DNA of 64,000 nucleotides, from NCBI GenBank assembly GCA_965242925.1, contig CBDEUM010000029.1, positions 288,001-352,000 of the forward strand. Direction: 5' to 3'. Positions 1 through 64,000 of the stretch are shown here, piece by piece (within the stretch, counting starts at the first letter, position 1; each line of letters begins with the position of its first letter). The position numbers were made by a program, and so were the translations under genes. The notes under the pieces were generated by a model, which was not told the DNA's origin, did no database searches, and saw only the letters and a program-made list of their open reading frames with translations. The DNA is from Roseibacillus sp. Its GTDB lineage: Bacteria > Verrucomicrobiota > Verrucomicrobiia > Verrucomicrobiales > Akkermansiaceae.

Positions 1-1118
1 CCTATTCCCCTCCGATCATCCCCGGGGAACGGTTGACGGTGGCGTCCTTTCTCAAGGGGCAGGGTTACCACACCGCCTGCATCGGGAAATGGCACCTCGG
101 ACTGAACTGGACCGGGGACAAGAAGTCCCGGCCCGACACCCCGCCGGTCGGGACCCGTTTCGAGGATGGCCCGAATACCCTAGGCTTTGACTACTTTTAC
201 GGGTTCACCCATGCCCGCAACATCGGCTGTATCCTGGAGCAGGATGCGGTGGTGTCGCATGTGGAGCGGATCCGGAACCAGCCGCTCATGATTGCGAAGG
301 CGCTTGAGTACATCGATGAGCGGGCCCGTTCAGGGAAGGAACCCTTCTTCCTCTACTTTCCCATGTGCCCACCCCACAACCCGATCATCCCGGCGCCCGA
401 ATTCACCGGCAAGGGAGGGCTCACCGGCAAGGAGGGCAAGTATGCGGACTGGGTCTACCAGGGCGATCACATGCTGGGCCGGATCCTGGAGGCGCTGGAG
501 AAGAAGGGGTTGGCCGGGAACACCCTCGTCATTGCCACCGGTGATAACGGCGCGGCCAAGCGTCCCTATCCCCCTCTGCGGGCGGCCAAGAGCAGTATCT
601 ACGAGGGCGGCCACCGTGAACCCCTCGCGGTGCGCTGGCCTGGCCGGGTCAAGCCCGGGACGGTGTGTCGCGAACTGGTCTGCCTGAACGATCTCTTCGC
701 AACCTGTGCGGACATCCTGGAGGAAAAACTTCCCCCCGGAGCGGGTGAGGACAGCGTGAGCATCCTTCCACTTCTGGCGGGGGGATCCCAGCCGGTGCGC
801 GAAGCGGCCGTCCACCAGGCTTCCGGCGGGCTTGCCATCCGGCAGGGGCCGTGGAAGCAGATCTTCCACCGGGACGGGCGACGGGAGTTGTTCAATCTCG
901 GTGAGGACATCGGGGAAACCCGAGATCTCAGTGCCTCCCGCAGCGAAGTGGCCAGGCAAATGACCGCCCTGATGCAGCGTTATATCGACCGGGGGCGCAG
1001 TAACCCCGGGCCTCCCCAGAAGAACGACTTTGCCCTGGAACTCTGGGGCACCAAGGAGGAGAGAAAAGAGGGGCGCAAACGAAAAAAGAAAAAACAGGAT
1101 AGCAATGACCAGAACTAA
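1..1118 (+). CDS. Arylsulfatase (5'-truncated by window edge)
   Basis: Frame open from position 3; GY.T.CIGKWHLG, PH.P, GDNG and YEGGHREP sulfatase motifs; catalytic CxPxR lies upstream of the window. Confidence 0.9.
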   Translation, partial: YSPPIIPGERLTVASFLKGQGYHTACIGKWHLGLNWTGDKKSRPDTPPVGTRFEDGPNTLGFDYFYGFTHARNIGCILEQDAVVSHVERIRNQPLMIAKALEYIDERARSGKEPFFLYFPMCPPHNPIIPAPEFTGKGGLTGKEGKYADWVYQGDHMLGRILEALEKKGLAGNTLVIATGDNGAAKRPYPPLRAAKSSIYEGGHREPLAVRWPGRVKPGTVCRELVCLNDLFATCADILEEKLPPGAGEDSVSILPLLAGGSQPVREAAVHQASGGLAIRQGPWKQIFHRDGRRELFNLGEDIGETRDLSASRSEVARQMTALMQRYIDRGRSNPGPPQKNDFALELWGTKEERKEGRKRKKKKQDSNDQN

Positions 1119-2727
1119 TTCAATCCCACCCCTCATGACCTTCCTGTCGACTCATTCCTTTCGACTGGGCGTCTTCCTGCTGACGGCGGTTGCCCTTGTT
1201 GCGGTCCCTTGCCCGGCCGCGGACAAGGGCCCCAATATCCTGTTCATCATCGCCGACGACCAGTCTCCCTTTGACCTGAAGATCTACAATCCGGATTCCT
1301 CCCTCGAGACTCCGAACCTTGATGCGCTGGCGGCCGCTGGCATGGTGTTTGACGGAGCCCATCACATGGGAGCCTGGGTCGGCGGAGTCTGCACGCCGTC
1401 GCGGCACATGGTCATGTCGGGCCGCACGGTCTGGCATATCCCGGACAAGTCGGGCCGGACCATGAACCCGCACGTCTCCAATCCCCGGCTGGTTCCGTCG
1501 AACTTGCCCATGCACACGATGCCGGCTGTCTTCAACCGGGCGGGCTACGACACCATGCGGACCTGCAAGCGGGGCAACAGTTATGAAAAGGCCAACGCCC
1601 TTTTCACCGTGCGGCATGATGCCACCAAGCGGGGAGGCACCGACGAGAGCGGCAGTGCCTGGCATGCCGGGCAGGTCCTGGACTTCCTGGCCGGGCGGGA
1701 AGCGGGGAAGGATACGGATCCCTTCCTGATCTACTTCGGGTTCTCCCATCCGCACGACGTGCGCGACGGCAAGCCCGGCCTCCTGGACAAGTACGGGGCG
1801 GTCAATCACACCGACGAGAACACCCTGCCGCCGGCGAATGCGAAGCAACCGCTTCTTCCCCCCAATTACCTGCCCCGGCATCCCTTTGACAACACCCACA
1901 TGACGGTCCGGGACGAAGTGGGGGTCAAGGGTGTCTGGGCCAGGCGCGACGAGCGAACCATCCGGAACGAACTCGGGCGCGAGTTCGCCTGCAGCGAGAA
2001 CATCGACATCCAGGTTGGCCGGGTTCTCCGCAAGCTGGAGGCCATGGGGGAGCTGGAGAACACCTACGTGTTTTACACCGCTGACCACGGGATGGCCATT
2101 GGCCGCCACGGGTTGCAGGGAAAACAGAACCTCTACGAGCACACCTGGCGAATCCCCTTCATCGTGAAGGGACCGGGAATCAAGGGGGGCTCCCGGGTGA
2201 AGGGCAACATCTACCTCCTCGACGTTCTGGCGACTCTCTGTGACCTGACCGGAATTGAGATTCCCCGGACCAGCGAAGGCACCAGTTTCAAGCCCGTCCT
2301 GCTCGGCCGGAAGCAGACGGTCCGCGAGGTCCTCTACGGCGTGTATTGCGGAGGCGCCCGCCCGGGGATGCGCTGTGTGAAGCAGGGCGACTGGAAACTG
2401 ATCAAGTACCAGTCCGACAAGGGGAAGGTGCGCGAAACCCAGCTCTTCAATCTCGCGCAGAATCCCCACGAGCTCATCAGCCAGCACCGCGGGCAGGAAG
2501 TGATTGAACTCACCGGCCACGAGCCGGGGGAGCACCAGTGCAACCTGGCCGACGATCCGGAACAGGCCGGGAAGCTGGCGGAGATGGAAAAACTTCTCCT
2601 GGCCGAGATGCGCCGGCTCGATGATCCCTACCGGCTCTGGAACCAGCCCGATGATGGTTTGCCGGTGCCCACGATCCGGGAGAAGGTCAACCGTCCGAAG
2701 AGGAAACCACGGAAGAAATCGCAGTGA
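1105..2727 (+). CDS. Sulfatase (choline-sulfatase-like), secreted
   Basis: Signal peptide, PNILFIIADDQ, CTPSR formylglycine motif, ADHG, GKQNLYEH; start ATG 1105 or 1135. Confidence 0.9.
   Translation: MTRTNSIPPLMTFLSTHSFRLGVFLLTAVALVAVPCPAADKGPNILFIIADDQSPFDLKIYNPDSSLETPNLDALAAAGMVFDGAHHMGAWVGGVCTPSRHMVMSGRTVWHIPDKSGRTMNPHVSNPRLVPSNLPMHTMPAVFNRAGYDTMRTCKRGNSYEKANALFTVRHDATKRGGTDESGSAWHAGQVLDFLAGREAGKDTDPFLIYFGFSHPHDVRDGKPGLLDKYGAVNHTDENTLPPANAKQPLLPPNYLPRHPFDNTHMTVRDEVGVKGVWARRDERTIRNELGREFACSENIDIQVGRVLRKLEAMGELENTYVFYTADHGMAIGRHGLQGKQNLYEHTWRIPFIVKGPGIKGGSRVKGNIYLLDVLATLCDLTGIEIPRTSEGTSFKPVLLGRKQTVREVLYGVYCGGARPGMRCVKQGDWKLIKYQSDKGKVRETQLFNLAQNPHELISQHRGQEVIELTGHEPGEHQCNLADDPEQAGKLAEMEKLLLAEMRRLDDPYRLWNQPDDGLPVPTIREKVNRPKRKPRKKSQ
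2422..2705 (+). repeat. Diverged direct repeat, copy 1 (copy 2 at 4326-4609)
   Basis: Collinear 284-bp similarity at constant offset 1904, e.g. GAAACCCAGCTCTTCAATCTCGCGCAGAATCCCCA is identical in both. Confidence 0.9.
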
Positions 2728-4280
2728 GAAACTTCATGATTTCCCGACCGGGAACCCGCCTTCCCGGTGTGCTGACGGTCCTCCTTCTCATGGGCCAGCC
2801 GATGGTCCACGGCGCTGACGAACCTCCCGCCACCGGGAAACCGAACATCGTGCTGATCCTGGCCGACGACGTGAGCGCGGACATGTTTTCCTGTTATGGG
2901 CGACCGGGCTCGGCCCGCACCCCGAACATCGACCGCATCGCCCGCGAAGGGGTGCGTTTCCGCACCTGTTATGCCCCGGCCATCTGCGGACCCTCCCGCG
3001 CGCTCCTCATGACCGGGGTCTACGGCAACCGCACCGGCGCGTTCCGTAACGACATGTGGGCCTTCGGTTCCCGCGGGACCCTGTTCACGGCCCAGCACAG
3101 CTGGGCCAGGCTGCTGGGACAGGGGGGCTACAAGAGCGCCATCGCCGGGAAATGGCACTGTGGTGCGAAAGAGCCGTGGGATCCCGCGGTCGGGTTTGAC
3201 GAATTCTGTGTCTGGGAGGGGCCGGACAAGATCAAGGGGCACTTCGGGATCGACGTCATCGCCAGCGGAAAACGCAGGGACCTCAAGCTTCCCGACCTGC
3301 GCTACTGGTATCCCTCCATGGTCCGGAACGGGAAATACGTCGAGGTCACCGAATCCGACTTCGGTCCTGATCACCGCTGCAGCTTCCTCATGGACTTCAT
3401 GGCGCGCCAGGCCCGGGCCGGGCAGCCCTTCGTGGCCTACTGGCCCACCGTCATCCCGCACGGCCCCTATTCCACCACCCCGGACGCGGGGGCGGTCATG
3501 GACATCGAACTCGGGAAACCCGACCTCACCGGCCTGGACCGGAAGAAGAAGGCCGCGGTCCTCGCGGAGTACAGCCGGCGCCAGCGCCAGCGTTTCGTCA
3601 ACCTCATCGAGTACATGGACAAACTGATCGGCAAACTCATCGCCAGGGCGGAGGAACTGGACATCTACGAGAACACCTATTTCATCTTCTGCTCCGACAA
3701 CGGCACCGCGGTGACCGCCAAGGACCGCGGGGTGGAACGGGGGGTGCACGTCCCCTACGTGGTGAGGGGACCGGGGATCAGGGCCCGGGGGGCCACCGAC
3801 GAACTGACTGACTTCGCCGACATCGCGCCCACTCTCCTCGACATGGCGGACATCACTCATCCCACCGACGTGAAGTTCGATGGCAGGAGCCAGCTGCCCT
3901 TCCTGAAGGGGAAGGTGAAGAGGCACCGGGAGTGGATCTACGCCTACACCGGCCCGGTCCAGGTGGTGCGAACCAGACGCTACCTGCTGGAGGCGCGGGC
4001 TCCCTTCTATGGCCGGCCGCAGGGACGGTTCTACCTGGCCGGGGAAAAGCGGTTCGGGGCGGGCTACCAGCGGGTGGACGACCACCCGGATCACGCCGCG
4101 GCCCGGTCCCGCTTCGAACAGATCATCCGGGGGCTGCCCTCCCACCTTGAGGAGGATCATCCCTTCTGGATCTCCAAGTTCGGCAAGCGCTGGCTGTCCA
4201 ACAATCCCGACCGGACCGAGCTCGCCAGGAAGCAGCTCTACAATCACCCGGACTTCTCGCCCTACGACCAGACCGACTGA
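2724..4280 (+). CDS. Sulfatase, secreted
   Basis: PNIVLILADD, CGPSR, GKWH, SDNG motifs; GTGA overlap with upstream stop. Confidence 0.9.
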   Translation: MRNFMISRPGTRLPGVLTVLLLMGQPMVHGADEPPATGKPNIVLILADDVSADMFSCYGRPGSARTPNIDRIAREGVRFRTCYAPAICGPSRALLMTGVYGNRTGAFRNDMWAFGSRGTLFTAQHSWARLLGQGGYKSAIAGKWHCGAKEPWDPAVGFDEFCVWEGPDKIKGHFGIDVIASGKRRDLKLPDLRYWYPSMVRNGKYVEVTESDFGPDHRCSFLMDFMARQARAGQPFVAYWPTVIPHGPYSTTPDAGAVMDIELGKPDLTGLDRKKKAAVLAEYSRRQRQRFVNLIEYMDKLIGKLIARAEELDIYENTYFIFCSDNGTAVTAKDRGVERGVHVPYVVRGPGIRARGATDELTDFADIAPTLLDMADITHPTDVKFDGRSQLPFLKGKVKRHREWIYAYTGPVQVVRTRRYLLEARAPFYGRPQGRFYLAGEKRFGAGYQRVDDHPDHAAARSRFEQIIRGLPSHLEEDHPFWISKFGKRWLSNNPDRTELARKQLYNHPDFSPYDQTD

Positions 4281-4325
4281 AGAGGCGGGGCTGACCGGAA
4301 AGACCGTGGATTGCCCCTGCCGGGG

Positions 4326-4655
4326 GGAAAGGTGCACGAAACCCAGCTCTTCAATCTCGCGCAGAATCCCCATGAGCTTCTCAGCCAGCATCGTAGCGAG
4401 GAGGTCATTGCCCTGACTGGACACAAGCCGGAGAAAGAAGAGCGGAACCTGGCGCAAGATCCCAGGTATGTCGGTAAGCTGGAGGAGATGGAGACACTTC
4501 TGCTCAAGGAGATGCACCGGCTCGACGACCCCTACCGGCTCTGGAACCAGCCGGATGATGGTCTGCCTGTCCCGGAGGACAGGCAAAAAGTCAATCGGCC
4601 GAAGAGGAAGCGCTCACGAGTCCCGTCACCTTCTGCGGAGGGCAGAGGCTCATGA
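4326..4655 (+). pseudogene. Orphan C-terminal fragment of a sulfatase, paralogous to the end of 1105-2727
   Basis: GKVHETQLFNLAQNPHELL...RLDDPYRLWNQPDDGLPVP matches the C-terminus of the upstream sulfatase; no catalytic domain. Confidence 0.85.
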
Positions 4656-4688
4656 GGTCCTGGTGTTCGCTTTTCCAGCCGGGAATTT

Positions 4689-6125
4689 TCAGGCCAGGAT
4701 CTCGTTGATCACTTTTCCTGCCACGTCGGTAAGACGAAAATCACGACCGTTGAAGAAATAGGTGAGACGTTCGTGATCGATGCCGAGGAGATGGAGGATA
4801 GTGGCGTGCAGGTCGTTGACACTGACCCGGTTTTCCACCGCCTTGTATCCAAATTCGTCACTCGCACCGTAGTGGGCACCCCCCTTGATGCCCCCTCCAG
4901 CCATCCACATGGTGAAGGCGTTGGGATTATGGTCTCGTCCCTTGCCGCTCTGGGCGTCCGAGGTGCGGCCGAATTCACCTCCCCAGACCACGAGGGTATC
5001 CTCGAGCATTCCCCGTGACTTGAGGTCCGAGAGAAGGGCGCCGATGGGCTGATCAACGCTCTTGGCTGCGATCCGATGGTTGGCACCGATGTCATTGTGG
5101 CCGTCCCACGGGACGTCGGCCACGCCACCACCGCCGCCATTGGTCCCGGCGTAGAGCTGCACGAAGCGAACCCCTCTTTCAATGAGCCTTCGGGCCATGA
5201 TGCACTGACGGCCCACGAGCTGGGTCTCCTTCTGGTCCAGTCCGTAGGCCTGCTGAGTGGCTTTCGACTCCTTGTCCACGTCCATGGCTTCCGGAGCAGC
5301 CGTCTGCATCCGGTAGGCGAGTTCGAAGGATTCAATCCGGGCGGCGAGATCCCGTTCGAGGGAACGGGGCTCCCCATGGGCACGATTCATCGCTCTCAGG
5401 ATATCGAGCTGGGCCCGTTGGTGCTGGTCGCCCATGTTCTTGCGTCGTGTCAGATTGCCGATGGGGTTGGTCCCGTTGATTGCGGTGGGTTGGAACTTCT
5501 TTGGAAGGAAGCCGGGTGCCCAGATTGGTTTGCCTCCGCGGGGCATGGCACCGTGCAGGACGACGAACCCGGGAAGGTTCTGGTTTTCGCTGCCGAGGCC
5601 GTAGGTCACCCAGGAACCCATGGCGGGCCGTCCCTGCAGGAACATCCCGGAGTTCATCTCCAGCATGGCCGGGGTGTGATTGTTGGATTGCGAGAAGCAG
5701 GAATAGAGGAAGGCCATGTCGTCCACATGCTTCGCCATGCTCGGGAAAATTTCAGAAACCCAGGTTCCGGACTCGCCGTGCTGCTGCCACTCGAACGGAG
5801 AGGCGAGGATCTTTCCGTTGGTAGTGAAAAATCCGGTCTTGGGATCGGCGCCTTCCAGTTTTTCCCCGTTCCGTTTCTGGAGCTCCGGCTTGTAGTCGAA
5901 GGTGTCGACCTGGGATGGGCTGCCGGGCATGAAAAGCCAGATCACCGACTTTGTCTTCGGCTTGAAGTGCGGTCCGGGGATCGGCATGGAGGCACCGGTC
6001 TGGGAGGCTGTTTGTCCCAGCAGGCCTTCCTCGCTGAGGAGTTTGGTCAGGGCCAGGGAACCGCAGCCCAGTCCTGCCTTCTGGAGGAAGTCGCGGCGGG
6101 AATTATAGAAAAGGGAGTCGCTCAT
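4689..6125 (-). CDS. DUF1501 family protein (Tat-like leader)
   Basis: SRRDFL leader; SVIWLFMPGSPSQVDTFDYKP, ARRLIERGVRFVQ, WDGH, GEFGRT, GRDH. Confidence 0.9.
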   Translation of the reverse strand: MSDSLFYNSRRDFLQKAGLGCGSLALTKLLSEEGLLGQTASQTGASMPIPGPHFKPKTKSVIWLFMPGSPSQVDTFDYKPELQKRNGEKLEGADPKTGFFTTNGKILASPFEWQQHGESGTWVSEIFPSMAKHVDDMAFLYSCFSQSNNHTPAMLEMNSGMFLQGRPAMGSWVTYGLGSENQNLPGFVVLHGAMPRGGKPIWAPGFLPKKFQPTAINGTNPIGNLTRRKNMGDQHQRAQLDILRAMNRAHGEPRSLERDLAARIESFELAYRMQTAAPEAMDVDKESKATQQAYGLDQKETQLVGRQCIMARRLIERGVRFVQLYAGTNGGGGGVADVPWDGHNDIGANHRIAAKSVDQPIGALLSDLKSRGMLEDTLVVWGGEFGRTSDAQSGKGRDHNPNAFTMWMAGGGIKGGAHYGASDEFGYKAVENRVSVNDLHATILHLLGIDHERLTYFFNGRDFRLTDVAGKVINEILA

Positions 6126-6126
6126 A

Positions 6127-8718
6127 TCAGTCTACAAAGATGAATTCGTTCAGGCAGATCACGGTCTGGCAGAAGTCTGCGATCGCCAGTTTCATGGCCT
6201 GCGCATCGCTGCCGTAGGATGCGGCCTGTCCCTGGATGAAGGCAACCATCTGCTGCTGTTCGCCGGGAGCCGGGGGGCGGGCCAGGGCATGAGTGTAGGC
6301 TCTCCGGACCACCTCGTCGACAGGGACCTTGTCGTCGGAATGAATACGCTGGGCAAATTTCTCGGCCATTTCCCGGACATAGGGAGAGTTCATCATGGCC
6401 AGGGCCTGGGGTGGAACCGTGGTGGAGATTCGTTTGCCGATGCTCTGCATGGCGTCCGGGGCATCAAAGAGTTGCAGGATGGGAATCAGGTTACTGCGCT
6501 TCACGGTAAGATAGATGCTGCGCCGGGCATGGCGCTGGTCCACAGTGCCCTTGTCGAACATGCGTTTGTCGAGGGTTCCGCTGACGGCAAGGAGCGAGTC
6601 TCGGATCACTTCCGCCTCCAGGCGGGTGGCTCCCCGCCGCCACCAGAGCCTGTTCTCCGGATCGACCTTGCGGGCGAGTTCGTTGGAGCCTCCCTGCTGG
6701 CGATAGACGGAACTCATCATGATCATCTTGTGGATGGGCTTGAGTTGCCAGCGGTGGCGGATGAGTTCCGCGGCGAGGTGGTCCAGCAGTCCGGGATGGG
6801 TGGGAGCTGCACCCTGGGTCCCAAAGTCGCTGGGCGTGTTCACGATGCCGCGTCCCATGTGGTGCTGCCAGAGGCGGTTCACGATTACGCGCGCAAGGAG
6901 GTGACCGGCTCCCCGCTGTTCGTCGGTGATCCAGTGGGCCAGGGCGACGCGGGGAGGACGATTCTCCGTGGTGGTGAGCCAGTGAGCCTCGTCCGCCCCC
7001 TCTGCCTGCAGGACGCGAAGAAAGGCCGGGGTGGCGAGCTCCTGTTTGGCATTGGAGTTTCCGCGCTCGAGGAAGTAGACCTTGCGGGTGTCACCCCCGA
7101 AGTTGTAGGTCGCTCCTCCCGTGCGGGCTGCATAGATGTTCACCAGGGCCGGCTTGGGAGTTTTCTTGGTGTGCTCCTCGACGGCGAGGTTCAGTTTGCC
7201 CCAGTCCGGGTCCCGCGGGGCGAACCACTTGAGGAGTTCCTGTTTCTGCTTCTCGTTGCGCTTGTCCGGGGACAGGGCGAGGATGTCCTCGATGTTCTTG
7301 GGGACCTCCGGATTGGTGCTGAAGTAGAAGCCGGAACCGCCTCCACCATTGACGATTTTGATCAGCAACTTGTTGGTGCCGGCCTTGAGCTGCAGGGTGA
7401 TCCGGTCCTGGTCCTTGGCCACTCCGCCCTGGACTTCCTTGGCCAGCACGGACTGGCCGTTGAGCCAGACCTTGATGGCATCGTCCCGGCCCAGGGAGAT
7501 GGGGAGAGGGCGCGCCTTGGGGACCTCGATGGTGCGGAAGAGATAGTTCGCGCTGTTGTCTCCCTGGAGGGTGTTGTGGATTACCCCGTCCTTCCATTCC
7601 GGCCTGGCGAGCCACTTCCTGTCACCGTAGGCCTTGGCGAGGTCGATTTCCTTCTCCGGGGGGAAAGCCTCGTTGTAGGCCTTCTTGAAGTCCGCAGCCC
7701 CGAAGGGACCGATATGATGCCAAGGGCTGAGGTTCTCGAGGGAAGCCGGTTTCTCCCGCTTGGCGACCCACTCGGTCAGGCGGGTTGGGAGCACATCCTG
7801 CTCAAAACGGGCCCGGGTTTCGACGAGGGGTTTGTGGGTAGCCTCAAAGCGTTCCTTGTCGGCTTTCGTCTTAGCCGGATCAGGATCGTGAGCATGGTTC
7901 TGGAAGCCGGTTTCCGCGAAGCAGGAGACAAGGCGGTAGTAATCCCTGATTGGAACGGGGTCGTATTTGTGGTCGTGGCAGCGGGCGCATCCGATCGTCA
8001 GGCCGAGCATGGAGGTTCCCATGGTATGGACAATATCGTCCAGTTGCTCGTAGCGACTGCGTTCCCGCTCCTTCTGTGTCTGCTGGGAGGTGAAGGGGCC
8101 AGCCGCCAGGAACCCGGTGGCGGCCTGGGCCATATAGTTTTCCGGTTCTATCTGATCGCCCGCGATCTGCAGTTGGACGAAGCGATCGTAGGGCATGTCT
8201 TCGTTCAGCGCCTTGATGACGAAGTCACGATAGTGATAGGCATCGCCACGGTCCTTGTCGAAGGCGTAGCCATTGCTCTCGGCGAAGCGGGCGAGGTCCA
8301 GCCAGTGGCGGGCCCACCGCTCTCCGTAGTGGGGGCTGGCGAGGAGCCTGTCGATGAGCTTCTCATAGGCCTCCGGAGATTCATTGCCGAGGTAGGCCTC
8401 AATGGCGGCCGGTTCCGGGGGGAGTCCCCAGAGACCAAACATGGCCCGTCGGAAGAGCGTACGCCGGGAGGCTTCCGGGTTCGGGGACAGATTCTGTTTC
8501 TCGAGAGGGGCAAGAATGAAGCGGTCAAGGTGGGTGCGCACCCAGGACTCGTTCTTCACGTCGGGTGGTTTGATGGTCCTGAGGGACTGAAAGGACCAGA
8601 ACTTGCGGCCCTTCTCAAGGTCGATCATCCGGGGAGGGGAAGGGGCTTCCTCGGCGATTGCGATCCCGCCGAGGGCGGTGCAAACCATGGCGGACAGGGC
8701 AATGGGAACACGGCTCAT
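6127..8718 (-). CDS. DUF1549/DUF1553 (PSD1-type) protein with CxxCH and inserted beta-sandwich domain
   Basis: YGERWARHWLDLARFAES, CARCHDHKYDP, ARVIVNRLWQHHMGRG, QALAMMN; start ATG 8718 precedes a signal peptide. Confidence 0.9.
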   Translation of the reverse strand: MSRVPIALSAMVCTALGGIAIAEEAPSPPRMIDLEKGRKFWSFQSLRTIKPPDVKNESWVRTHLDRFILAPLEKQNLSPNPEASRRTLFRRAMFGLWGLPPEPAAIEAYLGNESPEAYEKLIDRLLASPHYGERWARHWLDLARFAESNGYAFDKDRGDAYHYRDFVIKALNEDMPYDRFVQLQIAGDQIEPENYMAQAATGFLAAGPFTSQQTQKERERSRYEQLDDIVHTMGTSMLGLTIGCARCHDHKYDPVPIRDYYRLVSCFAETGFQNHAHDPDPAKTKADKERFEATHKPLVETRARFEQDVLPTRLTEWVAKREKPASLENLSPWHHIGPFGAADFKKAYNEAFPPEKEIDLAKAYGDRKWLARPEWKDGVIHNTLQGDNSANYLFRTIEVPKARPLPISLGRDDAIKVWLNGQSVLAKEVQGGVAKDQDRITLQLKAGTNKLLIKIVNGGGGSGFYFSTNPEVPKNIEDILALSPDKRNEKQKQELLKWFAPRDPDWGKLNLAVEEHTKKTPKPALVNIYAARTGGATYNFGGDTRKVYFLERGNSNAKQELATPAFLRVLQAEGADEAHWLTTTENRPPRVALAHWITDEQRGAGHLLARVIVNRLWQHHMGRGIVNTPSDFGTQGAAPTHPGLLDHLAAELIRHRWQLKPIHKMIMMSSVYRQQGGSNELARKVDPENRLWWRRGATRLEAEVIRDSLLAVSGTLDKRMFDKGTVDQRHARRSIYLTVKRSNLIPILQLFDAPDAMQSIGKRISTTVPPQALAMMNSPYVREMAEKFAQRIHSDDKVPVDEVVRRAYTHALARPPAPGEQQQMVAFIQGQAASYGSDAQAMKLAIADFCQTVICLNEFIFVD

Positions 8719-8849
8719 ATGAGACCCCGATGATAGGCCCTCCGCGCCATTGGGCAAACGGGATCTTCCCGCCCGATGGGAGGACCTCAGTGGGATGGGA
8801 CCGGTATCCCTGGCGGACCGAGCTTCGGCGAGTCTCACCGGTCGGTTTC

Positions 8850-10259
8850 TCAGACCCCGAGCCCTCTGATTGGAAGAGCCTCGGAGATATACTGAGTGAG
8901 CTGTTCGGGGAGTTTGTCCGCCTCGCGGAGTTTTCCCATGTCAAAGAGCGTCCGCATGATCGTTCCCATCAGGTTCCGGGGGCCAAACCCTTCGGTGGCT
9001 GGTTCCGCGGCGATGTTGTCCGACTCTCCGATGACCTGTCCCATGTGGAGTCCTCCCCCGGCGAGGAGGAGGCTGGTGAGCTTCCCATAGTGGTCGCGCC
9101 CGCCATTTTTGCTGAGTTTCGGGGTTCTTCCCATCTCGCTGGTGACCACGAGGAGGACATCATCGCTCAGGCCCCGCTGAGCGAGATCCTCAATGAAGGC
9201 GCTCACCGCGTGATCGACCTGGCCGCCCATGGGGTAGAGCCCCTCCATGTTCTTGGGGCTGTTGTTGTTGGCGTGGTAGTCCCACCCGCAGTCGGAAACC
9301 GTGACAAATCCCGCGCCCTGCTCCACGAGACGGCGGGCCATGAGCATCTGCAGGCCGAGAAGATTACTGGCCCGGCGCATGTCGTGCCAGCGCTGGAGCT
9401 TCTTCTGGTCGAAAAGGGGACGGGTGTCGTAGCGGGCCACCGTGCGGGGATCCTCCCCGGACAGGTCAAAGGCCTTGTCGATGCCGGCGGTGAGGACGTC
9501 GAAGGCCTGTTGCTGGACCCGGTCGGCTCCCTCGATCACCCCTGATTCGTCGGCCTGGCGGCGCAGGCTGTCGAGCTTGGAGAGGAGCGTCCGGCGATCG
9601 GTGAAGCGGTCCGGGTCGAGGGTTAGTTGCATGTCGTCGCGCAGGGGGCCCCCACCCGAGGGATTGAAGGCGCCATTCGGAGCCCCGAGTTTTCCGGGAG
9701 CGGCCACGGTGGGAAGGGCCTTGGTCTCGAAATTGCTCTCGAGCTTCAGGGTAGGATCGACGGCTTCGGGAAGAATGAGGGTGTTGTTGGGAATCGAGGC
9801 CGGTCCGAGGGGGCCTGCCACCTTGGAGTAGATCGCTCCCATCGAGGCCTCAAGGGGGTTGCCGGCGGTGGCGACCGATCCGTAGGTGTGCTGGCCGTTG
9901 TTGGACCCGTAGGAGCGGACCACGGAGAACTTGTCCGCCATCGCGGCCAGTTTGGGAAAGGTTGAGCCGAAGGTGATCCCGGGGAGCTTGGTCTTGATCT
10001 CCCCGGTGATGCTGCGCACCTCCCGCGGAGCGGTCATCTTCGGATCGAAGAATTCAATATGGGGTGCCCCCCCGTGGAGGAAGAGCAGGACCACCGATTT
10101 GCCCCGGAGCACCCCGGGGGTCCCGGCCGCGGCGGCCTTGGTGGCGAGGAGACCCGGAAGCCCCAGTCCGGCCAGGCCGAGGGAACCGACCTGCAGGAAG
10201 TCCCGCCGGGAATAGCCCGCGCAGGTCCGGTTCAGGGAGGGGTCGGAGATACGGATCAT
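8850..10259 (-). CDS. DUF1501 family protein (Tat-like leader)
   Basis: SRRDFLQVG leader; SVVLLFLHGG, ARRLVEQG, WDYH, EMGRTP, GGRDH. Confidence 0.9.
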   Translation of the reverse strand: MIRISDPSLNRTCAGYSRRDFLQVGSLGLAGLGLPGLLATKAAAAGTPGVLRGKSVVLLFLHGGAPHIEFFDPKMTAPREVRSITGEIKTKLPGITFGSTFPKLAAMADKFSVVRSYGSNNGQHTYGSVATAGNPLEASMGAIYSKVAGPLGPASIPNNTLILPEAVDPTLKLESNFETKALPTVAAPGKLGAPNGAFNPSGGGPLRDDMQLTLDPDRFTDRRTLLSKLDSLRRQADESGVIEGADRVQQQAFDVLTAGIDKAFDLSGEDPRTVARYDTRPLFDQKKLQRWHDMRRASNLLGLQMLMARRLVEQGAGFVTVSDCGWDYHANNNSPKNMEGLYPMGGQVDHAVSAFIEDLAQRGLSDDVLLVVTSEMGRTPKLSKNGGRDHYGKLTSLLLAGGGLHMGQVIGESDNIAAEPATEGFGPRNLMGTIMRTLFDMGKLREADKLPEQLTQYISEALPIRGLGV

Positions 10260-10399
10260 GTCAGAAGGAACGTAAAGCCGCTGCCTTTTCTATCCCTTGC
10301 GGGAATCGCTTTCATTAATACACGATTCGATCTCCGGGAGAAAGGCTGAAAATGGATGGGCAGGACCGGTCCTATGTCACTTTTCGTTGCGCTCCAAAC

Positions 10400-10428
10400 T
10401 TGCTCTTAAGGCCGGTTTGTGCTATGCT
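10400..10428 (+). promoter_or_regulatory. Sigma70-type promoter with extended -10
   Basis: TTGCTC (10400-10405), 17-nt spacer, TGnTATGCT (-10 at 10423-10428); predicted start ~10435, at the 5' end of the riboswitch. Confidence 0.7.
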
Positions 10429-10435
10429 TCCGGCA

Positions 10436-10556
10436 GCATTCAGAGTGGTTCTGCCAGCCGAGAGGTGAAGGAACCCGGCAACCTGTCGCGGAGACGACAA
10501 GGTGCCTGTGCCAGCTGGCACGATGCGCGGCCCGAAAGGGCTGAACGAAGGTCTCC
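10436..10556 (+). ncRNA. SAM riboswitch, SAM-I superfamily (SAM-IV or SAM-I/IV-like)
   Basis: P1 GCAUU/GAUGC with CAGAG junction; P2 GGUUC/GAACC; P3 GGCAACC-UGUCG...CGACA-AGGUGCC; P5 GGCCC-GAAA-GGGCU; L3 GGAGAC (10490-10495) complementary to GUCUCC (10551-10556). Confidence 0.8.
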
Positions 10557-10630
10557 CTGCCCCGCTCGGGGGCGTTCGTTCAGCTCGGCCGTGGCTCCGG
10601 GTGCTTCTCCACCGGAAAGGAACCAGCATC

Positions 10631-10864
10631 ATGAGCCAAACAGCAAGCAAACCAGCCGTCCACCTCGTCAGCAAGACACGGGGCTCCCATCCCAATCACC
10701 ACCTCACCAACAACAATGGAACGTGGTGGTGCCAGATCACCATTCACCAGGGTCCGTTCTCGAGGCGGCTCCGCTTCTCCCTTGGAACGGGGGAATTGGA
10801 GCGGGCCCGCGCCCTCCGGGACCGGGTCTTTGACAATCTCACTTCCGGGGTCCGGGCGGCCTGA
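10631..10864 (+). CDS. 77-aa hypothetical protein, possible AP2/integrase-arm-like DNA-binding domain
   Basis: GAAAGGAA RBS before ATG 10631; NHHLTNNNGTWW...RLRFSLGTGELERARALRD; directly downstream of riboswitch. Confidence 0.75.
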   Translation: MSQTASKPAVHLVSKTRGSHPNHHLTNNNGTWWCQITIHQGPFSRRLRFSLGTGELERARALRDRVFDNLTSGVRAA

Positions 10865-11334
10865 TGAACCACGTCCCTCTGCCACGAACTGGAAACTGAA
10901 AACGGATGAACGGGAAAGAGAATAACACGCCCTCGCCTCAAGCGGGGAAGAAGGATGCGACGACCGGGGGGCTGCCCCCGATTCCGAGGGGATCTCTTCC
11001 CTCTCTCCCTGATTCACACCCGCTGTTCAAACGGGGCTTCGTGATCGGCGGGAGAGGGTTCAACCGGCAGGGGACCAAAAAGGACCCCAGGCAGCAGGGC
11101 GGTCGGGGTCACCGTTGAGAAACAGGAAACAATCAGTCAGATGGAATGTGGATATTTACCAGCAAGGGGCCTCCTGCTCCCATCTCCCTTGCCATTTGGC
11201 GGAGTGATGCCCTAGTTAGTCCTGCCCGCTCAAATCTCCGTGTGAGCCATTGAGCCCAATCAGCACCGACCACAAAACCCGTGAAAACTGCGAACTGAAT
11301 TTGTCCCCTTCCAGCCCTGACCTGTATCCTGTCC

Positions 11335-11724
11335 ATGGCGGGTTCCATGGTCACGGCTGCGCCGGATGGAAACCGGCTGGTGCACCTCGATGAACCGAAC
11401 AATCCGTGGCAGTTCCACCGCCACCCGACCCTCGAAGTCCCAGATCAACGTCACGCCTTGGCCCGTGGCCGTCATCACAACCGCGAAGGCGGCGAGCAGG
11501 GCCACGCCAGGGCTCAGTTTGCTTTCGGCCAGGCCTGCGCCGCGGGCAGCGGAATTCCCCGCAACATCGCGGAAGCCCTCAAGTGGCTCACCCTCGCGGT
11601 CAACTCGGGATACGGATCAGCCGCTGACGATGAACTCGCCGCCCTCAAGGCCAAGGCCTCACCGGCCGAGATCGCCGAGGGCCGGAAGCTCTCCGGCGAG
11701 TGGAAGCAGAAGGCCCCGGAGTAG
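11335..11724 (+). pseudogene. Chimeric ORF of gene fragments: 5' end of the 20114 gene, antisense 5' end of the CotH gene, Sel1-like repeat tail
   Basis: 11380-11421 = 20201-20242; 11413-11468 = 16530-16585; then EQGHARAQFAFG...EALKWLTLA (Sel1-like). Confidence 0.75.
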
Positions 11725-11897
11725 GCTGGTGCACCCCGAGGATCTCACCCGCAAGAAAGCCATCGAGATCGTCACCAAGATCCTTTCCCCCCAAGCAAAC
11801 CGGCGCATCTTGCTGCACTTTGGCTGCAGTTCAGACCCTTCGCCCCTGAAAATCAACGATCTAGGCCTACCGGTCCAATGGCCAAACCCGAACATCC

Positions 11898-14800
11898 TTA
11901 CGGGGCGGGGCTTGGGCGACCCGTGACGTTCAGCCGGAGGAATTGTGTGTTCTGAACGCTGATCGGAGCGGTGGAACGCCAGGTTTCCAGGACGGTGCCG
12001 TCATTTTGGTTGTGGCGTGACACAAACGCGACTGCAGTTCCCCGGAGCCAGGTAACGAGATCCTCGGATTGCTCGACGTGGCAGATGACGTCGTCCGCGG
12101 CGAGGTTGCGTTCGAAGGTCATAGTGAGATAGCGATCCGTCCCACCGATCCCACCGATCCCACCGATCCCAGTATCGAAGGAGCCGATGCCGGGCGTCGG
12201 GAGTGGCGTGGTGATCGAAGTTCCCGCCAGGGCGTGTTCGAGAAAGTCGCTGAGTCCATCGTTATCGCTATCGGCGACGGGATCGCCTGCGAAGTCGATG
12301 GCGTCGGTGCTACCGGGATTTCCACCGACCGCCACGCTGGGCCGCCAACTAAATGGATCGTTGTGATCCGGGTTGCTACGGGGGGCGATGAGCACCAGAC
12401 TGAAGCCGACCCCGTCGGCGCTCTCGGGCCACGGAAACTTGTCGTCATAAGTGAAAGACTGAACCACGGTGGTCCCATCCCCACCGAGGATCGTAATCGT
12501 CTCGCCTTCGTTGGCCAGATTTCCAGCATACTCTCCATGCGGCGCAAAGCCGTAGCGTTCTGTGAAGGCGGCGGCGTTTTTCGCGAGGACGAGACGCCCC
12601 TGCGGAAGCAGCGTGGTCCCGAGCGGAAAACCGAAATCGATCCCAGCCGAGAAGGAAAGCAGGGAGAGATCGATCGGACCATTGCTGATGTTCATCAATT
12701 CGAGAAACTCGTAGCCCTTTCGTTCCTGACCAACGAGGGCCTCGGCCGGAGTCTGCGGAGGGAGCGGATGGTGGTTGATCTCGCTGACCACGAGGTTGCT
12801 CGCATCGGCGGGAGTTCCCACAATAAGGGGAGCCTCCACCAAAGCGCTCCAAGTAGTTCCATCCAGGACCCGCGCCCGCAGCAGCGCCGAGGTCGAGGGC
12901 CTGAAGGGAGCGGTGTAGAGTTGCGCAGTCGCGGAGGTTCCGGTGGCACTGGTAGCATTGGATACCAGCTGTGGCAGAACCAACATGTCGTTGCTTGCCG
13001 CGGAGTCGTTCATGGCGTGAATCGCCAGCACATTGTTTCCGAGCTGCAGCCCCCCTTTGTGAGCGGAAATGTCGAAGGGCTGGAAGGCGGTGGCCTGCCG
13101 GTCGATTCGGTCGGAGGTCGCCTCCGATTGCCAGTCCAGTACGCCCGGCTCGTTCTCAGCGGCGACTCGCGTCCCGTTCAAGTAGGCCACAAATCCCGAA
13201 TCGTACTTCATGTTCAGCGTAAGGCTGTCGATGTGGTCGAGGGTGGCCTGGTTGGCGATGGTGAAGGGGATTCGCACATAGACCGAGGCGGTGGCATCCA
13301 TCATCTCGGGGACGTAGTGATTAATGAGATCCTCAAAGGCATCCGGAACTTGTTCGAAGCCCACTCCAGTGCTGCCTGACTTCCACACGGCCAGGTTGAA
13401 CGGATCGGCCAGTCCGGTCCACTGCGCGGGGATGAGGGCTGAACCGCCGTTCGCCACCGAGGGGACGAGGGCGCGGACATCTGGAGCAAATTCAGAGAGC
13501 AGCACCACCTCCTCGTTGGAGGTGTTCGACCTGCGCGGGTCCGTGTCGTCGGTCGTGAAATAGATGGCGCCGGAAGCCGGAGCCGTAAACCCAACCAGCG
13601 TATCGCCGACGGTCCCCCCGTGCCGAGGCACACCGTCGACGCGAATCTCGGGTGGAGCGAGATCGGGATAGAGGCCAAGCGCACGGAGCTGATTCAAAAC
13701 AACTCCCGTGCGCTGGGGAAAGTAGGACCGCAACAGGCGGTCGCGCTCGGGGATCCAGTGGTCGTCGCGCGTGTACAAATGATAGGGTCCCCGCAGGATC
13801 GAGTTGACGTCACGCCGGTAGTCGCCCCAGCGCGCCGACTCCGCAACCACCGCAAGCTCAATCTCAGCGGCCAGCGCCGCGTAGCGCGCCGCGGCGACCT
13901 CGGGTAGCAGCACGCCGTCGTTGAAGAAGTGCCACTGAATGCGGTCTGCAACCATGAGGCGGAACTCTTCGTTGCCGCGCAGGCGGTGGAACAGATGAGC
14001 GGGCGAAGTCGGGTGGTTAGCTCCCGTGACGTTGATGCCGACAGTTTCCATCGAGGCCTCGGCGTCCCAGGTGAAGAACCGATACTTGCCGGGAGGTTCG
14101 CGGCGGCGGGCGGCGGTCCAATTGCTGCCCGGCCAATCGTTGTTCCCGATCCAGAAGTTGATCAACATGTAGTCGATCAGGTTGGTCAGATCGAGCGCCT
14201 CGCTAATCGCCTGGAGCTCTTCCGGTGAGGAGACGCCGCTGTTTACCAAGTCGACCAGGGCGTTGTAGGAGTTCGCGCTGCCGTCTTGGACTTCGATCCG
14301 CCCGACATCGAGATTGACGACATCCCAGTCCTCCTCGTTGCCGCCGAGGATCTCCGCGAGCCAAGATGCGCGGATTCGCTCGATTGGGTTGTAAAGGCCC
14401 CAATAGTGACCGTTGATGTAGAGGTGGGCAAAGTTGCTCCTGACCGAAGTCTGCCCCATCAGGCCGAAGGTGTCGTGGACGAACTTGTCGATGACGTACT
14501 GAGCCTGCGGCCGTGGCGCGCCGACGCCCCAGGCGCCGTCGTGGATCCATGCGTCGAGGTATCCGGAGCGCAGACTGAAGGTGTCGTAGCGGTTGGTCGA
14601 CGAATCATCGAACATCTGGAACTCCAATTTGGCCGCGCCGTAAGCCTCTTTGAACAACAGGCGCAGGGAGTGCTTCGGCGACTTGTCGGGCTGTCGGCTG
14701 GCCCCGCCCTGGATGCGGATACCAGCGTCGACCTGGAACTCCCGTCCGCCCGCAGAGTTGAAATACTCGACCGACACCGGCCGCTCCCAATCCGGTCCAC

Positions 14801-16688
14801 GGTTCGCGTCGCTGCAGCAGTTACCGGGATTCGCGTAAATGCCGAAACTCGGGTCGAACAAGTCGCCCGCGTCCAGCACCAGGGAAATGGTCGGGATTGA
14901 CCGCAGGGCGTCACTCATGATGCCACTGAAGCGCGGATCTCTGGTGACCTCTGGGTCCATGCCGTAGTCCGCCCGGCCGCCGCCCACCCACGACGCGGGC
15001 AACGTAGGGGGCGTGTTGTCCTGGACGACGATATCCTCGATGAAGAAGTAGCTCTGCGTGTCGACGTTGGTCGGGCTCAGCCCTGTCTTGAATGCCATTG
15101 CGCGCAGGGTGGTTGTCGAGCTGATCTGGATCGGATCGGTGTAGCGGTTTCCATGGGTGTCGGACGGTGCGCTGCCATCGACCGTGAAGCGTACTCGCGC
15201 TCCGGGGGTGGCAGTCGTGATCTCCACCTGGATGGGCGTGTCGTAAAAGCCACCGTCGACGCTGAAGGTGGTGTCGCCGACGGATCCCTCAAAGCCGGGT
15301 TCGTTTGGGAGACCGGGAGTGGGCGGATCAAAGAAACCCCGCTCCAGCGCGACTCCGAAGAGTCCGTAAGAGACGTCGGGTTTCTGTTCCGGAAAGGCCG
15401 GCGAATACTCGCACGTGATACTCACACCGTCCGGCCTCACGAGCGCGAGATACTCGCCATCGCCATCCAGCCGGAAGTTGGTATGCAGCTGGCGTCCGGC
15501 CACCGCCCGGTCCTTGCCTGAGGCGAAGACCAGGACGTAGTCACCGCCATCCAGCAAGTGAGGCGGGAACCGCCACTTGGTGAGAAAGTTCGGGTCGTCA
15601 GTGAGATGCCAGCCGTCCAAGTCGATCTCACTACTGGCGGTATTGCAGATTTCGATCCAATCCGTATTCTCGCCATCTTCGTCGAGCAAGGAGTCATCGT
15701 TGATGGCAAGAAACTCGGTGATGGTAAGAGTCTCTCCTGCGATTACGAAGGTAGTGGCCGTAGCGGTCCCCTCCGCGTTGGTGGCGATCAGGGTGTAGGT
15801 GGTGGTGACGAGCGGGTTAACTACCACGCTGGACTGTCCGGTCACGTCACCGACATCGGGGGTGACGGCGGTCGAGGGAATGCCGCCCAGCGGATCGACG
15901 ATGGTCCAGGAAAGCGTCACGGGCGTCCCGGCCATGATGCTCTGCGAACTCGCCGTGAACGAGATGATTTCGGGAATTGCGGGAAGACCGGCATTCTGCA
16001 CCACGATGTTGTCGACCGAGACCGTGCCCCAGCCGCGGGTGGTGCCGTCCACAACGCGCAAGTATACTCCACGTTGTCCGGTGATTCCAGCCGCCTGCAG
16101 TTCCGGGTTCGTCCAGGCGCGGTGGTGCAGAAAGCCGCCTCCCAGGCTCTCCGAAATAATGACATCTCCAGTTTCGGCATCATGCAGGAACAGTCCGTTG
16201 GGTGGCGCACCCCCGCCAAGGTCCATCGTGAAGGAACTGGTCTCGTCGATGAGGAAGGTGTCACTGATGAACTCCCCCATGTCGCCGTCTCCGTGTTTGA
16301 AGTGCGCGGCGCCGTTGAAACCCCAGTCCGCTCGAAGGAGCCACTCGTTCAGTGGGTGGGCACCGGGCGTGTCGGTGATGAGGCTCTCATCATCGATGGC
16401 GTTGTAGCGGACCGGGTTGCTGGGGACTCCTTCCTCGAACCGATCAAAGCTGTCACCACCCCCGGGGGTGGTGAGATGAAACTTGAGGGCTCCGCTCGTA
16501 TCGTAGAGCCGATCCTGCACCGGGTCGTTTTCCACCGCCACCCGACCCTCGAAGTCCCAGATCAACGTCACGCCTTGGCCCGTGGTCGTCATCGCGACCG
16601 CGAAGGCGACAAGCAGCCTCACATGATGGAGCAACAGACACACAGCTGATAGAGGGGGTATGCCGCACTGCGGGTCGAGCCACGGCAT
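11898..16688 (-). CDS. Large secreted CotH-kinase-family protein with lamin-tail and FN3-associated domains
   Basis: ITEFLAIN..DWIEI and VVSEINHHP..EFLEL (lamin tail), RFTVDGSAP, HLYINGHYWGLYNPIER and NNDWPGSNW..WDAE (CotH); start uncertain. Confidence 0.85.
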   Translation of the reverse strand: MPWLDPQCGIPPLSAVCLLLHHVRLLVAFAVAMTTTGQGVTLIWDFEGRVAVENDPVQDRLYDTSGALKFHLTTPGGGDSFDRFEEGVPSNPVRYNAIDDESLITDTPGAHPLNEWLLRADWGFNGAAHFKHGDGDMGEFISDTFLIDETSSFTMDLGGGAPPNGLFLHDAETGDVIISESLGGGFLHHRAWTNPELQAAGITGQRGVYLRVVDGTTRGWGTVSVDNIVVQNAGLPAIPEIISFTASSQSIMAGTPVTLSWTIVDPLGGIPSTAVTPDVGDVTGQSSVVVNPLVTTTYTLIATNAEGTATATTFVIAGETLTITEFLAINDDSLLDEDGENTDWIEICNTASSEIDLDGWHLTDDPNFLTKWRFPPHLLDGGDYVLVFASGKDRAVAGRQLHTNFRLDGDGEYLALVRPDGVSITCEYSPAFPEQKPDVSYGLFGVALERGFFDPPTPGLPNEPGFEGSVGDTTFSVDGGFYDTPIQVEITTATPGARVRFTVDGSAPSDTHGNRYTDPIQISSTTTLRAMAFKTGLSPTNVDTQSYFFIEDIVVQDNTPPTLPASWVGGGRADYGMDPEVTRDPRFSGIMSDALRSIPTISLVLDAGDLFDPSFGIYANPGNCCSDANRGPDWERPVSVEYFNSAGGREFQVDAGIRIQGGASRQPDKSPKHSLRLLFKEAYGAAKLEFQMFDDSSTNRYDTFSLRSGYLDAWIHDGAWGVGAPRPQAQYVIDKFVHDTFGLMGQTSVRSNFAHLYINGHYWGLYNPIERIRASWLAEILGGNEEDWDVVNLDVGRIEVQDGSANSYNALVDLVNSGVSSPEELQAISEALDLTNLIDYMLINFWIGNNDWPGSNWTAARRREPPGKYRFFTWDAEASMETVGINVTGANHPTSPAHLFHRLRGNEEFRLMVADRIQWHFFNDGVLLPEVAAARYAALAAEIELAVVAESARWGDYRRDVNSILRGPYHLYTRDDHWIPERDRLLRSYFPQRTGVVLNQLRALGLYPDLAPPEIRVDGVPRHGGTVGDTLVGFTAPASGAIYFTTDDTDPRRSNTSNEEVVLLSEFAPDVRALVPSVANGGSALIPAQWTGLADPFNLAVWKSGSTGVGFEQVPDAFEDLINHYVPEMMDATASVYVRIPFTIANQATLDHIDSLTLNMKYDSGFVAYLNGTRVAAENEPGVLDWQSEATSDRIDRQATAFQPFDISAHKGGLQLGNNVLAIHAMNDSAASNDMLVLPQLVSNATSATGTSATAQLYTAPFRPSTSALLRARVLDGTTWSALVEAPLIVGTPADASNLVVSEINHHPLPPQTPAEALVGQERKGYEFLELMNISNGPIDLSLLSFSAGIDFGFPLGTTLLPQGRLVLAKNAAAFTERYGFAPHGEYAGNLANEGETITILGGDGTTVVQSFTYDDKFPWPESADGVGFSLVLIAPRSNPDHNDPFSWRPSVAVGGNPGSTDAIDFAGDPVADSDNDGLSDFLEHALAGTSITTPLPTPGIGSFDTGIGGIGGIGGTDRYLTMTFERNLAADDVICHVEQSEDLVTWLRGTAVAFVSRHNQNDGTVLETWRSTAPISVQNTQFLRLNVTGRPSPAP
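12141..12167. repeat. 9-bp tandem repeat (CCCACCGAT)x3, in frame, encoding GIGGIGGIGG
   Basis: Read directly. Confidence 0.9.
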
Positions 16689-16891
16689 CGTTTGGGCCTT
16701 TATATAAGGCGCGTTCCGCGGCCAGAGCAAACCATTATCGGGCTCCCTCTTTCTTGCACCTAACAGGAAGGAAAATTTATCTGCAATTTCCTTGCGACTC
16801 CGTGTGCCTCGTTCCTATGATATTTTAAATATATCTCGTTCTCGAGACTCGCCGACCCGCTAACTGCCAACATCCAAAATACACAACGAAA

Positions 16892-17578
16892 ATGAGTCAC
16901 ACGAACCTCAACACTCGCCGCAGCTTTCGCAATCTTGCCGGAACCGCCGCCCTTACCTTCTGCCTAGGCCTCGCGCCACAGGCCTTCGGAGCCAACACCA
17001 TCATCGACATCGTCGATGGGGTGGTCACCCCCGGCCCCCAGCGTACCGCTAATGGCAGCGAGCACTTCCTCGCCTGGGACGGCGATGTAAACACAAGGAC
17101 CTTCTCCACCAATTCCGGGACCCAGACCGTGCCCCAGCACACACGCCTGGATTTCGAGGGGGGGGGGCATTTGCTGGGTCTCGTTCGCATCAACGACCAA
17201 GCGGGAAATGACAACAACGGCCGCATGCAGCAGATCAGCCTCTCGTTTACGACCGACACCGACTCCGACCTGAACGCCCGAAATTACACGGCGGTCACCA
17301 ACCTCATCTTGACCCAGTTCACCGGCGACGATCCCGTCGGCCCGAACCTCAACATCTCCGGCAACACCATTGAGCACCTCGACACCGCCCACGACGGATT
17401 CTATTCCGTTACCTTCGATCCCGTTCCCAATGCCACCGGAATCGAGTTCGAATGGGAGAACGAAGGCCCCTTCAAACACTGGACCATCCGCGAACTCGAA
17501 GCTTACGCCGTCCCCGAGCCCTCCACCGCGCTGCTCGGCCTCCTGGGCCTGACCCTTCTGGCCCGTCGGCGTCGCTAG
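16892..17578 (+). CDS. PEP-CTERM sorting-domain protein with one discoidin-like domain
   Basis: Signal peptide; C-terminal VPEPSTALLGLLGLTLLARRRR. Confidence 0.9.
   Translation: MSHTNLNTRRSFRNLAGTAALTFCLGLAPQAFGANTIIDIVDGVVTPGPQRTANGSEHFLAWDGDVNTRTFSTNSGTQTVPQHTRLDFEGGGHLLGLVRINDQAGNDNNGRMQQISLSFTTDTDSDLNARNYTAVTNLILTQFTGDDPVGPNLNISGNTIEHLDTAHDGFYSVTFDPVPNATGIEFEWENEGPFKHWTIRELEAYAVPEPSTALLGLLGLTLLARRRR
17367..17490 (+). repeat. 124-bp near-identical direct repeat (copy 2 at 19030-19153)
   Basis: One mismatch (17464 A vs 19127 C) by manual alignment. Confidence 0.9.
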
Positions 17579-17699
17579 ACGACGGCGTCTCCGGACCCCG
17601 GCAAGCCCTGATCGTTCGTGGGATCAGGGCTCGCCGTCTGGAGCCCGCCTTCCTTGGATTCATGTGCGTCCATACTCTCAAAATAAGAAAGAGGATCCC

Positions 17700-19952
17700 A
17701 TGAATAGCAGCACTCCTTTGCAAAGGATCAGATCCACCGGCCTCCTCGTCACCCTCGCGGGCAGCCTCTGCCTGGGTGCCTCCCCCCGCGCCGCCTCCGA
17801 CACTCTGATCGACATCGTCGATGGCGTAGTCATCCCCGGACCCCAGCGCACCGCCCCTGGTAGCGAGCACTTCCTCGCCTGGGATGGTGACGTGAATACG
17901 AGGACCTTCTCTACCAACTCCGGGACTCAGACCGCACCCCAGCGCACCCTGCTCGACCTGGAACCAGGTGGGCACCTCCTGTCGCGCATTCGTATCAACG
18001 ATGTCGCCGGCAACGACAACAACGGACGCATGCAGCAAATCACCGTCCGGTTGACCACAGACATCGACGCCGACCTGAGCACCCGCACCTATACCGATGT
18101 CACAAACTTGATGGTCCTCTCCCTGCCCGACGACGCCCCCACCGCTCCCAATGTCAATGTCACCGGCGCCACCGTCGAACACCTCGACACTCTCCACGAC
18201 GGTTTCTACTCCCTCACCTTCGACCCGGTCCCCGACGTAACCGGCATCGAGTTCGAGTGGGCGAACGAAGGTTCCTTCAAGCACTGGACCATCCGCGAGA
18301 TCGAAGCCTACGCCGCTTCCACTGAGGATCCGGATCTTCTGGTCGCTTCAGTAGTCAACCTCGAGCTCCCGGGCGCCGACACGATCCTGATCCGGCTCCG
18401 CAATGGGGGACAGAGCCAGAATCTCAACATTTCCAACGTCGAGATCACCGGGGGCGCCCAGCAGGGCTCCTTCTCCAACGTCCAGTTCCCCGGTCAGTTG
18501 ACGCCTGGTGGGGTCGGCACGGTCGAGGTTGATTTTGATCCTGGAAACACTCTCGGCGACTTCGAGGGGATCCTTACCATTTCCAGCGACGATCCATCCG
18601 ATCCCGAGAAAACCGTCACCATCAACGTGACCCGGCCCGAACCGCCTATCCCCACAGGTGACACCCTTATCGATATTGTTGACGGCCTGGTCGACCCGGG
18701 CCCGGGCCGCACCTCGAATAACCCCCCGGAAAACGCCTACGACGGTGACGTCAGTACCCACACCTTCATGACCGAGTCCGGTACCCAGACCGCGCCCCAG
18801 CACACTTACCTGGATCTCGAGGATGGGCTTCACGACCTCTCGCGCATCCGTATCAACGACGTGGCCGGCAACGACAACAACGGCCGCATGCTCCGCATCA
18901 CCATTCGAGTCACCACTGACACCGACCCTGACCTCGCATCCCGAACCTATCACGACGTCACCAATTTGGCCGTGCAGCAATTCGATGGAGACGCTGACCC
19001 TCCGCCCAACGTCATCGTCACCGGGAACTCCATTGAGCACCTCGACACCGCCCACGACGGATTCTATTCCGTTACCTTCGATCCCGTTCCCAATGCCACC
19101 GGAATCGAGTTCGAATGGGAGAACGACGGCCCCTTCAAACACTGGACCATCCGTGAGATCGAGCCCTATTCCGGCGCGCCTGCCGGCGTCAGGATCACCG
19201 ACATTTCCTACAATGCCTTTGCGGACAGCATCAGCATCAGCTGGGAGAGCAAGGACGGCAATCTCTACAATCTCCGGAGCGAGACTGATCTCTCGAATTC
19301 CCCCACCGCCGATTGGCCCATCGTGGGGGCCAACCAGGATATCGCCGCCACGCCACCCGAGAATACCATCACCTTCGCCCGCCCCGGCGATCTCACGCGC
19401 TTCTATGTCGTCGAGTGTTTCCCCGCTCCCCCAGTGGCCGTCTTCTCGGAGAACTTCGACGACGCCGCGGCTCTGCCGCCCGGCTGGACCACCGGCATCA
19501 ACCCCACTGACACCGGATCGACCGCTTGGGAGTTCGGGACCCCCTCCGGCGTGGGCCCGGGTGCCGCCAACAGCCCTCCGAACTGCGCCGCTACCAACCT
19601 GGGCGGCGCCTACGGAGCGGACAGCGACATCTATCTGCGCACGCCGGCGATCGATCTGACCTCCGCCAGCGGAGCCACTCTGAACTTCGCCCAGTGGGTG
19701 GATATCGAAGCCAGGTTCGACTCCGGACAAATTCGCCTCCTCGATGTCGATGCTGCTGAAGCCGAGATCGCAGTGCTCGATATGACCATCGACGGAGAAG
19801 ATCCGGCCGACTGGGATTCTTACAGCAAGAAGCTCCCCACCCCTGCTCTCGGCAAGAATGTTCGCTTCGAATTTCGCCTTAATACCGACGACTTCGATCC
19901 CGACCCCTTCGCGGGATGGTACCTGGACAACGTCATCGTCACCGTCCCGTGA
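17700..19952 (+). CDS. Secreted multidomain protein: two discoidin-like repeats, Ig-like spacer, C-terminal jelly-roll/adhesin-like domain
   Basis: GAGGA RBS, signal peptide; two DTLIDIVDG...HWTIREIE units; FSENFDD..W...GWYLDNV domain. Confidence 0.8.
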   Translation: MNSSTPLQRIRSTGLLVTLAGSLCLGASPRAASDTLIDIVDGVVIPGPQRTAPGSEHFLAWDGDVNTRTFSTNSGTQTAPQRTLLDLEPGGHLLSRIRINDVAGNDNNGRMQQITVRLTTDIDADLSTRTYTDVTNLMVLSLPDDAPTAPNVNVTGATVEHLDTLHDGFYSLTFDPVPDVTGIEFEWANEGSFKHWTIREIEAYAASTEDPDLLVASVVNLELPGADTILIRLRNGGQSQNLNISNVEITGGAQQGSFSNVQFPGQLTPGGVGTVEVDFDPGNTLGDFEGILTISSDDPSDPEKTVTINVTRPEPPIPTGDTLIDIVDGLVDPGPGRTSNNPPENAYDGDVSTHTFMTESGTQTAPQHTYLDLEDGLHDLSRIRINDVAGNDNNGRMLRITIRVTTDTDPDLASRTYHDVTNLAVQQFDGDADPPPNVIVTGNSIEHLDTAHDGFYSVTFDPVPNATGIEFEWENDGPFKHWTIREIEPYSGAPAGVRITDISYNAFADSISISWESKDGNLYNLRSETDLSNSPTADWPIVGANQDIAATPPENTITFARPGDLTRFYVVECFPAPPVAVFSENFDDAAALPPGWTTGINPTDTGSTAWEFGTPSGVGPGAANSPPNCAATNLGGAYGADSDIYLRTPAIDLTSASGATLNFAQWVDIEARFDSGQIRLLDVDAAEAEIAVLDMTIDGEDPADWDSYSKKLPTPALGKNVRFEFRLNTDDFDPDPFAGWYLDNVIVTVP

Positions 19953-20113
19953 ACACGAGGAACTGCGGGACAACGAGCGGGTGCCTCTGCTCAGGGGCGC
20001 CCGCAATCATCCGGATTGCCCTCCTCCTCTCTCTGTCACAGTCTTCCCCCGAACATTCGTTCTCCGCGTCCCGCGGAAATCGTTCGCGCACTTTCTAAAA
20101 CCTTGATCCTGCC

Positions 20114-23100
20114 ATGACCCGAACTGCTCTTCCTCTAACAACCGCGGTGTTCCTTTCGCTCTGCCCTTCCCCAGCGTGGGCTACCGACGGCAATCGCCTC
20201 GTGCACCTCGATGAACCGAACAATCCGTGGCAGTTCCACCGCGAGTCGGCCAAGCTCATCACGCCACAGTGGATCGGCGAAAAGGGTGTGCACGGGGTGG
20301 CCGTGCTCGCCATCGACGACATGTCGGGCGACGGTCTGCACTTCCGCAACTATCTGAGTCCGATCATCGATCGGCTCAAGCTCATCGACGGTCGCGGTCC
20401 GGTCAGCATCACCTGCAATCGTCCGGATCCCACTCATCCCAACATGCAGTGGCTGCTCGGCCAGGGCGTCTCGCTGGAGACCCACACCCTGAGTCATCCC
20501 TGTCCGCTCCTGCATCACCTCGACTTCGCACGGGCCGCCACCGACTACCACCGCTGCGTCGACCTCCTGGCCGCCATCCCCAACAACCGCTCGGTGGGAT
20601 TCCGGTTCCCCTGCATGGACGGCCAGAACACGCCGAGCCCTCGCGCCTACGCGGAGATCCTCAACGGCGTGAGCGAAATGGGGAATTTCATGTCGTCAAG
20701 CACCAGCGTGGGCATCGTCTTCACTCCGACGGACCCGGAACTGCCGCGCTCGATCTTCGAGGGCGACCCCGCCGGCGGGAGGCGCTTCTCCAAGTACCTG
20801 ATGACGGGCTTCGTCAACTACATCGAAGATTACCCGTATCCCTTCACGGTCGGAAACCTGATCTGGGAAGTTCCCTTTGTCTACCCCAACGACTACACCG
20901 GCCAGGCCCTGAACGGAGCCCAGAACCCGGTCATGATTGCCGATTTCAAGGCGGCGGTGGATGCCACGGTCGCGAAGCAAGGCGCGGTTTCGCTTTGCTT
21001 CCACGCCGGCGGATGGATGCGCAATGACCAGATGGTCGAAATCGTTGATTACGCCGACCGGACTCACGGCAAGAAGGTGAAGTTCCTCACCATGCGGGAG
21101 ATGGACGAACGCATGGTCGAGAACATGCTGGCTGGCCATTCCCTCCGCAACGCGAAGGGCGGTGACAATGGCGTGCGCATCTTTGATATCGACGGCAACG
21201 GCTACATGGATGTCGTCATCGGCAACGACAGGACCAGGCTGAGCCGCATCTGGAATCCGGAGAAGGAATCCTGGCAGGAGTCCCCCTTCCCGACTCTCGT
21301 CACTCCCGCCCTACGCTTCGGGATCCTCGACAAAAGCGGAAGGGCCGCTGCGATCGAAACAGACGGGCGCGGCGTAAACCGTGCCTGGCGCTTCGACGGC
21401 AAGGCCTGGGTGGCCGACCAGTCACTGGTGGCGGGACTGGCCGGGGTGACCACACACCGCAAGGGCGCCGACGGGGGCGTGCGCCTGCGCGATGTCGATG
21501 GCGACGGAATCTGTGAATTGATCGTCGGGACGCCCACACAGTCCGCGGTTTATCGCCTCGGGAAGAAAGGCTGGCAGAAGCTTCCCTTCGGACTCCCGGA
21601 GGGATCCTCGCTTGTAACCCAGTCCGGAGGCGACGCGGGACTCCGCTTTGCGGATATCGATGACGATGGGCAGCAGGATATCATCTTTTCGAACGCCGAG
21701 CGCTACGGGACCTGGATGCTCGAGTCGCTCAAGAGCGGCTGGTCACGGAAGGGCCTCCATGGCAAGCGCCAGGGCGACGGAGTGGGAGAACAACACACCC
21801 GCGTGCGCACGGCCCTGGCTCCCATCGTGCGCAAGGACGGCACCAACAACGGCGCGTGGATCAAGCGCGGACATCTCTACTGGCAGAGCGAAGATACGGG
21901 CGCGATCATGCCGCACCACATCGACCAGCGCAGCTTTGGCGACCTGTTGGGCGACCAGGTGAACCAACCCCGGACTGCGAACTCGTCCTTGCGCGCGATG
22001 CAGGCACGTTCCGGCTTCCGGGTGGAATTAGTGGCAGCCGAACCGCTCGTCATGGATCCGGTCGACGTGGCGTGGGGCCCGGACGGTCGTCTGTGGGTGG
22101 CCGAGATGGCTGATTATCCAATGGGCCTCGATCACAAGGGCCAGCCCGGGGGCCGAATTGTCGCTCTTACCGATACCGACGGAGATGGGCGCTACGACAA
22201 GCGCACTCTCTTCGCGGACGGTCTCGAGACCGCCAACACCGTGCTTCCCTGGCGCGATGGTGTCCTGGCGATCGCACCGCCCAACATTTGGTTGCTGCGC
22301 GACACCACTGGCGATGGCAAATCGAATCTCAGGGTGCTTCTTTACGAAGGATTTGGCCGGGGAAACGAGCAGCATCGAGGGAATGGATTGGTCTGGGGAC
22401 TCGATGGCTGGCTCTACGTCTCCAACGGGGACAGCGGCGGGACGATTCGATCCATCAAGACCGGTAAAAGACTCAATCTCGGTGGATTCGATCTGCGCAT
22501 CCGGCCGGACACCGGTGAGTTTGAACCCGCTACTGGAGTCACCCAGCACGGCCGCAACCGCGACGACTGGGGAAACTGGGTGGGAGGAAACAATTCGAAC
22601 GGCTGGCAAATCGCACTGGAAGACCACGAAGTCCGCCGCAACCCGAAGGTCGATCAACCAAATTCCCGCCATCCAATAAACGGGGTGATCCCCCTCTATC
22701 CCATCAGCCGCGTGCTCAGTCACTACAGCGGGTATCGAGCCCCGCCGGCGGGATCCTCAGGCAGCCTCACTTCAGCCTGTGGATATACCTTCTATCGCGA
22801 CAGTTTGTTCGACGGTCACATCGCTCCCTCGGTCTACTTCTCCTGTCCCGTGCACAACTGCGTGCATCGGGAGGAGATCACCTGGAACGGAGTCCTTATG
22901 GAAACCGAGCGCGCGAGCGACGAGGCACGGAGCGAGTTTCTCCGCAGTTCCGATTCCTGGTTCCGTCCCACCGCCATTCGCACCGGACCGGACGGCGCGA
23001 TGTACGTGGCCGATATGTACCGGCTTGTTATCGAGCACCCGGAGTGGATCGACGACAAACTCGAGCAGGAAATGATTGCCGACGGACGCCTGCGTGCCGG

Positions 23101-25825
23101 ACACGACCGGGGACGGATCTACAAGATCTTTCCGAGCGGGGCGAAGCTCCACAAGCGGGCAAACCTTGCCTCGCTCAACCCGGCTGAGCTCGGTGCCGCG
23201 CTGGACTCCTCGAACGGCTGGCAGCGTGACACCGCCCACATGATGTTGACCTGGGTCCAAGAGTCCGAGCAGAAGAAGGCAATTCCGGGGCTCGTCAGTG
23301 TGCTGCGAAGCAAGCATGCGGCCGCCCGGGCCCAGGCCTTGAGCGCGCTCGCAGATCTTGGCGCGCTTTCCGCGGATGCGCTGAAGATCGGTCTCGACGA
23401 TTCACACCCCGGCGTGCGGCGCAATGCGCTGCGCGTAGGCGCTCACCTCTTCAACGACCATCCGACCCTGGGTCAGCGCGCGGTTGCCCTGCTCAACGAC
23501 GAAGATGCCCACGTGCAACAGCAGGCTGCCTATGCGTTGGGCGCCTGGACGCACAAGGAGGCTGGGAGGGCCCTTGGACGTTTCCTCGTGAAGAACGCCG
23601 GTCGTCCCTACCTCCGTGCCGCGGCCCTCACCTCGGCGGGGGCACTCCCGCATGAGGTCCTGCTCGCCGTTCTCGGGTCTGAGCGGACGCCGGTGACCTC
23701 CGCCCTCAGCGCGGAGCTGATGGGGATGCTCGGAGCCGACGCCAAAAAACTCGTGCCGCCCGTGCTGACGCGCATCGCGAGCAAACCGGACAACGGCAAA
23801 CACTACCAAGCGTGGGAGTTTCATGCCGCGACGCGCCTCATGGAAGCCATGGGCGACGACGAAGCTGCTCGCGCGCTCGTGCCCGCCATGCTGGTTAAAG
23901 CGCGCGCTACGGTGATAGATGGGAAGAGGGACTTGGAGACCCGCCTCTCCGCGGTTCCGTTCCTGGAACGGGCTTCCCCCAACGCTGATGTCCGTCTGCT
24001 CACCTCTCTTCTGAAGCTGACGACGCCGATCGAATTGCAGGTCGCGGCGGTCAAGTCGCTCCTGCGGCATGAGAATACCGGCGCGGCAAAGAATCTCTTG
24101 GCCGGTTGGTCCGCACACGGGCCGGCGGTCCGCGGCGCCATTATCGATGCTCTCCTGGCCCGGCCGGTGCTCACCGGCACGCTCCTGGATGCGATTGACG
24201 GAAACCGCGAATTGGGAGTTTCCCTCGACACCAGCCGTCGACAGTTGCTCCTCCGGCACTCCAACGAGTCCATCCGTGTGCGAGCCACCAAGCTGCTCGG
24301 CGGCGCCACCAATGCGAACCGCGCGGCCGTGCTCAATAAGTACACTCCGGTGCTGACCAAGGCTGGAGACCGCGAGAAGGGCCGGGCGCTCTTTGGAACG
24401 CACTGTGCACTCTGTCACCGGCTCAACGGCGTCGGCAAAGTGGTCGGTCCGAACCTGGCTGCGCTGAGCAATCGCGCGCCGCTCACGTTCCTCACCGCCA
24501 TCCTGGATCCCAACCAGGCCATCGAGGCGACCTGGATGCTCTTTGTCGCCAAGACCAAGGACGGGCGCACTCTCGCCGGGGCGGTGGCGGAGGAAACGAG
24601 TTCCGCCGTCACGCTCGTGGGTGTCGACGGAGCCCGCACCCAAATCCCGCGGGACCAGCTTGTGTCGCTGGAGTCCACCGGCCGCTCGCTCATGCCGGAG
24701 GGACTCGAAGGAGCAATCACACTCGAGCAAATGGCCGACCTGCTCGCCTACCTCAAGATGGCGGGGAGGCCGATGTCCCAGGTAGAGGTCAAGGGCAATA
24801 CTCTCGAACACCTCGACGCCAAGCACGACGGCTTCTACTCGATCTTGTTCGATCCCGTGGCCGGAGCGACGGGAATCGAGTTGGAATGGGCCAACGAGGG
24901 CCCCCACAAGCACTGGACGATTCGCGAGATCGAAGCCTACGCCAACTTCGAGACGAAGGTCGATATCGTGGCTGGCACCGTTGTTCCGGGACCGACGCGG
25001 ACCGGGGCCAACGGGCTGGAGAAGGCCTTCGACGGCAAGGTCGAAACCCGGACCTACACCACTGCATCCTACACGAATGTCGTACCCCAGCGGACGCTTC
25101 TCAAGCTCGCGCCGGGTGCCCACGTGCTCGACCGCATCCGCATCAACCATGTGGGGGGCAACGACAGGAACGGGCGGCTCCAGCAGATCACCGTCCGCGT
25201 CACCACCGATGCCAATCCCGATCTGGCCGCCCGCAAGTATGCCAATGTCGCCAACCTCTCGGTTCAGATCTTTGGTGAAGCGGGGGCCGAAGAAGCGGCG
25301 AAGCCCGAGGAGAAGCCGAAGCCCAAAGGAAAACCGAAACCCTTCGGTGGCAAGCCGCACAAGATCCCGGGGTTGATCGAGGCCGAGCATTATGACGAGG
25401 GGCCGCCCACGGTCGCCTACCGGGACAACGACGCGAATAACCAGGGCGCGCCCTATCGCAAGAACACACAGGTCGATATCGAGAAACGTGACGACGCCTC
25501 CAACGGACACGGGATCGGCTGGACCGGGGCAGGGGAGTGGCTGAACTACACCGTCGAGGTCGCTGCGACCGGAACCTACGCGATCGAGATGCCCGTCGCC
25601 TCCAGCAAGCAGGGGGGGCTCTTCCACCTTGAGATTGAAGGGAAGGACCTCACCGGCCCCATCCGCATCCCCGACACCGGGGGATGGACCACCCTCAAGA
25701 CGATCTCGCACAAGGGCGTGGAACTGAAGAAGGGCGTGCACGTCATCCGGGTCGTGATGGACAAGAACGGTGCCAACGGCGGGATCGGAGACATCGACTA
25801 CTTCAAGTTCAAGGCCGTGAAGTAG
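20114..25825 (+). CDS. PVC-type heme-binding CxxCH dehydrogenase-like protein fused to deacetylase-like, FG-GAP/VCBS, HEAT, permuted discoidin-like and CBM6-like domains
   Basis: LAIDD/ETHTLSHP/GFRFP (NodB-like); DIDGNG/DVDGDG repeats; GFRVELVAAEPLVMDPV, WFRPTAIRTGPDGAMYVADMYR; CALCH...SLMPEGL; IEAEHYD..GEWLNYTV. Confidence 0.85.
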   Translation: MTRTALPLTTAVFLSLCPSPAWATDGNRLVHLDEPNNPWQFHRESAKLITPQWIGEKGVHGVAVLAIDDMSGDGLHFRNYLSPIIDRLKLIDGRGPVSITCNRPDPTHPNMQWLLGQGVSLETHTLSHPCPLLHHLDFARAATDYHRCVDLLAAIPNNRSVGFRFPCMDGQNTPSPRAYAEILNGVSEMGNFMSSSTSVGIVFTPTDPELPRSIFEGDPAGGRRFSKYLMTGFVNYIEDYPYPFTVGNLIWEVPFVYPNDYTGQALNGAQNPVMIADFKAAVDATVAKQGAVSLCFHAGGWMRNDQMVEIVDYADRTHGKKVKFLTMREMDERMVENMLAGHSLRNAKGGDNGVRIFDIDGNGYMDVVIGNDRTRLSRIWNPEKESWQESPFPTLVTPALRFGILDKSGRAAAIETDGRGVNRAWRFDGKAWVADQSLVAGLAGVTTHRKGADGGVRLRDVDGDGICELIVGTPTQSAVYRLGKKGWQKLPFGLPEGSSLVTQSGGDAGLRFADIDDDGQQDIIFSNAERYGTWMLESLKSGWSRKGLHGKRQGDGVGEQHTRVRTALAPIVRKDGTNNGAWIKRGHLYWQSEDTGAIMPHHIDQRSFGDLLGDQVNQPRTANSSLRAMQARSGFRVELVAAEPLVMDPVDVAWGPDGRLWVAEMADYPMGLDHKGQPGGRIVALTDTDGDGRYDKRTLFADGLETANTVLPWRDGVLAIAPPNIWLLRDTTGDGKSNLRVLLYEGFGRGNEQHRGNGLVWGLDGWLYVSNGDSGGTIRSIKTGKRLNLGGFDLRIRPDTGEFEPATGVTQHGRNRDDWGNWVGGNNSNGWQIALEDHEVRRNPKVDQPNSRHPINGVIPLYPISRVLSHYSGYRAPPAGSSGSLTSACGYTFYRDSLFDGHIAPSVYFSCPVHNCVHREEITWNGVLMETERASDEARSEFLRSSDSWFRPTAIRTGPDGAMYVADMYRLVIEHPEWIDDKLEQEMIADGRLRAGHDRGRIYKIFPSGAKLHKRANLASLNPAELGAALDSSNGWQRDTAHMMLTWVQESEQKKAIPGLVSVLRSKHAAARAQALSALADLGALSADALKIGLDDSHPGVRRNALRVGAHLFNDHPTLGQRAVALLNDEDAHVQQQAAYALGAWTHKEAGRALGRFLVKNAGRPYLRAAALTSAGALPHEVLLAVLGSERTPVTSALSAELMGMLGADAKKLVPPVLTRIASKPDNGKHYQAWEFHAATRLMEAMGDDEAARALVPAMLVKARATVIDGKRDLETRLSAVPFLERASPNADVRLLTSLLKLTTPIELQVAAVKSLLRHENTGAAKNLLAGWSAHGPAVRGAIIDALLARPVLTGTLLDAIDGNRELGVSLDTSRRQLLLRHSNESIRVRATKLLGGATNANRAAVLNKYTPVLTKAGDREKGRALFGTHCALCHRLNGVGKVVGPNLAALSNRAPLTFLTAILDPNQAIEATWMLFVAKTKDGRTLAGAVAEETSSAVTLVGVDGARTQIPRDQLVSLESTGRSLMPEGLEGAITLEQMADLLAYLKMAGRPMSQVEVKGNTLEHLDAKHDGFYSILFDPVAGATGIELEWANEGPHKHWTIREIEAYANFETKVDIVAGTVVPGPTRTGANGLEKAFDGKVETRTYTTASYTNVVPQRTLLKLAPGAHVLDRIRINHVGGNDRNGRLQQITVRVTTDANPDLAARKYANVANLSVQIFGEAGAEEAAKPEEKPKPKGKPKPFGGKPHKIPGLIEAEHYDEGPPTVAYRDNDANNQGAPYRKNTQVDIEKRDDASNGHGIGWTGAGEWLNYTVEVAATGTYAIEMPVASSKQGGLFHLEIEGKDLTGPIRIPDTGGWTTLKTISHKGVELKKGVHVIRVVMDKNGANGGIGDIDYFKFKAVK

Positions 25826-26047
25826 CGCCCCTGCCGCAGGACCATGCCCCGCCGCTTCTTCCGGTTCATCGCACGGCAGATCCCTGCACCTTAGCGGCGT
25901 GCACCGTGCCCTGGTTCCTGCACTGGGATGCGGGGCTCCATCGGTTCAGGCAATGCTTGGGGCAGCACTTTCGATTCCAGGCACCTGATCGCATGTGGTA
26001 GAGTTGCGGAATGGAACCGCCTCCTCAGCTTCTTGAGCAGTGAGTCC

Positions 26048-26365
26048 GTGCCCACTACCAACCAGATGGCGATTATCAGCATGGTTGCGGGTGGCACTGG
26101 TGCTGTTGGCGTCCTCGGTGTTGTGGCCCTCTTCTGGACAGGGAGCAGGCTATGCCTCATATGCGTAGTGCTAGTGCTACTAGCATCTCTATGTGCGATC
26201 GTATGCGGGCATATCGCACGTCGACAGATTCGAAAGGCAGATGGACGGGAAAAGGGGAAAGGAATCGCCCTGGCGGGATTGATCTGTGGCTATTTATGGG
26301 TTTTGGCTCCGCTAGCGCTCGCTCTCTGGATTCTCCTGGTCCTCATAGGGATGAGCCAGTGGTGA
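26048..26365 (+). CDS. DUF4190-family membrane protein
   Basis: TNQMAIISMV...AIVCGHIARRQIRK..GKGIALAGLICGY; start uncertain; visibly more AT-rich than neighbours. Confidence 0.75.
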   Translation: MPTTNQMAIISMVAGGTGAVGVLGVVALFWTGSRLCLICVVLVLLASLCAIVCGHIARRQIRKADGREKGKGIALAGLICGYLWVLAPLALALWILLVLIGMSQW

Positions 26366-26603
26366 AATCCACAGACACTTCCGACCCCGGGACGTCATCC
26401 CGCGACTATTTCCTGCGGTTCCTGTAATTCATCATCCGGTCCGTCGTGCCCACCAGGCCCTCCGGCGGAAGGGCACACAGGATTCCGGATCTCACCGAAA
26501 CCGGTTCGGGTGTGGGGCGAGCGGGGAGTGAGTCAGACGCTCACTCTCTGGGAATTAATCCACTCTCCCGCATCGCGAATGCGAGAAACTCATTGATAAT
26601 CAA

Positions 26604-26680
26604 TGGCGCGCCCGAGAGGAGTCGAACCCCTAACCTCCTGATCCGTAATCAGGCGCTCTATCCAATTGAGCTACGGGCGC
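26604..26680 (-). tRNA. tRNA-Arg(ACG)
   Basis: Reverse complement GCGCCCGTAGCTCAATTGGATAGAGCGCCTGATTACGGATCAGGAGGTTAGGGGTTCGACTCCTCTCGGGCGCGCCA; cloverleaf, anticodon ACG, encoded CCA. Confidence 0.97.
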
Positions 26681-26703
26681 GCATGCCGAGAACGGCGGGG
26701 CGG

Positions 26704-26731
26704 AAGGTAGGGAATTGAGGGGCGGTGTCAA
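26704..26731 (-). promoter_or_regulatory. Sigma70-type promoter for tRNA-Arg
   Basis: TTGACA, 16 nt, TACCTT on minus strand, ~24 nt before the tRNA. Confidence 0.6.
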
Positions 26732-26984
26732 GCGGGGTTGCCAGGGCGGAGAGGTCGCCGGTGGGGAGCGGGGATCCGGAAGAAGCTGCCGTATTCCGCC
26801 CCTGCACCCACCCTGACCATTTCCGACATTTCCCTTGATTTTCAGGGGTCGATCCCTAGGTTCACCACCCGTTTGGGCCTGAGGCTGGGGCGGTTGCGGC
26901 GATGGATGGAGCCCCGTTGTCGTCGCGGAAGAGGGGCAATTGTCGGAAGGCAAGCAAACCAACAACCAACCTTAACTACAGAAA

Positions 26985-28745
26985 ATGAGTAACGAAGCCG
27001 TCGCGGACGCGCCGATCAATGCTGAACTCGAGGCATTAATCGATTCGAAGTTCCGCGAATTCAGAGAGGGTTCCATTGTGAATGGAACAGTCCTCGACAT
27101 CCGTCCCCAGGTCGTGATTGTCGATATCGGTTACAAGTCGGAGGGCGTCATACCTGCCTCCGAGTTTGAGGACGATGAGATTGAGCAAGGGGACGAAGTG
27201 GAAGTCCTCCTGGAGCGCCTCGAGAACGATGAGGGCATGGTTGTCCTCTCGAAGGAAAAGGCCGCCCACAAGCAGAACTGGGACAAGATCGTCAAGGTGT
27301 TTGAAGACGGCGGCCTGGTGAAGGGCAAGGTCAAGAGCGTGGTGAAAGGTGGACTGATGGTGAACGTCGGGGTGGAGGCCTTTCTCCCGGGTTCCCAGGT
27401 CGACATCATCCCGCCCAAGGACCTCAACGAATTTCTGGGTAACATCTACGATTTCAAGATCGTCAAGGTCAACGACGAGCGGAAGAACATCGTGCTGAGT
27501 CGCCGCGAGGTGATCGAGGCCGAGCGTTCCGAGCGTCGCCAGCTCTTCCTGCAGACCGTCAAGGTCGGCGACAAGGTGAGCGGACAGGTGAAGAACATGA
27601 CCGACTTCGGCGCCTTTGTCGACCTCGAGGGCATGGACGGCCTCCTGCACATCACGGACATGAGCTGGGGTCGCATCAATCATCCCACCGAGATGCTGCG
27701 TATCGCCCAGGAGATCGAGGTGCAAATCCTCGATGTGGATCGCGAGAAGGAACGCGTCTCTCTTGGTCTCAAGCAGATGACCGACAACCCGTGGGAGGAC
27801 ATCGAGGGCAAGTTCCCGATTGGTTCCAATGTAAAGGGACGGGTTACCAAACTGCTCCCCTACGGGGCTTTCGTGGAACTGGAGCGAGGCGTGGAAGGCC
27901 TTGTGCACGTCTCCGAACTCTCCTGGGTCAAGCGGGTTACGCGCCCCAGCGATGTCCTGGAGTTGGACATGGAAATCGAAGCGGTGGTGCTGGGAATCAG
28001 CATCGAGGAGCAGAAGATTTCCCTCGGGGTGCGTCAACTGGAGCCCAATCCATGGGACGAGATCGAAGCACGCTACCCGGTGGGAACGAAGATCAACGGT
28101 GTGGTGCGCAACCTCACGGCCTACGGCGCTTTCGTGGGACTGGAGGAAGGGATCGACGGCATGATCCACGTTTCTGATCTCAGCTGGACCCGCAAGATCA
28201 ATCACCCGAGCGAAATCCTCAAGAAGAGCGACGAGATCGAGGCCATTGTGCTCACCATCGACAAGGAGAACCAGCGTGTTTCGCTGGGGACCAAGCAACT
28301 CGATACCGATCCGTGGTCCGACATCGATACCAAATTCAAGGTGGGCGATATCGTCAAGGGGACGGTGGCTAAGATCGCGAGCTTCGGGGCCTTTGTCAGC
28401 CTTGACGGTGACATCGACGGTCTGATTCACATCTCCCAGTTGAGTGAGGAGCACGTTGAGCGCGTGAAGGATATCCTCAAGGTGGCTGACGAAGTGGAGG
28501 CCCGCGTGATCAAGGTCGACAAGATCGAGCGCCGTATCGGCCTTTCCATCAAGGCGGTGGAATACAGTGAGGAGCAACTCCGGAAGGAGTCCCAGAGCTT
28601 CGAGACGCTGCGTCCCTCCAGCGACCTGGTGGGCCTGGAGCAGGCCTTCAACCTTGCAGCGGCTGCCACTGGTTCCGAAGAGGAAGAGTGGAGTCCGAGT
28701 GCGGAACCCGAGGCACCCTCCGAAGAGAAAGAGAAGAGCGAGTAA
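26985..28745 (+). CDS. rpsA: 30S ribosomal protein S1
   Basis: Six S1 domains (VDIGYKSEG, AFLPGSQVD, FGAFVDL..DGLLHITDMSW, etc.). Confidence 0.97.
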   Translation: MSNEAVADAPINAELEALIDSKFREFREGSIVNGTVLDIRPQVVIVDIGYKSEGVIPASEFEDDEIEQGDEVEVLLERLENDEGMVVLSKEKAAHKQNWDKIVKVFEDGGLVKGKVKSVVKGGLMVNVGVEAFLPGSQVDIIPPKDLNEFLGNIYDFKIVKVNDERKNIVLSRREVIEAERSERRQLFLQTVKVGDKVSGQVKNMTDFGAFVDLEGMDGLLHITDMSWGRINHPTEMLRIAQEIEVQILDVDREKERVSLGLKQMTDNPWEDIEGKFPIGSNVKGRVTKLLPYGAFVELERGVEGLVHVSELSWVKRVTRPSDVLELDMEIEAVVLGISIEEQKISLGVRQLEPNPWDEIEARYPVGTKINGVVRNLTAYGAFVGLEEGIDGMIHVSDLSWTRKINHPSEILKKSDEIEAIVLTIDKENQRVSLGTKQLDTDPWSDIDTKFKVGDIVKGTVAKIASFGAFVSLDGDIDGLIHISQLSEEHVERVKDILKVADEVEARVIKVDKIERRIGLSIKAVEYSEEQLRKESQSFETLRPSSDLVGLEQAFNLAAAATGSEEEEWSPSAEPEAPSEEKEKSE

Positions 28746-28771
28746 GCGATTGCTTCCGTAAACCGCTTTAC

Positions 28772-28801
28772 ACGCTCCGGGGTTTTCCCCGGGGCGTTTT
28801 T
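28772..28801 (+). terminator. Intrinsic terminator of rpsA
   Basis: ACGCTCCGGGG-TTTT-CCCCGGGGCGT stem followed by T-run. Confidence 0.8.
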
Positions 28802-28891
28802 CTTGGGAGCTCTTCGCGGATGGGAGCCGGGAGAATTCGGATGAATGCCTGCCCCCTGACGGGTGGCAGGGCAGGAAGTCAGGATGCGTTC

Positions 28892-29170
28892 CTAACCGTT
28901 GTCCTCGACCTTGGGCTTCTTGGCACGGCGCACGGCACCGAAGCGCTTCTGGAACTTGTCGATGCGCCCCTCGGTGTCGACGAACTGCTTCTGTCCCGTG
29001 AAGAACGGGTGGGAGTCAGCGGTGACACCTATTGAGATCACGTAGTGGTCCACTCCGTCGACCTTTTCGACGCGATCCGATTTGGCGGTCGACTGAGTGA
29101 CGTACTGCTTCCCGGTACTCATGTCCTGGAAGATGACCGGGTGGTATTCGGGGTGGAGATCCGCTTTCAT
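28892..29170 (-). CDS. rpmE2: 50S ribosomal protein L31 type B
   Basis: MKADLHPEYHPVIFQD...SHPFFTG..KFVDTEGRIDKF; no CxxC zinc ligands. Confidence 0.92.
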   Translation of the reverse strand: MKADLHPEYHPVIFQDMSTGKQYVTQSTAKSDRVEKVDGVDHYVISIGVTADSHPFFTGQKQFVDTEGRIDKFQKRFGAVRRAKKPKVEDNG

Positions 29171-29239
29171 GGGAATCAGCCGCGGGAGGCGGGCGGGGAG
29201 AATGCGCGATCTCCCGGAGGTGTCAAGAAATTGAGCCCG

Positions 29240-29953
29240 TCATTGGCGCTTTTGTTCGGGTTGAATGACGAGCAGACGTGGCCCTGCCCCCGACTTGGTG
29301 GTGCGGATGAGGACTGTGTCGCTTCCCCCGCTCAGATCGAAAACGATGGTCTCTGATCCCTGTAGCACGGTGGCGGGAAGGGGAATGTCGAATGTTCCTC
29401 CAGAGGGGGCCCCCCTGACGGCACCGATCATCTTTCCGCCGTAGTTGACCCGGATCGTACTTCGCGTTCCACCATGCGGGGCGGTGATCAGGCGAAGGAC
29501 GACCTGCTGATTCGCGGCAACTTTTGGAGTCGGTCCGAAGCGGCGGAACTGCAACCGCAGAGATCCTTCGCTGGTGGACAGGGAATCGACCGGGTAGTAG
29601 CCGCGCTCCTGGGCCTTGGAGGTAGTGAGTTTCTTGGAGCGGAATTCCTCCCAGGTGAGCGGGGTATGGGAGACGATCCCCCTTGAGGTGTCCCTGGACA
29701 GCAGGCCTCTCACATACTCCAGATCAGCGTTGGAGAGGGCGCCAAGAGGCACCTCGAATTCACGGCCCTTCCTGCCCCTGAGGTAGAGTGTGTCCAGGCT
29801 CGACCACTGGTACTCGGCCGTGAATGTCCGTCCGTCCGTGTAGTGCCAGACGCGCGCCTGTCCCGCCTCCAGTAGCGGGGAGGCGAACAGCATTACGAAG
29901 AGGAGAGTGTGGTTCAAGGGTGCCACTATCGTGTCCCAGGCAGGATCAATCAA
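29240..29953 (-). CDS. Secreted protein with SHD1-like N-terminal domain
   Basis: RVWHYTDGRTFTAEY...EVPLGALSNADLEYV pattern after a hydrophobic leader. Confidence 0.65.
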   Translation of the reverse strand: MIDPAWDTIVAPLNHTLLFVMLFASPLLEAGQARVWHYTDGRTFTAEYQWSSLDTLYLRGRKGREFEVPLGALSNADLEYVRGLLSRDTSRGIVSHTPLTWEEFRSKKLTTSKAQERGYYPVDSLSTSEGSLRLQFRRFGPTPKVAANQQVVLRLITAPHGGTRSTIRVNYGGKMIGAVRGAPSGGTFDIPLPATVLQGSETIVFDLSGGSDTVLIRTTKSGAGPRLLVIQPEQKRQ

Positions 29954-30854
29954 GGGTGCCGCTGACGGAAGTGACCGTATCCATGAAATTGTTGGCCCAA
30001 TTGTAGACGAAGTGGCGCCAGGTCAGTTCGGGCGAGGCTAGGCACAGGAGGGCGGAGAGCAGGAGCACATTGGAGAGGTAAATGAGGGAGAGAGAGAAGA
30101 AAGTGCCGTTTTCCTTCAGGTCGGGTTGATCGCGCGGGATGATCCAGAGGGTCCAGAGCAGGTGGAAGCTCCAGGTGGCGCCCATCGTGCCGAACAGGAT
30201 TTTCTCGTGATGAGGAAGGGACCCGATGAGGCCGATAATGGTCATGAGGATGAAGATCACCACGGACCAGAAGGGAATGAAGTAGGGTGAGAGCGCGATG
30301 AGAATGTTGGATTTGTTGGTGACGATGTGACCTCCGTCCAGGCTGACACGGAAGCCGCTCACGCGTCCGAGGCAGGCGTAAACGAAGATAACGTGGGTAA
30401 GTTCGTGTCCCAGGACGTAGAGGTAGAGGAAGCCCGGTTGGAAGAGCCGGGTGAAGAACCAGCCTACGTTGAGGATGAAGCCGACTGAAAAATAGAGGAA
30501 GGCGTTGGTACGCCAGAACTGCTGCCAGAAGGAAAGGCTGCTGCCGGTATCACCCAGGGCGTGGAGGTGGGGATTGAGGAGGGTGATAGTGGTGATGAAA
30601 CAGAGGGGGAGGAGAGCAAGGCCGGCCAGGATGCGGAGGGATCGGGTGGACCAGCCCAGCTGTTCCTGGGCATAATGGGAATCCGCGATTGCAGATTGCA
30701 CGGAGGTGAGCCCCCGGCGGCGCCACGAACGCTGGTTCGCACGTTGGCGGGCCCGCCGATCGGCTTCGCGCAGGGCCTCGCGCAGGGTGGGGCGCCTGAT
30801 ACGGCGATTCTCGCCCGTTCGTCGCAGATGGAGTTGTTTTCGACCTCTTGCCAC
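29946..30854 (-). CDS. Membrane protein, M50-like metallopeptidase
   Basis: Multiple TM segments; HELTH (HExxH), LIALSPYF, downstream D in DQPDL. Confidence 0.7.
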   Translation of the reverse strand: MARGRKQLHLRRTGENRRIRRPTLREALREADRRARQRANQRSWRRRGLTSVQSAIADSHYAQEQLGWSTRSLRILAGLALLPLCFITTITLLNPHLHALGDTGSSLSFWQQFWRTNAFLYFSVGFILNVGWFFTRLFQPGFLYLYVLGHELTHVIFVYACLGRVSGFRVSLDGGHIVTNKSNILIALSPYFIPFWSVVIFILMTIIGLIGSLPHHEKILFGTMGATWSFHLLWTLWIIPRDQPDLKENGTFFSLSLIYLSNVLLLSALLCLASPELTWRHFVYNWANNFMDTVTSVSGTLD

Positions 30855-31131
30855 GCAGGGAATGAGATAGAGGATATTTCGGAAAAGTTAAAGAGTTTTG
30901 GTAGAGTTTAAAGTGGGTATCCGGGGAACTCCGGGATGTGAAAACCGCTTGAGAGGAGTCGCAGGGGACTGTGGTGGCATATTCCTACCGCGGAGGTGGT
31001 TGGGTTGCTCTTCTCCTGGTGAGGAGAGATGGCGAGGGAGGGGAGCCCCCAAGGTGGGGATATTCGGTCCGATTTGGTTGACGCGAGTGCCCCGGGGGAT
31101 AGGAGTGGGGAGAAACCCTGCTCCTATCCCC

Positions 31132-32166
31132 ATGACGATGCACCCTCTGATTTCCGGTCCCCCGCTCACTCTTGTGCTCTCCCTGATGCTCACCGGCGGT
31201 GCAACTGCGCAGGTGCGCGGCAGCACGGTGCTTACGCTCTCGGATGCTCCTGACGTCAACATCCTGAACGTCACCCTTTCTGCCGTTGGTATCGAAGACG
31301 AGCAGGACAGTGTCCTCGGTGGAACGGTGAATGCCATCCTTGGGATCGATCCGGCGACGGACCAGGTTTCGGAGTTCACTCTGACATCGGGGGACCTGAC
31401 CGCAACCGACATGGACTTTTCCCTGCTCGGGGGGTTGATCGCTGACGTATCGCTCAGTGGCATCAAGGCCACCCTCGTGACCTCTTCGACCGGACTGGTT
31501 GACCCTGCGACTGGTCAGTTCGACGGCGCTCAGCATCAGGTTACCCTCCACCAGGGCGCCATTAGCGGGACGTCGATCGCTGGAGCGGTGGATGAGAACT
31601 TCTCGCAGAACCCCGTCTCCGGAGCAGGTTCCGGGACCGGGACGGTCACAATCACCCGGACGGCGACAGAGGGAAACATCGTGACCTACGATATCCTGGT
31701 GCTGCTGCCCCTGGATTTCAGCAACCCCCTTCAGGAGGGAGTTGATGTGGTGGTGGACGCAACGATCCAGATGGAAGGATCCATTGAAGTTCCGCTAGAC
31801 CCCTACCTGGGGTGGACGGAGGCGAATGGAATTCCGGAGGCTCCGTTTGAAGGGGACCACAATGGTGACGGAATCCCTAACGGATTGCTCTGGGCGCTTG
31901 GTTACAGCCCGAACGATCGCCCCGAGCTTTTCATTCCCGACCTGTTCTTTCCAGGCCAGGTGGATCTCTTGATCGATCCGGGCCCGGATGGCACCCGGGC
32001 ACCCATCATCGTGGAGGGGAGTTACGACCTGGAGGAGTGGGTGCCGCTCGATCCCTTTCAGATCTGGGGATTCGAGAACCCGGTGCCCGCGGGGGAAGTT
32101 TGGCCCATAGTGCTGACTCTCTCGGGAGACCGGAGTTTTACTCGTCTCCGGGTTGTGAAGCCCTGA
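31132..32166 (+). CDS. Hypothetical secreted protein
   Basis: Signal peptide, acidic beta-rich body, YLGW..DHNGDGIPNGLLWALG C-terminal motif. Confidence 0.7.
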   Translation: MTMHPLISGPPLTLVLSLMLTGGATAQVRGSTVLTLSDAPDVNILNVTLSAVGIEDEQDSVLGGTVNAILGIDPATDQVSEFTLTSGDLTATDMDFSLLGGLIADVSLSGIKATLVTSSTGLVDPATGQFDGAQHQVTLHQGAISGTSIAGAVDENFSQNPVSGAGSGTGTVTITRTATEGNIVTYDILVLLPLDFSNPLQEGVDVVVDATIQMEGSIEVPLDPYLGWTEANGIPEAPFEGDHNGDGIPNGLLWALGYSPNDRPELFIPDLFFPGQVDLLIDPGPDGTRAPIIVEGSYDLEEWVPLDPFQIWGFENPVPAGEVWPIVLTLSGDRSFTRLRVVKP

Positions 32167-32220
32167 ATGAGGAGGGGAGAGGCCTGACAGGATAGTGGCG
32201 GGGTCCGGATAAGTCAGCCC

Positions 32221-32781
32221 TCAGGCCCTGCCGACGTAGCTGCCGTCTTCGGTGTTGATCTTCAGGACGTCATCCGGTTTGACGAAGAGAGGAACCTGCA
32301 CCGTCACCCCGGTCTCAAGAGTGGCAGGCTTGGTGGGGTTGTTGGCGGTGTCGCCCTTGATGCCCTCTGAGGATTCGGTGACCTTCAATTCCACCACGGC
32401 GGGCAGACTGACGGTTACCGCGTTGCCTTCAATAAAGAGGACTTCCACTTCCTGGCCGTCCTTCAGGAAGTCCCTGCAGTCCTCAACGAGGCTCTCATCG
32501 AGGGTGATGGTCTCGTAGGATTCGAGATCCATGAAGTGGGTGCCGGCGGGATCGGAATAGGAATACTCCAGCTTCTGGCGCTGGGTTTCCAGGATGTCGA
32601 CCTTTTCGGAGGACGAGAAGCGGATGGTCTTCTTATTGCCGGAATTGAAGGAGCGGATGGTGGCGGCAATGAGGGCGTTGCCCTTGCCGGGGGTGCGGTG
32701 CTCGATGTGAAGCACCACGCCCATGTCCCCTTCGTACCTGATGCACTGCCCCTTGTTCAGTTTGGTTGCGACGACTGCCAT
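32221..32781 (-). CDS. efp: Elongation factor P
   Basis: HRTPGKG loop; KGDTA..KPATLETG..VQVPLFV. Confidence 0.95.
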   Translation of the reverse strand: MAVVATKLNKGQCIRYEGDMGVVLHIEHRTPGKGNALIAATIRSFNSGNKKTIRFSSSEKVDILETQRQKLEYSYSDPAGTHFMDLESYETITLDESLVEDCRDFLKDGQEVEVLFIEGNAVTVSLPAVVELKVTESSEGIKGDTANNPTKPATLETGVTVQVPLFVKPDDVLKINTEDGSYVGRA

Positions 32782-32983
32782 TGGTCTGGAATTGGTGGAA
32801 TCCGCTCCGGGGTGGCCGGAAGCGCGGGCGGTTTACCCTCCGCGAAGCGAGAGAGCACGAAGAATCTTCGGGATTTTCCCCTGGGGAGATCCAATCTGGT
32901 GTGGGATTCTTTTCCCAGGAGGAGGCGGTTTGCAGTGATCCCTCGCATTGCAGGGCACGATCCACGGGATTCTCCGATTCCCG

Positions 32984-34411
32984 CTATCGATAGTCCTCTC
33001 CGTTCGCGCTGGCCTCGCAGGACTTCATGAAGGCGGTGAGCTCGCGTTTCATTCTTGCTGCCACTTCAGGGTTGCGGTCAGCAATGTTCCGGGTCTCGGA
33101 GGGATCCGTGAGGAGGTCATAGAGCTCGAACTCGGCCACGGGCACCTTGCCGTTGTCCGATCGATGACGTTTAAGTCCGCCGTTGTTGTGGACGAGCTTG
33201 TGGCGGTCATTCACCAGGGTGCGGTCCCTGCCGAAGCGGAAACCGATGGCGTTTCCGCGCTTCTGCTGCGTTCCCCTGAGGATCGGAAACAAGTCGATGC
33301 CGTCATAGGGGCGCTTGGCAAGGGGCAGACCCAGGAGGGCGGAGATGGTGGGGAAGTAATCGCTGCTCACACAGGGAGTGGCGACCTTGCGGGGTTGGAG
33401 GGTGCCGGGCCACTCGACCACCGCTGGAACGCGCACCCCACCTTCGTAAAGACTGCGCTTGCGTCCGCGGAACTTGCCGGCCGTGCCCTGTGAATGTGCC
33501 CGCGGTCCCGGGTTGCCTTCCGGGCCGTTGTCACTGGCGAAGCAGAGCATGGTCTCCTGCTCGATCTTCAGGGTGCGTAAGTGGGCGCGGAGCCTGCCCA
33601 TCTGGGCGTCAAGGGCGGTGATGCAACTGAAATAGTGCTGCTCGTTGACGGGCAGATCACCGTAGTGGGTCTTCATGTATTCTGGATGCCCCACTACCGG
33701 GAGATGCGGGGCATGGAACCAGATTACGGCGAAGAACGGGTTGTTCTCACGGACTGCCTGGGCGATGAAGGGAAGCGCCTTGTCCATCACCATCTTGGAG
33801 GTGCAGCCGGAGAGCGGCTGTGCGAGGGGCTTGCCGTTGTGCCAGAAGAGGGCCCGCAGGTCACCCTTTCGCGCTGCGGCGCAATGGGCATTCTTTGGAT
33901 CGTAGGGGTTGTAGGTGGCGATTGAGAATTCGCTGGTGAACCACTCGCCGAATCCTGCCATGCCGGGGGTCATGAAATTCTTTTTCGGGTTGCGTCCTGT
34001 TCCCTTGCCGCTGAACCCGGGGCTGAGGGTGCCGAGGTGCCACTTACCGAAGTGACCGGTGGCATAGCCTTTCCCCGAGAGGAGTTCCGCAAGGCTGATT
34101 TCTTGCTTCCTGAGATGGCCGACATTGGCGGTGGGGATGCCGTAGCGGAAGGGATTGCGTCCGGTGAGACAGCTCCCGCGGGTGGGGGAGCAGACCGGGG
34201 CGCCCGCGTAGTAGCGGGAGAGCGTTACACCGGATTCGGCCATGGCATCGAGGTGCGGCGTTACAATCTTCGGGTGGCCATTGAAGCCGGTGTCTCCCCA
34301 GCCGAGGTCGTCGGCCATGCACAGGATGAAGTTCGGCTTCCGGCCGGGATCCCCGAAGGAGGGGAGGGTGAGGGTGAGGGCGACAAGAAAAGGAAGGGAA
34401 CGGCAGTTCAT
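32984..34411 (-). CDS. Sulfatase, secreted
   Basis: PNFILCMADDLG, CSPTR, GKWHLG, SDNG, LYEGGVRVP; start ATG 34411. Confidence 0.9.
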   Translation of the reverse strand: MNCRSLPFLVALTLTLPSFGDPGRKPNFILCMADDLGWGDTGFNGHPKIVTPHLDAMAESGVTLSRYYAGAPVCSPTRGSCLTGRNPFRYGIPTANVGHLRKQEISLAELLSGKGYATGHFGKWHLGTLSPGFSGKGTGRNPKKNFMTPGMAGFGEWFTSEFSIATYNPYDPKNAHCAAARKGDLRALFWHNGKPLAQPLSGCTSKMVMDKALPFIAQAVRENNPFFAVIWFHAPHLPVVGHPEYMKTHYGDLPVNEQHYFSCITALDAQMGRLRAHLRTLKIEQETMLCFASDNGPEGNPGPRAHSQGTAGKFRGRKRSLYEGGVRVPAVVEWPGTLQPRKVATPCVSSDYFPTISALLGLPLAKRPYDGIDLFPILRGTQQKRGNAIGFRFGRDRTLVNDRHKLVHNNGGLKRHRSDNGKVPVAEFELYDLLTDPSETRNIADRNPEVAARMKRELTAFMKSCEASANGEDYR

Positions 34412-34476
34412 GACGCTTGTGTTTTGCGCTGACAGGGTTGACAAGGAGGGTGCCCTGCAGCCCGGTTTCTTACGAC

Positions 34477-35811
34477 ATGAATCGTCTGTTTTCTTCGCTT
34501 GCCCTGACTGTGACGGGGTTCGGCATGGCCTGGGCTGATGACTGGCCGCAGTGGCTGGGTGAAAACCGGGATGGGACCTGGCAGGAGGAGGGAGTTCTCG
34601 AGCGACTGCCGGAGGAGGGACCGAAAGTCCTCTGGCGGACACCGGTGGCGCACGGGTATTCCGGTCCGGCGGTGGCGAAGGGGCGGGTCTATGTGATGGA
34701 TCTGGTGGTCGGGAAAGGGGAGATCATCAATGATGCGGGTGCACAGGTGAAGCTGACGGGCATGGAACGGATTCGGTGTCACGATGCCGCGAGCGGAAAG
34801 CCGCTCTGGACCCACAGTGAACGGCGGGACTATGAAGTGTCCTATCCCGGAGGCCCGCGTGCTACGCCGACGGTGGATGATGGGCAGGTTTTTGCCCTGG
34901 GTGTGATGGGACATCTCACCTGTCTCACGACTGAAGGAGCGTTGCAGTGGAAGAGAGACTTCGGGAAGGACTATGGTGCGCGCGTGCCGATGTGGGGACA
35001 CTCTGCTCCACCGCTGGTCTACCGGGACATGGTGATCTGCATGGTGGGCGGCGAGGGATCCCTCGTGGTGGCCTTCGACCGGAAGACGGGAGAGGAACGC
35101 TGGCGGTCACTAACCGCCCGTCATTGCGGTTATTGTCCTCCCCAGATCATTGAGCATGCAGGCGTCAAGCAGCTCATTACCTGGCACCCTGAAGGGGTGA
35201 GCGGACACAATCCCGATACCGGACAGGTGTATTGGACCGCGCCGATCAAGCCCACCAACGGCTCATCCATTGCGATGCCGCGCAAGCTCGGCAACAAGCT
35301 GTTTGCCAGCGGTTATAATCGTGTTGGAGGAATGATCGAGTTGGGTGAGGGCAAGCCCTCCGCCAGGATCACCTGGCGAAGTGGTCCAAAGGAGGGGGTT
35401 TATCCCGTCAACAGCACTCCCTGTCTGCTCGATGGCATGATCTATGCCGTGGACGTTGATCGTAGTGCCCTGATGGGCGTGGCGATGGATTCCGGGAAAC
35501 GGTTGTGGGAGACCCGTGCTCCGTGTCTCGCCCCGGAGCTTGCAGGCCGGCAGCGTGCGCCACGCTATGGGACCGCTTTTCTCGTCTACCATCCCGGCAA
35601 CCGGCAGTTCTGGATTCTGGGGGAGATGGGGGACCTGATCATCGCGGAGCTTTCGCCCCGGGGCTATCGTGAGGTGAGCCGGGCCCATGTCCTGACGCCC
35701 ACCAGCTCCTCCGGATCACGTAAGGTCCTGTGGAGTCATCCTGCCTTTGCCATGCGCTCGGTATTCCTGAGAAACGACAAGGAGATGATCAGGATCGACC
35801 TTTCGGAGTGA
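34477..35811 (+). CDS. PQQ-binding-like beta-propeller protein
   Basis: DDWPQWLG..RDG, GYSGPAV, PRATPTV, WSHPAF. Confidence 0.85.
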   Translation: MNRLFSSLALTVTGFGMAWADDWPQWLGENRDGTWQEEGVLERLPEEGPKVLWRTPVAHGYSGPAVAKGRVYVMDLVVGKGEIINDAGAQVKLTGMERIRCHDAASGKPLWTHSERRDYEVSYPGGPRATPTVDDGQVFALGVMGHLTCLTTEGALQWKRDFGKDYGARVPMWGHSAPPLVYRDMVICMVGGEGSLVVAFDRKTGEERWRSLTARHCGYCPPQIIEHAGVKQLITWHPEGVSGHNPDTGQVYWTAPIKPTNGSSIAMPRKLGNKLFASGYNRVGGMIELGEGKPSARITWRSGPKEGVYPVNSTPCLLDGMIYAVDVDRSALMGVAMDSGKRLWETRAPCLAPELAGRQRAPRYGTAFLVYHPGNRQFWILGEMGDLIIAELSPRGYREVSRAHVLTPTSSSGSRKVLWSHPAFAMRSVFLRNDKEMIRIDLSE

Positions 35812-35895
35812 GAGAACCGGGATTTGGGGATTGGAGATTGTGATTCCTGATATATCACGGTGCTGTCAATCGTAAGTCGATAGCCTCATATCAAC

Positions 35896-36558
35896 ATGAA
35901 ACCGAAACTTATCATCACCCTGCTGGCCCCCTTGTTCCTGTCCCTGCCATCTCTGGCGGACCACCACAAGAAGGGTGAGTTGAAAGACCTCTTCAACGGG
36001 AAGGACCTGTCCGGATTCACCCAGCGTAACGGCACCGCCACCTACGAGGTTGTCGATGGAACGATTCTGGGAACCACTGCCAAGGGAAGTCCGAATTCCT
36101 TCCTCTGCACCGACAGGAAGTATGGCAACTTCGAGCTCATTTTCGAGGTCAAGTGTCACAACAACCTGAATTCAGGTGTGCAGATTCGCTCCCAGACCAA
36201 GAACGACGACCCGAAGGAGCGGGTGAACGGACCGCAGGTCGAGATTGAGGCCAGCGGTGCCAAGGGCGCGGAGGCGGGATATGTGTACGGGGAGGCCTGT
36301 TACGGGTGGATGACGCCAAAAGACAAGCTCAAGCCGCACAAGCACTTCAAGGATGGAGCGTGGAACAAGTACCGGGTGCTTGCCAAGGGATCCCGCATCC
36401 AGGTGTGGATCAATGGCGAGCAGGTCTCCGACCTGGTGCATGAGAAGGCCTACAAGAGCCATCCGAGTGGATTTATCGGCCTGCAGGTGCACGGTGTGGG
36501 GAATGGAGGTCCGTTTACCGTGGCTTGGAGAAACCTGAAAATCCGCGAGCTGAAGTAG
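35896..36558 (+). CDS. DUF1080 (3-keto-disaccharide hydrolase-like) protein
   Basis: LFNGKDLSG, NSGVQIRS, WNKYRV, GFIGLQVH, WRNLKIREL. Confidence 0.9.
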   Translation: MKPKLIITLLAPLFLSLPSLADHHKKGELKDLFNGKDLSGFTQRNGTATYEVVDGTILGTTAKGSPNSFLCTDRKYGNFELIFEVKCHNNLNSGVQIRSQTKNDDPKERVNGPQVEIEASGAKGAEAGYVYGEACYGWMTPKDKLKPHKHFKDGAWNKYRVLAKGSRIQVWINGEQVSDLVHEKAYKSHPSGFIGLQVHGVGNGGPFTVAWRNLKIRELK

Positions 36559-36717
36559 TTTTTACCGGGGAAGAATTTTCTGCAGGAGGAGGGGCAATTC
36601 GTTTCTCCCCTCTGTTTACTGGATTTCCCGGACTTGAGAGTTGGTGATCCTGATGGGATGGTGAGGTCCTGGTGTTGTATCCGTCCGGGTTCCGGGTAAT
36701 TTTATCCAGGAGGAAAG

Positions 36718-38187
36718 ATGAGTGACCAATCCTTGGAGAACTACCGGACCCTGCACGGGTTGCCGGAGCTGGCGGGGGTGGCCGACCTGGCGGGAGCGGC
36801 CGGTCCCGGACTGGAGGTCCAGGAGTGTGTGGATCGCTTGAAGTGTTTTCACTACGCGTTGCATCGCATCTGGCAGACGCTGCTCACTCGCATCGCCTGT
36901 GAGCCAATCTACGAGCTGAAGATGGGCTACAGCTATCACGCCTATCTGGCGGCGGAGCACATCACACTGCTTCGGGACCGGGTGGCGGAGCTGCGGCATC
37001 CTCCCCTGGGCCTGGACAAGGTGCCGCATGAGAATCTGGAGGGCTTCTTCGATGAGATCCGGAACGCTCCGGACAGGGAGAGAATGCTGGCGGGCCTTTA
37101 CCGGGTGGCGCTGCCGGCCCTGCGCGAGAGCATGCGAGCCTACCGGGAGGAGACCAATCCACTTGCCGATGCGCCTGGACTACGGGTTCTCCGGGTGGTG
37201 CTTCCCGAGGTGGAAGCCATGATCACGTGGGGCGAGAAAGCCTGTGCCGCGCTGGAGAATTCAGGTTCGGGGGAGGGAGAGGATCACATGGAGTGGCTGG
37301 AGGAACTGGGAGTCTGGCTGGCGGCCTCGGGTGGACTGGCGGGAACGGAGAAGGAGGATAGCCCTCCATCCCCGCGCTACTCGACTGACGAGTTTCGCTA
37401 CGACAGCAAGCCGCAGCGCGACGAACGGTTTCCGGATCCCTACAATATGGGCGTGCACGCCGAGGAGTTTCTCTACGACGAGTCCTTCGAGAGCCGGGAC
37501 AAGATTTTCATGATGTTCTACAAGCGCATCCGCGAGATCGACGTTCCCGAGATGATGGCGTCCATTCTCTACGAGATGGTGACGGAGAGCGGGGATGAAG
37601 AAGCGGGTGGGCGCCCGTGGGGGTTTTACCGGGACATGACACGGCAACTCTGGGATGAAGCCCGGCACGCCATGATGGGAGAAGTGGGTTTCGCCCGGGC
37701 CGGGATCGACTGGCCGAGCAAGGTGATGATTAACTTCACCTGGTCGAAAGGACTGAACGAGCAACTCACTCCCCGGGAACGCCACGCGGTCCTGTGGTTT
37801 ATCGAGCAGGGGCTCATGTCCAAGACGGGCAAGCGCTACGAGTGGGAAGTAGGGGCCGACTCCGGGGATGAGTTTGCGCAGTTGGTCCAGGACTTTGACT
37901 GGGCCGATGAAGTCCTGCACGCAAGGATTGGTCGCGATTGGTATGTGAAGAATTTTGAAACGGTGGCGGCGGCGGCGGACTACGGTAGTGCCTGCTGGGA
38001 CAAGGTGGTCTCCGACTGGGAACAGTGGAAGAAGGAGGGCCTGACCGAGCACCGCAACTGGTGGCCTGATCTCTACCGGGAGGTGTGCAGGCACCGCGGG
38101 GAGGAACCCGACCCCCGTGTGCTGGCCTATGATCGGAGCTATGCTGAGACCCGCGCCGATTTGCAGAGAATTGCGGCTTCGGGGTAG
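36718..38187 (+). CDS. Hypothetical protein with tandem ferritin-like (diiron) domains
   Basis: AGGAGG RBS; WDEARH and ADEVLH ExxH pairs with upstream E residues; degenerate AAEH in N-terminal half. Confidence 0.65.
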   Translation: MSDQSLENYRTLHGLPELAGVADLAGAAGPGLEVQECVDRLKCFHYALHRIWQTLLTRIACEPIYELKMGYSYHAYLAAEHITLLRDRVAELRHPPLGLDKVPHENLEGFFDEIRNAPDRERMLAGLYRVALPALRESMRAYREETNPLADAPGLRVLRVVLPEVEAMITWGEKACAALENSGSGEGEDHMEWLEELGVWLAASGGLAGTEKEDSPPSPRYSTDEFRYDSKPQRDERFPDPYNMGVHAEEFLYDESFESRDKIFMMFYKRIREIDVPEMMASILYEMVTESGDEEAGGRPWGFYRDMTRQLWDEARHAMMGEVGFARAGIDWPSKVMINFTWSKGLNEQLTPRERHAVLWFIEQGLMSKTGKRYEWEVGADSGDEFAQLVQDFDWADEVLHARIGRDWYVKNFETVAAAADYGSACWDKVVSDWEQWKKEGLTEHRNWWPDLYREVCRHRGEEPDPRVLAYDRSYAETRADLQRIAASG

Positions 38188-38225
38188 GTGGATTGCAGCC
38201 TGCGCAAGGTAATACAACCGGGGAT

Positions 38226-39740
38226 TCAGGGCAGCAGGACGCCTTCCTCTATCATCTTGGCCTTGGACCAGCGGGGCCGGATGCGGGCGGGAGTCGGTTT
38301 GCCTGTCACGCGATCGAACTCGTCCGGGGTGCGAAGCCTGGGGATCTGTTCCCGGGTGCGGAGACGCCATTGTTTGTACTCCGCACGCAGGCGCTCAAGG
38401 GTATCCTGGTGCGCCGGGTCCCGGGCGAGATCATTGAGTTCGTGGGGATCGGTGGTGAGATCGTAGAGTTCTTCCCGGGGGCGGGGTGCCCTGAAGCAGG
38501 TTGACTGCACATCAGGAAGCTGTTCCTCCGCGCGCAGGCGTTGCATCTCCTTGAAGGTATCGCTACGGGCCGCATCGGCTGGAGGTGTAGCGGGAAGATC
38601 GGGGTAGTGGTTGATGATGTACTTGTAGCGGCGGTCCCGTACCGCGCGCGAGCGATCCTCGTAGTCGTGCCAGTTCTTTTCAGCGAAGATGGCGTCGCGG
38701 ATCTCAACGTCCTTTCCTTCCAGGAGCGCCGTGAAGTCCTTGCCCACGTAGTTGCGGCTCACCGGGAGGCCGCCCAGGGTCAGAATGGTGGTCGCCAGGT
38801 CGATCGTGCTGACCAGCTGGTTGCAGCGTGTGCCCGGCTTTACCACGGCGGGCCAACGGATGATGAGAGGAGTGCGAATGCCACTGTCATAGAGAGTGGT
38901 CTTGTCGCGGGGAAAGGGACGGCCGTTATCACTCAGGAATATCACGATGGTATTATCCGCCGTCTTCTGCGCCTCCAGCTCATGGAGAACTGCTCCCACG
39001 AAGCGGTCGAGCCGGGTGATTTCGTCGTAGTAGCTGGCATAGTCCTGACGTACGAGTGGAGTGTCGGGATGGTAGGGCGGCAGGACAACCTCGTCGGGGG
39101 AATGGGGTTGCTCCGAGATCTGTTCATCGTAGGGGCGGTGTGGATCGACGGCCGCAAGCCAGACGAGGAAGGGCTTGCCGGGATCTCGTTCGCGGAGAAG
39201 GCTCACCCAGTCGGCACATCCGCTCTTGGCATCTCCGGTGGCGGTCTCCACGAAATTTTCGCGGGCATCGGCTCCGGCATTGGCGGGGAGCTGGAATCCC
39301 GAGGTATCCACTTCCCGCACTACCGTGAAGCGTTCGCGCATGGCGTCGCCGAGGTGCCACTTGCCTGCTGCCCCGACGAAGTAGCCGGCCAGTTTGAGCT
39401 GTTGGGGGAAGATGATCTGAGAGGCGGGGATGGGCCAGTGCAGTTGCTCAGCATCGGTCTGGTGGGGATAGCGTCCGGTGAGAATGCTGGCGCGGCTGGG
39501 CGAGCAGGAGCTGATGGTCAGGAAGGCCTGATCGAAACACATTCCTTCCGCGGCCAGGCGATCAAGATTCGGGGTGTGCACCTTTTTGTTGCCGAAGGGA
39601 CCGAGGTCGTCCCAGGCCATATCGTCGGCGAGAATGATCACGAAATTGGGGCGATTGCTTTCCCTGGTTGGTAAATCCTGGGCGGAAAGGAAGGCCCCGG
39701 GAACCAGGGAGAGAGCAGTGAGGTGGAGCAAGGCGTTCAT
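38226..39740 (-). CDS. Sulfatase (heparan N-sulfatase-like)
   Basis: PNFVIILADD, CSPSR, DPHRPY, SDNGRPFPRDKTTLYDSG. Confidence 0.9.
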   Translation of the reverse strand: MNALLHLTALSLVPGAFLSAQDLPTRESNRPNFVIILADDMAWDDLGPFGNKKVHTPNLDRLAAEGMCFDQAFLTISSCSPSRASILTGRYPHQTDAEQLHWPIPASQIIFPQQLKLAGYFVGAAGKWHLGDAMRERFTVVREVDTSGFQLPANAGADARENFVETATGDAKSGCADWVSLLRERDPGKPFLVWLAAVDPHRPYDEQISEQPHSPDEVVLPPYHPDTPLVRQDYASYYDEITRLDRFVGAVLHELEAQKTADNTIVIFLSDNGRPFPRDKTTLYDSGIRTPLIIRWPAVVKPGTRCNQLVSTIDLATTILTLGGLPVSRNYVGKDFTALLEGKDVEIRDAIFAEKNWHDYEDRSRAVRDRRYKYIINHYPDLPATPPADAARSDTFKEMQRLRAEEQLPDVQSTCFRAPRPREELYDLTTDPHELNDLARDPAHQDTLERLRAEYKQWRLRTREQIPRLRTPDEFDRVTGKPTPARIRPRWSKAKMIEEGVLLP

Positions 39741-39877
39741 TGCGGGAAAACGGGGAGCAGCTCTGCAGATGGGGAACGGCAGACTGGCTTTCCTAGCCAG
39801 TCCCCTCCTGACTGGGAAGCCTGAAGCAGCATTTTGCAGGTTGGAAATCTGCCCGTCCCTGTCCTACGATCGCTTCA

Positions 39878-40762
39878 ATGAATTCTTCACGACGACATTT
39901 TCTCGGTGGGACCGCCCTCGCGGCTGGTGGATTTGCTCTGGGAACCGGGCGATCCGGCGCGGCGTCGGCCAAGATCGACACCCCCTTCAAGCATTCGGTG
40001 ATGGGGTGGTGTTTTGGAGGGCGCGGGGTGAAGACCAGGGAACTGGCCGAATGGTGTGTCAAGCTGGGCATGCACGGGATGGAAGGAATTCCGAAGACGG
40101 CCTACAAGGAGGTGATGGATCTCGGTCTCGAGATTTCGCTGGTGGGAAGTCACGGCTTTTCGCAGGGGCCCTGCGATCCCAGGCATACCGACATGGTCAT
40201 CGAAAAACTGAAAGACGGCATCGAGGTGGCCAGCCGGATCAAGGCCAAGCGCGTGATCACCTTCACCGGCATGCGCTACGAGGGCATGGACGATGAAAAG
40301 GCCGCCCAGCTCTGTGTGGACACGTGGAAGAAGGTCGTTCCGCTGGCCGAGAAGAAGGGAATCACCATTTGTTTTGAGCATCTCAATTCCCGGGCCACGG
40401 AAGGAAAGATGACCGGCCACGCCGGCTACTTTGGGGACGACGTTGACTTCTGTGTCGATCTCATCAAGCGGGTGGGATCGGAGAACTTCAAGTTGCTCTT
40501 CGATATCTACCACGTGGAGATAATGAACGGCGATGTGATCCGGCGCATCCGGGATTACAAGGATTACATCGGCCACTACCACACCGCCGGCAATCCGGGT
40601 CGGGGCGAGATCGACGGGACGCAGGAGATCAACTATCCGCCCATCATCAGGGAGATCGTGAAGACCGGCTTCACCGACTATGTTGCCCAGGAATTCATTC
40701 CCACCTGGGAGGATCCCTTCAAGTCGCTGAAACACGGAGTGGAGACCTGCACCTTGAAGTGA
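39878..40762 (+). CDS. Hydroxypyruvate isomerase/xylose-isomerase-like TIM barrel, Tat-exported
   Basis: SRRHFL leader; EHLNS, LLFDIYH, HYHTAGNPGRGE, QEF. Confidence 0.85.
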   Translation: MNSSRRHFLGGTALAAGGFALGTGRSGAASAKIDTPFKHSVMGWCFGGRGVKTRELAEWCVKLGMHGMEGIPKTAYKEVMDLGLEISLVGSHGFSQGPCDPRHTDMVIEKLKDGIEVASRIKAKRVITFTGMRYEGMDDEKAAQLCVDTWKKVVPLAEKKGITICFEHLNSRATEGKMTGHAGYFGDDVDFCVDLIKRVGSENFKLLFDIYHVEIMNGDVIRRIRDYKDYIGHYHTAGNPGRGEIDGTQEINYPPIIREIVKTGFTDYVAQEFIPTWEDPFKSLKHGVETCTLK

Positions 40763-40817
40763 TCTCCGGGATTGCTTCTTCCCTCATGCGGGCACGGGTC
40801 CGGGTCTACTGCTTCGC

Positions 40818-42260
40818 TCAAAGCTGATCGGCAAGGGGTTCCACGAATGGATTGAACCAGCTTCGAGTGTCCTCGAGGGTGAGACGCTTGGACACCGCAA
40901 AGTCTTTTGCGAAGACGCGCCGGGCAAGTTCCCTGACCGCGGGGGGGTCGGAGTAGGAAATGTTCAATTCGTAGCTGATCTGCAGGCTATGGGTGTCAAG
41001 GTTGGTGGCCCCTACTGTTGCCCAGCCATCGCAGATGGTGGCCTTCATGTGCGTCATTCCGGGATAGCGATAGACGATTGCACCGGCCCGCAGGAGCACT
41101 CCGGCAGCCTGGTGGTTGGCGAGGTCCATGGTCTTCTCGATAGGGTCGTCGGGGAGGACTGGAATGATGACCCGCACGTCGACCCCCCGGTTGCAGGCAG
41201 CGATAAGAGCATCGAGAATCCGGTCACTGGTGATGTATTCGTTTTCGATCCAGACCCGGCTGCGGCTGGCCCGAATGGCTCTCAGGGTGGCCTCCAGTGG
41301 TTCCCGGCGCCCTTCCAGGAGATTGGTGCTCAGCACGCGGATGGGAAAGGATCCCGGTGGAGGTGGCCCGGCTCGCGGACTGAATCCGGGAGGTGTCCGT
41401 AGCAGGGAGAGGTCGCCAAGGGGATGAGCAAATCGCCACTTCTTGTCAAACTCGGGCTGGAGCTGGTCCACCACCGGCCCGCGTACGCGGACCATGAGGT
41501 CGTGCCATTCGGAGTAATATTCGCGACCGATATTGATTCCCCCGAGGAGGGCGGTACGCCCATCAAAGACGAGCAGCTTGCAGTGATCCAGCACGGCCCA
41601 GGGATTCAGGATGCGGCGCAATTGGAGAGAGGAGTCGCGGCGCAGGTAGCGGGCCATGTCCGGGACTGCGCGAAATCCCGCAGGTGCCGGGGTGTGCGGC
41701 TCCAGGCTCGCCGAGACAGTGGTTCCGATGTCGTCGAGAAGAATCCGGGTGGGGACCGAGCGGCCATGGTTCTTCACCAGGTCGGCGTAGTGCACGCTGA
41801 TGTCGTCGTTGTCCCAGATGTAGAGCTGCAGGTCGATCGATTCACGGGCATTGCGCAGTTCCTCTTCAAGGGCGGGAAAGAACTCCGGCCCATCTACCAG
41901 CAGTTCCACCGTGCCGGGTGTGGGAGCGGGCAGCCCGAGGCGGGTCAGGCTGGCGGAAAACTCCAGGCTGCCGGGAATTCCGCTGGTGCGGGGTGGGGGA
42001 TCGACCAGGAAAGGGATGTTTCCCCGCACCAGCTCCTCGGCCCGCTGTATCAACATCGCCAGTCCCAGTCTGGTCGAGGTGACCGGGCTCCGGACCTTGG
42101 AGAGGAGGCTGGCTCGTCCGGCCATGGCGCTCATCTGGACCGTGCTCACCAGAGGGCCGTTCACCTGGGTGTCTGGACGGTTGGTACAGGACGAAATCAG
42201 TAAGGCAAGAGTGAGAGCGAGCGAAATCGCGCGTCCGGGCAGAATCAATGGATTCATCAC
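40818..42260 (-). CDS. Phospholipase D / cardiolipin-synthase-like protein
   Basis: Two HxK(x4)D motifs (HCKLLVFD, HMKATICD), GGINIG, WHD; lipobox-like LISSC. Confidence 0.85.
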   Translation of the reverse strand: MMNPLILPGRAISLALTLALLISSCTNRPDTQVNGPLVSTVQMSAMAGRASLLSKVRSPVTSTRLGLAMLIQRAEELVRGNIPFLVDPPPRTSGIPGSLEFSASLTRLGLPAPTPGTVELLVDGPEFFPALEEELRNARESIDLQLYIWDNDDISVHYADLVKNHGRSVPTRILLDDIGTTVSASLEPHTPAPAGFRAVPDMARYLRRDSSLQLRRILNPWAVLDHCKLLVFDGRTALLGGINIGREYYSEWHDLMVRVRGPVVDQLQPEFDKKWRFAHPLGDLSLLRTPPGFSPRAGPPPPGSFPIRVLSTNLLEGRREPLEATLRAIRASRSRVWIENEYITSDRILDALIAACNRGVDVRVIIPVLPDDPIEKTMDLANHQAAGVLLRAGAIVYRYPGMTHMKATICDGWATVGATNLDTHSLQISYELNISYSDPPAVRELARRVFAKDFAVSKRLTLEDTRSWFNPFVEPLADQL

Positions 42261-43576
42261 TTCCCTTTCTCCGCAATACAGTAAACCGATTTGTCACCTC
42301 TCAGAATAATTGCTCCTTCCACCAGGGCGGCACTGGCGCTGAAGCTATCGTCGAGTTTGTTGAGGGAGAGGGCTTCTGGTTTCTCGCCGGAGGAGAATAC
42401 GAGGGTTTGGCCGTCAAGGGATGTAATGTAGATGCGGCCCGCGGCAGCGACGGGCGAGGCGTAGACATTGCCGATACCTGTCAGGCGTGCCCGTTCATAA
42501 ACTGGTTCCCCGGTGATGGCCTTGCGGCAGGTGAGCACCCCCTGGTAATGGCGGTGGTAGTAAACGAGGCCGTCGTAGAGGAGAAGGGAAGGAACGTAGG
42601 GTGTGTCGCGGCGTTTGATCCAGGAGACATTCCCGCCACCGGTCAGATCACCGGCAGCGCCATCCAGCCTGATCCCGAGGATAGCCTGTTTCTCGTAACT
42701 CGATCCACAGATGACCAGTCCCTCCTGTGAGACGGGACCGGCCACCACGTTGTGGGAGAGTCCTCCGCATTCCCAGAGGAGGTTGCCGTTGGCGAGATCA
42801 TAGCTGCGGATCCGGTTGGCGGCGGAGACCACCACCTGCACGGGATCGGTGTGGGTGAGGATGTGGGGTGATGACCAGGAGGTGGGTTCGTCGCGGTCCC
42901 TGCGCCAGCGTTGGGCACCGGTCTTCGTATCGAAGGCCACGATGAAGGAGGGGCCTTCGTGATCCCAGTTTACCACCAGGGTGTCACCGTGTAGCGCGGG
43001 GGAGGCTCCTTCCCCGTGCCCGTGCTTGGTGTGCATGTCGCCCAGGTCCTTTTCCCAGAGGACATTTCCCTTCAGGTCGAGCGCGAAAATCCCATTGGAT
43101 CCGAAGAAGGCATAGATCCGTTCGCCGTCAGTGATGGGGGAAGCGGAGGCATAGCTGCCGGTATCATGGCGACTCTCGTGAGGGATGCTGTCCCGCACGG
43201 TTTTTTGCCAGGCGATCTTCCCGTTGGAGCGGTTGATTGCGAGTACGACGAACTTCATCTGCCGCACCTTGAGGATATTGTCATGCGCGCCGGGCCGCAC
43301 CCCGGCTGGAGGCGGGACCGGCGTGCCATGGGCGATGGCAGCGGTGAGGTAGATCCGGTCAGCCCAGACCACGGGTGAAGAATGACCCTTTCCTGGCAGG
43401 GAAACCTTCCACTTGATGTTCCTGGACTCGCTCCACTCTACCGGGGGGTCCGCCTTGGTCGCCACTCCGGTATCGAGAGGCCCCCGCCATTGGGCCCAGT
43501 AACGTTCGTCGTTGGATCCCTCCGCTGCCGCATACAGCGGAACGAGAGTGGCGGCAAAGAACCACGAGCCTTTCAT
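42257..43576 (-). CDS. PQQ-binding-like beta-propeller protein
   Basis: WAQWRGP, GHSSPVV, YASASPITDG, PYVPS. Confidence 0.85.
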   Translation of the reverse strand: MKGSWFFAATLVPLYAAAEGSNDERYWAQWRGPLDTGVATKADPPVEWSESRNIKWKVSLPGKGHSSPVVWADRIYLTAAIAHGTPVPPPAGVRPGAHDNILKVRQMKFVVLAINRSNGKIAWQKTVRDSIPHESRHDTGSYASASPITDGERIYAFFGSNGIFALDLKGNVLWEKDLGDMHTKHGHGEGASPALHGDTLVVNWDHEGPSFIVAFDTKTGAQRWRRDRDEPTSWSSPHILTHTDPVQVVVSAANRIRSYDLANGNLLWECGGLSHNVVAGPVSQEGLVICGSSYEKQAILGIRLDGAAGDLTGGGNVSWIKRRDTPYVPSLLLYDGLVYYHRHYQGVLTCRKAITGEPVYERARLTGIGNVYASPVAAAGRIYITSLDGQTLVFSSGEKPEALSLNKLDDSFSASAALVEGAIILRGDKSVYCIAEKGK

Positions 43577-43672
43577 TCCGGGATGGAATCAGGAGGCGTG
43601 CCTCGCTGTCGAGTCGGAACGAGTTTTCAATTGCAGCCTTGGAGGGGGAGGCTCAGAGGACTTGGCAGCACT

Positions 43673-44641
43673 TCACCGGTGGGCGCGTCGTTGGAGGAGA
43701 ATCCCGATGATCAGCGCGGCTTCGAAGAGGGGGAAAAGCAGCAGGCCTGGGGGTTGCGCGGGGAAGGGGAGACTCCAGTAGTATTCCCGAAGCAAGTAAT
43801 GGATGAAGCCGTGGAGGAGTCCAAGCCAGCAAAGTGCGATGAGAGCTCGTTGGATACGGGGGGAGAGGACGAGGCGTTCCTGGTCCGCCCGCACGCAGTA
43901 GAGAAAAGTGAGGGGAAGGTAGACCAGGAGCAGACGTGCGAAGTCGATCCCGAAAAGAAGGATCGTAAACAAATGGAAAAGGGGAACGACGAGGACGATC
44001 CAGCGCCGGAAAGGAGGGAGAAGAGCAAGCGGAACACAGAGCTCAAACCAGACCGTGAGTTGATCGAGGATTTCCCAGCCCCAGCCGGGAAGGTTGGTGA
44101 GGGACCACGCGAGGAGGGGTTCCGTCTTTCCGTAGGCATGGAAGTAGGTCAGGGCCCAGGAAAGAGTGGCCTGAGTGTTGAGATCGAGCCACCCGCCGAC
44201 CACCTTCGCCATTCCCGAGGAGGCGAAGTAAACGGCGAGACAGAAGAGAAGCGCGCGTTTTGGCTTAACCCCGGGAAGGGTCAGAAAAAACGGGAGAAGG
44301 AGAACGACAAAATCGTGGTCGATCTTGCCCGCGGAGTAGAAGAACCCGCTCGTGGAGGTCAGGCAGAGGGTCAGGCCTGCTCCCACGATCCATTTTCCCC
44401 ACCCGGCTACCCACAAGGCGAAGAAAAGAAAGGTTGCGCAATTGGTTGCGCTAATCAGCCCCAGCGGGGGATAGCTTTCGAAGAGGGTGAAGGGTCCGAG
44501 CGGGGGATGGAAATGGTCCTCCCCCAGAACGATGAGCGAGCGGGGCGACTTCAGCGGGAAGAAGAGCAGAATCAGCCCCGTGTAAGTAAGGCGCCCGAGA
44601 ACAAGTGCATCGTTCTGGTGCAGGCGGAGGGGATCAGTCAT
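43673..44641 (-). CDS. Polytopic membrane protein, HTTM-like
   Basis: GKIDH, YFASSGMAK..GGW, FEL, FHL..LLFGIDF motifs. Confidence 0.6.
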   Translation of the reverse strand: MTDPLRLHQNDALVLGRLTYTGLILLFFPLKSPRSLIVLGEDHFHPPLGPFTLFESYPPLGLISATNCATFLFFALWVAGWGKWIVGAGLTLCLTSTSGFFYSAGKIDHDFVVLLLPFFLTLPGVKPKRALLFCLAVYFASSGMAKVVGGWLDLNTQATLSWALTYFHAYGKTEPLLAWSLTNLPGWGWEILDQLTVWFELCVPLALLPPFRRWIVLVVPLFHLFTILLFGIDFARLLLVYLPLTFLYCVRADQERLVLSPRIQRALIALCWLGLLHGFIHYLLREYYWSLPFPAQPPGLLLFPLFEAALIIGILLQRRAHR

Positions 44642-45083
44642 GGATGATGTCCTCTTCACCGATCAGTTCGGGCGGGGCATTGAGCGGGGCGTGAAACTTG
44701 TAGGCGGACCATTCCACATGAGAGAAGTCTTCTGTGTTTCCGGGACGGAGGCTTGAGCTGCGAAGAGAATGCCCGATGAGAAACTCACGGGCGGCAGAGC
44801 CTGAAAGGGACGGGGCAAGCTGGGAAAAATTCCGCTGGGCAGGGATTCCAAGGGTCTCGTGTCGGAGCAGTTTCCCGGAAGAGGGCAGGTTCGTTTCATC
44901 GCCCGTCTCTCGATAGAAGGGCACGTAGATGGTTCGGTCCTTCTGGAGGTGTCCGGCGAAGAGGGGACCCTGCAGTGAGGGGTAGGGCTCGCCGAGGGTA
45001 AAGATGCAGAGGACGTGGCCGGCGGCGATTGCGTAGGCGACGAGCAGTAGTCGACCTCGTCGAATTCCCGATGGCGATTCCAC
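44634..45083 (-). CDS. Small membrane-anchored hypothetical protein
   Basis: One TM segment followed by GEPYP; stop overlaps start of the HTTM-like gene; start uncertain. Confidence 0.5.
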   Translation of the reverse strand: MESPSGIRRGRLLLVAYAIAAGHVLCIFTLGEPYPSLQGPLFAGHLQKDRTIYVPFYRETGDETNLPSSGKLLRHETLGIPAQRNFSQLAPSLSGSAAREFLIGHSLRSSSLRPGNTEDFSHVEWSAYKFHAPLNAPPELIGEEDIIHD

Positions 45084-45148
45084 GTCGCAGTGAACCGCGT
45101 GGATGGAGGGATCGTCAACGCATTCCCCGTATTCCCATGGGACGGAGG

Positions 45149-46975
45149 TTACCGTGGCGGGAGGTCCGTGGACTCGTCTGAAGCATTTTCCCCGGCGATG
45201 CCGAGGAGAATCCGGGCCTCTTGGAGGGGGCGGGCTTCGGCCCATTGGCGGGCCTGCTGGCGCATTTTGTTGATCGCTTCACGGTGCCCGTTCCTCGCTT
45301 CGTCGCTGTCGTCCTCAAAGGGGGCCTCGGGCCAGTCCCAGTTGTCGGTGCGGAAGGAGGGGATCGGGATGATGCGCTCATGGTGTCCGCTGTTGACAGC
45401 GTTACCGAGCGGGTTGCGTGCCCAGGCGTAACGGACCGCGACCGGTTTGGGGACGAGGGGGCTCCAGACCTTCAGCCTGCGTTCATCTTTCTGCTCGCGT
45501 CCACGGTCGTCCTTGCCTTTGACCACGAACTCGGCGTGGGCGGGCACGAAGTGACGATCCTCGCCCGCGATGGCGAATCCCTCGAAGGGTCGGCCATCGT
45601 GGACCCGCACCATGCCGTTAAAACTGAGGATCATGTGGCCGGCCCCGGCCTCGGACTGCTCCAGGGTAGTGGGTTTCCAGCGGAGTTGCGATTGGCCGTA
45701 GTGGATAGCCAGGGCCCAGCGTGCCATCCGCTCACCGTGCAGGACCTTTTTGTGAGGGTGGTACCAGGGAACCTGCTGGTCGTAGGCGGGCATGAAGCAG
45801 ACATGCTCCAGCTCCCGGGCGGCTCCGGACTGTCCCTCGCGGATGAAAGGGGCGGCATCGACCATGCGGATCTCGAAGTTCTCGCGGGTTTGTGGCTGTC
45901 CGCCCGGGGTGAGTCCGATGATGCCAAAGGGCATATCCTGGTCGCGAAAGGCTCGTCGCCAGTCGCGGATCATGGATTGCATGACCTTGGCGTAGAGGCG
46001 GGGTCGCGCGTTACCGAGGGCGTTGTTGTAGCCCTGATTGAAGATGGCGCCCTTGATGCTGGCATTGCTGAAGGAAGAGAGCATTCCGTTGAAGGAGGCC
46101 CCGGGATTATTGCGGTCGGTGGCGGGATTCTGGTCAGGTTCGGTGGGCTTGGGGTTGGGTTTTTCCCCGCGGGCCACCCGGCGCTCGCTGTCCTTTTCCC
46201 AGCGTTCGATACGGGCCTTCAGGCTCGCTTCCGCATCATAGGCGGCAATCTTGCGGTCCCATTCGTCGGTGAGCCCCTTCGCTTCCGGGATGGTGCTCAG
46301 CATCGATCGTGAGGTCCAGGCCTCCGCGGTGGTTCCTCCCCACGAGTTGTCGATCAGGCCGATGGGCACGCCCGAGACGAGGTGGAGACGCTTGCCGAAG
46401 ATGTAGCCGATGGCGCTGAAGCGTTCCACCGCCTTGGGAGTGCACTGGGACCAACTCCCCTTTTGCTCATGGCGGCGCTCCCAGGAGTTGAATTCATTGA
46501 GACGGTCCATGTCTCGGAAGGCGGAGGGGCCGGCCTCCTGCGGCACGGTGAGGAGGCGGATCAGGGGATGGTTGGCGGAGGCCACCTCCATGTCTCCGTG
46601 GTAGACGTAGCTGATCACATCCTCCATGTTGCTCTGTCCTCCGCAGACCCAGATGTCCCCGACGAGAATGTGGTCATAGGTGATGGTGGTCTCCCCGCTT
46701 CGAATCGTCATGGCCCTGCCCTGGGTGCTGGCGGGCAGGGCTTCCAGTTCCATGAGCCAATGACCCTGGTCATCCGCTTTCACGGTCAGGTCGCGCGTGG
46801 CGAATCTCACCTGCACGTTTTCCCCGGGCTGAGCGCTGCCCCACACGCGGATGGGCTTGTCTCGTTGGATGACCATGTGCTCACCGAAGAAGTGAGCAAC
46901 GGTGAGCTCGGCATGGATGAGGGAAGGCAGGAACAGGAAAAGCAGAGCGAGGGACGAGGCGAGCTGGCGTGTCAT
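45149..46975 (-). CDS. Sialate O-acetylesterase family (SGNH) protein
   Basis: HMVIQRDKP, GDIWVCGGQSNM, WGGTTAEAW, HPHKK, VRYAW; start ATG 46975. Confidence 0.88.
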   Translation of the reverse strand: MTRQLASSLALLFLFLPSLIHAELTVAHFFGEHMVIQRDKPIRVWGSAQPGENVQVRFATRDLTVKADDQGHWLMELEALPASTQGRAMTIRSGETTITYDHILVGDIWVCGGQSNMEDVISYVYHGDMEVASANHPLIRLLTVPQEAGPSAFRDMDRLNEFNSWERRHEQKGSWSQCTPKAVERFSAIGYIFGKRLHLVSGVPIGLIDNSWGGTTAEAWTSRSMLSTIPEAKGLTDEWDRKIAAYDAEASLKARIERWEKDSERRVARGEKPNPKPTEPDQNPATDRNNPGASFNGMLSSFSNASIKGAIFNQGYNNALGNARPRLYAKVMQSMIRDWRRAFRDQDMPFGIIGLTPGGQPQTRENFEIRMVDAAPFIREGQSGAARELEHVCFMPAYDQQVPWYHPHKKVLHGERMARWALAIHYGQSQLRWKPTTLEQSEAGAGHMILSFNGMVRVHDGRPFEGFAIAGEDRHFVPAHAEFVVKGKDDRGREQKDERRLKVWSPLVPKPVAVRYAWARNPLGNAVNSGHHERIIPIPSFRTDNWDWPEAPFEDDSDEARNGHREAINKMRQQARQWAEARPLQEARILLGIAGENASDESTDLPPR

Positions 46976-47067
46976 GGGAGAGCTATCGCATGCCCGGCCG
47001 GGAAGGGCAATGTCCGGGGGTGGCACGGTCCTCCCGGGCGCCTCCCGGGGCCAGTTGGTGGATCTCC

Positions 47068-48411
47068 CTACACCTCCGCCAGTGGTGTGGCGGAGTCGCC
47101 GAAACGGTCGAGACGGATACCAAACTTGTCCATCAGGCTCAGGAAGAGACTGCACATCTGACGGTTGGGCTTGTCGCGGTAGTCGAGAATGCGGCCGCCC
47201 TGGAGTTTCCCCCCGCCACCCCCGAGGATGGTGACCGGGAGCTGGGTTGCATCGTGCCCGCCGATGAGCATGCTGGAGCTCATCATGATGATGGAATTGT
47301 CCAGGCAGGTGCGTTCGCCCTCCTGGATGGCGTCCAGTTTGTCTGCGATGTAGGCGAACTGCCTGAAGAAGAAGTTGTTGACCTTGAGCCAGTCCTCGCT
47401 GTCGCGGTGGGAAAGGAGGTGGTGGATCATGTAGTCCACACCGAGGTTGGGGAAACGCAGCGAGGAATGGTCGTTGTTGAGCTTGAGGCTGCACACGCGG
47501 GTGGTATCGGTCTGGAAGGCCAGGACCATGATGTCACACATGAGCTTCATGTGTTCGCCGATGTCCTGGGGAATGCCGTCCGCCGGTCGCGGAATGAGCG
47601 GTTTGTCGAGGGTGGGTCGCCAGCCCTGGAGCTCACCACGCTGGCCGGCGTTCTCAATCCGCTGTTCCACCTCCCGCACGGAATTGAGATATTCATCGAG
47701 CTTCTGTTGATCATGCGAGCTCACCCTGCGGCGAAGGTCTCCGGCTTCCTCCAGGATCGAGTCGAGCACGCTGCGGTCACCGGGATGTTCGCCGTGCTTG
47801 AAGAGACGGTCGAAGGCGAGTGCCGGATAGACTTCCAGCGGGGTGGGGGTAGTGGGAGAGCTCCACGAGATGTGAGAGCTGTAGATCATCGAGTAGTTTT
47901 TGTGGATTGACGGATTGGCCTTTTCGCAGCCGAGGACCAGGCTGGGCACCCTGGAGGTGCGACCGTAGCGCTGGGCGATGATCTGGTCGAAGCTGGTGCC
48001 TGATCTGATTTGGCCACCCGGGGCCAGAGGCGCACCCGAGAGCAGGTTGCCCGTCATGGAACTGTGGATGTTCCCCTTGAGGGCTTCCGCGTTGAAGAGG
48101 CCGCGAATGAAGAGGAGCTTTTCACGGTGGGGAGTGAGGGGTTCGAGGACCCGGCCCAGCTTCATCTCCCTGCCCTCACCCTCCGCACGGTATTCGGCCT
48201 TGTGGAAGCCGTTTCCAGCAAAGAGGACGCCCAGGCGCAGTGGGGCTTCCGCGCCCGGTTGTTTCGGTTTGGGCTCGTCGGCGAAGGAGGGCAGGGACTC
48301 GAACCAGGGGAGGGCCATGCTCACGCCGAGGCCCCGCAGGACCGTGCGGCGGGAGAGCTCACGCTTGCGTAGACAGTTCCGGTCCCGGCGAATCTTCATT
48401 CGGGTCAGCAT
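47068..48411 (-). CDS. DUF1552 family protein
   Basis: SRRTVLRGLGVSMALPWFES, SLVLGCE, KLDEYLNSVREVE, AFQTDTTRV. Confidence 0.9.
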   Translation of the reverse strand: MLTRMKIRRDRNCLRKRELSRRTVLRGLGVSMALPWFESLPSFADEPKPKQPGAEAPLRLGVLFAGNGFHKAEYRAEGEGREMKLGRVLEPLTPHREKLLFIRGLFNAEALKGNIHSSMTGNLLSGAPLAPGGQIRSGTSFDQIIAQRYGRTSRVPSLVLGCEKANPSIHKNYSMIYSSHISWSSPTTPTPLEVYPALAFDRLFKHGEHPGDRSVLDSILEEAGDLRRRVSSHDQQKLDEYLNSVREVEQRIENAGQRGELQGWRPTLDKPLIPRPADGIPQDIGEHMKLMCDIMVLAFQTDTTRVCSLKLNNDHSSLRFPNLGVDYMIHHLLSHRDSEDWLKVNNFFFRQFAYIADKLDAIQEGERTCLDNSIIMMSSSMLIGGHDATQLPVTILGGGGGKLQGGRILDYRDKPNRQMCSLFLSLMDKFGIRLDRFGDSATPLAEV

Positions 48412-48510
48412 AGCGGGAGTTTCGTGCAGTGAAATGCAAAAACGGATTGAAGTGAGTGTTCCTGTCTGCCGTCCGGGACACCGGTCGGCAGGCAGGAACA
48501 AACGATGATG

Positions 48511-51500
48511 CTACTCTGGAGCACTCCGGATTTCGCGGAACTGCCTGCTGAGCACGATGGTCTCCACGAGGGTTCTCACCCTGTAGTCGTCCCCCTTGAG
48601 CCGGACCATCAGTTCGTCGAGGAGGGGTTCATCCGAAAGTTGAACTTCGCGGCCGAGGGCATAGCCGAGGAGTTTGCGGCAGAAGTAGCGGACAAAGGTG
48701 TCACCGCGCTCCTCCAGCAGGTAGGTCCGCAGACCATCGAGTCCGCGAATGGCCGCACCGTCGGGGAGGGTCGCGGAGGTGTCCCGGCCCTCCCGTGAGC
48801 GCCCAATGGTGTCGAAGGCCTCCAGGGCGAAGCCGTAAGGATCGATGCGGTCGTGGCATTTGGCACAGGCGGGTTCGGAACTGTGTTTCTGAATCAACTC
48901 GCGCGCAGTGAGGCCCGTTGGAACCTGATCGGGCAGGGTGGGAACGTCCTTCGGCGGCTTGGGCAGTTTTTCGCCGAGAAGGGTTTCGGAAATCCAGGTT
49001 CCCCGCAGAATGGGACTGGTCCGGGAGGCGCCGGAGTGCTTGGCAAGAGTGCTGGCAAACCCGAGGATGCCGCCCCGGTTCAGCCGCCGGAGACCGCTGA
49101 CTCGCTGCCAGCCTCCGGTGGGTGGGGGCAGGCGGTAGAATCTTGCCAGCTCGGCGTCAGCAAAGGTGTGATCCGAGTTGAGGAGGGAGAGAATGGATCG
49201 GTTGTTCTGGAAGAAGTCGGTGAAAAACCGGACGGCCTCCTCGTACATTTTTCCGCGGAGCTTCGCGAACTCCGGATAGAGTTTCTCGTTCTTCTCCTGG
49301 TGCTGGTCGAAGTCGCGGATATTGAGCCACTGGCAACCGAAGTGGATGGCGAGTCTCCGCGTACCGTCGTCGTCAAGCATGCGCCGGGTTTCGCGGATCA
49401 GGACCTCGTCGGTGAATGCTTCGTTGCGAGCCACGGTCAACAGGTGGATGTCGGGAGTGGAGGAGCTCAGGAAGTAGGAGAGGCGGGTGGCCATCTCCCA
49501 GTTGTTGATCGGTCCCTGCGTGGGTTCCAGGGCGGGTGTTTCGGTTTTATAGAGGAAGGGGGCGGAGCTGAAGAGGCGGGCGAGGGTGAGGCGGCAGGCC
49601 TTCTCATGGGAAAATTTCTCTGCCCGGAGACGGGCGTAGAGTGCCGGGACGGCCTGCAGTTCTTCGCTGGTGAGTGGTCTGCGATAGAGGGTAGAGGCAA
49701 ATGTCGTGAGGGCCTCCAGATGCCGCTTTTCGGCTGACAGGAGTTGCCGGTCGAGCCCGGCGGCACGTTTGCGGATGGCCGTCTCCATTGGTTCGAACTT
49801 GGAGGGATCGGCGTCCTGAGTGGCAAACTGCCAGATCTGTTCGTAGGCGGTTACCAGCCGGTGGGGTTCGCGTTTTACGAAGCGGAGTTGCTTCCACAGC
49901 GCGTCGATTTTCTTCATCTCGTGCTCGTCCAGCATGAGGCGTTCGAGGTGTTCGTCTTCGCGGTGATAGAGGAGCAGGGTCACCACCTCGTCAGCAGGCA
50001 CGATCCGTGCGTAACACATGGCGGCCGGGAAGAGATTGCGGTATTCGTCCAGGGCTCGCTTCATGTTCTCCATGGACCCGGGGCCGGATTGCACCACGAG
50101 GGGCAGGGAGGGGTCGAGGGTGGCTGTGTCCTGCCGGGGAGCCGGACCAGGGCCTCCCTGCAGTTGAACCACGGCCTTCTCCCCACCGGATGGGTTGATG
50201 GTTCCGCGAGCCACGAATTCCGCACCGGTGACGAGGGTCGGGGGGAGCTTGAATTCGAGAGGAGAGCCGGCAGGCACAATGAGGTTGCCGTCCTTGTCGA
50301 AGCGGTCGTCCTGTCGGCCATTCTGTTGCTGCCGCCGGGCCAGTTCGGCAAAGTCGAGAGCAGAAAAGAGCGGGCCCTGGAGTGAAGTCAGGTGCTGGTG
50401 GGTGGCACGATCGGATTCAGAGGCCTGGTCCGCAGGGGAGTCGTGCAGCAGTTCCTGGACCCGGAGTGCGATTTCGTTCGAGCGAGCGGGATCCTTCTCG
50501 CGCAGCCATCGCTCCAGGATTGAGTCGGGAAGGACCCCGGATTCCTTCGGGCGGCTGTCATTCATGCCGCCGTAGAAGTGCCACACCGCAGGATGGCCGT
50601 GGTGATCGGGGTGGGGATTGCCCGCCAGCATGTCATCTGCGCAATCGCCGGACAGTGACCACTTGCGCTGGGTTCCGCCCAGTTCCTCGATGGTGAGATC
50701 AATCTCGGTGAGGTCGCAGCTGTGGTTGTTGTCGCGCGCACCGATGATGATCGAGAGGAGGTCGCCCTTCCGGACGTCAAGAGCGGAAACGGGTTCGATC
50801 CGGGCCGTCTGGCCCTGATCAAGGTTGGCGGATCGTAGGATTCGCGTGAGGCCGGCACGTCTCAGGTTGACGGACCACGCCACTCCGTTACCGCAGGAGC
50901 CGTGGGCATCCTGGACGTGTGGCGTTACTTTCACCTGCCCGGTAAATGGGCTCATCCAGCCGGTGGCGATCCATCGTTCCGGTCGCGGGTGGGTGACGAT
51001 GTGATGGGGTCGGAGGTGGCCGGGAATTCGGACCGCCTGGTCGGACGAATTGCCGAGGAGCGAGTAGTCGGCTACTCCCTTGAGGGTCCAGCCGTTCACG
51101 AAATCGTAATCGCGGACTGCCGGGATTTTCTCGTTGAGATGTTCCCCGATCTTCAACCGGCCACCGGAGATGCCAAGGTAGGATGCCCATCCCGCGAGAA
51201 CACCGGGATGAAGCGAGCGCTCCCCGGCTACTCGGCTGAGGTTGGCTGCATCTCCGCTCCTCCGCAGCTCCGAGGCGGCGGCAAGGTAGTCCGCAGTCCG
51301 GGCAAGACTCCTGCCGCGGAGCAGTTCCACTTCCGCGGCGGCGGCCTCCAGGTCCCGCAGGAAAATGGGATCCTTTCCCGGTCGCACGATGCGGGGTTGC
51401 TGCCACTGGACCTTGCCGCCGTTACCAAGGTGGCGCCCAATGAGGTGAATGCTGTTGGTTCCGGGGGTCAGCTTGACCCGGATATCGTGGTGGGAGGCGA

Positions 51501-52596
51501 GCGGGGTGACGGGCTCCTGCCACTTCCGGATGAGTCCGAGGTGGCCCACCTTGTTGAATCTCCATAGCTGGTCCTGCCAGCTCCGCACCTCGGCGGCCAG
51601 TCCGGCGGCGTCCGCGGGCGAGGCCCGGACCAGTTGTTTCCGGAGATGATCGAGCAGGAAGGAACCGGTCTGCTGAGGGCGGAGCAGGGTCTGAGTAAGA
51701 ATGCCGAGATATTTCGAACTGAGACCCGCTTCATGCGCGATTGGACCTGCTCGTTCCGGATCATCACGCAGCGTGTCCCGGTGCCTAATCAGAGCGGTAA
51801 AGTAGGGCTGCAGGTTGACCCGGCCCTCGCCCACGCCCTCTGGCGACGCGGAGCGCACCTGATCGTTGTATTCGAAGTTGATCCTGTCGCCTCCAGTGGC
51901 CTTGAGGTAGGTGGAACGCAGTTCGTTCAGTAACTCGCTGGCATGATCAGCACGCGAGGTGCCGGTCGAAAAACGGATTCCCTCCGGAAACAGGACCAGA
52001 TGCCTGGCGATTTCCTTGCCTGCCTCCAGATATTTCTCGAAGAGGGCGGGGGACATGACAAGGGATCCACCGGTGTTGGTGAACCCTTCGCCTGCGGCGC
52101 TGTCGACGGGAAACTCGCGGGCCGGATCGAGGGAGGTTATCCCGGTGAGATCGCGCAAGGTGTAGGTATACTCCGCATTGCTGAGACGACGGAGGATCAC
52201 GGGGCCGGGATCGCCGGCCTGGGCCCGGGCTTCCGCGCGGAGATAGGTTTTCGCCCATTTGAGGAAGGTGGCGTGTTCCGCGGGGCTGGGGTAGGAGGTG
52301 TTATTCTTTTTCGACTTCTTTTCGGGAGGCATTTCGCCGGTCTCAAGCTGATAGGCGATCTTCTGCCAGGTCTTCGAATCACGGCGCACGGCGTCGAGAT
52401 TGACGAAACTTTCGAGGTCAAGTTCACCCTCGTTGGAGGCCTCGTCGTGGCAGTCGAGGCAATAACGACTCAGGAGTGGAAGGATAGTGGTGTCGTATTC
52501 CTTTTCGAGGGTGGCGAAGTCCGGTGCCGGAGCCGACCAGACGAGACCCAGGCCCGTGGCTGAAATGGCGAGTAGGCCGTGAGTGAAAGACTTCAT
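48511..52596 (-). CDS. DUF1592/DUF1588 family cytochrome c protein
   Basis: CLDCH, LRRLSNAEY, RLSYFL, TSPILRG.W, CAKCH..IDP.GF, YALGR. Confidence 0.9.
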   Translation of the reverse strand: MKSFTHGLLAISATGLGLVWSAPAPDFATLEKEYDTTILPLLSRYCLDCHDEASNEGELDLESFVNLDAVRRDSKTWQKIAYQLETGEMPPEKKSKKNNTSYPSPAEHATFLKWAKTYLRAEARAQAGDPGPVILRRLSNAEYTYTLRDLTGITSLDPAREFPVDSAAGEGFTNTGGSLVMSPALFEKYLEAGKEIARHLVLFPEGIRFSTGTSRADHASELLNELRSTYLKATGGDRINFEYNDQVRSASPEGVGEGRVNLQPYFTALIRHRDTLRDDPERAGPIAHEAGLSSKYLGILTQTLLRPQQTGSFLLDHLRKQLVRASPADAAGLAAEVRSWQDQLWRFNKVGHLGLIRKWQEPVTPLASHHDIRVKLTPGTNSIHLIGRHLGNGGKVQWQQPRIVRPGKDPIFLRDLEAAAAEVELLRGRSLARTADYLAAASELRRSGDAANLSRVAGERSLHPGVLAGWASYLGISGGRLKIGEHLNEKIPAVRDYDFVNGWTLKGVADYSLLGNSSDQAVRIPGHLRPHHIVTHPRPERWIATGWMSPFTGQVKVTPHVQDAHGSCGNGVAWSVNLRRAGLTRILRSANLDQGQTARIEPVSALDVRKGDLLSIIIGARDNNHSCDLTEIDLTIEELGGTQRKWSLSGDCADDMLAGNPHPDHHGHPAVWHFYGGMNDSRPKESGVLPDSILERWLREKDPARSNEIALRVQELLHDSPADQASESDRATHQHLTSLQGPLFSALDFAELARRQQQNGRQDDRFDKDGNLIVPAGSPLEFKLPPTLVTGAEFVARGTINPSGGEKAVVQLQGGPGPAPRQDTATLDPSLPLVVQSGPGSMENMKRALDEYRNLFPAAMCYARIVPADEVVTLLLYHREDEHLERLMLDEHEMKKIDALWKQLRFVKREPHRLVTAYEQIWQFATQDADPSKFEPMETAIRKRAAGLDRQLLSAEKRHLEALTTFASTLYRRPLTSEELQAVPALYARLRAEKFSHEKACRLTLARLFSSAPFLYKTETPALEPTQGPINNWEMATRLSYFLSSSTPDIHLLTVARNEAFTDEVLIRETRRMLDDDGTRRLAIHFGCQWLNIRDFDQHQEKNEKLYPEFAKLRGKMYEEAVRFFTDFFQNNRSILSLLNSDHTFADAELARFYRLPPPTGGWQRVSGLRRLNRGGILGFASTLAKHSGASRTSPILRGTWISETLLGEKLPKPPKDVPTLPDQVPTGLTARELIQKHSSEPACAKCHDRIDPYGFALEAFDTIGRSREGRDTSATLPDGAAIRGLDGLRTYLLEERGDTFVRYFCRKLLGYALGREVQLSDEPLLDELMVRLKGDDYRVRTLVETIVLSRQFREIRSAPE

Positions 52597-52705
52597 GGAG
52601 CCGGGTTTTGTCCGGGTGATCCCAAGCTAGGCCAGTTGAGACCAGGGAATCAATCCCGTCAAGGTCGCGCTTGGCGCGGATCAACGGACATATTATGAGT
52701 CGCCT

Positions 52706-54736
52706 GTGCGGATGCTTGGCGCGGTGCAGGATCGACAAGGTGAGGGACAGCGGTTCGTTGTTCCGTTCCTTCTCTTTCGGGTGTGTTGGGGGATGGTCCT
52801 GCTTTTTTCGACCCTGACTGCGGCCGGGGAGGCGGGCAGGCGGGGGTTGATCCTGCGCCTGGACTCTTCGACAGGCCAGAGCGATGCCCGGGTGGTTCGT
52901 TCGGTAGCGCTCCATGTTCCCGTCGGTCAGAGCGTTTCACCCTTTCTCCAGGCCGGAACGTTTGCCGCCAGATGGGAAGGCAAGCTGGTCCTGGAGAAAC
53001 GGAGCCGGCTGATCTTCCATCTGGATGGAACCGGCCGGGCCAGATTGCTCATTGATGGTGAGGTCATGGTTGGCGCAATCGGGACGATGAGCGAATCCGA
53101 GCGGCTGCGGAGTGGGGAACATGAGTTCGTGGTGGAGTATACGCCGCCGCCGGAGGGTGTTGCCGCCTTGCGGCTTTTTTGGGAGGGGCGCGACTTCGCC
53201 CGGGAACCGGTGCCGGCCACTATCTTCACCCACGATCCGGAAGATGCCGCCCTGGAGAAGCAGAGGTCCTTCCGACGGGGTCGCAGTCTGGTGGCCGAAA
53301 AGCGCTGCGGATCCTGTCATGATCCCGGTGCCGGGGTGGTGATGCCGGAATTGCTCCTCAAGGCGCCTTCGCTGGACGGGATCGGAAATCGCCTGCGGCA
53401 GGACTGGCTCACCAGGTGGATCAGTAACCCGAAAGCGTCCCGGTCTTCGGCGCACATGCCGGCGGTCTTCCGGGGCGAGGATGCGGAAAAGCAAGCCGCG
53501 GATGTCGCAGCCTACCTCGTTACCGATTCCTCCGGGCTTCGCAGGATGGTTGCGGCAACTCCGGCGCAGGTCAGGGAGGGCGGACATATCTTTCATCAGC
53601 AGGGATGCATCGCCTGTCATACCCTGGACCGGAAGGGAGACGGAGAGCGCCTCGGACTGGGAGGAGTAGGCACGAAGTTCCACGAGGGAGCACTGGGAGA
53701 GTTCCTGCGTTCCCCGACCAGGTTCCACGAGGGTAGCCGCATGCCGACCTTCCAGTTCAGTGAGGAGGAAGCGTCTATGCTGGCGGGGTTCCTGCGTTCC
53801 CTGGGGAAGGATCCAGGGGCAAGATCCCGGAAAGGAGACGCAGCAAAGGGGCAGGCTCTGGCCCGGTCTGCCGGATGCTTCAACTGTCATCAGCGCAAGG
53901 ATGAGGCAAAGGGGAAGGGAAGCAGGATCGGTCTCTTTGCCCTCAATTCGGTGGAGTGCTCCGGGATGCACTACGATTTGACCGGGGAAGAAAAAGCGGC
54001 TCTCTCCGGTTTCCTCTCGCAGAAATCCAACAACGAGTCTCTCGCCCGGTGGGTTCCCGCTGAATTTGCGGAGCGGCAGTATCACAGCTTACGTTGCCAT
54101 TCCTGTCACGAGCGGGATGGGGAGGAGCCCCTGCGGAAGAAATTTGCAGAGGAGGTCTCTCATCTCAAACCGATCGAGCCCCCGGCAAATGAGGAAAAGC
54201 CCGCCATCCTGGCGGGGCCGCCGCCGCTCAATCACCTCGGAATGAAGTTGCGTCCGGAATGGCGGGAGAGATTGTTTGCAGGGCAGATCCGTCCCAAGGT
54301 GCGCAAGTGGCTTCCGGCCCGCATGCCTGCCTTTCCTGCCCGGGCGCATCATTTGTCCATTGGTTTCAGTCACGCGGCGGGGTTTTCCGCAGAAGAGAGC
54401 AAGCGGGGTGCCCTTGATCCCGCCAAGGTCAGGATTGGAGCGGCGATGACGGGCGTAGAGGGCGGGTTGAGCTGCGGAACCTGTCACGGCATTGCCGATA
54501 AACCAGCCATTGCAGTCTTTGAGGGGGAAGGACCGAACCTGCGGGAGGCCGGGGCCCGGCTCACCCGCGATTACTTTCACCTCTGGATGAATGATCCCCC
54601 CCGGGCCTGGCCCGGCACGATCATGCCCAAGTATGCGCTCGACGGCCAAACTCCTCTCACCCAGCACTACGAAGGTGACGCCAGAAAGCAATTCGAGGCG
54701 GTTTATGAATACCTGCGGTCCCTTTCCACAAAATAA
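52706..54736 (+). CDS. Pentaheme c-type cytochrome with N-terminal PA14-like domain
   Basis: CGSCH, CIACH, CFNCH, CHSCH, CGTCH; FAARWEG...LRLFWEG; start uncertain. Confidence 0.8.
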   Translation: MRMLGAVQDRQGEGQRFVVPFLLFRVCWGMVLLFSTLTAAGEAGRRGLILRLDSSTGQSDARVVRSVALHVPVGQSVSPFLQAGTFAARWEGKLVLEKRSRLIFHLDGTGRARLLIDGEVMVGAIGTMSESERLRSGEHEFVVEYTPPPEGVAALRLFWEGRDFAREPVPATIFTHDPEDAALEKQRSFRRGRSLVAEKRCGSCHDPGAGVVMPELLLKAPSLDGIGNRLRQDWLTRWISNPKASRSSAHMPAVFRGEDAEKQAADVAAYLVTDSSGLRRMVAATPAQVREGGHIFHQQGCIACHTLDRKGDGERLGLGGVGTKFHEGALGEFLRSPTRFHEGSRMPTFQFSEEEASMLAGFLRSLGKDPGARSRKGDAAKGQALARSAGCFNCHQRKDEAKGKGSRIGLFALNSVECSGMHYDLTGEEKAALSGFLSQKSNNESLARWVPAEFAERQYHSLRCHSCHERDGEEPLRKKFAEEVSHLKPIEPPANEEKPAILAGPPPLNHLGMKLRPEWRERLFAGQIRPKVRKWLPARMPAFPARAHHLSIGFSHAAGFSAEESKRGALDPAKVRIGAAMTGVEGGLSCGTCHGIADKPAIAVFEGEGPNLREAGARLTRDYFHLWMNDPPRAWPGTIMPKYALDGQTPLTQHYEGDARKQFEAVYEYLRSLSTK

Positions 54737-54740
54737 TATC

Positions 54741-57504
54741 ATGAAGAGAATCCTTCCCACCCTCATCCTTGGTCTCCTGTCCCTTCCGGTGGCGGCGGCC
54801 CCGGGTCTCATCGGGGAATACTTCAAGTTGGAAGACAAACTCGGGGATGAATTCGAAGTGCCGGTGGGCCTGAAGCCGTGGCTCGTGCGGATCGACAAGA
54901 CGGTTGATTTTGCACAGAGCAAGGATGAGTTCCACGGGGCAAAGCTGGCCGAGAATTTCATGGTGCGCTGGAGCGGTGCAATCACGGTCCCCAAGGCAGG
55001 GAGCTACCTCTTTGCCCTCAACTCAAAGGACGGTTCCCGGTTCCATGTCGGTGACAAGCTTGTGGTCGACAACTGGGGGCCGCATCCCATGAAGCAGCAG
55101 AGCGGCACAGTGCAGTTGCGGGCCGGGGCCCATCCCATCAGGCTCGTGTATCACAATACGGACGTGGGAGGAGGGTGCCTGTTGAAATGGATGTCCCCGG
55201 CCGGGAAGCTCCAGACCGTGCCCGCCACGGCGCTCTTCCACGACGCAGGGAAGCTGAGCGATATCAAGTGGGATCAGCAGGCCTTCGCGGTGGCGGTCGG
55301 GCCGAATATCCCCCCGGCCAAGCCGGTGTCGGGATCGCTGCCGCAGAAGTTCGGCAACTTCGTGGGGACCGCGTTGCGGGTGGGCAAGGATCCCAGGGGG
55401 GACAACGTGGCCTTTCGCGCGCAGATCATCCGGCTCGATGCGCAGGGAGCGGCCTGCGTGGCCTTCGATGCGGATACCATGCGCATGGTGGCTGGTTGGA
55501 CGCAGGGTGGACTGAAGCTTGAGGGTCTCCCCTTCACGGGAGGGCACGGGGCCTTCCCCTCCCACAACGGGGCCAAGGTGTTCACCAACCAGGCCGCCCC
55601 GGGGTGGGCCAGCGCGCAGGGGAACCTGGCCGAACCACGTGTGCCGGAGGATGGGAAGTATCCGCCCCTCGGTCCCCTCCCCAAGTCCCAGGCCCACTAC
55701 AAGGGCCTTTATGTCCACGGGGACAAGACCGTCCTGCGTTACACGGTGGGGGCGGACACGGTTCTGGAACTCCCGGCCCTGGAGAACGGGCTCATTACCC
55801 GGACGATTCAGGGAAAGTTTACTCGTCCCGCGGTGGTGGTGCTCGCTGATGAAAAAGGAGCACCCGGGATCCAGGTCGTAGGGTCTAAGGCGAAACCCGG
55901 CACGTCAGACGGTCGCATTGTCCTGAAAGTTCCCGCCGGCATGGCACACTTCAAGGTGATTTATGGAAGCGGGACCGTTCCGGAAACGTTGGAGGACCTG
56001 ACTCTTTACATGAAGGGTGGACCCGCCCGCTGGACCGAGACGGTGACCACTGCCGGACAACTGGCCAAGGACGATGGCAAGGCTTCCTACGTTCTCGATC
56101 GATTGACCGTGCCCTACCAGAACCCTTACGGGATGAAGATGCGCATCGGGGGTTTCGACTTTTTCAGCGATCCCTCCAGGGCGGCAGTGTGCACCTGGGA
56201 TGGCGATGTCTGGATCGTCAGCGGTATTGATGAGAAACTGGAAGAGCTCACCTGGAAACGAGTGGGAGCTGGTGGGCACGAAACCCTGGGGCTTACTGTC
56301 GTGGACGATGTGATCTACACGGTGGCGGACGACCAGATCACGCGCTACCATGACTTCAACGGCGATGGAGAGACGGACTACTACGAGAACTTCAACAATG
56401 ACTGGGAGCTCACCAGCGGATTCCATGCCTTCTGCTTCGACCTGCAGACCGGGCCGCAGGGAGAGTTCTATTTCGCCTTTGGCAGTCCGGTCCGTGGTGG
56501 CGGACGCAGCTTCCAGAGGATGAGCCGCCATCATGGTTCGATCCTGAGGGTCTCGAAGGATGGCTCCAAGCTGGACCGCTATGCCACCGGGTTGCGGGCC
56601 CCGAACGGAATCGGAGTGAGCCCCACCGGCCAGATCACCAGCGGTGATAATGAGGGAACCTTCGTCCCGCGCTGTCCCCTCCACTGGATCGAGCCGGGGG
56701 AGTTCCTCGGGGTGGTCGATTCCGCCGCAGGATTCGCCAAGATGAAGACCACCCCCACGGTGGGACAGCGCCGGGGGAACCGGAAGCAGCATCTTGATCC
56801 CAGTGAGGCGCCCCTGCCCCTGGCCTGGCTTCCCAAGAACGTGGACAATTCGAATGGCGGACAGGTCTGGATCACGAGTGACAAGTGGGGGCCCTACGAG
56901 GGTGAGATGCTCCACTTCAGCTACGGGCAGAGCTCCATCTACATCGTCCTCAAGGAAAAGAAGGGTGACCTGATGCAGGGTGGGGTGGTCAAGATCCCGG
57001 TACGCCCGACCTCCAGTGCGATGCGTGGCAAGTTCAACCGGAAGGACGGCCAGCTCTACGTGGCAGGCCTCAAGGGATGGCAGAGCAATGCCGGACGCGA
57101 GGGTGGTCTCGACCGGGTGCGCTACACCGGGCAGGATGGTGAATATGCCGAGCAGCCTCAAGGTGCGCGACGGCGGGATCGAAATCGGCTTCACCCGGAA
57201 GCTGGACAAGGAACTGGCGGAAGACCCGGAGAGCTTCAACCTCTCGGGATCAGACCTGCGCTGGACCCATGACTACGGCACGGGCGAGTTCCAGGTCGGC
57301 CACCGCGGTTCAGCGGGTCCCCCGAAGGGGCGCACCAAGTTCCCGGTCAAGTCCGCCAAACTTCTCCCGGATGGAAAGTCGGTCTTTGTGGAGGTCGAGA
57401 ACCTGCAACCGGTTCACATGATGCAGATCGATCTCGACCTGGAGACTGACGACGGTGAGGAGATCGTGACCAAGATCTGGAACACGATCCACGTGACGCA
57501 ATAA
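54741..57504 (+). pseudogene. PA14 + DUF6797-like beta-propeller protein interrupted by one frameshift at ~57130
   Basis: NFMVRWSG (PA14), FDADTMR, GLRAPNG, DNEG; frame switches at ACC-GGG-C (57126-57132) into the 56980..57504 ORF; may be a sequence error. Confidence 0.75.
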
Positions 57505-57526
57505 GATCTCGAAGGGAGAGGATGAG

Positions 57527-58009
57527 TCAGGGGGCGATCTTCTCGAGGGCCTCGTAACCAGCAACGTCGGGGCTGTTCAGGTCCTCGAAAAGGTATTGGC
57601 CGTTCTCCAAGGTCAGGACGACGACAAAGACCTCGTTTCCGACAACCCTGATTTTAGCAGCCACCTGGTTCTCTCGCCTTCCCTTTCTCGCCTCCACGAC
57701 TTCGGTCACGTCACCGATTGTCTCCTTGGCTTCCTTGAGCAGTTCAGGGAGCCGCTCATCACTCACCTCTTTTTGATTGGTGGCGTTGAGCAGTGGCCGA
57801 ATCGCAGCGGCATCGCCGGCATGGATGGCCGCGAGCACTTTGTTCGCAGCGGTGATGGCAGGATGCTCCTCTTGAGCCGGAGCGGTCTCTGCAGCGGTAG
57901 AATCCGTTGCTTCCGGGGTTGGTTGAGTGGCTGGTTCCTCTTTCTTCTGGCAGCCGATATTGAGGCTGATGATGGTTCCGAGAAGGAGGGGGAGGCTCAG
58001 GTGGCGCAT
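57527..58009 (-). CDS. Hypothetical lipoprotein
   Basis: Lipobox-like LNIGC followed by P/A/T/E-rich linker. Confidence 0.7.
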   Translation of the reverse strand: MRHLSLPLLLGTIISLNIGCQKKEEPATQPTPEATDSTAAETAPAQEEHPAITAANKVLAAIHAGDAAAIRPLLNATNQKEVSDERLPELLKEAKETIGDVTEVVEARKGRRENQVAAKIRVVGNEVFVVVLTLENGQYLFEDLNSPDVAGYEALEKIAP

Positions 58010-58058
58010 GGCTGGAATGGGATGAGGTGCGGGCTGGCAAATGATTGTCGGGGCAATC

Positions 58059-58760
58059 CTACTTCTTGAGCGGTGTAATATTGATGTTGCGGTAGGCGAC
58101 CGGGCCGTGATCGCCCTGGAACATGATGGGACCGGTGGCGGCTTCCCGGCCGATCACGCCAGAGGGGGTGGGGCCCTTCATCTCGACGTTCTCGTGGAGG
58201 ACCTTGCCATTGAGTTTCACGACCAGGAACCTTGCATTGGAGGTCTTCTTGCCGGTGGCATCAAACTTGGGAGCGAGAAAATCGATCTCGTACTTCTGCC
58301 ACTCACCGGGCTTCTTGCAGGCGTTGGTGCGCGGGGGCTGGGCCCCGTAGATCGCTCCCATGTCACCGCCTCCCAGTTTCTCCTTCCCGTAGCTGTCGAG
58401 GACCTGAACCTCATACTCACCCATCACGTAGACTCCCGAGTTGGCCCCCTTGGCCACCAGCACTTCCAGTTCGATCCGGCAGCTCCCCCATTTTTGATCC
58501 GAGTAGATGTCGATACTCTGGCCGTGGCCGGTGACCACGTTGACCATCGCTCCACCCGCGCCATCGGCCACGAGGGCCTTGGGATTGCCGGCAGCGAGCT
58601 TCGGGGTGCCCGTCACCCACTTCGGTTGGAGGGTTCCCTTTTTCTTGAAGGACCATCCCTGGAGGTTTTTCCCATTGAAAGGCTCGTCAGCAAGGCCCCC
58701 CCCGGGGAGGAGGATCATGGTGAAGGAGAGGCTGCAGAAGGCAGTGGTGAGTGTTTTCAT
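58059..58760 (-). CDS. DUF1080 family protein
   Basis: FNGKNLQGW, NSGVY..YEVQVLDS, GEWQKYEI, FQGDHGPVAYRNI. Confidence 0.9.
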   Translation of the reverse strand: MKTLTTAFCSLSFTMILLPGGGLADEPFNGKNLQGWSFKKKGTLQPKWVTGTPKLAAGNPKALVADGAGGAMVNVVTGHGQSIDIYSDQKWGSCRIELEVLVAKGANSGVYVMGEYEVQVLDSYGKEKLGGGDMGAIYGAQPPRTNACKKPGEWQKYEIDFLAPKFDATGKKTSNARFLVVKLNGKVLHENVEMKGPTPSGVIGREAATGPIMFQGDHGPVAYRNINITPLKK

Positions 58761-58909
58761 GATGATTCTGGTGTTGCTTGTGTCGGAAATTCCCTTGTCC
58801 TGCAATGGGAAAGGCCTTGTTCCCATTCATCCGAAACGGTGACGGATAAATGCACTTTTTTGATGTTTTTTCGTTCTATTCAGGTGTGGTGCCAACGTAA
58901 TGTAGCAGA

Positions 58910-60220
58910 ATGACTAGGAAATCCGTGATCGGTCATCTTTGCTGGGCAGTGTTCGCGGTGTTTGCGTTTGGCGTGGGGGCCATGCTTGATCGAGAGGACG
59001 CGGCAGATGCCCAGAAAGCAAGGGATGCGGTGTCCAAGAGCGGGGTGGGCAGAGGAGAATCGGGGGCCGGCAGCTATGGACAGACGAAGTCGCGTGGCAA
59101 TGCAGGGACTCGCAAGGCATCCGGTTCAGATTCCGGAGGACCGGGGCAGGGACAATGGGCATCGTTATTGACCGAGGAGCAGATTGCGGCTGTTGCCAGG
59201 GAGGCGTTCCGGGATGGGAATCCCCTTGTGCGACGGAGGGCCTTTGACCGGTTACTGGAGAACCTGACTTCCGAGAACGCCAAGGACATGCTTGTGCATC
59301 TCAAGAAGAATCGGGTGGGCGGTGATCAATGGCGGGATTTTCATTACGCCTGGGGAACGATCGATGGCAAGGCCGCGGTTGAGCATGCCTCCAAGTCGGA
59401 AGATCGCGATTTATCCTACACGATGGCGGGGTGGGCCTCGACCTACCCTGAGGCCGCCATCGCTCATCTCAGCAACCTGCCGGAGGAGGACAAGCGTTAC
59501 TACCACCACCTGCAGGAGGCCCTGGTCAGCGGGATGGCTGACAACGATACGGCTCGAGCCACCGACTACGTCCTTCAGTTGGCCAACGAAGGGAATGACC
59601 GGGCCAATCACCTCTTTGGAGTCGTGACGAGGGAGGTTGTCAGCAGTGTCGGGATCGAGGAGGCCGCCCAGTGGTCCCAGAACCTGCCCGACGGGGACCT
59701 GAAGGGGGCGGCTCTCGACTCCGTGGCGCACAGCTTTACGAACCGGGATCCTGAAGCTGCGGCGCAGTGGGTTGAACAGTTTGCCGGCCAGAGCTTTGCC
59801 GACCGGGCCATCGAGGAAGTGGGGGACGAGTGGGCTGAGCGGGATCCGGCGTCGGCGGTCAACTGGCTGGAAACCCTGGGAGAAGGGCGGGGACAGAACA
59901 TGGGCCTGCACTCGGCCTTCGGCGAATGGGCCCAGCGGGATCCGGTGGCGGCCGGGGAGCGCATCACCGCGATGTCCCGTTCCCCCCAGCGAGATGCCGC
60001 CATCAGTGGTTACTCCCGCAGGATCTCCTACAGCGACCCCGGGGCCGCCATCGAGTGGGCCAACAGTATCGCCCAGGAGGGTGCGCGGGTCAGCGCGCTC
60101 ACCCATGCCGGACAGCAACTCTTCCGGCGTGACCGGACTGCGGCAGAGGCCTGGGTGGGCTCCAGCGGTCTTCCGCCTGAAGCGCAGCGCGCGGTTCTCA
60201 ACCCGCCGAGGCGGAGGTAG
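58910..60220 (+). CDS. Membrane-anchored helical-repeat hypothetical protein
   Basis: N-terminal TM; ~32-aa repeats W..RDP.AA..W...L. Confidence 0.75.
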   Translation: MTRKSVIGHLCWAVFAVFAFGVGAMLDREDAADAQKARDAVSKSGVGRGESGAGSYGQTKSRGNAGTRKASGSDSGGPGQGQWASLLTEEQIAAVAREAFRDGNPLVRRRAFDRLLENLTSENAKDMLVHLKKNRVGGDQWRDFHYAWGTIDGKAAVEHASKSEDRDLSYTMAGWASTYPEAAIAHLSNLPEEDKRYYHHLQEALVSGMADNDTARATDYVLQLANEGNDRANHLFGVVTREVVSSVGIEEAAQWSQNLPDGDLKGAALDSVAHSFTNRDPEAAAQWVEQFAGQSFADRAIEEVGDEWAERDPASAVNWLETLGEGRGQNMGLHSAFGEWAQRDPVAAGERITAMSRSPQRDAAISGYSRRISYSDPGAAIEWANSIAQEGARVSALTHAGQQLFRRDRTAAEAWVGSSGLPPEAQRAVLNPPRRR

Positions 60221-60298
60221 GCGCGTTGAGCGCCCCGTGTCTCTTTTTCACTTGCGCCATGGGGGCGAGTGGAGAGGATTTTGATTCAGGGTGAAGAA

Positions 60299-62929
60299 AT
60301 GAGGTTCTGGTCCAGCATACACCGGCTCCTGGTGATCCTCGAGGTGGGCGTTCTTGCCGTTGGTGTGGCGGAGGGCGAGGAGGCTGATGAAGCTGCGACA
60401 GAGCCTCAAGCCCTCTGGTCATTGCAACCGTTAAGCAGGTTGGCTCCACCTGCAGCTGGTCATCCGGTTGATGCGTTCCTTGGCCTGCCGGCGGGCCCCT
60501 CTGCTGACCGGCGGGCCCTTATCCGGCGTGCGAGCTATGGTTTGACAGGTCTGCCGCCCGCGCCGGATCTGGTCGGGGAGTTCGTTGCCGACGAGCGACC
60601 TGATGCCGGGGCCTTCCAGGCGGTGTGCGAGGCGCTTCTTTCCTCCCCCCACTATGGGGAGCACATGGGCCGGCACTGGCTTGATGTGGTGCGCTATGCC
60701 GATACTGCAGGGGAGAACAGTGATCACCCCCTGCCTCATGCCTGGCGCTATCGGAATTGGGTCATAGACGCGTTCAACCGGGATGTTCCCTACAACCAGT
60801 TTGTCAGGCACCAGCTGGCAGGAGATGTGATCTGCAGGGACCTGCCGCCAGCTGAAAAAAATGCCGGGATTATTGCCACCGGTTATCTGGCCATCTCAAG
60901 GCGATTCGGTCACGACATCGACAAGAGGAAATACCTCATGTACGAAGACACGATTGACAACCTCGGCAAGGCTTTTCTCGGGCTGTCGATTTCCTGTGCG
61001 CGCTGTCATGACCATAAGCATGATCCCATCTCGATGCGGGATTATTATGCGCTCTATGGGATCTTTGACAGTACGACTTTTTCCTTTCCAGGCTGCGAAC
61101 CTAAGGCGCAGCCCCGGGATCTCATTCCTCTTGCGGCGGAGCAGGGCCAGCTGGAGCGGAAGGCCTGGGAGAAGCGTCGCGACGAATTGCAGGACCGGGT
61201 TACTCCGAAGGGGCGGGACCGGGCTGCCAAGGCCCTGCGCGAGCGGGCCGCCGGGTGTTCCAGAATCCTGTCTGCCGGCAAGGTTCCAGATAGAGGCTCA
61301 GTGGTGGTGACCCGGGATCCACTGGTGCAGAAAGTGCGGGTGGGAGAGGCCCTGCAACTTGCGATTCTTCCCGAGGGGAGTCATGGGGCGGACACCACCA
61401 TTGTTGACCTTATGATTTCCCATGGCCAGGGGGAGGCGTTGCAACAGTGGTCCCTCAAGGACCTTCTTGATGACTTGCTCGTATCCAATCCGCACTCCGC
61501 CACGGGGGGAGCGGAATGGTGCTTCCTCGATATCGGGGATCCAGACCCCGCGTTTCTCAGTGTGCGCAACGGCGCTGTGGACGGTCACAAGGAATTGAAG
61601 TCCTGGAACGCCTCGGGAGGAGGATTGCCCTCCGTGACGGTCAACAGGGGGGAGGTTCCGGTTAAAGTTTGGCATACCCTGCCGCCGCGGACGTTTTTCT
61701 GTCATCCAAGCGCCCGGGGAGCGGTGGCAATCACCTGGTTGAGTCCGGTGGATGGGGAGGTTTCCATCAGCCTGACGATCAAGGATGGGCATCCCTGGAA
61801 GACAGGAGAGACGGTGGGCTGGCGTCTTGAGCATTTTAACGATCCTGGTATGGCCGTGGCCTACCGGGCTCTGGGTGAATCCATGGTCCCGGGTCCGGAA
61901 GTGGAGGAGGAACTTGCCGCTCACATGGCGGCGCAACCGAAGATCGAATACGCGTACGCTGTAGCAGAGGGTCAGGCCCGTGACGCCAGAATCCACAAGC
62001 GGGGGAATCATGAGGACCTGGGGGAAGAGGTGCCCCGGGACTACCTTGCCGTTCTTGGAGGAGGGGGACTGGGAGACGAGAACACCAGTGGAAGGCATTC
62101 CCTCGCCGAACGTATTGTAGGTAAGAGCAGTCCCCTGGCGGCACGTGTCATGGTCAACCGGGTCTGGTCCTGGCACTTTGGTCGCGGCCTGGTGACCACC
62201 CCCAATGACTTCGGAAATCACGGAGCGGCCCCCACCCATCCGGAATTGCTCGATTACCTGGCGGGCTATTTTATTGATCACGGGTGGAGCATGAAGGCGC
62301 TGAACAGGTTGATCCTGGGGAGCGAGGCCTATCGGCGGACTGCAGGAGAGGCTGATGGGAGCTACGAGGGATTTCCCCGCCGCCGCATGAGAGCCGAGGA
62401 ATTGCGCGATACCCTGCTGGTGGCCAGTGGAGAACTGGATCGCATGCCGGGGAGAGGGCACCCTTTTCCACCGGAGTCGAAATGGGATTTTACCCAGCAT
62501 GCTCCTTTCGCCGCGGAATATGAGACCATGCACCGTAGCGTCTATGTCATGCGTAAACGGAACCGCAGTAACCGGTTCTTTGCCCTGTTCAATGGTGCGG
62601 ATCCCAATGCCAGCACCGCGGTGCGGGACGTGAGCACGGTGCCCACCCAGGCCCTTTACTTCCTCAACGATCCCTTCTTCCACCGTTGTGCGGAGAAGTT
62701 TGCGGAGCGTGTTTTGAGGGCGGGATCGGATCCGGGGAGCCGGCTCGACTTCGCGTGCCGCGAATTGTTTGCACGAGCGGTGCGCGACGAGGAGGTGATT
62801 GCTTTCCGGGAATTCGCAGAGGTTCTACGGCCCACCGTGCCGGGAGACCAGAAGGCGGTGGAGCAGGAGCTCTGGAAGGCTTACGCACGTGTCCTGCTTG
62901 GCTGCAACGAGCTCCTTCATATCGACTGA
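60299..62929 (+). CDS. DUF1549/DUF1553 (PSD1-type) protein
   Basis: YGEHMGRHWLDVVRYADT, CARCHDHKHDP, ARVMVNRVWSWHFGRG, PTQALYFLN. Confidence 0.9.
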   Translation: MRFWSSIHRLLVILEVGVLAVGVAEGEEADEAATEPQALWSLQPLSRLAPPAAGHPVDAFLGLPAGPSADRRALIRRASYGLTGLPPAPDLVGEFVADERPDAGAFQAVCEALLSSPHYGEHMGRHWLDVVRYADTAGENSDHPLPHAWRYRNWVIDAFNRDVPYNQFVRHQLAGDVICRDLPPAEKNAGIIATGYLAISRRFGHDIDKRKYLMYEDTIDNLGKAFLGLSISCARCHDHKHDPISMRDYYALYGIFDSTTFSFPGCEPKAQPRDLIPLAAEQGQLERKAWEKRRDELQDRVTPKGRDRAAKALRERAAGCSRILSAGKVPDRGSVVVTRDPLVQKVRVGEALQLAILPEGSHGADTTIVDLMISHGQGEALQQWSLKDLLDDLLVSNPHSATGGAEWCFLDIGDPDPAFLSVRNGAVDGHKELKSWNASGGGLPSVTVNRGEVPVKVWHTLPPRTFFCHPSARGAVAITWLSPVDGEVSISLTIKDGHPWKTGETVGWRLEHFNDPGMAVAYRALGESMVPGPEVEEELAAHMAAQPKIEYAYAVAEGQARDARIHKRGNHEDLGEEVPRDYLAVLGGGGLGDENTSGRHSLAERIVGKSSPLAARVMVNRVWSWHFGRGLVTTPNDFGNHGAAPTHPELLDYLAGYFIDHGWSMKALNRLILGSEAYRRTAGEADGSYEGFPRRRMRAEELRDTLLVASGELDRMPGRGHPFPPESKWDFTQHAPFAAEYETMHRSVYVMRKRNRSNRFFALFNGADPNASTAVRDVSTVPTQALYFLNDPFFHRCAEKFAERVLRAGSDPGSRLDFACRELFARAVRDEEVIAFREFAEVLRPTVPGDQKAVEQELWKAYARVLLGCNELLHID

Positions 62930-62933
62930 CTCC

Positions 62934-64000
62934 ATGCGCATGAATGAATCCTTCAACGACCGGCGTAGCTTCGTCCGTTCCTTCGTGGCGGGTTCGGCGC
63001 TCATGCCGGGACTGCTGCAGGAACTGGCCGCAGCCGACACCGCAGCGGCTGATCCCCTGGCCTCGAGGCCGGGGCATTACCCGGCCAAGGCCAAGCGGGT
63101 AATCTTTCTCTTCATGACAGGCGGGGTCTCCCATGTGGATACCTTTGATCCCAAGCCCAGGCTCAAGGCGGACGTGGGCAAGGAAGTGAAGGCCGACCAC
63201 CCCGAGATCCAGGACCGCCCCGGCTATGAGCGCATTTTCCTCAAGGCTCCCCAGTGGGAGTTTTCTCCCTACGGGCAATGTGGAACGGAAGTGAGCTCAC
63301 TTTTTCCCGAGGTGGGAACCTGCGTCGATGATATTGCCCTGATCCGGTCGATGCACACCGACCACTCGAATCATTATAATGCAACCTTGGGAATGCATAC
63401 CGGTTCCTTCGCCTTTGCACGGCCCAGCATCGGGTCATGGGTCAGCTACGGTCTGGGCGCCCTCAACCAGAACCTGCCTTCCTTCATCACCATCGCACCC
63501 CGGCAGACCTATGCCGGCACCCAGGTCTACGCCAGTGACTTTCTACCCGGCGCACACCAGGGAACGCTGGTGGTTCCGGGTCCGCAGCCTATTGCCAACG
63601 TTAAGCCGCGGATCGGGATGCCGCGGCAGGAACTGGAACTGGCCGCCCTGCGCCGCCTTAACCGCCAACACCTGGCACACCGTAGCGGCCATGCCCTGGC
63701 GGAGGCCCGCATCAAGAGTTTTGAGACCGCCTTTGGCATGCAGATGGCCGCTCCGGAGGCCTTCGACTTCTCGGGCGAGACCAATGCCACTCACGAGCTC
63801 TACGGCCTGGAGCGGGGAAGCACGGCGGGCTTTGCCTGGCAGTGTCTTGCGGCGCGGCGACTTGTCGAACGTGGAGTGCGGTTCGTGGAGCTGATTGATA
63901 CCGGATCGAGTGGGAACTGGGATTCCCACGGCAACATGATGGACCATGTCAAGCTGGCCAGGAACGTGGACCAGCCGATTGCGGCCCTTCTGAAGGATCT
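62934..64000 (+). CDS. DUF1501 family protein (3'-truncated by window edge; not in ORF track)
   Basis: Manual translation MRMNESFNDRRSFV...AKRVIFLFMTGGVSHVDTFDPK...ARRLVERGVRFVE..WDSH. Confidence 0.9.
   Translation, partial: MRMNESFNDRRSFVRSFVAGSALMPGLLQELAAADTAAADPLASRPGHYPAKAKRVIFLFMTGGVSHVDTFDPKPRLKADVGKEVKADHPEIQDRPGYERIFLKAPQWEFSPYGQCGTEVSSLFPEVGTCVDDIALIRSMHTDHSNHYNATLGMHTGSFAFARPSIGSWVSYGLGALNQNLPSFITIAPRQTYAGTQVYASDFLPGAHQGTLVVPGPQPIANVKPRIGMPRQELELAALRRLNRQHLAHRSGHALAEARIKSFETAFGMQMAAPEAFDFSGETNATHELYGLERGSTAGFAWQCLAARRLVERGVRFVELIDTGSSGNWDSHGNMMDHVKLARNVDQPIAALLKD

Follow-up and report, generated by a model that had tools for sequence, protein, structure and literature searches.

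Features of the locus

The window, that is, the whole 64-kb stretch of DNA analysed, carries a promoter-like element, a SAM-I/IV riboswitch aptamer, an SD-like sequence and a small ORF one after the other on its forward strand. The initial annotation had described promoter, aptamer, RBS and ORF as one compact unit; what it described is present, although its coordinates were slightly off (the ATG lies at 10631, not 10632). The features discussed here are the following.

10373-10380, + strand: conserved box TATGTCAC of consensus TATGWCA(C), at which the encoded protein might act (candidate operator)
10400-10428, + strand: promoter-like element read from the sequence, with -35 TTGCTC (10400-10405), a 17-nt spacer and -10 TATGCT (10423-10428)
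10431-10559, + strand: SAM-I/IV aptamer, match to RF01725
10436-10440 / 10522-10526, + strand: P1 of the aptamer
10490-10495, + strand: P3 loop GGAGAC
10526-10530 / 10589-10593, + strand: base extension of the alternative hairpin
10528-10531 / 10540-10543, + strand: P4 stem of the aptamer
10538-10597, + strand: expression platform with a predicted long alternative hairpin, in which the 3' part of the aptamer (10538-10556) pairs with 10568-10586 (RNAfold MFE)
10551-10556, + strand: pseudoknot strand GUCUCC, complementary to the P3 loop at 10490-10495
10593-10637, + strand: predicted start-codon hairpin, GGCUC/GAGCC plus GGUGCU (10600-10605)/AGCAUC (10625-10630) (RNAfold MFE)
10614-10622, + strand: SD-like GGAAAGGAA
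10631-10864, + strand: ORF of a 77-aa basic protein, ATG at 10631
10865-11442, + strand: downstream stretch on the same RNA contigs, with no convincing gene
10906-11118: doubtful ORF2, no coding signature
near 11146: truncated remnant

The first convincing gene after the unit lies at 11898-16730 on the minus strand, convergent with it, and encodes a CotH/LTD protein; no met, cys, metK or transporter gene follows the unit in the window, just as the initial annotation had it.

The SAM-I/IV aptamer

Rfam assigns 10431-10559 (+) to SAM-I/IV (RF01725) with 42.8 bits, where the gathering score is 41.1, and with E = 0.0014 for the whole 64-kb window and 3.5e-5 for a 1.65-kb region. This is the sole non-tRNA Rfam family at threshold within the 64 kb, and also the sole SAM-clan match detected in the genome, which is 89.9% complete. 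The margin is 1.7 bits, and among close relatives 11 of 20 matches score below the threshold. Our own model, built from 41 related aptamers that include the window sequence itself, scores the window aptamer at 100.6 bits and finds no second aptamer in the window at E <= 1e-5.

Covariation is evident across 47 aligned relatives, where 17 of the 25 pairs of the P1-P4 helices have changed on both sides. Paired cells make up 95.4% of the alignment compared to 79.1% in shuffles (0 of 500 equal the aptamer) and 23-42% in slid controls, figures that lean towards structure since fitting to the model produced the alignment. In addition, the loop of P3 covaries with the 3' tail, the two occurring as GGAGAC/GUCUCC, CGAGAC/GUCUCG, UGGAGAA/UUCUCCA and UGGAGU/ACUCCA; besides the version in the window, relatives hold four complementary loop/tail versions, and per-sequence shuffles are weak one by one. 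In the Rfam alignment, the loop of P2 takes up a long insertion. A SAM-I-superfamily aptamer had been proposed from the sequence, with covariance models as the means of checking it, and both the SAM-I/IV match above the gathering score and the covariation bear the proposal out.

The ligand of this aptamer is presumably SAM. It is very unlikely that the variant senses SAH or another SAM-derived compound. Such a shift might be read from the many relatives that score near or below the Rfam threshold, from the Planctomycetota and Opitutaceae variants that Rfam misses at E <= 0.05 (our own model finds them), and from one J1/2 position at which this genus differs from the Rfam consensus. Against it, the aptamer keeps its P1-P4 layout, its pseudoknot and the CAACC, AGGUG and GAUGYGC strands of the core, and metK lies downstream in some loci.

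Expression platform

The predicted long alternative hairpin is kept in the genus, RNAalifold on 12 same-genus leaders giving 27 pairs, 2 of them compensatory. A U tract is absent from the expression platform (10538-10597); U-tract terminators do follow the aptamer in other loci (L003-L006, L013, L021, L040, L054, L058, L059, L068 and L100). Read from the sequences, the switch strand is complementary three ways, taking in the 5' strand of P1 and the strand before the AUG. RNAalifold on the same 12 leaders does not recover this three-way complementarity, and covariation in the start-codon hairpin is scant; the three-way switch is therefore something that we infer.

The encoded protein and its family

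The 77-aa protein has a pI of 11.7, and 17 columns are invariant across 20 family sequences (HHL-N-G-WW-T-H-R-R-SL-T-A-RD). In nine orthologues, core differences fall 116/80/637 by codon position, and codon differences are 556 synonymous vs 137 non-synonymous. Because of this third-position bias, we conclude that the ORF is under purifying selection.

While the protein had been called an orphan, it belongs to a large family. A profile search returned 1018 cluster representatives at E <= 1e-3, nearly all of them small stand-alone proteins of Verrucomicrobiota, Planctomycetota and their relatives (nearly all of the top 150 measure 68-172 aa). At least 586 stretches drawn from species-level genomes contain a member; most genomes have a single copy, and the family is universal among the Akkermansia genomes sampled. 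NCBIfam holds no family for the ORF. In a sister genus, 31 of 31 genomes keep the small protein without any SAM-I/IV aptamer, which argues that its role is not tied to the riboswitch.

As to fold, the initial annotation had pointed to integrase arm-type, DUF6538-like or AP2-like DNA-binding domains, and several comparisons agree with it. DUF6538 (PF20172) matches the 77-aa ORF at 15.9 bits (E 0.01), which does not reach the Pfam threshold of 27 bits; one relative scores 23.6 bits, and all 20 family members tried match at E <= 1, the best at 2.2e-5. Aligned by hhalign with five true DUF6538 integrase N-termini, the family reaches a probability of 94.5% and E 7.6e-8 over 38 columns, a region that runs from strand 2 through strand 3 into the first part of the helix. 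The closest named Atlas clusters are also integrase DNA-binding families. An AlphaFold model had been suggested as a check, and AF2 does predict three strands (25-28, 31-40, 43-50) and a helix (56-72), with a core pLDDT of 83-90 and a mean of 74.5. The accompanying Foldseek check against the PDB gave no match at E <= 0.001, a P4-like integrase arm domain appearing at rank 23. Structural matches to the HPI integrase arm domain (3jtz; Z 4.4, rmsd 2.2, 50 aligned, 24% identity), to lambda Int (1z1b and 2wcc, Z 4.2) and to AP2 (2gcc, Z 3.7) are weak, since PX and PH domains match just as well as the integrase arms (Z 4-5). A PDB sequence profile search returned only a chance RING-finger match (E 1.4). 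By these sequence comparisons the protein is a remote homologue of the DUF6538 integrase arm domains, and it most likely binds DNA.

Is the ORF then the dead N-terminal remnant of an integrase, with the RNA alone functional? Its likeness to an integrase N-terminal domain, and a tRNA gene 130 nt downstream of one homologue (in L083), would fit. We nevertheless rejected this as extremely improbable, given the purifying selection, a family of 1018 representatives that nearly all are of stand-alone size, its single copy in most genomes, and the longer family forms, 25 in number, none of which contains an integrase catalytic or recombinase domain. Other fusions do exist: in three distinct proteins the small-protein domain forms the C-terminus behind sigma-70 regions 2-4, and in one protein the domain precedes a receiver domain.

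Gene neighbourhoods

Homologues had been singled out as the place to look for further riboswitches, and they do have them. Among the 41 SAM-I/IV loci in the order, 38 precede the small ORF and three precede a MoxR-like AAA ATPase; a classical Met gene directly after the riboswitch occurs in 0 of the 41. Across 80 family loci, our own model finds an aptamer before the ORF in 26, of which 12 are training sequences, and these 26 include Planctomycetota, Lentisphaerae and Opitutaceae records. The pairing of riboswitch and small ORF is more than a chance association and recurs across several related bacterial phyla. Family members without SAM-I/IV yielded no riboswitch class with Rfam at gathering score (20 loci), nor at E <= 0.05 (10 loci; Rfam is known to miss true variants), and our own model run without filters on 15 such loci gave a best E of 0.24. 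On Akkermansia-type leaders, RNAalifold recovers a 5-pair helix only.

It had also been considered that the ORF might be the first gene of a longer metabolic operon that is truncated here. The loci speak otherwise: the ORF is mostly monocistronic with a convergent next gene, and metK comes next in 3 of 38 (L004, L103/L126 and L115). Flanking genes vary between relatives. A suggested relay to the sulfatases nearby did not survive either; they lie at 33-2727, 8-10 kb from the unit, without conserved linkage to it, and we rejected this reading. What recurs instead is metK, the MoxR-like ATPase and a PF01053 PLP enzyme (cystathionine-gamma-synthase-like, Cys/Met), whose gene immediately precedes the ORF in 14 of 80 loci and is read from the same strand. 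Because these three recur as genomic partners, a role in SAM/methionine homeostasis is suggested.

The same partners could mean that the small protein, rather than being a transcription factor, would be made at low SAM to act on MetK, as its partner or modulator, or on a MoxR-like chaperone system involved in MetK maturation. The stop codon of the ORF overlaps the start codon of metK in L103/L126 and L115. In L124, the same riboswitch type leads into a MoxR-like AAA_5 ATPase, a 644-aa protein and a divergent MetK-like gene, and in L029, L055 and L062 the small ORF precedes the same ATPase family, whose only PDB sequence relative is RavA (E 0.006). We regard this reading as unlikely, considering that the ORF is monocistronic in most loci, that metK is on another contig in this genome, that the domain is remotely homologous to DNA-binding arm domains and fused to sigma factors, and that the promoter box described below tracks the ORF. 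In this genome, metK-ahcY lies beside a divergent SahR-like regulator and a palindrome, so its control can be explained without the small protein.

Promoter and upstream box

The promoter claimed just 5' of the aptamer has its counterpart in the promoter-like TTGCTC-17-TATGCT, and a TTGnnn-17-TAnnnT arrangement stands at the equivalent place in relatives, while a strict sigma-70 consensus scan finds no promoter ahead of the aptamer. Metatranscriptome contigs of two studies start at 10443/10444, and contigs span 10444-11442 and 10502-11264; RNA-library contigs thereby cover aptamer and ORF. No RNA contig of three runs covers 10290-10413, a weak hint only, as these contigs give neither strand, ends nor levels.

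Upstream of this promoter, TATG[AT]CA is found in 56 of 59 evaluable riboswitch-plus-ORF loci vs 0 of 3 riboswitch-plus-ATPase loci and 137 of 13000 control windows (1.05%), the 59 loci being pooled from two collections without species de-duplication, so that kin are not independent. The motif clusters 46-50 nt before the aptamer start, or 56-60 nt in this genus, and in the 56 loci the TATGWCA(C) box lies 9 nt 5' of the -35. This is just the position expected of a domain that is attached to a sigma factor at its C-terminal end. Among family ORFs that have no riboswitch, 13 of 61 also have the exact box no more than 170 nt upstream, vs 2.2% of controls. The box could be the site of some different factor. 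The genome holds 136 TATGWCA[CA] sequences, only a handful of them outside long open frames, and no convincing second box-bearing promoter was found; within the genus, no 7-10-mer is common to the promoters of metK, the PLP gene and the riboswitch unit.

This result of the regulon hunt also bears on whether the small protein is a nucleic-acid binder with some other role (nucleoid-associated, RNA-binding or mobile-element-derived) under incidental SAM control. A very basic protein descended from a mobile-element domain, set in varied gene neighbourhoods and kept without a riboswitch throughout the sister genus, is compatible with such a role. We think it unlikely, as the riboswitch linkage is kept across phyla, Met/SAM genes are recurring neighbours, the sigma and receiver fusions point to transcription, and in the loci examined we noted neither an integrase nor a transposase gene next to the ORF.

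Proposed mechanism

On balance, we lean towards the unit being a SAM-repressed regulatory module, in which a small DNA-binding protein is tied to SAM/methionine status. Transcription would start just before 10431. At high SAM, the SAM-I/IV aptamer would fold (P1-P4 plus the loop-tail pseudoknot) and turn the 77-aa ORF off. More distant relatives would take the off step through a classical intrinsic terminator; in this genus, a downstream strand is probably freed and then buries the start codon. At low SAM, the long alternative hairpin would break the aptamer and the ORF would be made. The small protein most likely binds DNA beside promoters, for which the TATGWCA(C) box is the best candidate site. 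Because that candidate site adjoins the small protein's own promoter, lying just upstream of it, autoregulation would follow. In this way, the small protein would relay SAM shortage to transcription.

A more specific version of this mechanism is possible, and we offer it tentatively. Here, the small protein would be a promoter-proximal transcription factor acting beside sigma region 4, made only at SAM scarcity and placed on TATGWCA(C) boxes upstream of the -35. Riboswitch and transcription factor would form a relay that includes an autoregulatory loop and serves as a SAM-starvation regulator common to Verrucomicrobiota, Planctomycetota and Lentisphaerota, whose domain may have been welded onto a sigma factor in some lineages.

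Comparison with known systems and significance

SAM riboswitches are textbook RNA switches on genes that make or import their own ligand. Riboswitches that act on regulators include the Vc2 c-di-GMP riboswitch before tfoY in Vibrio, the B12 riboswitches acting on PocR and EutV (Listeria/Enterococcus) and the SreA SAM riboswitch on prfA. As in those systems, a metabolite-sensing RNA would stand atop a regulatory cascade rather than on a pathway gene, but in the present case a cis-acting SAM riboswitch would directly gate the synthesis of a DNA-binding protein.

According to its original description, the SAM-I/IV class came from several phyla and marine sources, and its P2 does not have the internal loop of SAM-I and SAM-IV (Weinberg et al. 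2010, PMC2864571). The window aptamer resembles the class (RF01725) in passing the gathering score, in P1-P4, in the CAACC/AGGUG/GAUGC core, in the pseudoknot that joins P3 loop to 3' tail, and in its marine source. It differs in that the regulated gene encodes a 77-aa DNA-binding-like protein, not a Met/Cys/SAM enzyme or transporter, an arrangement dominant in the order (38 of 41). Our literature search found no report of a SAM riboswitch gating a DNA-binding protein, though the gene-context tables in the supplement of PMC2864571 may show hypothetical genes after some SAM-I/IV riboswitches.

A search for DUF6538 found no paper. The predicted three-stranded sheet packed on a helix would be like that of DUF6538 (PF20172), lambda Int, HPI and P4-like arm domains and AP2/ERF, and the strand-2 aromatic pair and the R-x-SL-x-T-x-D-x-x-x-A segment are common to the small protein and the DUF6538 arm domains. 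Unlike integrase arm domains, the small protein stands alone, with no recombinase fusion found, as a single-copy chromosomal gene under a riboswitch; unlike DUF6538, it has an extra invariant N-terminal HHL-x-NN-x-G, and it falls below the Pfam threshold. Among protein regulators tied to SAM-cycle genes, SahR reportedly belongs to the ArsR type, has a methyltransferase-like domain and governs the SAM cycle (Novichkov and colleagues). Its fold is unrelated, and whereas SahR itself senses the ligand, the small protein is without a ligand domain and the RNA would do the sensing.

The genome's sole detectable SAM riboswitch, like almost all SAM-I/IV riboswitches of the order, thus appears to control a tiny uncharacterised protein that resembles a domesticated integrase DNA-binding domain. 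With this protein comes a new and large family of arm-type domains that stand alone, together with a candidate DNA site and a ligand context. If the protein is a regulator, SAM status would be governed by a two-tier circuit, first an RNA sensor and then a protein effector, and this circuit would serve a superphylum with little-known gene regulation, Akkermansia included.

The SAM-I/IV aptamer in the window and in related genomes

Within the 64 kb, two Rfam families reached the gathering score, a tRNA and the SAM-I/IV riboswitch, the latter lying between a promoter-like sequence and a small open reading frame (ORF).

10400–10405 (+), -35-like TTGCTC, upstream of the aptamer
10423–10428 (+), -10-like TATGCT, 17 nt after TTGCTC and before the aptamer
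10431–10559 (+), SAM-I/IV aptamer (RF01725), Rfam 42.8 bits, cut-off 41.1
10631–10864 (+), small ORF, ATG at 10631, 77 aa
11898–16730 (-), CotH/LTD protein, next solid gene, convergent to the small ORF
26607–26680 (-), tRNA, Rfam at gathering score

Taken alone, the score of this aptamer is marginal (E = 3.5e-5 when the surrounding 1.65-kb region was searched, where the runner-up, Glutamine-II on the opposite strand, reached 19.9 bits vs. a cut-off of 33), and relatives were therefore examined. RF01725 was found at E <= 0.001 in 19 of 41 related genomes (20 hits; above the cut-off in 9 genomes), and in 27 of 151 genomes spread across the order, representing 12 of 39 genera. RNAalifold recovered P1–P4 from 20 aptamers, with both-side changes in 9 of 27 pairs. 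We trained our own covariance model on 41 aptamers and aligned 47 sequences to it, a fit that leans towards structure; standard pairs made up 95.4% of pair cells vs. 79.1% in shuffles (0 of 500 reached this value), 17 of 25 pairs had both-side changes, and slid controls were 23–42% paired. In the class-defining pseudoknot, the GGAGAC loop (10490–10495) is complementary to GUCUCC (10551–10556), and relatives carry differing but complementary loop and tail versions. The SAM-I-superfamily aptamer proposed in the initial annotation is thus borne out by score, covariation and pseudoknot. It is the sole RF01725 match in the window's genome (89.9% complete), where the SAM-I model weakly matches the same site (24.6 bits); the SAM-IV, SAM-II and SAH models, with 150 first-look candidates scored per model, had no match at E <= 0.1 in that genome, and the SAH search, a control, gave no signal anywhere.

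A widespread small gene linked to the aptamer

Judging from its pattern of conservation, the small ORF is a real, widespread gene. Differences among 9 same-genus orthologues are mostly at third positions (core counts by codon position 116/80/637; 556 synonymous vs. 137 non-synonymous), and in an alignment of 20 sequences, some of them from other families of the order, 17 columns never vary. Searching 1.84 billion representatives with a profile returned 1018 relatives at E <= 0.001 (678 at E <= 1e-10), with lengths of 68–172 aa in the best 150 of the 1018. On one-genome-per-species contigs, at least 586 of at least 597 pattern matches encode a relative, with labels among the matches listed including Akkermansia, Luteolibacter, Rubritalea, Opitutaceae, Planctomycetota, Lentisphaerae, and others; near-identical proteins are recorded as Roseibacillus sp. 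or Akkermansiaceae, which places the organism among the marine Verrucomicrobiota. The gene occurs in 70 of 151 genomes of the order, usually as a single copy, and in all 31 genomes of one sister genus, so that the earlier description of an orphan, at odds with this count and with the 1018 representatives, does not hold. Tandem pairs occur at seven loci from related genomes (L035, L037, L039, L056, L061, L085, L092), and in Roseibacillus ishigakijimensis a tRNA gene (L083:3301–3373) follows the small ORF at a distance of ~130 nt.

The pairing of riboswitch and small ORF is confirmed. Among close relatives, the small ORF begins within about 70–135 nt after the riboswitch in 19 of 20 hits, and it follows the riboswitch in 19 of 21 further loci across the order. 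Pooled, 38 of 41 riboswitch loci have the small ORF and 0 of 41 a classical Met gene directly after the riboswitch; the exceptions (L003, L104, L105) carry an AAA_5 ATPase in its place. With our own model, the aptamer directly precedes the ORF in 26 of 80 loci with homologues, 12 of the 26 being training sequences; newly found loci include L076 (Lentisphaerae) and L057 and L062 (Planctomycetota), and several variants had been missed by Rfam. In the other 54, mostly Akkermansia-type, the model found no aptamer even with filters off. The Akkermansia-labelled homologues without it (L069:2866–3003, L072–L101) share a conserved leader made up of TTTTTTGAAC, a long inverted repeat around GYGTCTA, and GGTTCAGAAACGAACGCGGACACC; no Rfam family matches this leader, and its consensus helix has only 5 pairs. 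Our literature searches found no paper on a SAM-I/IV riboswitch paired with this small ORF. The accessible part of the original description of the class (PMC2864571) contains no mention of such a pairing.

Gene context and transcription

The initial annotation described a compact promoter–aptamer–ORF unit not followed by a met or cys gene, which agrees with our finding no metabolic gene downstream in the window and with the convergent CotH/LTD gene coming next. A strict sigma-70 scan did not call the TTGCTC-17-TATGCT promoter; the same geometry (TTG, 17 nt, TA-type) is present in relatives. Upstream lie DUF1501 and PSCyt2/PSD1 genes, with two sulfatases 8–10 kb off (33–2727 and 4689–10259 together hold 2 sulfatase, 2 DUF1501 and 1 PSCyt2/PSD1 genes). 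Such genes are typical of marine polysaccharide-degrading Verrucomicrobiota. Their association with the riboswitch unit is not conserved, and the suggested relay to the sulfatases is not supported.

RNA-library contigs, drawn from separate studies, span 10444–11442, 10443–10773 (adapter sequence abuts 10443), and 10502–11264, and 10290–10413 is uncovered in 3 of 4 RNA runs. These contigs, which give neither strand, ends nor level and come from libraries in which DNA contamination is possible, fit a transcript from the predicted promoter reading through the ORF.

Between the unit and the CotH gene, a 70-aa ORF (10906–11118) starting MNGKENNTPSPQ is conserved in 4 close relatives but lacks a coding signature (137/55/164 differences at the three codon positions; 99 synonymous vs. 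174 non-synonymous); this is probably no gene, or else its conservation has a different cause. A truncated remnant (11146–11250, MWIFTSKG...) derives from a 117–135-aa gene that L007, L008 and L010 carry intact after the unit; tblastn found no intact copy elsewhere in the window's genome, and it has no Pfam family. A 129-aa ORF (11335–11724) with one sub-threshold Sel1 repeat match is possibly a gene fragment.

Direction of regulation

In many relatives (L003–L006, L013, L021, L040, L054, L058, L059, L068, L100) a U-tract hairpin stands directly 3' of the aptamer, the usual SAM-OFF terminator layout. The window's genus has no U tract there; its leaders can form an alternative hairpin.

10538–10556 with 10568–10586 (+), alternative hairpin, using the aptamer 3' part including the P4 3' strand and the pseudoknot strand
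10526–10530 with 10589–10593 (+), base extension of this hairpin, 12 genus leaders compared

This hairpin has 2 compensatory pairs among 12 same-genus leaders. Further downstream, GGCUC/GAGCC and GGUGCU/AGCAUC could enclose the AUG in the predicted fold; the GGUGCU strand also matches the P1 5' strand, and all three strands co-vary in L014 and L016. RNAalifold did not recover the AUG-enclosing helix from the 12 genus leaders, and it fits other members more poorly. Because of the terminator layout in relatives and the alternative pairing in the genus, the riboswitch is likely an OFF switch, which in the window's genus may act by occluding the start codon.

Fold and relatives of the small protein

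The initial annotation suggested a DNA-binding domain, and this is supported as remote homology. The protein is basic (pI 11.7). Pfam matches the 77-aa ORF to DUF6538 only, sub-threshold (15.9 bits vs. 27), yet DUF6538 is matched by 20 of 20 aligned members (best E 2.2e-5), Arm-DNA-bind_3 and AP2 being touched by single members; hhalign against 5 genuine DUF6538 integrase N-termini from relatives gives a probability of 94.5% (E 7.6e-8, 38 columns). AlphaFold2 predicts strands at 25–28, 31–40 and 43–50 and a helix at 56–72 (mean pLDDT 74.5, core 83–90). Foldseek returned no significant match for this model. A wide structural aligner placed PX domains on top (Z 4.4–5.1), with integrase arm domains (3jtz, Z 4.4, 24% identity; 1z1b and 2wcc, Z 4.2) and AP2 (2gcc, Z 3.7) in the same band, and the nearest annotated clusters in a language-model atlas are integrase DNA-binding (0.91), a lead only. 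Longer forms are rare, and, unlike the DUF6538 integrases, none of the 25 found has a recombinase domain. Three distinct sigma-70 factors (regions 2, 3, 4) bear the small domain at the C-terminus (protein records P0199, P0200 and P0203, with a Pro/Ser/Thr-rich linker before it), and one longer form is a tandem duplicate; in P0189 the domain precedes a CheY-like receiver and DUF4388. The basic charge and the integrase likeness would also suit a nucleic-acid-binding protein with a role other than regulator, one of two main rival readings, which we consider unlikely given the sigma-factor fusions.

SAM and methionine genes beside the family

A metK with all three Pfam domains follows the small ORF in L004, L103/L126 and L115, its start overlapping the small-ORF stop codon in L103/L126 and L115. 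In L124 (1515–6019, -) the riboswitch drives a MoxR-like AAA_5 ATPase (491 aa), a 644-aa protein without a Pfam family, and a divergent MetK-like gene (362 aa); the small ORF was not found in that genome. A member of this ATPase family, whose sole PDB sequence relative is RavA (E 0.006), follows the small ORF in L029, L055 and L062. These arrangements could also suggest a partner of MetK or of a chaperone, the other main rival, which is an unlikely reading in view of the promoter box discussed below.

In 14 of 80 family loci, the gene immediately upstream of the small ORF, in the same orientation, encodes a PF01053 Cys/Met PLP enzyme. This enzyme (L035:1416–2906, L083:1300–2892, L080:1179–2819, L134:1367–2866) has an N-terminal extension of ~150–250 aa, and its best NCBIfam match is BesB-like (193–230 bits vs. 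a cut-off of 800). Outside riboswitch loci no other gene neighbours the small ORF as often; the window's genome has the PLP gene without an adjoining small ORF. On another contig of that genome, a metK–ahcY tandem (L135:1821–4001; contig C14) stands beside a divergent SahR-like gene, ArsR-type plus methyltransferase-like, and a conserved palindrome, ATCAACAAATCACGATTTGTTGAT, lies upstream of metK across the genus.

A candidate operator that travels with the gene

The promoter-region alignment revealed a box at every same-genus locus, matched by TATGACA(C/A/G) in other genera, families and phyla.

10373–10380 (+), TATGTCAC, box upstream of the -35-like sequence

The box typically lies 9 nt upstream of the -35 TTG, and its position before the aptamer clusters at 46–50 nt (56–60 nt in the window's genus). 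Counting TATG[AT]CA in the 70 nt ending 20 nt before the aptamer, it occurs in 56 of 59 evaluable riboswitch–ORF loci, 0 of 3 riboswitch–ATPase loci, and 137 of 13000 random control windows, the loci including kin, possibly several per species, and so not being independent. For the ATPase loci, G030, the genome of L003, is listed without the small ORF, and neither of the other two genomes (G069, G077) belongs to the 70 with a small-ORF match. Where a family ORF has no riboswitch, the exact box, counted in both orientations over the preceding 170 nt, occurs in 13 of 61 cases vs. 121 of 5400 control windows, and the gap behind the PLP gene carries one-mismatch versions. The reversed box TGTCATA lies ~53–55 nt before the ATG of the second copy in L035, L037, L039, L085 and L092, and it also precedes the single copy in L066; the second copies of L056 and L061 have the shorter TTGTCAT alone, and in L039 the box apparently lies between the -35-like and -10-like hexamers.

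Because the box travels with the gene and sits within reach of a sigma-tethered domain, it is best explained as the small protein's own putative site. On balance, we lean somewhat towards the small protein being a SAM-repressed, probably autoregulated DNA-binding regulator, which would be connected with SAM and methionine status.
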